From assembly GCA_044450345.1 (NCBI GenBank), contig JBIOIY010000059.1:1-18595 (forward strand): 18,595 nt of DNA. Direction: 5' to 3'. This DNA is from Thermodesulfovibrionales bacterium. Lineage in GTDB: Bacteria; Nitrospirota; Thermodesulfovibrionia; Thermodesulfovibrionales; UBA6898. A program made the position numbers and the translations under genes. Numbering within the stretch: position 1 is the first letter of the stretch; every line of letters starts with the position of its first letter. The notes beneath the pieces were generated by a model. It was not told the DNA's origin, did no database searches, and saw only the letters and a program-made list of their open reading frames with translations. Below, one piece after another: positions 1 through 18,595 of the stretch.

Positions 1-2
1 CA

Positions 3-122
3 ATTTTACAAATTCTGAGCGTCTCGGTTTTCGAAAGAACATCGCTATTACAGTTCCTTACAGAAACCAGCATAGTACTGGAAATGAACGATTCCGAAAA
101 CCAGTTGAATTTATTCACTTAA
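3..122 (+). mobile_element. 3' end of probable IS4-family transposase (DUF4372-associated type), cut by the window edge
   Basis: Frame 3 reads ILQILSVSVFERTSLLQFLTETSIVLEMNDSENQLNLFT* (TAA 120-122). This resembles the recalled C-terminus (ILQILSxxxFEKT...NQLxLF) of this IS4 transposase group. Only 39 codons are visible. Confidence 0.7.
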
Positions 123-138
123 CTGTCGGACGCTTGTG
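120..138 (+). repeat. putative right terminal inverted repeat of the IS
   Basis: TAACTGTCGGACGCTTGTG overlaps the transposase stop and resembles ...CGGACAnTAGTG-type IS4 ends. The partner left IR is outside the window, so it cannot be confirmed. Confidence 0.4.
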
Positions 139-289
139 ATGTAATAGATAGTGTCACTAGCCGTTAGTTCTCTTCTCCGGGGCCGCTTCAGTCTGCAAGG
201 CCCCGACAGCCTTCCTAACCTACCGCATTTCTTCTTCCAGTTGTAGAACGTCGCCCGCTCCCTTTATATCCCCTGCCCCATATATTAGG

Positions 290-295
290 TATAAT
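290..295 (+). promoter_or_regulatory. possible sigma70 -10 hexamer for the dikinase operon
   Basis: Perfect TATAAT 40 nt before ATG 336; no recognisable -35 at canonical spacing. Confidence 0.35.
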
Positions 296-335
296 GGATA
301 TTGTGAACCTCTTGAGGGCTCATCGTTAGCCGATT

Positions 336-3300
336 ATGCAGAAAGAAACAATCACAACTGAAAGCGGGACTGTACTGCTCGTAGAAAAGGAGATCAGGGA
401 CTCTGTAGCCGAGGTCACTATCCGGGCAGATGCGGACACCACGGCTGTCCTCCACTGGGGTGTCCGCAATAGGGGAAATACTTCCTGGCAAGTCCCTCCC
501 GAACGGTCATGGCCGGAAGGAAGCCACGCCTTCGACTCCAAGTCTGTCCGGACGCCTTTCTTAAAGGAGGGCGACCAGCCTCTCATAAGGATCCGGCTTG
601 ATAGCTCCTCCGGTCTCAGTTCGGTGGATTTCGTCCTCTTTTTCCCGCTGGAGAACCAGTGGGATAATAATCGCGGGAAAAATTACCGGATCGATATCCC
701 GGCGATCAGACCTTCGACTGACGAGGCCGCCCTCGGAAACACAGAGCTCTTGGAAGTCGCAGAAGAGATAATAGAACATGAGATGAGCAAAAATTCATGG
801 ACGCTGATGCACCGTTTCAATCTTTGTTATGACCTTCTCGACAGAGTAAAGGACAACGTAGACGGCCTGGCCCTTATCTTCGTATGGCTCCGTTATTCAT
901 TTATCAGACAGCTCGACTGGCAGCGGAATTACAATACACAGCCCAGGGAACTAGGCCACGCGATGGACCGCCTCACGCTCAAACTCGCCGGCCTTTATAC
1001 GGAGGGCCCTGCAGGCGGCGGGATGATAAGGCTCGTCATGCCAACCCTCGGCAGGGGCGGCGATGCACAGCGGGTCCGTGACGAGGTCCTGAACATAATG
1101 CACCGCCATCATATCAAAGAAGTTTCGGGCCATTTCATGGAGGAGTGGCATCAGAAGCTCCACAACAACACGACTCCGGACGATATCGTGATCTGCGAGG
1201 CATATCTCGAATTCATGAGAAACAACGGCAATCTCGACAGGTTCTATAAAAAACTCAATGAGGGAGGCGTAACAAAGGAGAGGCTTGAAGGCTATGAGAG
1301 GCCGATACGGTCACACCCCGATTTCATACCTTACCTGAAGGACCCCCTGATCCGTGACTTCGAGCATTTCCTCGGCATACTGAAGGCGGTTCATACAGGC
1401 ACCGATCTGGGCACCGCCATCCACACGGCACGTTACCTTTTCGACCCCGATATGCACGCCGTGATGGACTTCATCTGGTACCATAACAACGATGCGAAGA
1501 TGCCGGTCGAACTGGCCGAAAAGATCACCGGTGCCCGCCGCTGGATCTCAAAAAGGCTGACGGGCGATGCCGGCAGGGTGCGCGACCTCCTCTTTCTCGA
1601 TATCGCACTTGAGGACTTTCTTCGCAGTATCGTTGAGAGGTGCGCCATCCCTGATCTCGGCCCGAACGAGCTCATGGCAATGACCTCCCTGGTGTTGGAA
1701 AACCTTTCTGTCACAGATGCCGATGAAGAACTTTTCAGCTGCCTCAGTCTCTGGGAGAAAATCAATAAGATGGTCTGCTTCGATCGGGAATGGTCGCTCC
1801 GCGCCAGGGCAGTAACCGACCGGATAGGCCGGTACCTCGGGGTATGCGTAGACAGGTATAACCTGCTTTTTCAGCTGAAGGCGGCATATCTGGGAGGGGC
1901 ATTCCGGGCGGATTCCTGGGCCATAAGCCTCTTTGTCGAGGAGGTGCTGCGGGGCCGTCCGGCCTTCGCCATGTCGATGCTCTTGCGACACCTAGACCCT
2001 CTTCTCAGAAAAAACGCCCGAATGGGGGACTGGCAAGTGATAAGCCCCGGGCATGCCGAAGGGGAACTCGAAGTAGTTGAGGCGTTGAAATCGATCGAGG
2101 GAAAAAGCTTCGACCGGCCTGTCGTCGTAGTGGCAGAAAAGGTTACAGGATATGAGGAGATCCCAAAAGGGGTATCTGCGATAGTGACCCCGGCAGTGGT
2201 CGACCTGCTCTCTCATATTGCGGTGCGTGCAAGAAATGCGGGTGTACTCTTCGCCACGTGTTACGATGCGGCGCGGATAGATCAATTGAAGTCCCTCAGA
2301 GGCCATGCACTGAAACTGGGAATAACCGGCAGCGATGTCGTTGCCGAGGAGGCCGCGGGAGCAGGTGTTGTCGCTGCAGTCCGGATGCAGTACTCCCACG
2401 GGGCGTTCACGAGACCAGCCTTCACGAGCTATGCAATAACGATGGATGATTTCACGGAGATAAACGTCGGCGGGAAATCGAACCACCTGAAACTCGTAAA
2501 AGGAAACCTGCCCGACTGGATCGGGATTCCGGCATCTGCGGCACTACCCTTCGGGGTGTTCGAAAAAGTCCTGTCTCAAGAAGAGAACAGGGATTGTTCA
2601 GGAAAAATCGGGGAACTCATCAGGAAGCTCGGGGACGGTCCTAATACATCCCGGGAACTGATTGAGAAAATCCGGAAGACCATACTCGATATGAAGGCCC
2701 CCCGGGAACTGGTCACGTCTCTTTATTCGGTCATGGACGCTTCGGGTATCGCACGGCCCTCGAACTGGGAGGATGCATGGACCTGCATAAAAAGCGTATG
2801 GGCCTCAAAATGGAACGAAAGGGCCTATCTCAGCCGGAAAGCAAACGGGATACCGCATGATGACCTCTTCATGGCGGTACTCATCCAAACGGTGGTCGAG
2901 GCCGACTATGGCTTTGTGGTCCATACGGTCAACCCTCTTTCCCTTGCAAAAGACGAGATATATGCCGAGGCCGTGCTCGGTCTCGGAGAGGCGCTTGTCG
3001 GAAACTACCCGGGTAAGGCGCTCAGTTTTACCTGCAAGAAGGGAAAGGGTGAACCTTATATACTTTCGTTCCCCAGCAAGAGCGAAGGCCTCTACGGAGG
3101 CGGCCTCATCTTCCGTTCGGATTCAAGTGGAGAAGACCTCGCAGGCTTCGCAGGAGCAGGCCTTTATGACAGCTTCCTTCTGCCCCGGCCAAAAAAAGTC
3201 ACGCTCGATTATACGAAAGACCGCCTTTTGTGGGACGACGCATTCAGAATGGATTTTCTCTCGCGTATCGCCGGGATAGGGTCTGCAGTGGAAGGGGCTC

Positions 3301-3392
3301 TCGGATCTCCCCAGGACATCGAGGGTGCTTATGCGAAAGGCGGATTCTACGTAGTCCAGTCGCGACCGCAAGTGGGCATCGACAATGTCTGA
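336..3392 (+). CDS. alpha-glucan water dikinase (GWD/R1-like) with N-terminal CBM45-like module
   Basis: 1018 aa. N-terminal LHWGV..W.VPP..RTPF..FVL..WDNN.G.NY resembles CBM45. GWD1-type blocks: LMHRFNL, RQLDWQRNYNTQPRE, GRGG..QRVRDEVL, MEEWHQKLHNNTTPDDIVIC. Phosphohistidine motif LSHIAVRARN (H627, nt 2214-2216). C-terminal ATP-binding PEP/pyruvate-binding domain: VGGKS, VWASKWNERAY, GLGEALVGNYPG, RSDSSGEDLAGFAGAGLYDS, QDIEG, VVQSRPQV. Confidence 0.92.
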   Translation: MQKETITTESGTVLLVEKEIRDSVAEVTIRADADTTAVLHWGVRNRGNTSWQVPPERSWPEGSHAFDSKSVRTPFLKEGDQPLIRIRLDSSSGLSSVDFVLFFPLENQWDNNRGKNYRIDIPAIRPSTDEAALGNTELLEVAEEIIEHEMSKNSWTLMHRFNLCYDLLDRVKDNVDGLALIFVWLRYSFIRQLDWQRNYNTQPRELGHAMDRLTLKLAGLYTEGPAGGGMIRLVMPTLGRGGDAQRVRDEVLNIMHRHHIKEVSGHFMEEWHQKLHNNTTPDDIVICEAYLEFMRNNGNLDRFYKKLNEGGVTKERLEGYERPIRSHPDFIPYLKDPLIRDFEHFLGILKAVHTGTDLGTAIHTARYLFDPDMHAVMDFIWYHNNDAKMPVELAEKITGARRWISKRLTGDAGRVRDLLFLDIALEDFLRSIVERCAIPDLGPNELMAMTSLVLENLSVTDADEELFSCLSLWEKINKMVCFDREWSLRARAVTDRIGRYLGVCVDRYNLLFQLKAAYLGGAFRADSWAISLFVEEVLRGRPAFAMSMLLRHLDPLLRKNARMGDWQVISPGHAEGELEVVEALKSIEGKSFDRPVVVVAEKVTGYEEIPKGVSAIVTPAVVDLLSHIAVRARNAGVLFATCYDAARIDQLKSLRGHALKLGITGSDVVAEEAAGAGVVAAVRMQYSHGAFTRPAFTSYAITMDDFTEINVGGKSNHLKLVKGNLPDWIGIPASAALPFGVFEKVLSQEENRDCSGKIGELIRKLGDGPNTSRELIEKIRKTILDMKAPRELVTSLYSVMDASGIARPSNWEDAWTCIKSVWASKWNERAYLSRKANGIPHDDLFMAVLIQTVVEADYGFVVHTVNPLSLAKDEIYAEAVLGLGEALVGNYPGKALSFTCKKGKGEPYILSFPSKSEGLYGGGLIFRSDSSGEDLAGFAGAGLYDSFLLPRPKKVTLDYTKDRLLWDDAFRMDFLSRIAGIGSAVEGALGSPQDIEGAYAKGGFYVVQSRPQVGIDNV

Positions 3393-6300
3393 CAGCCCCC
3401 TCATAAAGATCGGCAACCAGACCGCCTACTCGGCAGCGACCATTACAGAACCATTTGACTTTGCGGTAGATAACGGGTTCGATGCATTTGAATGGTTCCC
3501 GGACAAAAAAATCACTGGCGAGGGCTGGCGGGCGGGCGACATCCCGGAGGAGATGCGTGCGAAGATCCGCCGGACCGCAGCTGACTGCAATATGCGTCTC
3601 TCCGTGCATGCGCCCTGGCCGTCGGACCCCCTGACACCCGAGAACGCCGCGTCCTTCCCTGAGACAATCGGGTTAGCGGTGGATGTCGGCGCTTCCCTTC
3701 TGAATATCCACCTTCGCTCCGACAAGGGACCTGAGGCCTTTGCAGAAGCCCTCCGGCCTCTCCTCGCGCTCATTGGAGAAGCGGGAATGCACCTCTCGGT
3801 CGAAAATACGGTGTATACCTCACCGTCGGACTTCAATCTTTTTTTTCGTCAATTGCGCAAATCCTATTCCGGGGACATATCCCTGGCGGGGATGTGTCTT
3901 GACATAGGGCATGCGAACCTCTGCAGCGGGACGCGGAATGATTATCTCAGGTTCCTTGATCTGCTTGATGACGAGGTCCCGATTATCCATCTGCATATGC
4001 ATGAGAATTACGGAGACCGGGACAGCCATCTCACTGTCTTCACCGGTCCTGCGGGAAGGGACCCCTCCGGCATAGAAGGGCTTATCGGGCGTCTGAAAAG
4101 GCGGAACTTCTCCGGCTCGTTCATCCTCGAACAATGGCCTGAACCGCAGCGCCTTCTTATCGAAGCAAGGGACAGGCTGATTCATATCATAAACAAAGCG
4201 GCAGATGCGCCCGAGGAAGGACCCGACCAACCAGGTATGCATGAGGGGATCGTGGAAAGGTTTGTCTCGGCCAACAGGCAGTTCACGAGTTGGAGGAAGA
4301 GACTTGAATGGGTCAGCACACTGCTGCCCCAGCGACCGCAGGAGCCGGACCTCGAACTGCTCATATATATCGCAATCTATCTGAGGTTCCTTGGGACAGG
4401 GGAGATCAGCTGCAGCGAGGAAGGAGGTCACCACCGCCCCTCGCAGCATGCGAAACTTTCGGAGCATATATATAAACGCCTTGCCGGGATCGAGAATGCG
4501 GAAAACAGGCTGGTCATAAGGAAGATCTATCCATGGCTACCCTCGTTCGACACAGAGTTCATGAGGGCCGAACCGCTCACCCGCATCAGAGACATCGCAC
4601 ACAGAAACGACATCCCTCAGGAGCTCAAGCGGGAGATAAAGACGACGCTTCAGAACAAACTCCACCGCTCTGCGGGTCCTGAGGACCTTGCAACTTCCGA
4701 GGCCCTGTTTAAGAAAATCACGGCGCAAGGCGCCTCATACCCGGAACCATTCGTCGAGGAATTCAGACGCTTTCATAAGGAGTTGAAGGACTTCTTCAAC
4801 GCAGGCAGCCTGAAGGACCTGCTCATTGCCCTAAAAGAAAAAGGTGATATCGACAAGCCTCAACTCATAGATGACTTCCTTCATTTCATCGCACGCCGGA
4901 ACGAAAAAAAGGCAGGCCGCGATCAGGTCATGGAGGAACTCGAACTATTGACTGGACTGCGCAGGTCGCTTGCCGGCACTGATACTATCACGGCTGCACA
5001 GCAGCATCGTTTGAAGACCGCAGATATCAGGTTCGAAGACCACTCCTTTGTCCTTCTCAGCACCTTTATCAACTCGATAGACCCTTCGCAGGACCTGCCG
5101 TGGAAGACCACCCTTTGCACGCTCGCCCTTGCCACGGAAAATCTCAATCTCGGAGGCCTTGATCCTGAAGAATGCCGCGCCGTCGAGTCTGAACTTCGAG
5201 TTTGGTCTGTTGATTTCGATCCTGAAGACCGCGACTGCCTCCTCCGTCTTAAGGCGACGGTCGACAGGTGCCGCAGACTTGCAGGGGAATATGCCGACAG
5301 AATCCTTGCGCTTTTCTCCGAAAAGGTGAATACCCTTGGACATGCCCTCGGTCTGCCGGAACATGCGGTAAAGTTCTTTGCAGAGGCCGATATCAGAAGT
5401 CACCCGGTCTTCCAGCTCTCCAAACTCGTTGAATTACTGATAAGGAATATCAGGAGCCGTGCCCTTCTCCAGCCCTGGGATGTCATCGTGCCGGGGGAGG
5501 CATCAGGCCGCCTCGCAACAGTTCGATCGCTCGCCTCCGTTGCAGATACCGGAGACGGACCGCTCATCGTGTTTACGGATAAAGCAGAAGGCGACGAGGA
5601 GATACCACCGCACGTGACCGGTCTCATAATTGCCGGTGAGATCCCCCTCCTCTCCCATCTCGCTGTGCGGGCCCGCCAGAGGGGCACCGTATTCGTCGCA
5701 TTCGAAGATATCGGTCGCATCGCTGAGCTAAAGAAACTCTCGGGAAAACCGATAACGATATGCGTGACCGCTGACGCTTTTGAAATAGCCGACGCGAAGA
5801 TGCCGGATCCGGGTACCTTCAAGGCCCGCGCCGCACGAGTGACGCTGCTGGAAGTATCTCCTGACTTTACTTCCGGTAGGACCCTTCCGCTCGACAGGGT
5901 CACCGTGGCGACCGGGGGTGCAAAGGCGGATGCCGCACGGCGCCTTAAAGAGATCTCGAAACTCGGTAACGCCGATTTTGAAGTGCCCCATGGTGTTGTC
6001 ATACCCTTCGGAGCCATGGAGGAATCCCTCCACTCCCTGCCTTTTCTCGAGACGGAATATGACGCCGCATTGAAGAAAATCGATCGCCTGCCGCATCCGA
6101 ATATGGGGGCACAACTGCAGAGACTCAGGGAACTGGTCCTGCAGCTTCCCGTTGACGATGGGCTGATGGCCGGCATCACTGCCCATTTTGCAAAGGGCGA
6201 GCGGGTCATGGTCCGCTCGAGCTCGAATTGTGAGGACCTGGAAGGCTTTGCAGGGGCCGGGCTCTATGATTCCATTCCTAACGTACCGCAATCCGCAATA

Positions 6301-6852
6301 GCGTTGGCGGTCTGCAAGGTATGGGCATCTCTCTGGAACAGACGTGCGGCCGAAGCGAGACAACACGCCTCTATCCCGCATGACAGGGCCCGCATGGCGG
6401 TACTTGTCCAGCGGATGATGCCGACTGATATCTCCTTTATAATGCATACGGTCAACCCGGTCAGCAATAACGAAGACGAAATTATCATAGAATTTGCGGT
6501 AGGGCTGGGCGAAACCCTTGCGTCAGGACATGAGCCCGGCGCGCCGTTCCGCGCGGTCTACCGCAAAAAAACAGGCGGGATAGAGATGCTCTCGTTTGCC
6601 AGCTACAGCGCCGCCCTCGTTCAGGACCGTCGCGGGGAACTCGAACGAAATATAATCGATTACTCGAAGATACCCTTGTCGATGGATAAGAACGTCAGAG
6701 CCGCATTGTGCAGTCGCATAGGAAACATAGCCGGCCGCATCGAGGCGTCGTTCGGGCTCCCGCTTGACATAGAAGGGCTCGTGGTCGGTAACAGAGTCTG
6801 TATAGTCCAGGCCAGGCCTCAGCAGAGGATACAGGAGGAACGCAGGCGATGA
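3385..6852 (+). CDS. phosphoglucan water dikinase (PWD/GWD3-like) fused to N-terminal xylose-isomerase/AP-endonuclease-2 TIM barrel
   Basis: 1155 aa; overlaps the upstream stop by 8 nt. Residues ~1-270 form a TIM barrel (SVHAP, VENT, LDIGH, HLHMHEN, DSHL, ILEQ). PWD blocks: SWRKRLE, YIAIYLRFLGTGEISCSEEGGHHRP, LPSF..EF...EPLTRIRDIAHRNDIP..LK.EIK.TLQNKLHRSAGPEDL. Phosphohistidine LSHLAVRARQ (H758, nt 5656-5658). ATP domain: GGAKA, VRSSSNCEDLEGFAGAGLYDS, VWASLW, GLGETLASG, VQARPQ. Confidence 0.9.
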   Translation: MSDSPLIKIGNQTAYSAATITEPFDFAVDNGFDAFEWFPDKKITGEGWRAGDIPEEMRAKIRRTAADCNMRLSVHAPWPSDPLTPENAASFPETIGLAVDVGASLLNIHLRSDKGPEAFAEALRPLLALIGEAGMHLSVENTVYTSPSDFNLFFRQLRKSYSGDISLAGMCLDIGHANLCSGTRNDYLRFLDLLDDEVPIIHLHMHENYGDRDSHLTVFTGPAGRDPSGIEGLIGRLKRRNFSGSFILEQWPEPQRLLIEARDRLIHIINKAADAPEEGPDQPGMHEGIVERFVSANRQFTSWRKRLEWVSTLLPQRPQEPDLELLIYIAIYLRFLGTGEISCSEEGGHHRPSQHAKLSEHIYKRLAGIENAENRLVIRKIYPWLPSFDTEFMRAEPLTRIRDIAHRNDIPQELKREIKTTLQNKLHRSAGPEDLATSEALFKKITAQGASYPEPFVEEFRRFHKELKDFFNAGSLKDLLIALKEKGDIDKPQLIDDFLHFIARRNEKKAGRDQVMEELELLTGLRRSLAGTDTITAAQQHRLKTADIRFEDHSFVLLSTFINSIDPSQDLPWKTTLCTLALATENLNLGGLDPEECRAVESELRVWSVDFDPEDRDCLLRLKATVDRCRRLAGEYADRILALFSEKVNTLGHALGLPEHAVKFFAEADIRSHPVFQLSKLVELLIRNIRSRALLQPWDVIVPGEASGRLATVRSLASVADTGDGPLIVFTDKAEGDEEIPPHVTGLIIAGEIPLLSHLAVRARQRGTVFVAFEDIGRIAELKKLSGKPITICVTADAFEIADAKMPDPGTFKARAARVTLLEVSPDFTSGRTLPLDRVTVATGGAKADAARRLKEISKLGNADFEVPHGVVIPFGAMEESLHSLPFLETEYDAALKKIDRLPHPNMGAQLQRLRELVLQLPVDDGLMAGITAHFAKGERVMVRSSSNCEDLEGFAGAGLYDSIPNVPQSAIALAVCKVWASLWNRRAAEARQHASIPHDRARMAVLVQRMMPTDISFIMHTVNPVSNNEDEIIIEFAVGLGETLASGHEPGAPFRAVYRKKTGGIEMLSFASYSAALVQDRRGELERNIIDYSKIPLSMDKNVRAALCSRIGNIAGRIEASFGLPLDIEGLVVGNRVCIVQARPQQRIQEERRR

Positions 6853-9188
6853 ACCCCTGTCCCATACTACTCGGCTTGTTCCAGAAAAGGATAGAAGGCG
6901 ATGATGCCCTGCTACGGCTGGCGGCGCTGCGCTTCAGGGAAGCCAGGATGGGCGCCGAATATTACGTCGAATCCGCCGGAGAGCTCGAATGGCTGCTCGG
7001 CTTCAGGCCGTTTCATGATGCGCCTGTAGTCGTCCATCTGCCCCGTGGCGTAAACATATTCGATGAACCGTCGAGGCGGTTGATTATCGATTTCGCGGAG
7101 GGGTTCAGAGACAGGGTCTACGGCCTGGTGGTCCATGACCGGAACGTTGTCCCTTTACGTATGAATGAATATCTCGAGGCCTTGAGGGGACTGAATTCCG
7201 GCCTTAGGGCAATTGAGGGTGCGCCTCTCCTTTTTATCGAATACGCCGCGGGACTTGATCCTGAGGCATTCATACATATATTTAAGGCGATACCCGACCT
7301 TGAACACGTCAGTGCATGTGTGGATGTCGGACATATCGGCATTTGGCAGACAAGGACTGAATATTCGAAGAAACACCCGGGCGAAGACGTCTGCTCGCTG
7401 AAGCCTGAAAGTCCCACCCTCGCTTACCTTGTTGAAGACGTGGAAAGCGCGGTCGGGTCCGCACTCGAAAAAGTACTCTCTGTCATTCGGGAACTCGGCA
7501 TGATCGGAAAGCCGCTGCATTTTCATCTTCACGACGGCCACCCGCTCTCTGCATTCAGTCCCTACGGAGTCTCTGACCATCTCAGCTTTCTGACTGAGAT
7601 CCCTGTCCCTTTCGAGCATCATGGCAGGAAATCTCTCCCCCTGATGTTCGGACAGTCCGGGCTTTCCCGGATCGTCAACGAGGCGCTCCTTAAACCAGGG
7701 GCAGACAACGCCTCATTTACGCTGGAGATACATCCGGTTGAAGGGAGGCTGGGATTAGGCAACGCGGCCTACCTCTTTACCCACTGGGCGGACAAGGGCA
7801 ATGCGGAAAGGATGAACTTCTGGCTCTCGGTGATCACAAAGAACCAGAGGCTTCTTCTGAAGGCATGCCCGGAGGCTGAAGAGGTCCGTTACACGAGAAA
7901 GATGGTTATTTATAATTTATTTCCTCTCCTTGCCGGAAAATTTACGGAGTGGGAGGGCCATCTCGCAAGGGCGTCTGAGATGGGTTTCAACTGGGTCTTC
8001 GTCAACCCTATCCAGAGGCCGGGCGCTTCCGGGAGCCTCTATTCCATAGCCGACTATTTCGACTTTAATCCCGTCCTGGTAGACAAAGAAATCGGAAAGC
8101 CGCCGGAGGAGCAGGTGCAGGATGTTGTTAAAAGCGCCGGGAAACTCGGTCTTGCGCTGATGATGGACCTTGTGATCAACCATTGTTCAGTCGATTCCCC
8201 CCTGCTTAAGGTCCATCCGGAGTGGTTTCTTTGGGAATCAAAAGGCCGGGTTGCACACCCTTTCGCAGACGAAAACGGGAAAAAAGTTGTCTGGAAAGAC
8301 CTCGCGAAGTTCGACCACAGGAACACAAGTGATAAAGAAGGCCTCTATCAATATTTCTTCGAGATAGTGAAATTCCTCGCCGGGCTCGGCTTCAGGGGGT
8401 TCAGGTGCGACGCGGCATATCAGTTGCCGAGGGGGCTTTGGGAAAGGCTCATCGATGATACGAAGAAGGCATATCCGGACGCGCTGTTTTTTGCAGAGAC
8501 CCTCGGGAACCCCCCGGACCTCACGAGAAAGACCGCAAGCGCGGGGTTCGACTATATCTTCAACAGCTCAAAATGGTGGGACTTCTACGGCCACTGGCTA
8601 ATGAAGCAGTATGCCCTCACCAGGGACATCGCACCTTCGATAAGCTTTTCCGAGAGCCACGATACCATAAGGCTCGCGGAAGAGGTCAACGGGAACGTGG
8701 AAGGGCTTAAGCAGCGCTATCTCTTCTCAGCGCTTTTTTCGGGCGGGGTCATGATGCCTATGGGGTACGAATTCGGGTTCAAAAAAAGGCTTCATGTAGT
8801 CAAGACAAGACCGGGGGACTGGGAGGACACCGGCCTGGACCTCACAGACTTCATCGGCCGGGTGAACAGGATCAAATCGGAACATGTGATATTCCAGGAG
8901 GACGCCCCCACGGAAATGCTCTATCACGAAAACCCCAATGTCCTCCTCATGTGGAAGGCGTCGACCCACACCCGGGAAGAGTCGCTCCTCATCCTCAACA
9001 AAGACATTTACCGCTCACAGCACTTCTATGCCGACAGCCTTCAGAAATATCTTCAGGCCGGTGCGCCGCTTATCGACATATCTCCTGAAAACCCTCTCGA
9101 CTATATTCCTGCTCCCTTTATCTACGACCTCGCCCCCGGGCAGGGCATCGTGCTCATCACACAGAGAGACCTTCCGGCGGAAGACTGA
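6849..9188 (+). CDS. TIM-barrel (sugar-phosphate isomerase/endonuclease IV-like) domain fused to GH13 alpha-amylase-family catalytic domain
   Basis: 779 aa; ATGA overlap with the upstream gene and AGGAGG RBS. N-half motifs: VVHLP, FIEY, VDVGH, HFHLHDGH, SDHL, TLEIH. From M352 (nt 7902) GH13 regions: VFVNPI, SLYSIADY, MDLVINH, GFRCDAA (D521), FAETL (E550), SESHD (D605). Catalytic triad intact. Confidence 0.88.
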   Translation: MNPCPILLGLFQKRIEGDDALLRLAALRFREARMGAEYYVESAGELEWLLGFRPFHDAPVVVHLPRGVNIFDEPSRRLIIDFAEGFRDRVYGLVVHDRNVVPLRMNEYLEALRGLNSGLRAIEGAPLLFIEYAAGLDPEAFIHIFKAIPDLEHVSACVDVGHIGIWQTRTEYSKKHPGEDVCSLKPESPTLAYLVEDVESAVGSALEKVLSVIRELGMIGKPLHFHLHDGHPLSAFSPYGVSDHLSFLTEIPVPFEHHGRKSLPLMFGQSGLSRIVNEALLKPGADNASFTLEIHPVEGRLGLGNAAYLFTHWADKGNAERMNFWLSVITKNQRLLLKACPEAEEVRYTRKMVIYNLFPLLAGKFTEWEGHLARASEMGFNWVFVNPIQRPGASGSLYSIADYFDFNPVLVDKEIGKPPEEQVQDVVKSAGKLGLALMMDLVINHCSVDSPLLKVHPEWFLWESKGRVAHPFADENGKKVVWKDLAKFDHRNTSDKEGLYQYFFEIVKFLAGLGFRGFRCDAAYQLPRGLWERLIDDTKKAYPDALFFAETLGNPPDLTRKTASAGFDYIFNSSKWWDFYGHWLMKQYALTRDIAPSISFSESHDTIRLAEEVNGNVEGLKQRYLFSALFSGGVMMPMGYEFGFKKRLHVVKTRPGDWEDTGLDLTDFIGRVNRIKSEHVIFQEDAPTEMLYHENPNVLLMWKASTHTREESLLILNKDIYRSQHFYADSLQKYLQAGAPLIDISPENPLDYIPAPFIYDLAPGQGIVLITQRDLPAED

Positions 9189-9244
9189 CCTCATTCATAG
9201 ATATTCGACACTGGGAAGACCCTGCGTCCTTCGCTGATTGGTCA

Positions 9245-9262
9245 GCAAAGACCCATCTTTGC
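9245..9262 (+). terminator. possible terminator hairpin after the dikinase operon
   Basis: GCAAAGA-CCCA-TCTTTGC is a perfect 7-bp stem; no directly adjacent U tract. Confidence 0.25.
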
Positions 9263-9288
9263 AGGTCCCCTTTTCAAAGGCGTTTTTC

Positions 9289-9318
9289 TTGACTATTCGT
9301 CACGGGCTCTGCTAATCT
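9289..9318 (+). promoter_or_regulatory. putative sigma70 promoter of dksA
   Basis: TTGACT (9289-9294), 18 nt, then TAATCT (9313-9318) preceded by TGn. RBS GAGGAG at 9333-9338. Confidence 0.55.
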
Positions 9319-9343
9319 ATTCAATCCTAATTGAGGAGTCTTT

Positions 9344-9961
9344 ATGGCCAAGATCAAGAGCACCAAAACCAAAAAAATTGTGGGCAAAACGAAAACTATG
9401 AAAACGAAATCATCGACTCTGAAGGTGAAGAAAACGCCTCCGAAGGTGAAGACAGCGCCTCCGAAGAAGGGGAAGAAAGCGGCCGTTGCCGCCAAGTCCC
9501 CGAAGAAGAAAGCCGGCCCGCCCCCGAAGAAGATTTCTCGCAAGGCACCTGTATCAGAAGCACCTGCAAAAAAATCCAATAAGACCAAGACAAAGCTATC
9601 TGCCCGCGAGGAAAAGATCCAGCAGATCAGGTCAAAACTTCTCAGGCAACGTGAGACCTTGCTGAGCGAGGCCGAAACAGCACTGAATGAACTTCCCGTC
9701 GAGATGATGTTCCCTGACCTGGGCGACCAGGCCACGGCTGAAACCGACAGGAACTTTATGCTGAGACTCCGCGGGAGAGAGCAGCGCCTTTTGAAAAAGA
9801 TCGATGAGGCAATAGACCGCATCGAGAGCGGTATATTCGGCATCTGCGACGACTGCGGAAATGAAATTGACGTGAAGCGGCTCGAGGCAAGGCCTGTGAC
9901 CACCATGTGCATCGAATGTAAGACACTCCAGGAAGAAGAAGAAAGGCTCAGGGAGCAATAA
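9344..9961 (+). CDS. dksA: RNA polymerase-binding transcription factor DksA with Lys-rich N-terminal extension
   Basis: Coiled-coil tip DLGDQA (DxxDxA); zinc finger CDDC...RLEARP...CIEC; GAGGAG RBS. Confidence 0.92.
   Translation: MAKIKSTKTKKIVGKTKTMKTKSSTLKVKKTPPKVKTAPPKKGKKAAVAAKSPKKKAGPPPKKISRKAPVSEAPAKKSNKTKTKLSAREEKIQQIRSKLLRQRETLLSEAETALNELPVEMMFPDLGDQATAETDRNFMLRLRGREQRLLKKIDEAIDRIESGIFGICDDCGNEIDVKRLEARPVTTMCIECKTLQEEEERLREQ
9414..9476 (+). repeat. imperfect 21-bp tandem repeat (about 3 copies) inside the dksA Lys-rich tail
   Basis: cgactctgaaggtgaagaaaa / cgcctccgaaggtgaagacag / cgcctccgaagaaggggaaga. Confidence 0.6.
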
Positions 9962-9971
9962 AGGCTTAGAT

Positions 9972-10691
9972 TCAGAACGTCTTCGTCTTAAGATTCCTTT
10001 CCATAATATAACGAATATGTTCGTCCAACACCTTCGAAAGTCCTGAAACAAGGGCATCTGAAGGTTTCAAGCGGTGCAGCTTCGAAGCATCCCATCCACG
10101 CAAAGTAGTGTAAAGACTTATTGTTCCCTGGGACAGACGCAGTGAAGACGCATTGCCCTTTGCGCAGGCTTCGCAGAGGACGGTGCCGTGGGAAAGATAA
10201 AAGACGTCTCCGTCCTTACCGCACCTGCCGCATCCGCTGAGCATCGGCAGATACCCCGCAACCTCCAGCAGCCTCAATTTATAGTAAAGAGGCAGCAGAC
10301 CGGCGTCGCAATCGGTCTCCGCCGCGTGAAGGGCGTCCAGGAACAGGGAATAGATCTTCTTGTTTCGCTCCCTCTCGGGAATAAAGTGCAGCGTCAATTC
10401 TATCATCTCCGAAACCTTCAAAAAACATTTTAGTCCGCTCCTGACAGTATCGAAGGGATGGATAATGTCCGCCTGGGTAAGCCGCGGAAGCGCCGCGTCC
10501 TCCTTGCCCCAGAAAGCGATATTCGCACGGGTGAAGGGTTCGAGACTGCTTCCAAACCTGCTTTTGATCTTACGGGGACTTTTTGCAAAGGCCCTGACGA
10601 TGCCATAGTCGCTCGTCAGGTATGTTACGATGAGGTCTGCTTCTCCGAAGGGGATGGTCTTCAGGACGATGCCTTCTGTCCTGTGCAGCAT
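9972..10691 (-). CDS. recO: DNA repair protein RecO
   Basis: TEGIVLK..PFGEADLIV..LT..YG, AKSPRKIKSRFGSSLEPF, and CGRC...CEAC Zn finger. ATG at 10691 overlaps the upstream TGA; the ORF-track start at 10694 is a GTG one codon earlier. Confidence 0.95.
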   Translation of the reverse strand: MLHRTEGIVLKTIPFGEADLIVTYLTSDYGIVRAFAKSPRKIKSRFGSSLEPFTRANIAFWGKEDAALPRLTQADIIHPFDTVRSGLKCFLKVSEMIELTLHFIPERERNKKIYSLFLDALHAAETDCDAGLLPLYYKLRLLEVAGYLPMLSGCGRCGKDGDVFYLSHGTVLCEACAKGNASSLRLSQGTISLYTTLRGWDASKLHRLKPSDALVSGLSKVLDEHIRYIMERNLKTKTF

Positions 10692-11143
10692 CACATAATA
10701 TTTCCGAAGTCTTCAGGCTTAAGGTTCTTCAGCCATTCGTCAAGCTCATCTGCCGTCCTCGTCGCCATAATACTGTCCTCCACAAAAATCGGAGCGCTTG
10801 CCCTAAGGGCGACCGCCACCGCATCGCTCGGCCGCGAATCGATCAGGGTCTCTTTCTTGCCGTCGTTAACGTGGATAAGGGCGTAATAGGTGTTATCTAT
10901 TATCTCCGTCACCACTATCTTCGTGATCTTGACCTTCAGTCCATCAGTGATATTTTTCACAAGGTCATGGGTCAGGGGCCTTGGCGTGGCGACCTTTCCG
11001 AGCGCAAGGGCGATAGAGTCCGCCTCGGGTTTCCCGATCCAGATCGGGAGGGTGCCGGAAGCGTCCACTTCCTTCAGAAGGAGAATGTACATATTGCTCC
11101 GGGGGTCGAAGAGAAGACCCTCTACTTTCATTTCTACAAGCAT
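10691..11143 (-). CDS. bifunctional nuclease family protein (DUF151)
   Basis: LPIWIGKPEADSIA, RPLTHDL and IDSRPSDAVAVALR motifs; translationally coupled between era and recO. Confidence 0.92.
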   Translation of the reverse strand: MLVEMKVEGLLFDPRSNMYILLLKEVDASGTLPIWIGKPEADSIALALGKVATPRPLTHDLVKNITDGLKVKITKIVVTEIIDNTYYALIHVNDGKKETLIDSRPSDAVAVALRASAPIFVEDSIMATRTADELDEWLKNLKPEDFGNIM

Positions 11144-12031
11144 CTATTTATACCCCAATTCATGTAATGCCTTTTTGTCGTCACGCCACCCCTTTTTTAC
11201 CTTCACCCATAATTGGAGAAAAACCTTTGCGTCGAGAAGTCTTTCGATTTCGATGCGGGCGAGCGTGCCTACTTCTTTCAGCATCCTGCCTTTTTCACCT
11301 ATTATTATACCCTTTTGCCCCTCTCTTTCAACATATATATTCGCACTTATGGAAACGACGCCGTCCTCCCGCTCGGTCCAGTCCTGGACTTCGACTGCAA
11401 CGGAATAGGGGATTTCCTCTGTGGTTTTCCCCATTATCTTTTCTCTTATTATCTCCGCAGCCATAAACCTCTCGACCTGGTCAGTCACAAGATCGTCCGG
11501 ATAATACTGAGGCCCCGCCGGAAGGTACTCGAGAATTTTTTCTACCACCCTGTCGGTCCCGTCCTTCTTGAGAGCAGATACCGGGATAATCTCCCTGAAG
11601 GGTAAAAGTCCCTTGTACTGACCTATGATACGAAGTATCTCAGGTTTCTTGACGCTGTCTATCTTGTTGATCAAAAGGAAAACAGGCTTGTCTATATTTT
11701 GCAGAGACTGGACAATAATGCTGTCCTTCCCGGCATCATGCCCGGGCTCCGCCACAAAGAGGATGATGTCTATTTCCTGAAGTGCCTCGCGCGCAGAATT
11801 GACCATCGCCTCTCCGAGAAGGTTCTTGGGTCTGTGCATGCCGGGCGTGTCGATGAAAATGATCTGGGCCCCCGGAAGGTTCTTGATCCCCAGTATCCTG
11901 TTTCTGGTGGTCTGAGGTCTTGCAGCAACAATCGAGACCTTCTGTCCGAGAAAGGCGTTGAGGAGAGTAGATTTCCCTACATTAGGTCTGCCGATAATCG
12001 AAACGTATCCTGAACGAAAAGACCCTTGCAT
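11144..12031 (-). CDS. era: GTPase Era
   Basis: GRPNVGKST, PQTTR, DTPG, NKID, and KH-domain EIIREK...EEIPYS...GIIIGEKG. Confidence 0.97.
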   Translation of the reverse strand: MQGSFRSGYVSIIGRPNVGKSTLLNAFLGQKVSIVAARPQTTRNRILGIKNLPGAQIIFIDTPGMHRPKNLLGEAMVNSAREALQEIDIILFVAEPGHDAGKDSIIVQSLQNIDKPVFLLINKIDSVKKPEILRIIGQYKGLLPFREIIPVSALKKDGTDRVVEKILEYLPAGPQYYPDDLVTDQVERFMAAEIIREKIMGKTTEEIPYSVAVEVQDWTEREDGVVSISANIYVEREGQKGIIIGEKGRMLKEVGTLARIEIERLLDAKVFLQLWVKVKKGWRDDKKALHELGYK

Positions 12032-12036
12032 CTGGA

Positions 12037-13230
12037 TTATGGCGTGAGTTTACCCAAAGCCTCTTTTATCCTCACGACCCCCCTTTTGATGTCGTCGAGA
12101 GACGTCGCGTACGAAAGTCGGACATAGTTGTCGTCCCCGAACGCAGAGCCGTGGACAAGGGCAACATTGGCCTCATCAAGGAGGTAGAGAGCGAGGTCTG
12201 CCGAGGACGATATCTCTCTGTCCCCGAATTTTTTCCCATACAGTCCTGAGGTATTCGGGAAGGCGTAAAAAGCGCCTTCGGGCATGATACAGGTTATCCC
12301 TTGTATCTTATTCAGTTCCTCAACGAGATAGCGTCTTCTCTTGTCGAATTCGGTCCGCATCGTCAGGACAAAATCCTGCGGCCCCCGCAAGGCCTCAATC
12401 GCCGCTTTTTGCGAGATCGAAGTCGGGTTGGAGGTCGACTGGCTCTGAATGTTCGTCATCGCCTTGACGATATGCGCAGGGCCTGCCGCATATCCTATTC
12501 GCCACCCGGTCATCGCGTGCGATTTCGAGAGACCATTGATGACGATCGTCTTCCGCTTCACCTCATCACCGAGAGACGCTATGCTGATATGGCCCTTATC
12601 TCCGTAGATAAGTTTTTCATAAATTTCATCCGAGACAATATAAAAATTGTACCGGAGGGCCAACTCCGCTATCTTTTCGAGGGCCTTTCTGTCATAGACC
12701 ATACCCGTAGGGTTCGAGGGTGAATTCAGTATCAGGGCCTTTGTCTTTCCTGTTATCTTTTCCTCGAGCGCCTCCGGCCTCATCATAAAGGAGTCCGCTT
12801 CATATGTTTTGACAAACACAGGGACCGCATCATTCAGGAGAACCTGGTCCGGGTACGACACCCAGTAAGGTGAAGGGATTATCACTTCATCCCCCTGCCC
12901 GTAAAGCGCCTGCGCAACATTATAAAGGGAATGCTTCGCGCCCGCAGACACGATAATTTCTTCCCGTTTGTATGAAAGACCGTTGTCGTTTTTCAGCTTG
13001 TCGATGATCGCATCCTTCAGCGGATCAATCCCCCCCACTGCGGTATACTTGGTAAAACCGTCTTTCATCGCCTTAGCAGCCGCCTCTTTTATGTGTTCCG
13101 GCGTGTCGAAGTCCGGCTCGCCCACGCCGAAGCTTATCACATCGATTCCAGAGGCCTTCATAGACTTGGCCTTTGAATCGATGGCCAATGTAGGCGAAGG
13201 TTTAATTTTTCCAGCCCTGTCAGAAAGCAT
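12037..13230 (-). CDS. aspC: PLP-dependent class I aminotransferase (aspartate aminotransferase-like)
   Basis: GEPDFDTP, NSPSNPTG, SDEIYE, GLSKSHAMTGWRIGY (PLP Lys), VRLSYA; AAGGGAG RBS. Exact substrate is inferred. Confidence 0.85.
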   Translation of the reverse strand: MLSDRAGKIKPSPTLAIDSKAKSMKASGIDVISFGVGEPDFDTPEHIKEAAAKAMKDGFTKYTAVGGIDPLKDAIIDKLKNDNGLSYKREEIIVSAGAKHSLYNVAQALYGQGDEVIIPSPYWVSYPDQVLLNDAVPVFVKTYEADSFMMRPEALEEKITGKTKALILNSPSNPTGMVYDRKALEKIAELALRYNFYIVSDEIYEKLIYGDKGHISIASLGDEVKRKTIVINGLSKSHAMTGWRIGYAAGPAHIVKAMTNIQSQSTSNPTSISQKAAIEALRGPQDFVLTMRTEFDKRRRYLVEELNKIQGITCIMPEGAFYAFPNTSGLYGKKFGDREISSSADLALYLLDEANVALVHGSAFGDDNYVRLSYATSLDDIKRGVVRIKEALGKLTP

Positions 13231-13287
13231 CTATCTCCCTTTCAAGAAATAATTTTTTGATATGTTATCACATTTGGGGAGATTAAT

Positions 13288-13338
13288 GAAAACGAAGGCC
13301 GCAGAACATTATCCATGATATCGAAATGCCCTGCGGCC
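13288..13338 (-). terminator. Rho-independent terminator downstream of the peroxiredoxin
   Basis: Minus strand GGCCGCAGGGCAUU...AAUGUUCUGCGGCC (14-bp stem with two G-U pairs) followed by UUCGUUUUC. Confidence 0.7.
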
Positions 13339-13363
13339 AATCAAAACCTATCGGACGGCGAAA

Positions 13364-13975
13364 TTACTTGAGTGCCTCGTATACCCTTCCGACCATCTCC
13401 GCAGACGGTTTCAGCGTTTTGTCACCTTCTTCTTTCCATTTTACCGGGCAGGCCTCATCCCCGTGCTGACCGAGATACATATTGGCCTTCACCTTCCTTA
13501 ACAGTTCCTCGATATTCCTTCCAAGATTGTAATAATTCACCTCTGCATTTAAGAGCTTTCCCTCCGGGCTGATAAGGAACGACCCTCTTAGCGCAAGGCC
13601 CGTTGCCTCATCATAGACACCGAACATCCGTGATACGTTGCCGGTGGGATCGGAGGCCATCGTAAATTTCGTCTTCTCAAGCATCTTTTCTTCCCTTTGC
13701 CAGGCAAGATGGACGAACTTCGTGTCCCTGCTGACAGTGACAACCTCCGCCCCCTCCTCCTTGAACCGTGCCTGCAGCTCTGCCAGAGCCGCGAACTCGG
13801 TGGCTCAGACAAAGGTAAAGTCCGCTGGATAGAAAAACAGTACCGTCCATCTCTTTTGGTCCTTCAGTGCCTGCAAACTGATCTCTCCGAAATCGCCTTT
13901 TTCAGGCTCCCATGTCTCCATCTTGAAATCCGGGACGGTGTCCCCGACCCTTAATCCGCAACAGTGTTCTCCCAT
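13364..13975 (-). CDS. prxU: selenocysteine-containing AhpC/Prx1-type peroxiredoxin (203 aa, Sec57)
   Basis: ATG 13975 with AAGGAGGA RBS gives MGEHCCGLRVGDTVPDFKMET...WTVLFFYPADFTFV-UGA-ATEFAALAE... in frame with the ORF-track fragment 13364-13684. The UGA (13805-13807) is at the peroxidatic Cys position. Resolving motif GDEACPVKW. Confidence 0.9.
13774..13792 (-). promoter_or_regulatory. bacterial SECIS-like hairpin
   Basis: GCGGCUCU-GGC-AGAGCUGC: 8-bp stem (one G-U) with a G-containing apical loop, starting 12 nt 3' of the in-frame UGA. Confidence 0.7.
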
Positions 13976-14011
13976 AATTGATCCTCCTTAATTTTGTGTT
14001 CTAAGTAAATT

Positions 14012-14028
14012 CTACTATGAAATAGTAG
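14012..14028. promoter_or_regulatory. perfect 7-3-7 palindrome upstream of prxU (candidate operator)
   Basis: CTACTAT-GAA-ATAGTAG; cognate regulator unknown. Confidence 0.4.
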
Positions 14029-14148
14029 TACTCGATAGTACCTCGATTAATGCTATGTCGATCCCCTCCTAATCTCCTCTATCATGCAGGTCAAGATAGA
14101 TTTATCTCCACGATATATTTATATTCTTTTTAAGTCCCAAAATTTTAA

Positions 14149-14177
14149 TTGACAACTGACCTATTTAGGACTATTAT
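14149..14177 (+). promoter_or_regulatory. sigma70 promoter of cydAB-rrf2
   Basis: TTGACA (14149-14154), 17 nt, TATTAT (14172-14177). Confidence 0.75.
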
Positions 14178-14183
14178 AGTCTT
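14167..14183. promoter_or_regulatory. candidate Rrf2/IscR-type operator overlapping the -10
   Basis: AG-GACTA-TTA-TAGTC-TT; the core matches the IscR type-1 core GACTR-www-YAGTC. An Rrf2 gene lies in the same unit. Confidence 0.55.
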
Positions 14184-14283
14184 CTTTAGGGGCAATATCA
14201 AGTTTCCACAAATTGTATTTGGTCCACTTTCGTGGGAAGATGGTATTGGGACGGCAAAAGAATGGCAACAAAAGGAGGAAACA

Positions 14284-15636
14284 ATGGATGCCTTAGCCCT
14301 CAGCAGGCTTCAGTTCGCGGTGACGAGCATGTTTCACTTTATCTTCGTCCCGCTCACTCTCGGTCTCTCCATACTGGTAGCGTACATGGAAACCCGCTAT
14401 GTCCGCACCGGGGATGAGATGTATCTCAGGATGACAAAGTTTTGGGGAAAACTCTTCCTGATCAACTTTGCACTCGGTATAGTCACCGGAATTACCATGG
14501 AATTCCAGTTCGGCATGAACTGGGCCGAATACTCCAAATACGTAGGTGATATCTTCGGGGCACCGCTGGCTATAGAGGCGACTGTCGCCTTCTTCCTGGA
14601 ATCGACATTCATCGGCTTATGGGTCTTCGGCTGGAACAAGATATCGAAGAAGCTCCATGCGTTGTCCATATGGCTGGTGGCAATCGCCACTAATCTTTCC
14701 GCACTCTGGATACTCCTTGCAAACGGATGGATGCAGCACCCCGTTGGCTACGTCCTGAGAAATAACAGGGCAGAGATGGTAGACTTTGTCGCGCTCATTA
14801 CCAATGCTTACGGATGGTTGAAATTCTTTCACACCCTCTTGTCCGGTTACGTCATAGCCGCATTCTTTGTAATGGGGATCTCGGCCTACCATATCATCAG
14901 GAAGAGCAATCTCGATTTTTTCAAGACATCATTCAGAGCCGCGGCCGCCTTCGGCCTCCTCAGTTCAGTCCTTATTTTCGCGGTCGGTGATTTTCACGCA
15001 TCGGAGGTGGCCAGGACACAGCCTACAAAATTCGCTGCAATGGAGGCGGTCTGGAACACCCAGAAGTCCGTCCCGTATAATTTTCTCGTTTTGCCGGACA
15101 CTGCGAATGAAAGAAATTCCGTGGAAGCCGTCCGTGTGCCGAATATGCTGAGCTTTATGGCATTCGGGGACGGCCAGGCCGAGATCAGAGGCCTCAAAGA
15201 CTTTCCAAAAGAAAACCGGCCGCCCGTGATGTCGACATTCCTGAGCTTCAAGGCCATGATCGCACTGGGGACATTGTTTCTTATTCTGAGTGCCGCAGCT
15301 GTCTTTATTGCACAGACAGGACGCCTTGATTCAAGCCCTTTTTTCCTCAAACTCATGATCTATGCACTGCCCCTTCCTTATATCGCAGCTCAGTTGGGAT
15401 GGATCGTGGCGGAAGTCGGCAGACAGCCCTGGATTGTATACGGCGTACTTAAGACCTCGGAGGCGGTATCAAGGGCGGTAAGCAGTGCTCAGGTGTGGGC
15501 CTCGTTGATAGGCTTCACGCTGGTGTACGGCCTGCTGGCCGTCGTAGATATATACCTGCTTACCACTAGCGCCAAGAAAGGTCCGGACAACGACCTTTCG
15601 GTGATGATCCAGTCCTCACGCACGCAGGAGGTGTAA
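14284..15636 (+). CDS. cydA: cytochrome bd ubiquinol oxidase subunit I (short Q-loop type)
   Basis: True start ATG 14284 after AAGGAGGA. LSRLQFA...FHFIF, GITMEFQFGMNW, FFLESTF, FFHT, QPTKFAAME, AEVGRQPW. Confidence 0.96.
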   Translation: MDALALSRLQFAVTSMFHFIFVPLTLGLSILVAYMETRYVRTGDEMYLRMTKFWGKLFLINFALGIVTGITMEFQFGMNWAEYSKYVGDIFGAPLAIEATVAFFLESTFIGLWVFGWNKISKKLHALSIWLVAIATNLSALWILLANGWMQHPVGYVLRNNRAEMVDFVALITNAYGWLKFFHTLLSGYVIAAFFVMGISAYHIIRKSNLDFFKTSFRAAAAFGLLSSVLIFAVGDFHASEVARTQPTKFAAMEAVWNTQKSVPYNFLVLPDTANERNSVEAVRVPNMLSFMAFGDGQAEIRGLKDFPKENRPPVMSTFLSFKAMIALGTLFLILSAAAVFIAQTGRLDSSPFFLKLMIYALPLPYIAAQLGWIVAEVGRQPWIVYGVLKTSEAVSRAVSSAQVWASLIGFTLVYGLLAVVDIYLLTTSAKKGPDNDLSVMIQSSRTQEV

Positions 15637-15637
15637 G

Positions 15638-16666
15638 ATGGCATTTCAGATACTATGGTTTATTCTTTGGGGCGTTCTCTGGGCAGTATATTTCATGCTC
15701 GACGGCTTTGATTTCGGGACCGGCATGCTGCACAATTTTATTGCAAAAAATGAGTCTGAAAAAAAGATGATTTTAAATACCATCGGGCCGCTATGGGACG
15801 GAAACGAAGTCTGGCTCATTACCGCGGGGGGCGCCACATTCGCCGCATTCCCAACCACATACGCCCTCATGTTCAGCTACCTTTATTCGGCCCTGCTTCT
15901 CATTCTTTTCGCACTGATCTTTAGAGGGGTCGCATTAGAATTCAGGGGTAAAGTTGACGCTTCGGGCTGGAGAAAGGGCTGGGACGCAGCAATATTTCTG
16001 GGCAGTTTCCTTCCAGCCCTCCTCTTTGGAGTTGCCTTCGGAAATATCTTTCAGGGCCTTCCCATGGACGGGGCCGGTTATCACGGGACCTTACTTACAC
16101 TCCTTAACCCATACGGTCTGCTTACCGGAGTCCTCTTCGTCCTACTCTTCCTGGTCCACGGCTCGCTATGGCTGGCGCTGAAGACCTCGGATGATCTCAG
16201 ACAACGCACCGAGGGACTGGCAAAAAAACTCTGGGTCATACTCCTTGTCGCTGCGGTAAGCTTTTTGGTGTATACCTATTTCGCCACGCACCTCTATGCA
16301 AACTATCTGAATAACCTGATATTGTTTATCGTCCCCATAGTCGCCGTGACCTCTCTCCTTCTCATAAGAGTGTTCGCAGGGAAGAAAGACTACCTGAGGT
16401 CCTTTTATGCCTCCTGTCTTACCATAGTAACCGTCACGTTCACGGGGGTTATCGGCCTTTATCCGAACCTTATCCCTTCAAGCATCTCCCCGGCCCATAA
16501 TCTGACCATATACAATTCTTCATCGAGCGTGTACACTTTGAAAATTATGACCGTTGTGGCCCTTATATTCGTCCCCATTGTGATCGCTTATCAGATATGG
16601 ACGTACAGGGTTTTCAGACACAGGACGACCGCTCAGGATGTACTGGGCCGTAATGAAACGTATTGA
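15638..16666 (+). CDS. cydB: cytochrome bd ubiquinol oxidase subunit II
   Basis: LDGFDFGTG, IGPLWDGNEVWL..AGGATFAAFP, RGVALEFR; AGGAGG RBS; directly follows cydA. Confidence 0.96.
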   Translation: MAFQILWFILWGVLWAVYFMLDGFDFGTGMLHNFIAKNESEKKMILNTIGPLWDGNEVWLITAGGATFAAFPTTYALMFSYLYSALLLILFALIFRGVALEFRGKVDASGWRKGWDAAIFLGSFLPALLFGVAFGNIFQGLPMDGAGYHGTLLTLLNPYGLLTGVLFVLLFLVHGSLWLALKTSDDLRQRTEGLAKKLWVILLVAAVSFLVYTYFATHLYANYLNNLILFIVPIVAVTSLLLIRVFAGKKDYLRSFYASCLTIVTVTFTGVIGLYPNLIPSSISPAHNLTIYNSSSSVYTLKIMTVVALIFVPIVIAYQIWTYRVFRHRTTAQDVLGRNETY

Positions 16667-16673
16667 CGTTGCC

Positions 16674-16706
16674 TTGCGGGGAACGGGATCATGCCTGCCC
16701 CCGCGA
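16674..16706 (+). other. GC-rich intergenic hairpin between cydB and rrf2
   Basis: GCGGGG...CCCCGC arms with inner CGGG/CCTG pairing; no U tract. Confidence 0.4.
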
Positions 16707-16724
16707 CAAGAAGAGAGGTGAACG

Positions 16725-17144
16725 ATGCAGGTCACTCGTGAAACAGACTATGCGATACGGTGTGTATATTACCTTGCCGGCAAGAAAAGCGGCGTCACGA
16801 TGGTAGACGAAATCTCGAAGGAGATGAACATTCCCAAGAGTTTTCTCGCGAAAATCCTGCAGAAGCTCGGCAAAGGCTCACTGGTAAAATCCTACAGAGG
16901 CGTCAAGGGGGGCTTCATGCTCTCGCGCGCTCCTGAGGAGATCAGTCTGCTCGAAGTGATTGAAGCCGTCCAGGGCCCGTTGGCCATGAATATATGCGCG
17001 CTTGATAAAGCCCTCTGCGAACGCAGCACTGCGTGTGCCATCCATCCGGTATGGGTCGAGGTAAGAGGGGAAGTCGAGAAAATTCTCCAGAGAAAGAACT
17101 TCGCAGACCTGCGGATCGACCCAAAAAGCCCTTTAGGGGAATAA
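16725..17144 (+). CDS. Rrf2-family transcriptional regulator, probably Fe-S binding
   Basis: TDYAIR, IPKSFLAKIL, VKSYRGVKGGF.L, ISLLEVIEAV, and C-x6-C-x5-C-x2-H (CALDKALCERSTACAIH). Confidence 0.92.
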   Translation: MQVTRETDYAIRCVYYLAGKKSGVTMVDEISKEMNIPKSFLAKILQKLGKGSLVKSYRGVKGGFMLSRAPEEISLLEVIEAVQGPLAMNICALDKALCERSTACAIHPVWVEVRGEVEKILQRKNFADLRIDPKSPLGE

Positions 17145-17156
17145 TATCCTGACACA

Positions 17157-17183
17157 GAAACCGTCTCGTTCCCGACGGCTTTC
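17157..17183. terminator. possible terminator hairpin between convergent rrf2 and secG
   Basis: GAAACCGTC-TCGTTCCC-GACGGCTTTC inverted repeat. Confidence 0.4.
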
Positions 17184-17247
17184 CGGCGAACCATGTGCGC
17201 ATTGATGCACGGCGGACAGGATCCCGAGAATACTAACGATCCGTACC

Positions 17248-17655
17248 TTACTTCGAAGGCGCTGCGGGTACAGGCACATTACCGGCAGGCTGCGAAGGTG
17301 CGGCTGGCGCCGCTGGTTTCGCCGGAAGCATAGGCCGTACACCTTGCACCGGGCCGGACGGCGCCCCTGGCATTTGAGGAATGTTTTTCCGCTGATCTGT
17401 TACAGAACTTCTTTTGACGACCGATCCGCCCCTCGCCTCGATCATCGCAAGCGAGAGTGAAGTAATCATGAAGACCACTGCTGCGATCGTAGTCAGCTTG
17501 CTGAAAAAAGTCGCCGCGCCACGCGCCCCGAAAAGCGTTTGGCTCGACCCCCCGAAAGCGGCCCCGAGTTCAGCGCCTTTTCCGCTCTGCACCAGGACTA
17601 TGAAGATAAGAAAAAAGCAGACTATGATATGAATGATCAAAATTAATGTAAACAT
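17248..17655 (-). CDS. secG: preprotein translocase subunit SecG with Pro/Ala-rich C-tail
   Basis: TM1-VLVQSGKGAELGAAFGGSSQTLFG-TM2; downstream of tpiA with TGATG overlap. Confidence 0.95.
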   Translation of the reverse strand: MFTLILIIHIIVCFFLIFIVLVQSGKGAELGAAFGGSSQTLFGARGAATFFSKLTTIAAVVFMITSLSLAMIEARGGSVVKRSSVTDQRKNIPQMPGAPSGPVQGVRPMLPAKPAAPAAPSQPAGNVPVPAAPSK

Positions 17656-18404
17656 CAGTTCTCCTTCTTAAAAAGTGCTATCCTTGCAAAGCTTTTCGGC
17701 TTGAGACTCGCCCCGCCGACAAGCGCCCCGAACACGTCCCTGCAAGCCATAAGGGCGTCGACATTATCCGGCGTTACACTGCCGCCATATATTATACGCA
17801 ATGCCCCCGCATCATTTCCATATAAATTCCCGAGTATCTTGCCGATATATGCATGTACCTCCTGTGCCTGCTCAGTGGTTGCGGTCCTACCCGTACCTAT
17901 TGCCCAGATAGGCTCATAAGCCACGACGAGATTATCCGGTCCGACCTCGGCAAGCCCTATCTGCACTTCTCTTTTTATCACCTCGAAGGTCCTGCCCGCC
18001 TCTCTCTCCTCAAGGGACTCGCCGCAACAGAATATTACGCCGAGGCCCGCTTTTTTTGCGGCTCTCACCTTCCTGTTGACGATGACATCCTCCTCAGAAA
18101 AATATTGTCTCCTCTCCGAGTGGCCGACGATCACATGCGTGCAGCCGGCGTCCGCAAGCATCACAGGGGAAACCTCCCCGGTATAAGCGCCCTTCTCTTC
18201 CCAGAACATGTCCTGCGCAGAAAGCCTGACATTCGTTCCTTTGAGTTCCTCTGAGGCAGCAGCCAAAGCGGTAAAGGGCGGCGCGACAATTATGTCCCTG
18301 TCAGTTACGTCCTTTACAAGAGGGACGAAGGATCGGATGAACTCCCTGGTCTCAGGGATTGTCTTATTCATCTTCCAGTTAGCAGCGATAAAATACTTCT
18401 TCAT
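17655..18404 (-). CDS. tpiA: triosephosphate isomerase
   Basis: ANWKMN, GAYTGEVS, IVGHSERR, AYEPIWAIGTG, YGGSV, LVGGASL. Confidence 0.98.
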   Translation of the reverse strand: MKKYFIAANWKMNKTIPETREFIRSFVPLVKDVTDRDIIVAPPFTALAAASEELKGTNVRLSAQDMFWEEKGAYTGEVSPVMLADAGCTHVIVGHSERRQYFSEEDVIVNRKVRAAKKAGLGVIFCCGESLEEREAGRTFEVIKREVQIGLAEVGPDNLVVAYEPIWAIGTGRTATTEQAQEVHAYIGKILGNLYGNDAGALRIIYGGSVTPDNVDALMACRDVFGALVGGASLKPKSFARIALFKKEN

Positions 18405-18412
18405 GACCAGTT

Positions 18413-18441
18413 AATTTAATGCATAGAGGGAAACTTGTCAA
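18413..18441 (-). promoter_or_regulatory. sigma70 promoter of tpiA-secG
   Basis: Minus strand TTGACA (18441-18436), 17 nt, TAAATT (18418-18413), only 8 nt before the ATG. Confidence 0.55.
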
Positions 18442-18595
18442 GCTATGTTCAGCTATGAGGGTTTCGAGAAATAGCATTTTTGGAAGCGGTGGTGGCAGGG
18501 GATACCGCGTCGCCGGATCAGGAAGATACCGATTTCTCATTTTAAACCTCTTTTATCTCGCTGAGACGCCTGTCCGCGCCTCAATTTGCCGTAAC

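Follow-up and report, generated by a model that had tools for sequence, protein, structure and literature searches.

An endonuclease IV-like barrel fused to a phosphoglucan, water dikinase-like protein in bacteria: a candidate glucan phosphoesterase

Introduction

The plant phosphoglucan, water dikinase (PWD) carries an N-terminal CBM20 domain. Endonuclease IV (Endo IV), a DNA-repair enzyme, hydrolyses phosphoesters on the 3'-oxygen of a sugar, 3'-phosphate monoesters included. According to PMC12892837, the phosphate set at C6 and C3 by GWD and PWD is removed by the plant and animal enzymes SEX4, LSF2 and laforin, which lets the hydrolases proceed, and the only glucan phosphatases known are cysteine-dependent enzymes of the dual-specificity phosphatase (DSP) type. 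The same paper reports that LSF1 forms a complex with beta-amylase. A non-DNA phosphodiesterase of the AP_endonuc_2 superfamily, CbiR, remodels cobamides; according to PMC7733943 it is inhibited by EDTA, and mutation of His/Asp/Glu positions that are conserved costs it its activity.

In the bacterial locus described here, two barrels with an Endo IV-type metal site stand together with a GH13 enzyme and a pair of dikinases of the GWD family. A literature search, with most subscription journals outside its reach, turned up nothing on GWD/PWD clusters of bacteria, nor on a glucan phosphatase with a TIM barrel.

Results

Organization of the locus

The window is the whole stretch of DNA that was analysed, 18,595 nucleotides in length. 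The features considered are as follows.

336..3392, forward strand: ORF A, a GWD-like alpha-glucan, water dikinase (Pfam domains Ig_N_CWD1, GWD1_pHisD and PPDK_N)
3385..4209, forward strand: barrel of ORF B (TIMb), residues 1-275 (Pfam PF01261, AF2 model and mapping of Nfo ligands)
4210..4254, forward strand: linker rich in Pro, Glu and Asp, joining the barrel to the dikinase part of ORF B (low model confidence)
4255..5454, forward strand: central domain of ORF B (26% identical by BLASTP to the corresponding region of ORF A, E 1e-14)
5476..5793, forward strand: phosphohistidine domain of ORF B (Pfam GWD1_pHisD, PF22973, residues 698-803, E 4.5e-22)
5944..6852, forward strand: PPDK_N-type ATP-binding domain of ORF B, up to the stop codon (PPDK_N, PF01326, residues 854-1153, E 1.2e-38)
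6849..7868, forward strand: C_N, a second, divergent barrel paralogue at the N-terminus of ORF C (hhalign, AF2 and Foldseek)
7920..9188, forward strand: GH13 alpha-glucan-active catalytic domain of ORF C (Pfam hDGE_amylase and Alpha-amylase)

ORF A consists of an Ig-like N-terminal domain, a central domain, a phosphohistidine domain and an ATP-binding domain, in that order, and its central domain matches the solved plant GWD fragments 9ha9/9qvi with an E value of 2.6e-87. ORF B is a single unbroken frame (3385-6852, forward strand) of 1155 amino acids. Its central domain is homologous to the central, glucan-binding domain of the GWD-like ORF A, and its ATP-binding domain matches PEP synthase structures (E 8e-18). 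The linker that follows the barrel is modelled by AF2 with low confidence, the pLDDT falling to 54-78 over the final three blocks of 10 residues. Homologues of ORF B are named phosphoglucan, water dikinase in public sources, a name given by automatic annotation. For the GH13 domain of ORF C the nearest solved structures are the alpha-amylase 4gkl (E 1.4e-17) and GlgE 5cgm (E 2e-15).

Fold and metal ligands of the barrel

The barrel of ORF B matches AP_endonuc_2 (PF01261) over residues 24-255 with an E value of 5.8e-18 and a score of 65.9 bits, above the Pfam gathering threshold of 31.1 bits, the match spanning positions 1-237 of the 249 in the Pfam model. Its AF2 model (pLDDT 92.5, pTM 0.89) is a (β/α)8 barrel of eight strand–helix units, which gives VIA Z values of 21-26 to many members of the AP_endonuc_2 superfamily.

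The series of motifs that the preliminary description had picked out by eye lies where it was placed: H75 (SVHAP), H109 (NIHL), E140 (VENT), D173 and H176 (LDIGH), H202, H204 and H206 (HLHMHE), D213 and H215 (DSH), and E249 (ILEQ). These residues are invariant in all 241 homologous domains and also throughout the 48-sequence alignment A1. The series had been taken for the full ligand set of Endo IV, beyond the four-ligand E/D/H/E set of simple epimerases, and profile alignment (hhalign) to E. coli Nfo (probability 88%, E 3e-6) agrees, since the same residue type is found at nine of nine Nfo positions. Barrel residues H75, H109, E140, D173, H176, H206, D213, H215 and E249 pair with Nfo H69, H109, E145, D179, H182, H216, D229, H231 and E261, respectively. 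Of the Nfo residues, E145, D179, H182, H231 and E261 are reportedly metal ligands (Hosfield et al., 1999); H69, H109, H216 and D229 are metal ligands (PMC11621827). The positions of the epimerase-type E/D/H/E set are present in the barrel, together with the extra H109, H176 and H215. In a control alignment (hhalign) UlaE has A, N and K opposite these three histidines, which makes the ligand set of the barrel larger than that of the epimerase.

All nine ligands are located at, or just past, the C-terminal ends of strands β3 to β8 in the AF2 model, a placement from which they are predicted to converge in three dimensions. Further invariant residues of the barrel are H202, H204, E207, N208, W37 and W48, none of which has a counterpart in the Endo IV mechanism.

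Relationship to endonuclease IV and sugar epimerases

When the family profile is compared with solved structures, MJ1311 is the top match (7.9e-13), followed by the Endo IV enzymes 5zhz (3.4e-4), 6khy (2.9e-3) and 1qtw (0.011), with UlaE (0.11) behind all of them. Comparison of folds was tried as a means of discriminating between Endo IV and the epimerases and was set aside, as Foldseek and VIA place both within about 1 Z unit. The Endo IV family reaches VIA Z values of 21.8-24.6, with an rmsd of 2.7-3.3 over 242-256 residues, and the epimerases reach 22-23. With hhalign, too, Nfo (E 3e-6) and UlaE (E 3.2e-6) score alike. Overall similarity of sequence or fold therefore fails to separate Endo IV from the sugar epimerases.

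A comparison of ORF B (P0001) with NCBIfam at E values up to 0.1 gives no match to TIGR00587, the equivalog model of nfo. That model has a single match in the organism's own genome, C58:17685-18506 (222 bits), which is a separate, true nfo, and the barrel is therefore not the repair enzyme. The sole NCBIfam match of the barrel is CbiR (NF041277; E 1.8e-7), but 30.9 bits is far short of the curated 105-bit cut-off, which rules the barrel out as a CbiR. A search of the ESM Atlas returned only the barrel's own family, under the name of a xylose isomerase-like barrel. The barrel belongs to a family of its own, so far uncharacterised, within the AP_endonuc_2 superfamily, and it retains the complete metal-ligand series of Endo IV.

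A second barrel in ORF C

The preliminary description overlooked a barrel, C_N, at the start of the gene that follows ORF B. The C_N region has no Pfam match. Its AF2 model (pLDDT 91.5) is a (β/α)8 barrel, for which Foldseek returns Endo IV structures and ketose epimerases, and its invariant residues are H63, H96, E131, D159, H162, H224, H226, D243, H244 and E293. BLASTP between the ORF B barrel and C_N is marginal (E 0.025) and the kinship is visible only by profile comparison, the C_N alignment A2 matching A1 with a probability of 95% and an E value of 4e-8 (hhalign). Aligned straight to Nfo, A2 gives a weak and partial match (hhalign probability 7.6%), and the link of C_N to Endo IV rests on A1 as an intermediate and on Foldseek. 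C_N co-occurs with the second dikinase.

Fusions and gene neighbourhood

The fusion recurs elsewhere, as the preliminary description had proposed should be looked for. Among 80 species-level loci, which are kin, so that the counts overstate their independence, the barrel is joined to a whole dikinase in 39, to dikinase and C_N in 2, to the central domain only in 8 (as called, a contig end cutting some of them) and to GH13 in 2, and it is a standalone protein of approximately 270-320 residues in 29. An assembly artefact or lost stop codon is rejected both by the 39 fused loci and by proteins from other sources (1155 and 1146 amino acids), which are 93% and 92% identical over the barrel. In 14 of 27 mid-length protein clusters the sequence stops just before the phosphohistidine domain, leaving barrel and central domain without the kinase. 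Homologues of the standalone type number 1103 among the proteins listed (160-511 amino acids), and are named 'sugar phosphate isomerase/epimerase' in public sources, again by automatic annotation. The conserved order of the cluster is GWD, barrel, second dikinase, second barrel and GH13, and this five-module arrangement occurs in at least 517 species-level genomes. The barrel is thus an autonomous module of a conserved cluster. The earlier suggestion that it takes the place of CBM20 on PWD is not borne out in that form: no CBM20 is found in ORF B (Pfam, E up to 0.1), but the barrel, which also occurs standalone, on GH13 and on a central domain without a kinase, is not a PWD-specific substitute.

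A GWD-like gene lies upstream of the barrel in 56 of the 65 loci with at least 3 kb of upstream sequence. In a sample of 301 genomes of the phylum the barrel occurs in 12, all of them among the 14 that bear GWD, and in none of the 287 without GWD, although barrel and GWD are far apart in some genomes. The most constant partner of the barrel is this GWD-like gene and not the PWD-like gene, which disfavours the earlier proposal of a module that targets PWD to phosphorylated chains. Glycogen synthase, GH57 branching enzyme and glucan phosphorylase are recurrent neighbours. In one complete genome (G106) a standalone barrel gene adjoins an NmrA-like gene, two genes from a 6-O-methylguanine methyltransferase, with no adjacent glucan genes.

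Neither barrel was found in two of the 14 GWD-bearing genomes (G184 and G247), where the GH13 gene directly follows GWD; an eraser of the barrel type is consequently not obligatory. The only candidate for a replacement phosphatase in such genomes was a Metallophos gene, two genes off and on the opposite strand (locus L087), and it was unconvincing. No DSP-type glucan phosphatase was found in the operon, where P0001, P0002 and P0003 have no DSPc match (Pfam), and no DSPc domain was found in the whole genome of this bacterium, which is 91% complete.

Discussion

A possible role in glucan dephosphorylation

The nine-ligand set, the widespread fusion, the linkage to dikinases and the lack of a DSP match in the genome fit a putative phosphoesterase role. 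The best explanation, with about an even chance of being right, is that the barrel is a phosphoesterase with a multinuclear metal site that acts on phosphorylated alpha-glucan, serving in place of the DSP phosphatases. In such a scheme phosphate esters would be set on the storage glucan by the GWD-like and PWD-like dikinases, the barrel would hydrolyse them with a water activated by metal, in the manner of Endo IV at the 3'-phosphate of a sugar, and the GH13 enzyme would proceed once the ester had been removed. The barrel, predicted to bind two to three metal ions (Zn, Fe or Mn), would then act on monoesters or diesters, at C6 or C3. Within a bacterial cycle of glucan phosphorylation its part would be that of the 'eraser', comparable to the plant DSP enzymes SEX4 and LSF2. 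C_N may be a second eraser with another specificity. A kinase and a phosphatase fused together for one polymer look futile unless their sites or timing differ.

The public names of the standalone homologues would suggest non-hydrolytic sugar chemistry instead, namely isomerisation, epimerisation, dehydration or elimination on a small phospho-sugar or phospho-oligosaccharide derived from phosphoglucan. Ketose 3-epimerases and UlaE are indeed among the many closest folds, UlaE equals Nfo in its hhalign score, and the epimerase E/D/H/E core lies within the nine-residue set. This chemistry is nevertheless unlikely, for the invariant H109, H176 and H215 match Endo IV ligands that are missing in UlaE, the epimerase names are automatic annotation, and the fusions with GH13 and with the central domain of the dikinase point to a polymer substrate, the internal glucosyl residues of which have no free carbonyl for enolisation. 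Additional ligands as such are compatible with epimerase chemistry. A barrel that served as a non-catalytic reader of phosphate esters, recruiting the PWD-like dikinase or GH13 to regions phosphorylated by GWD, would explain its N-terminal site (compare the Ig-like domain of ORF A and the CBM20 of plant PWD), its confinement to GWD genomes in the 301-genome sample and its fusion to two different glucan-acting enzymes. It is improbable, however, as a reader without attachment has no obvious use in the 29 of 80 loci where the barrel stands alone, and each of the 241 domains keeps all nine ligands, whereas pseudo-enzymes usually lose their catalytic residues.

With 39 of 80 loci joining the barrel directly to a dikinase, its role could also be to regulate the dikinases, for instance through hydrolysis of the phosphohistidine intermediate or of a nucleotide product in place of an action on glucan, and a metal phosphoesterase site could conceivably accept a phosphoramidate or a nucleotide. 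The GH13-fused and central-domain-only forms contain no phosphohistidine domain, however, and standalone genes are sometimes far from a dikinase, which makes regulation of this kind very improbable. It would be more surprising still to find a nucleic-acid enzyme, an AP endonuclease or 3'-phosphoesterase of Endo IV type with an incidental dikinase fusion. The ligand set is the same as that of Nfo, the nearest solved relative figures in a published table as a predicted Endo IV homologue from an archaeon, and the G106 gene lies close to the methyltransferase noted above; against this stand the missing match to the nfo equivalog and the separate nfo on contig C58, an occurrence that follows GWD (12 of 301 genomes, all with GWD) and three fused architectures with glucan enzymes.

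A wider proposal can be put forward tentatively, at less than an even chance: that bacteria possess a reversible, starch-like cycle of alpha-glucan phosphorylation with two erasers of Endo IV fold, each paired with one dikinase, as an independent invention of glucan phosphatase unrelated to SEX4, LSF2 and laforin. The carriers in this two-eraser proposal are many anaerobic or sediment bacteria (Nitrospirota, Desulfobacterota, Scalindua, Chloroflexota, Verrucomicrobiota and others). Were the barrels phosphoesterases of phosphoglucan, bacteria would use a plant-like write-and-erase logic on their storage glucans, a new class of substrate would be added for the Endo IV active site, and a metal-dependent, redox-independent glucan phosphatase would be available that might serve in starch processing. 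The many split and fused forms of the barrel that occur in nature are ready-made test constructs. If the barrels act otherwise, they still mark an unexplained conserved step of bacterial alpha-glucan metabolism.

Comparison with known systems

Endo IV (Nfo/Apn1; E. coli 1qtw, M. tuberculosis 5zhz and ASFV pE296R 6khy) has the (β/α)8 fold in common with the barrel. The barrel differs in its own invariant EWFPD and GW motifs after β2, in the barrel-specific HxHxHEN on β7 and EQWP after β8, and in its partners, by fusion or by clustering, which are glucan enzymes and not genes of DNA repair. Both by profile and by fold its nearest solved relative is MJ1311 of Methanocaldococcus jannaschii (PDB 3wqo; Foldseek 2.2e-12, VIA Z 25.8, rmsd 2.6 over 247 residues), with which it aligns at the motifs VHAP, ENxP, DIGHAN and IIHxHxH(D/E)N..D.HL. 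MJ1311, however, is a standalone archaeal protein and is only 17-19% identical to the barrel. Its structure was deposited as a 'D-tagatose 3-epimerase-like protein', while Table 1 of PMC2770678 gives it as a predicted M. jannaschii homologue of Endo IV. CbiR, as described above, sets a precedent in the superfamily of the barrel for a phosphodiesterase that does not act on DNA, though it lies among cobamide genes and the barrel among glucan genes.

Like plant GWD1 and PWD (GWD3), ORF B contains GWD-family central, phosphohistidine and ATP-binding domains; unlike them it has neither CBM20 nor CBM45, and its N-terminus is the barrel. The role proposed for the barrel would be analogous to that of SEX4, LSF2 and laforin, being a candidate for the removal of phosphate from glucan, whereas those cysteine-dependent dual-specificity phosphatases differ from it in both fold and chemistry. 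Finally, the fusion of barrels to GH13 parallels, as a physical coupling, the complex of LSF1 with beta-amylase.

Organization of the dikinase cluster

The cluster consists of three genes, the last two of which begin with a barrel-encoding region:

336–3392, +, ORF A, 1018 aa, GWD-like dikinase
3385–6852, +, ORF B, 1155 aa, PWD-like dikinase with the barrel as residues 1–275 (3385–4209)
6849–9188, +, ORF C, 779 aa, GH13 gene
6849–7868, +, C_N, residues 1–340 of ORF C, ahead of its GH13 domain

Stop and start codons overlap by 8 nt between ORF A and ORF B (3385–3392) and by 4 nt between ORF B and ORF C (6849–6852), which suggests translational coupling of all three. ORF A contains the Pfam domains Ig_N_CWD1, GWD1_pHisD and PPDK_N, and its central domain matches those parts of the plant alpha-glucan, water dikinase whose structures are solved (E 2.6e-87). 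ORF B consists of AP_endonuc_2 (residues 24–255, E 5.8e-18, 65.9 bits against a cut-off of 31.1), GWD1_pHisD and PPDK_N, with a central region homologous to that of ORF A (26% identity, E 1e-14). It is therefore a GWD-family dikinase with a TIM-barrel N-terminus. Pfam finds no CBM20 in ORF B. The GH13 domain of ORF C begins at about residue 358, and residues 1–340 have no Pfam match. Elsewhere in the window, a 106-aa ORF (13364–13684, −) covers just positions 82–121 of 124, towards the C-terminal end, of the AhpC/TSA peroxiredoxin profile, together with 1-cysPrx_C; its start may be another codon further upstream, or the gene may be truncated.

Putative metal-ligand series and fold of the ORF B barrel

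The residues previously listed from the barrel motifs (H75, H109, E140, D173, H176, H202/H204/H206, D213, H215 and E249) were read correctly. They are strictly conserved: none of the 241 homologous domains drawn from two protein searches deviates at any of them, nor does any sequence of A1, an alignment of 48 barrels. Profile alignment of A1 with E. coli endonuclease IV (Endo IV; Nfo, in the sequence of the annotated K-12 record) gives a probability of 88% and an E-value of 3e-6, and pairs nine barrel residues with Nfo H69, H109, E145, D179, H182, H216, D229, H231 and E261. Five of these, E145, D179, H182, H231 and E261, are reportedly Endo IV metal ligands. The other four, H69, H109, H216 and D229, are described as such in PMC11621827. 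The counterpart of Nfo H216 is H204 or H206, depending on which of two alignments is followed, and both histidines lie on the same face of β7. As a control, the E. coli epimerase UlaE scores equally against A1 (probability 88%, E 3.2e-6), with A, N and K at the positions of barrel H109, H176 and H215. The pairing with Nfo and the lack of these three histidines in UlaE indicate that the series is that of Endo IV and extends beyond the smaller epimerase set, in agreement with the original reading. On β7 (3985–4005, residues 202–208) the barrel has the invariant motif HxHxH(E/D)N in common with C_N and MJ1311; E. coli Nfo does not have it.

The AlphaFold2 model built with A1 is a (β/α)8 barrel (pLDDT 92.5, pTM 0.89). 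The nine putative ligands lie at or just past the C-terminal ends of β3–β8, where TIM barrels have their catalytic face, and from this we infer that they converge in space. The top Foldseek match is 3wqo (E 2.2e-12), the structure of MJ1311, an M. jannaschii protein tabulated as the predicted homologue of Endo IV (PMC2770678, Table 1). Structural comparison by VIA places 3wqo at Z 25.8 (rmsd 2.6 over 247), the ASFV AP endonuclease (6ki3) at 24.6, ketose 3-epimerases at about 22–23 and the E. coli and Thermus Endo IV at 21.8–21.9. By VIA and Foldseek epimerases match about as well as Endo IV, and fold alone fails as a test between the two subfamilies. Searched against solved chains, the A1 profile gives E-values of 7.9e-13 for MJ1311, 3.4e-4 for M. 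tuberculosis Endo IV, 2.9e-3 for the ASFV AP endonuclease, 0.011 for E. coli Nfo and 0.11 for UlaE.

The only NCBIfam match of the barrel is CbiR (E 1.8e-7, well under the cut-off). CbiR is a cobamide phosphodiesterase, and its example shows that enzymes of this superfamily can cleave phosphodiesters outside DNA in an EDTA-sensitive manner (PMC7733943). With the barrel as query, a full scan of 1.84 billion representative proteins recovers just 368 (E ≤ 0.001); the barrel family is compact and distinct. Its members carry generic public names only (‘TIM barrel protein’, ‘sugar phosphate isomerase/epimerase’).

A second barrel in ORF C

With C_N the operon has another Endo IV-like barrel, a divergent paralogue of the first. 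A2, an alignment of 31 C_N orthologues, matches A1 with a probability of 95% (E 4e-8). The C_N model (pLDDT 91.5) is a (β/α)8 barrel into which a hairpin is inserted, and its Foldseek matches include Endo IV structures and ketose epimerases. At the ligand positions C_N has invariant H63, H96, E131, D159, H162, H224, H226, D243, H244 and E293, the D.H pair being seemingly offset by one residue. Given this relationship, the operon encodes a pair of paralogous barrels along with two dikinases and a single GH13 enzyme.

Architectures and gene context

The barrel is an autonomous module. It is common to 403 proteins of 635–2022 aa; among the 120 matches listed, most combine PF01261, PF22973 and PF01326, and three combine PF01261 with GH13 domains. 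A search at 160–511 aa found 1103 proteins, mostly standalone barrels with 50–60% identity. A species-level genome scan confirmed at least 517 loci, those listed including Nitrospirota, Desulfobacterota, Scalindua, Chloroflexota, Verrucomicrobiota, Acidobacteriota and Omnitrophota, among others; 80 were kept for the architecture counts.

Architectures of the barrel in 80 loci
Barrel and whole dikinase: 39
Barrel, dikinase and C_N: 2
Barrel and central domain only: 8 (some end at a contig edge)
Barrel and GH13: 2
Standalone barrel: 29

The fusion with the dikinase is accordingly real and widespread, but the barrel has other arrangements as well. In 14 of 27 protein clusters of 600–1000 aa the sequence stops at the equivalent of ORF B residues 686–697, directly before the phosphohistidine domain; this common end point and the similar C-terminal tails of the 14 clusters argue that the barrel with a central domain and no kinase is a true architecture. 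Proteins of this kind, with a GWD-type central domain and about 690–730 aa, include P0018, P0022, P0025, P0027, P0028, P0035, P0044 and P0055, among others, and the product of locus L009:3509–5593. A protein of 5557 aa (P0329) contains two barrel-like domains (residues ~3169–3329 and 3761–3985) that keep the motifs VHAAW, IENT, CLDVGHANL and HFHDNNG..D.H; phmmer detected no dikinase or GH13 part in it.

The barrel is tightly tied to glucan dikinases and alpha-glucan enzymes. The conserved gene order is GWD, barrel, second dikinase, C_N, GH13, with a GWD-like gene upstream in 56 of the 65 loci that have at least 3 kb of upstream sequence. The second dikinase and C_N travel together: of the 52 loci whose downstream sequence reaches at least 7.5 kb, 33 have both, 16 have neither and 3 have just one. 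In 17 the barrel is present and the second dikinase absent. Recurrent flanking genes in the 80 loci encode GT5 glycogen synthase (22), GH57 branching enzyme (20), DUF4912 (16), GT4 (9), glucan phosphorylase (9) and GlgB (4). The DUF4912 protein lies downstream of the cluster, for example at L035:13342–14169, beside GT5 glycogen synthase and GH57 branching enzyme.

Co-occurrence was followed in 301 genomes drawn evenly from the phylum (barrel at E up to 1e-30, GWD phosphohistidine domain above cut-off). The barrel is present in 12 and the GWD domain in 14; GWD is found in 12 of 12 barrel genomes and the barrel in 0 of 287 genomes without GWD, counts that are descriptive only since the genomes are kin. 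In several barrel genomes the two genes are non-adjacent, and in one complete genome (G106) they lie at 22.6 kb and 677 kb, about 650 kb apart. Next to the standalone barrel of G106 (L082:8574–9389) lies an NmrA-like gene, and a 6-O-methylguanine DNA methyltransferase is encoded two genes upstream. Two genomes of the same taxonomic order, G184 (L085:7216–11688) and G247 (L087:6430–11130), have GWD-like genes with the same GH13 gene directly behind them, and neither type of barrel was found anywhere in either genome. The L087 locus does have a gene for a calcineurin-like phosphoesterase, two genes off on the opposite strand.

Proposed function

Endo IV takes phosphate off the 3'-oxygen of a sugar, a precedent for the chemistry considered here. 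There is perhaps an even chance that the barrel is a hydrolase of the phosphate esters placed on glucan by the dikinases. Its site would bind two or three metal ions, and removal of the phosphate would let GH13 and other enzymes proceed, with one barrel per dikinase, as the pairing pattern suggests. The host genome (3.19 Mb, 91% complete) has glycogen synthases and GH57 enzymes, and the DSP phosphatase domain, earlier reported missing from the operon, was not found in that genome either.

The phosphoesterase reading is weakened by the similarity of the barrel, in sequence and fold, to epimerases as much as to Endo IV. A reaction of the isomerase or epimerase type, on a phospho-sugar that has been released, is unlikely in our estimate. 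The phosphoesterase reading is also weakened by G184 and G247, which have GWD but neither barrel, by the unrelated neighbours of the G106 standalone barrel, and by the invariant H202, H204, E207, N208, W37, W48 and W251, which the Endo IV mechanism does not account for. Moreover, the fusion of a kinase with a phosphatase needs explaining, for example by different sites or sequential action. A non-catalytic reader of phosphoglucan, the other role first proposed, is weakened by the standalone barrels and the intact ligands and appears quite doubtful. Regulation of the dikinase by its fused barrel is very improbable, and a role as a DNA enzyme is the least probable of all. Identity with the repair enzyme nfo was rejected, since the barrel has no match to the nfo equivalog model and the host genome has its own nfo gene (equivalog match at 222 bits).

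A search of full-text literature, with most subscription journals outside its coverage, found no published bacterial GWD/PWD cluster or TIM-barrel glucan phosphatase. In the reading favoured here, alpha-glucan phosphorylation would have recruited a metal barrel of the Endo IV type. The role proposed for the barrel as a phosphoesterase would resemble the logic described for plants, in which GWD and PWD phosphorylate and SEX4/LSF2 then act (PMC12892837).
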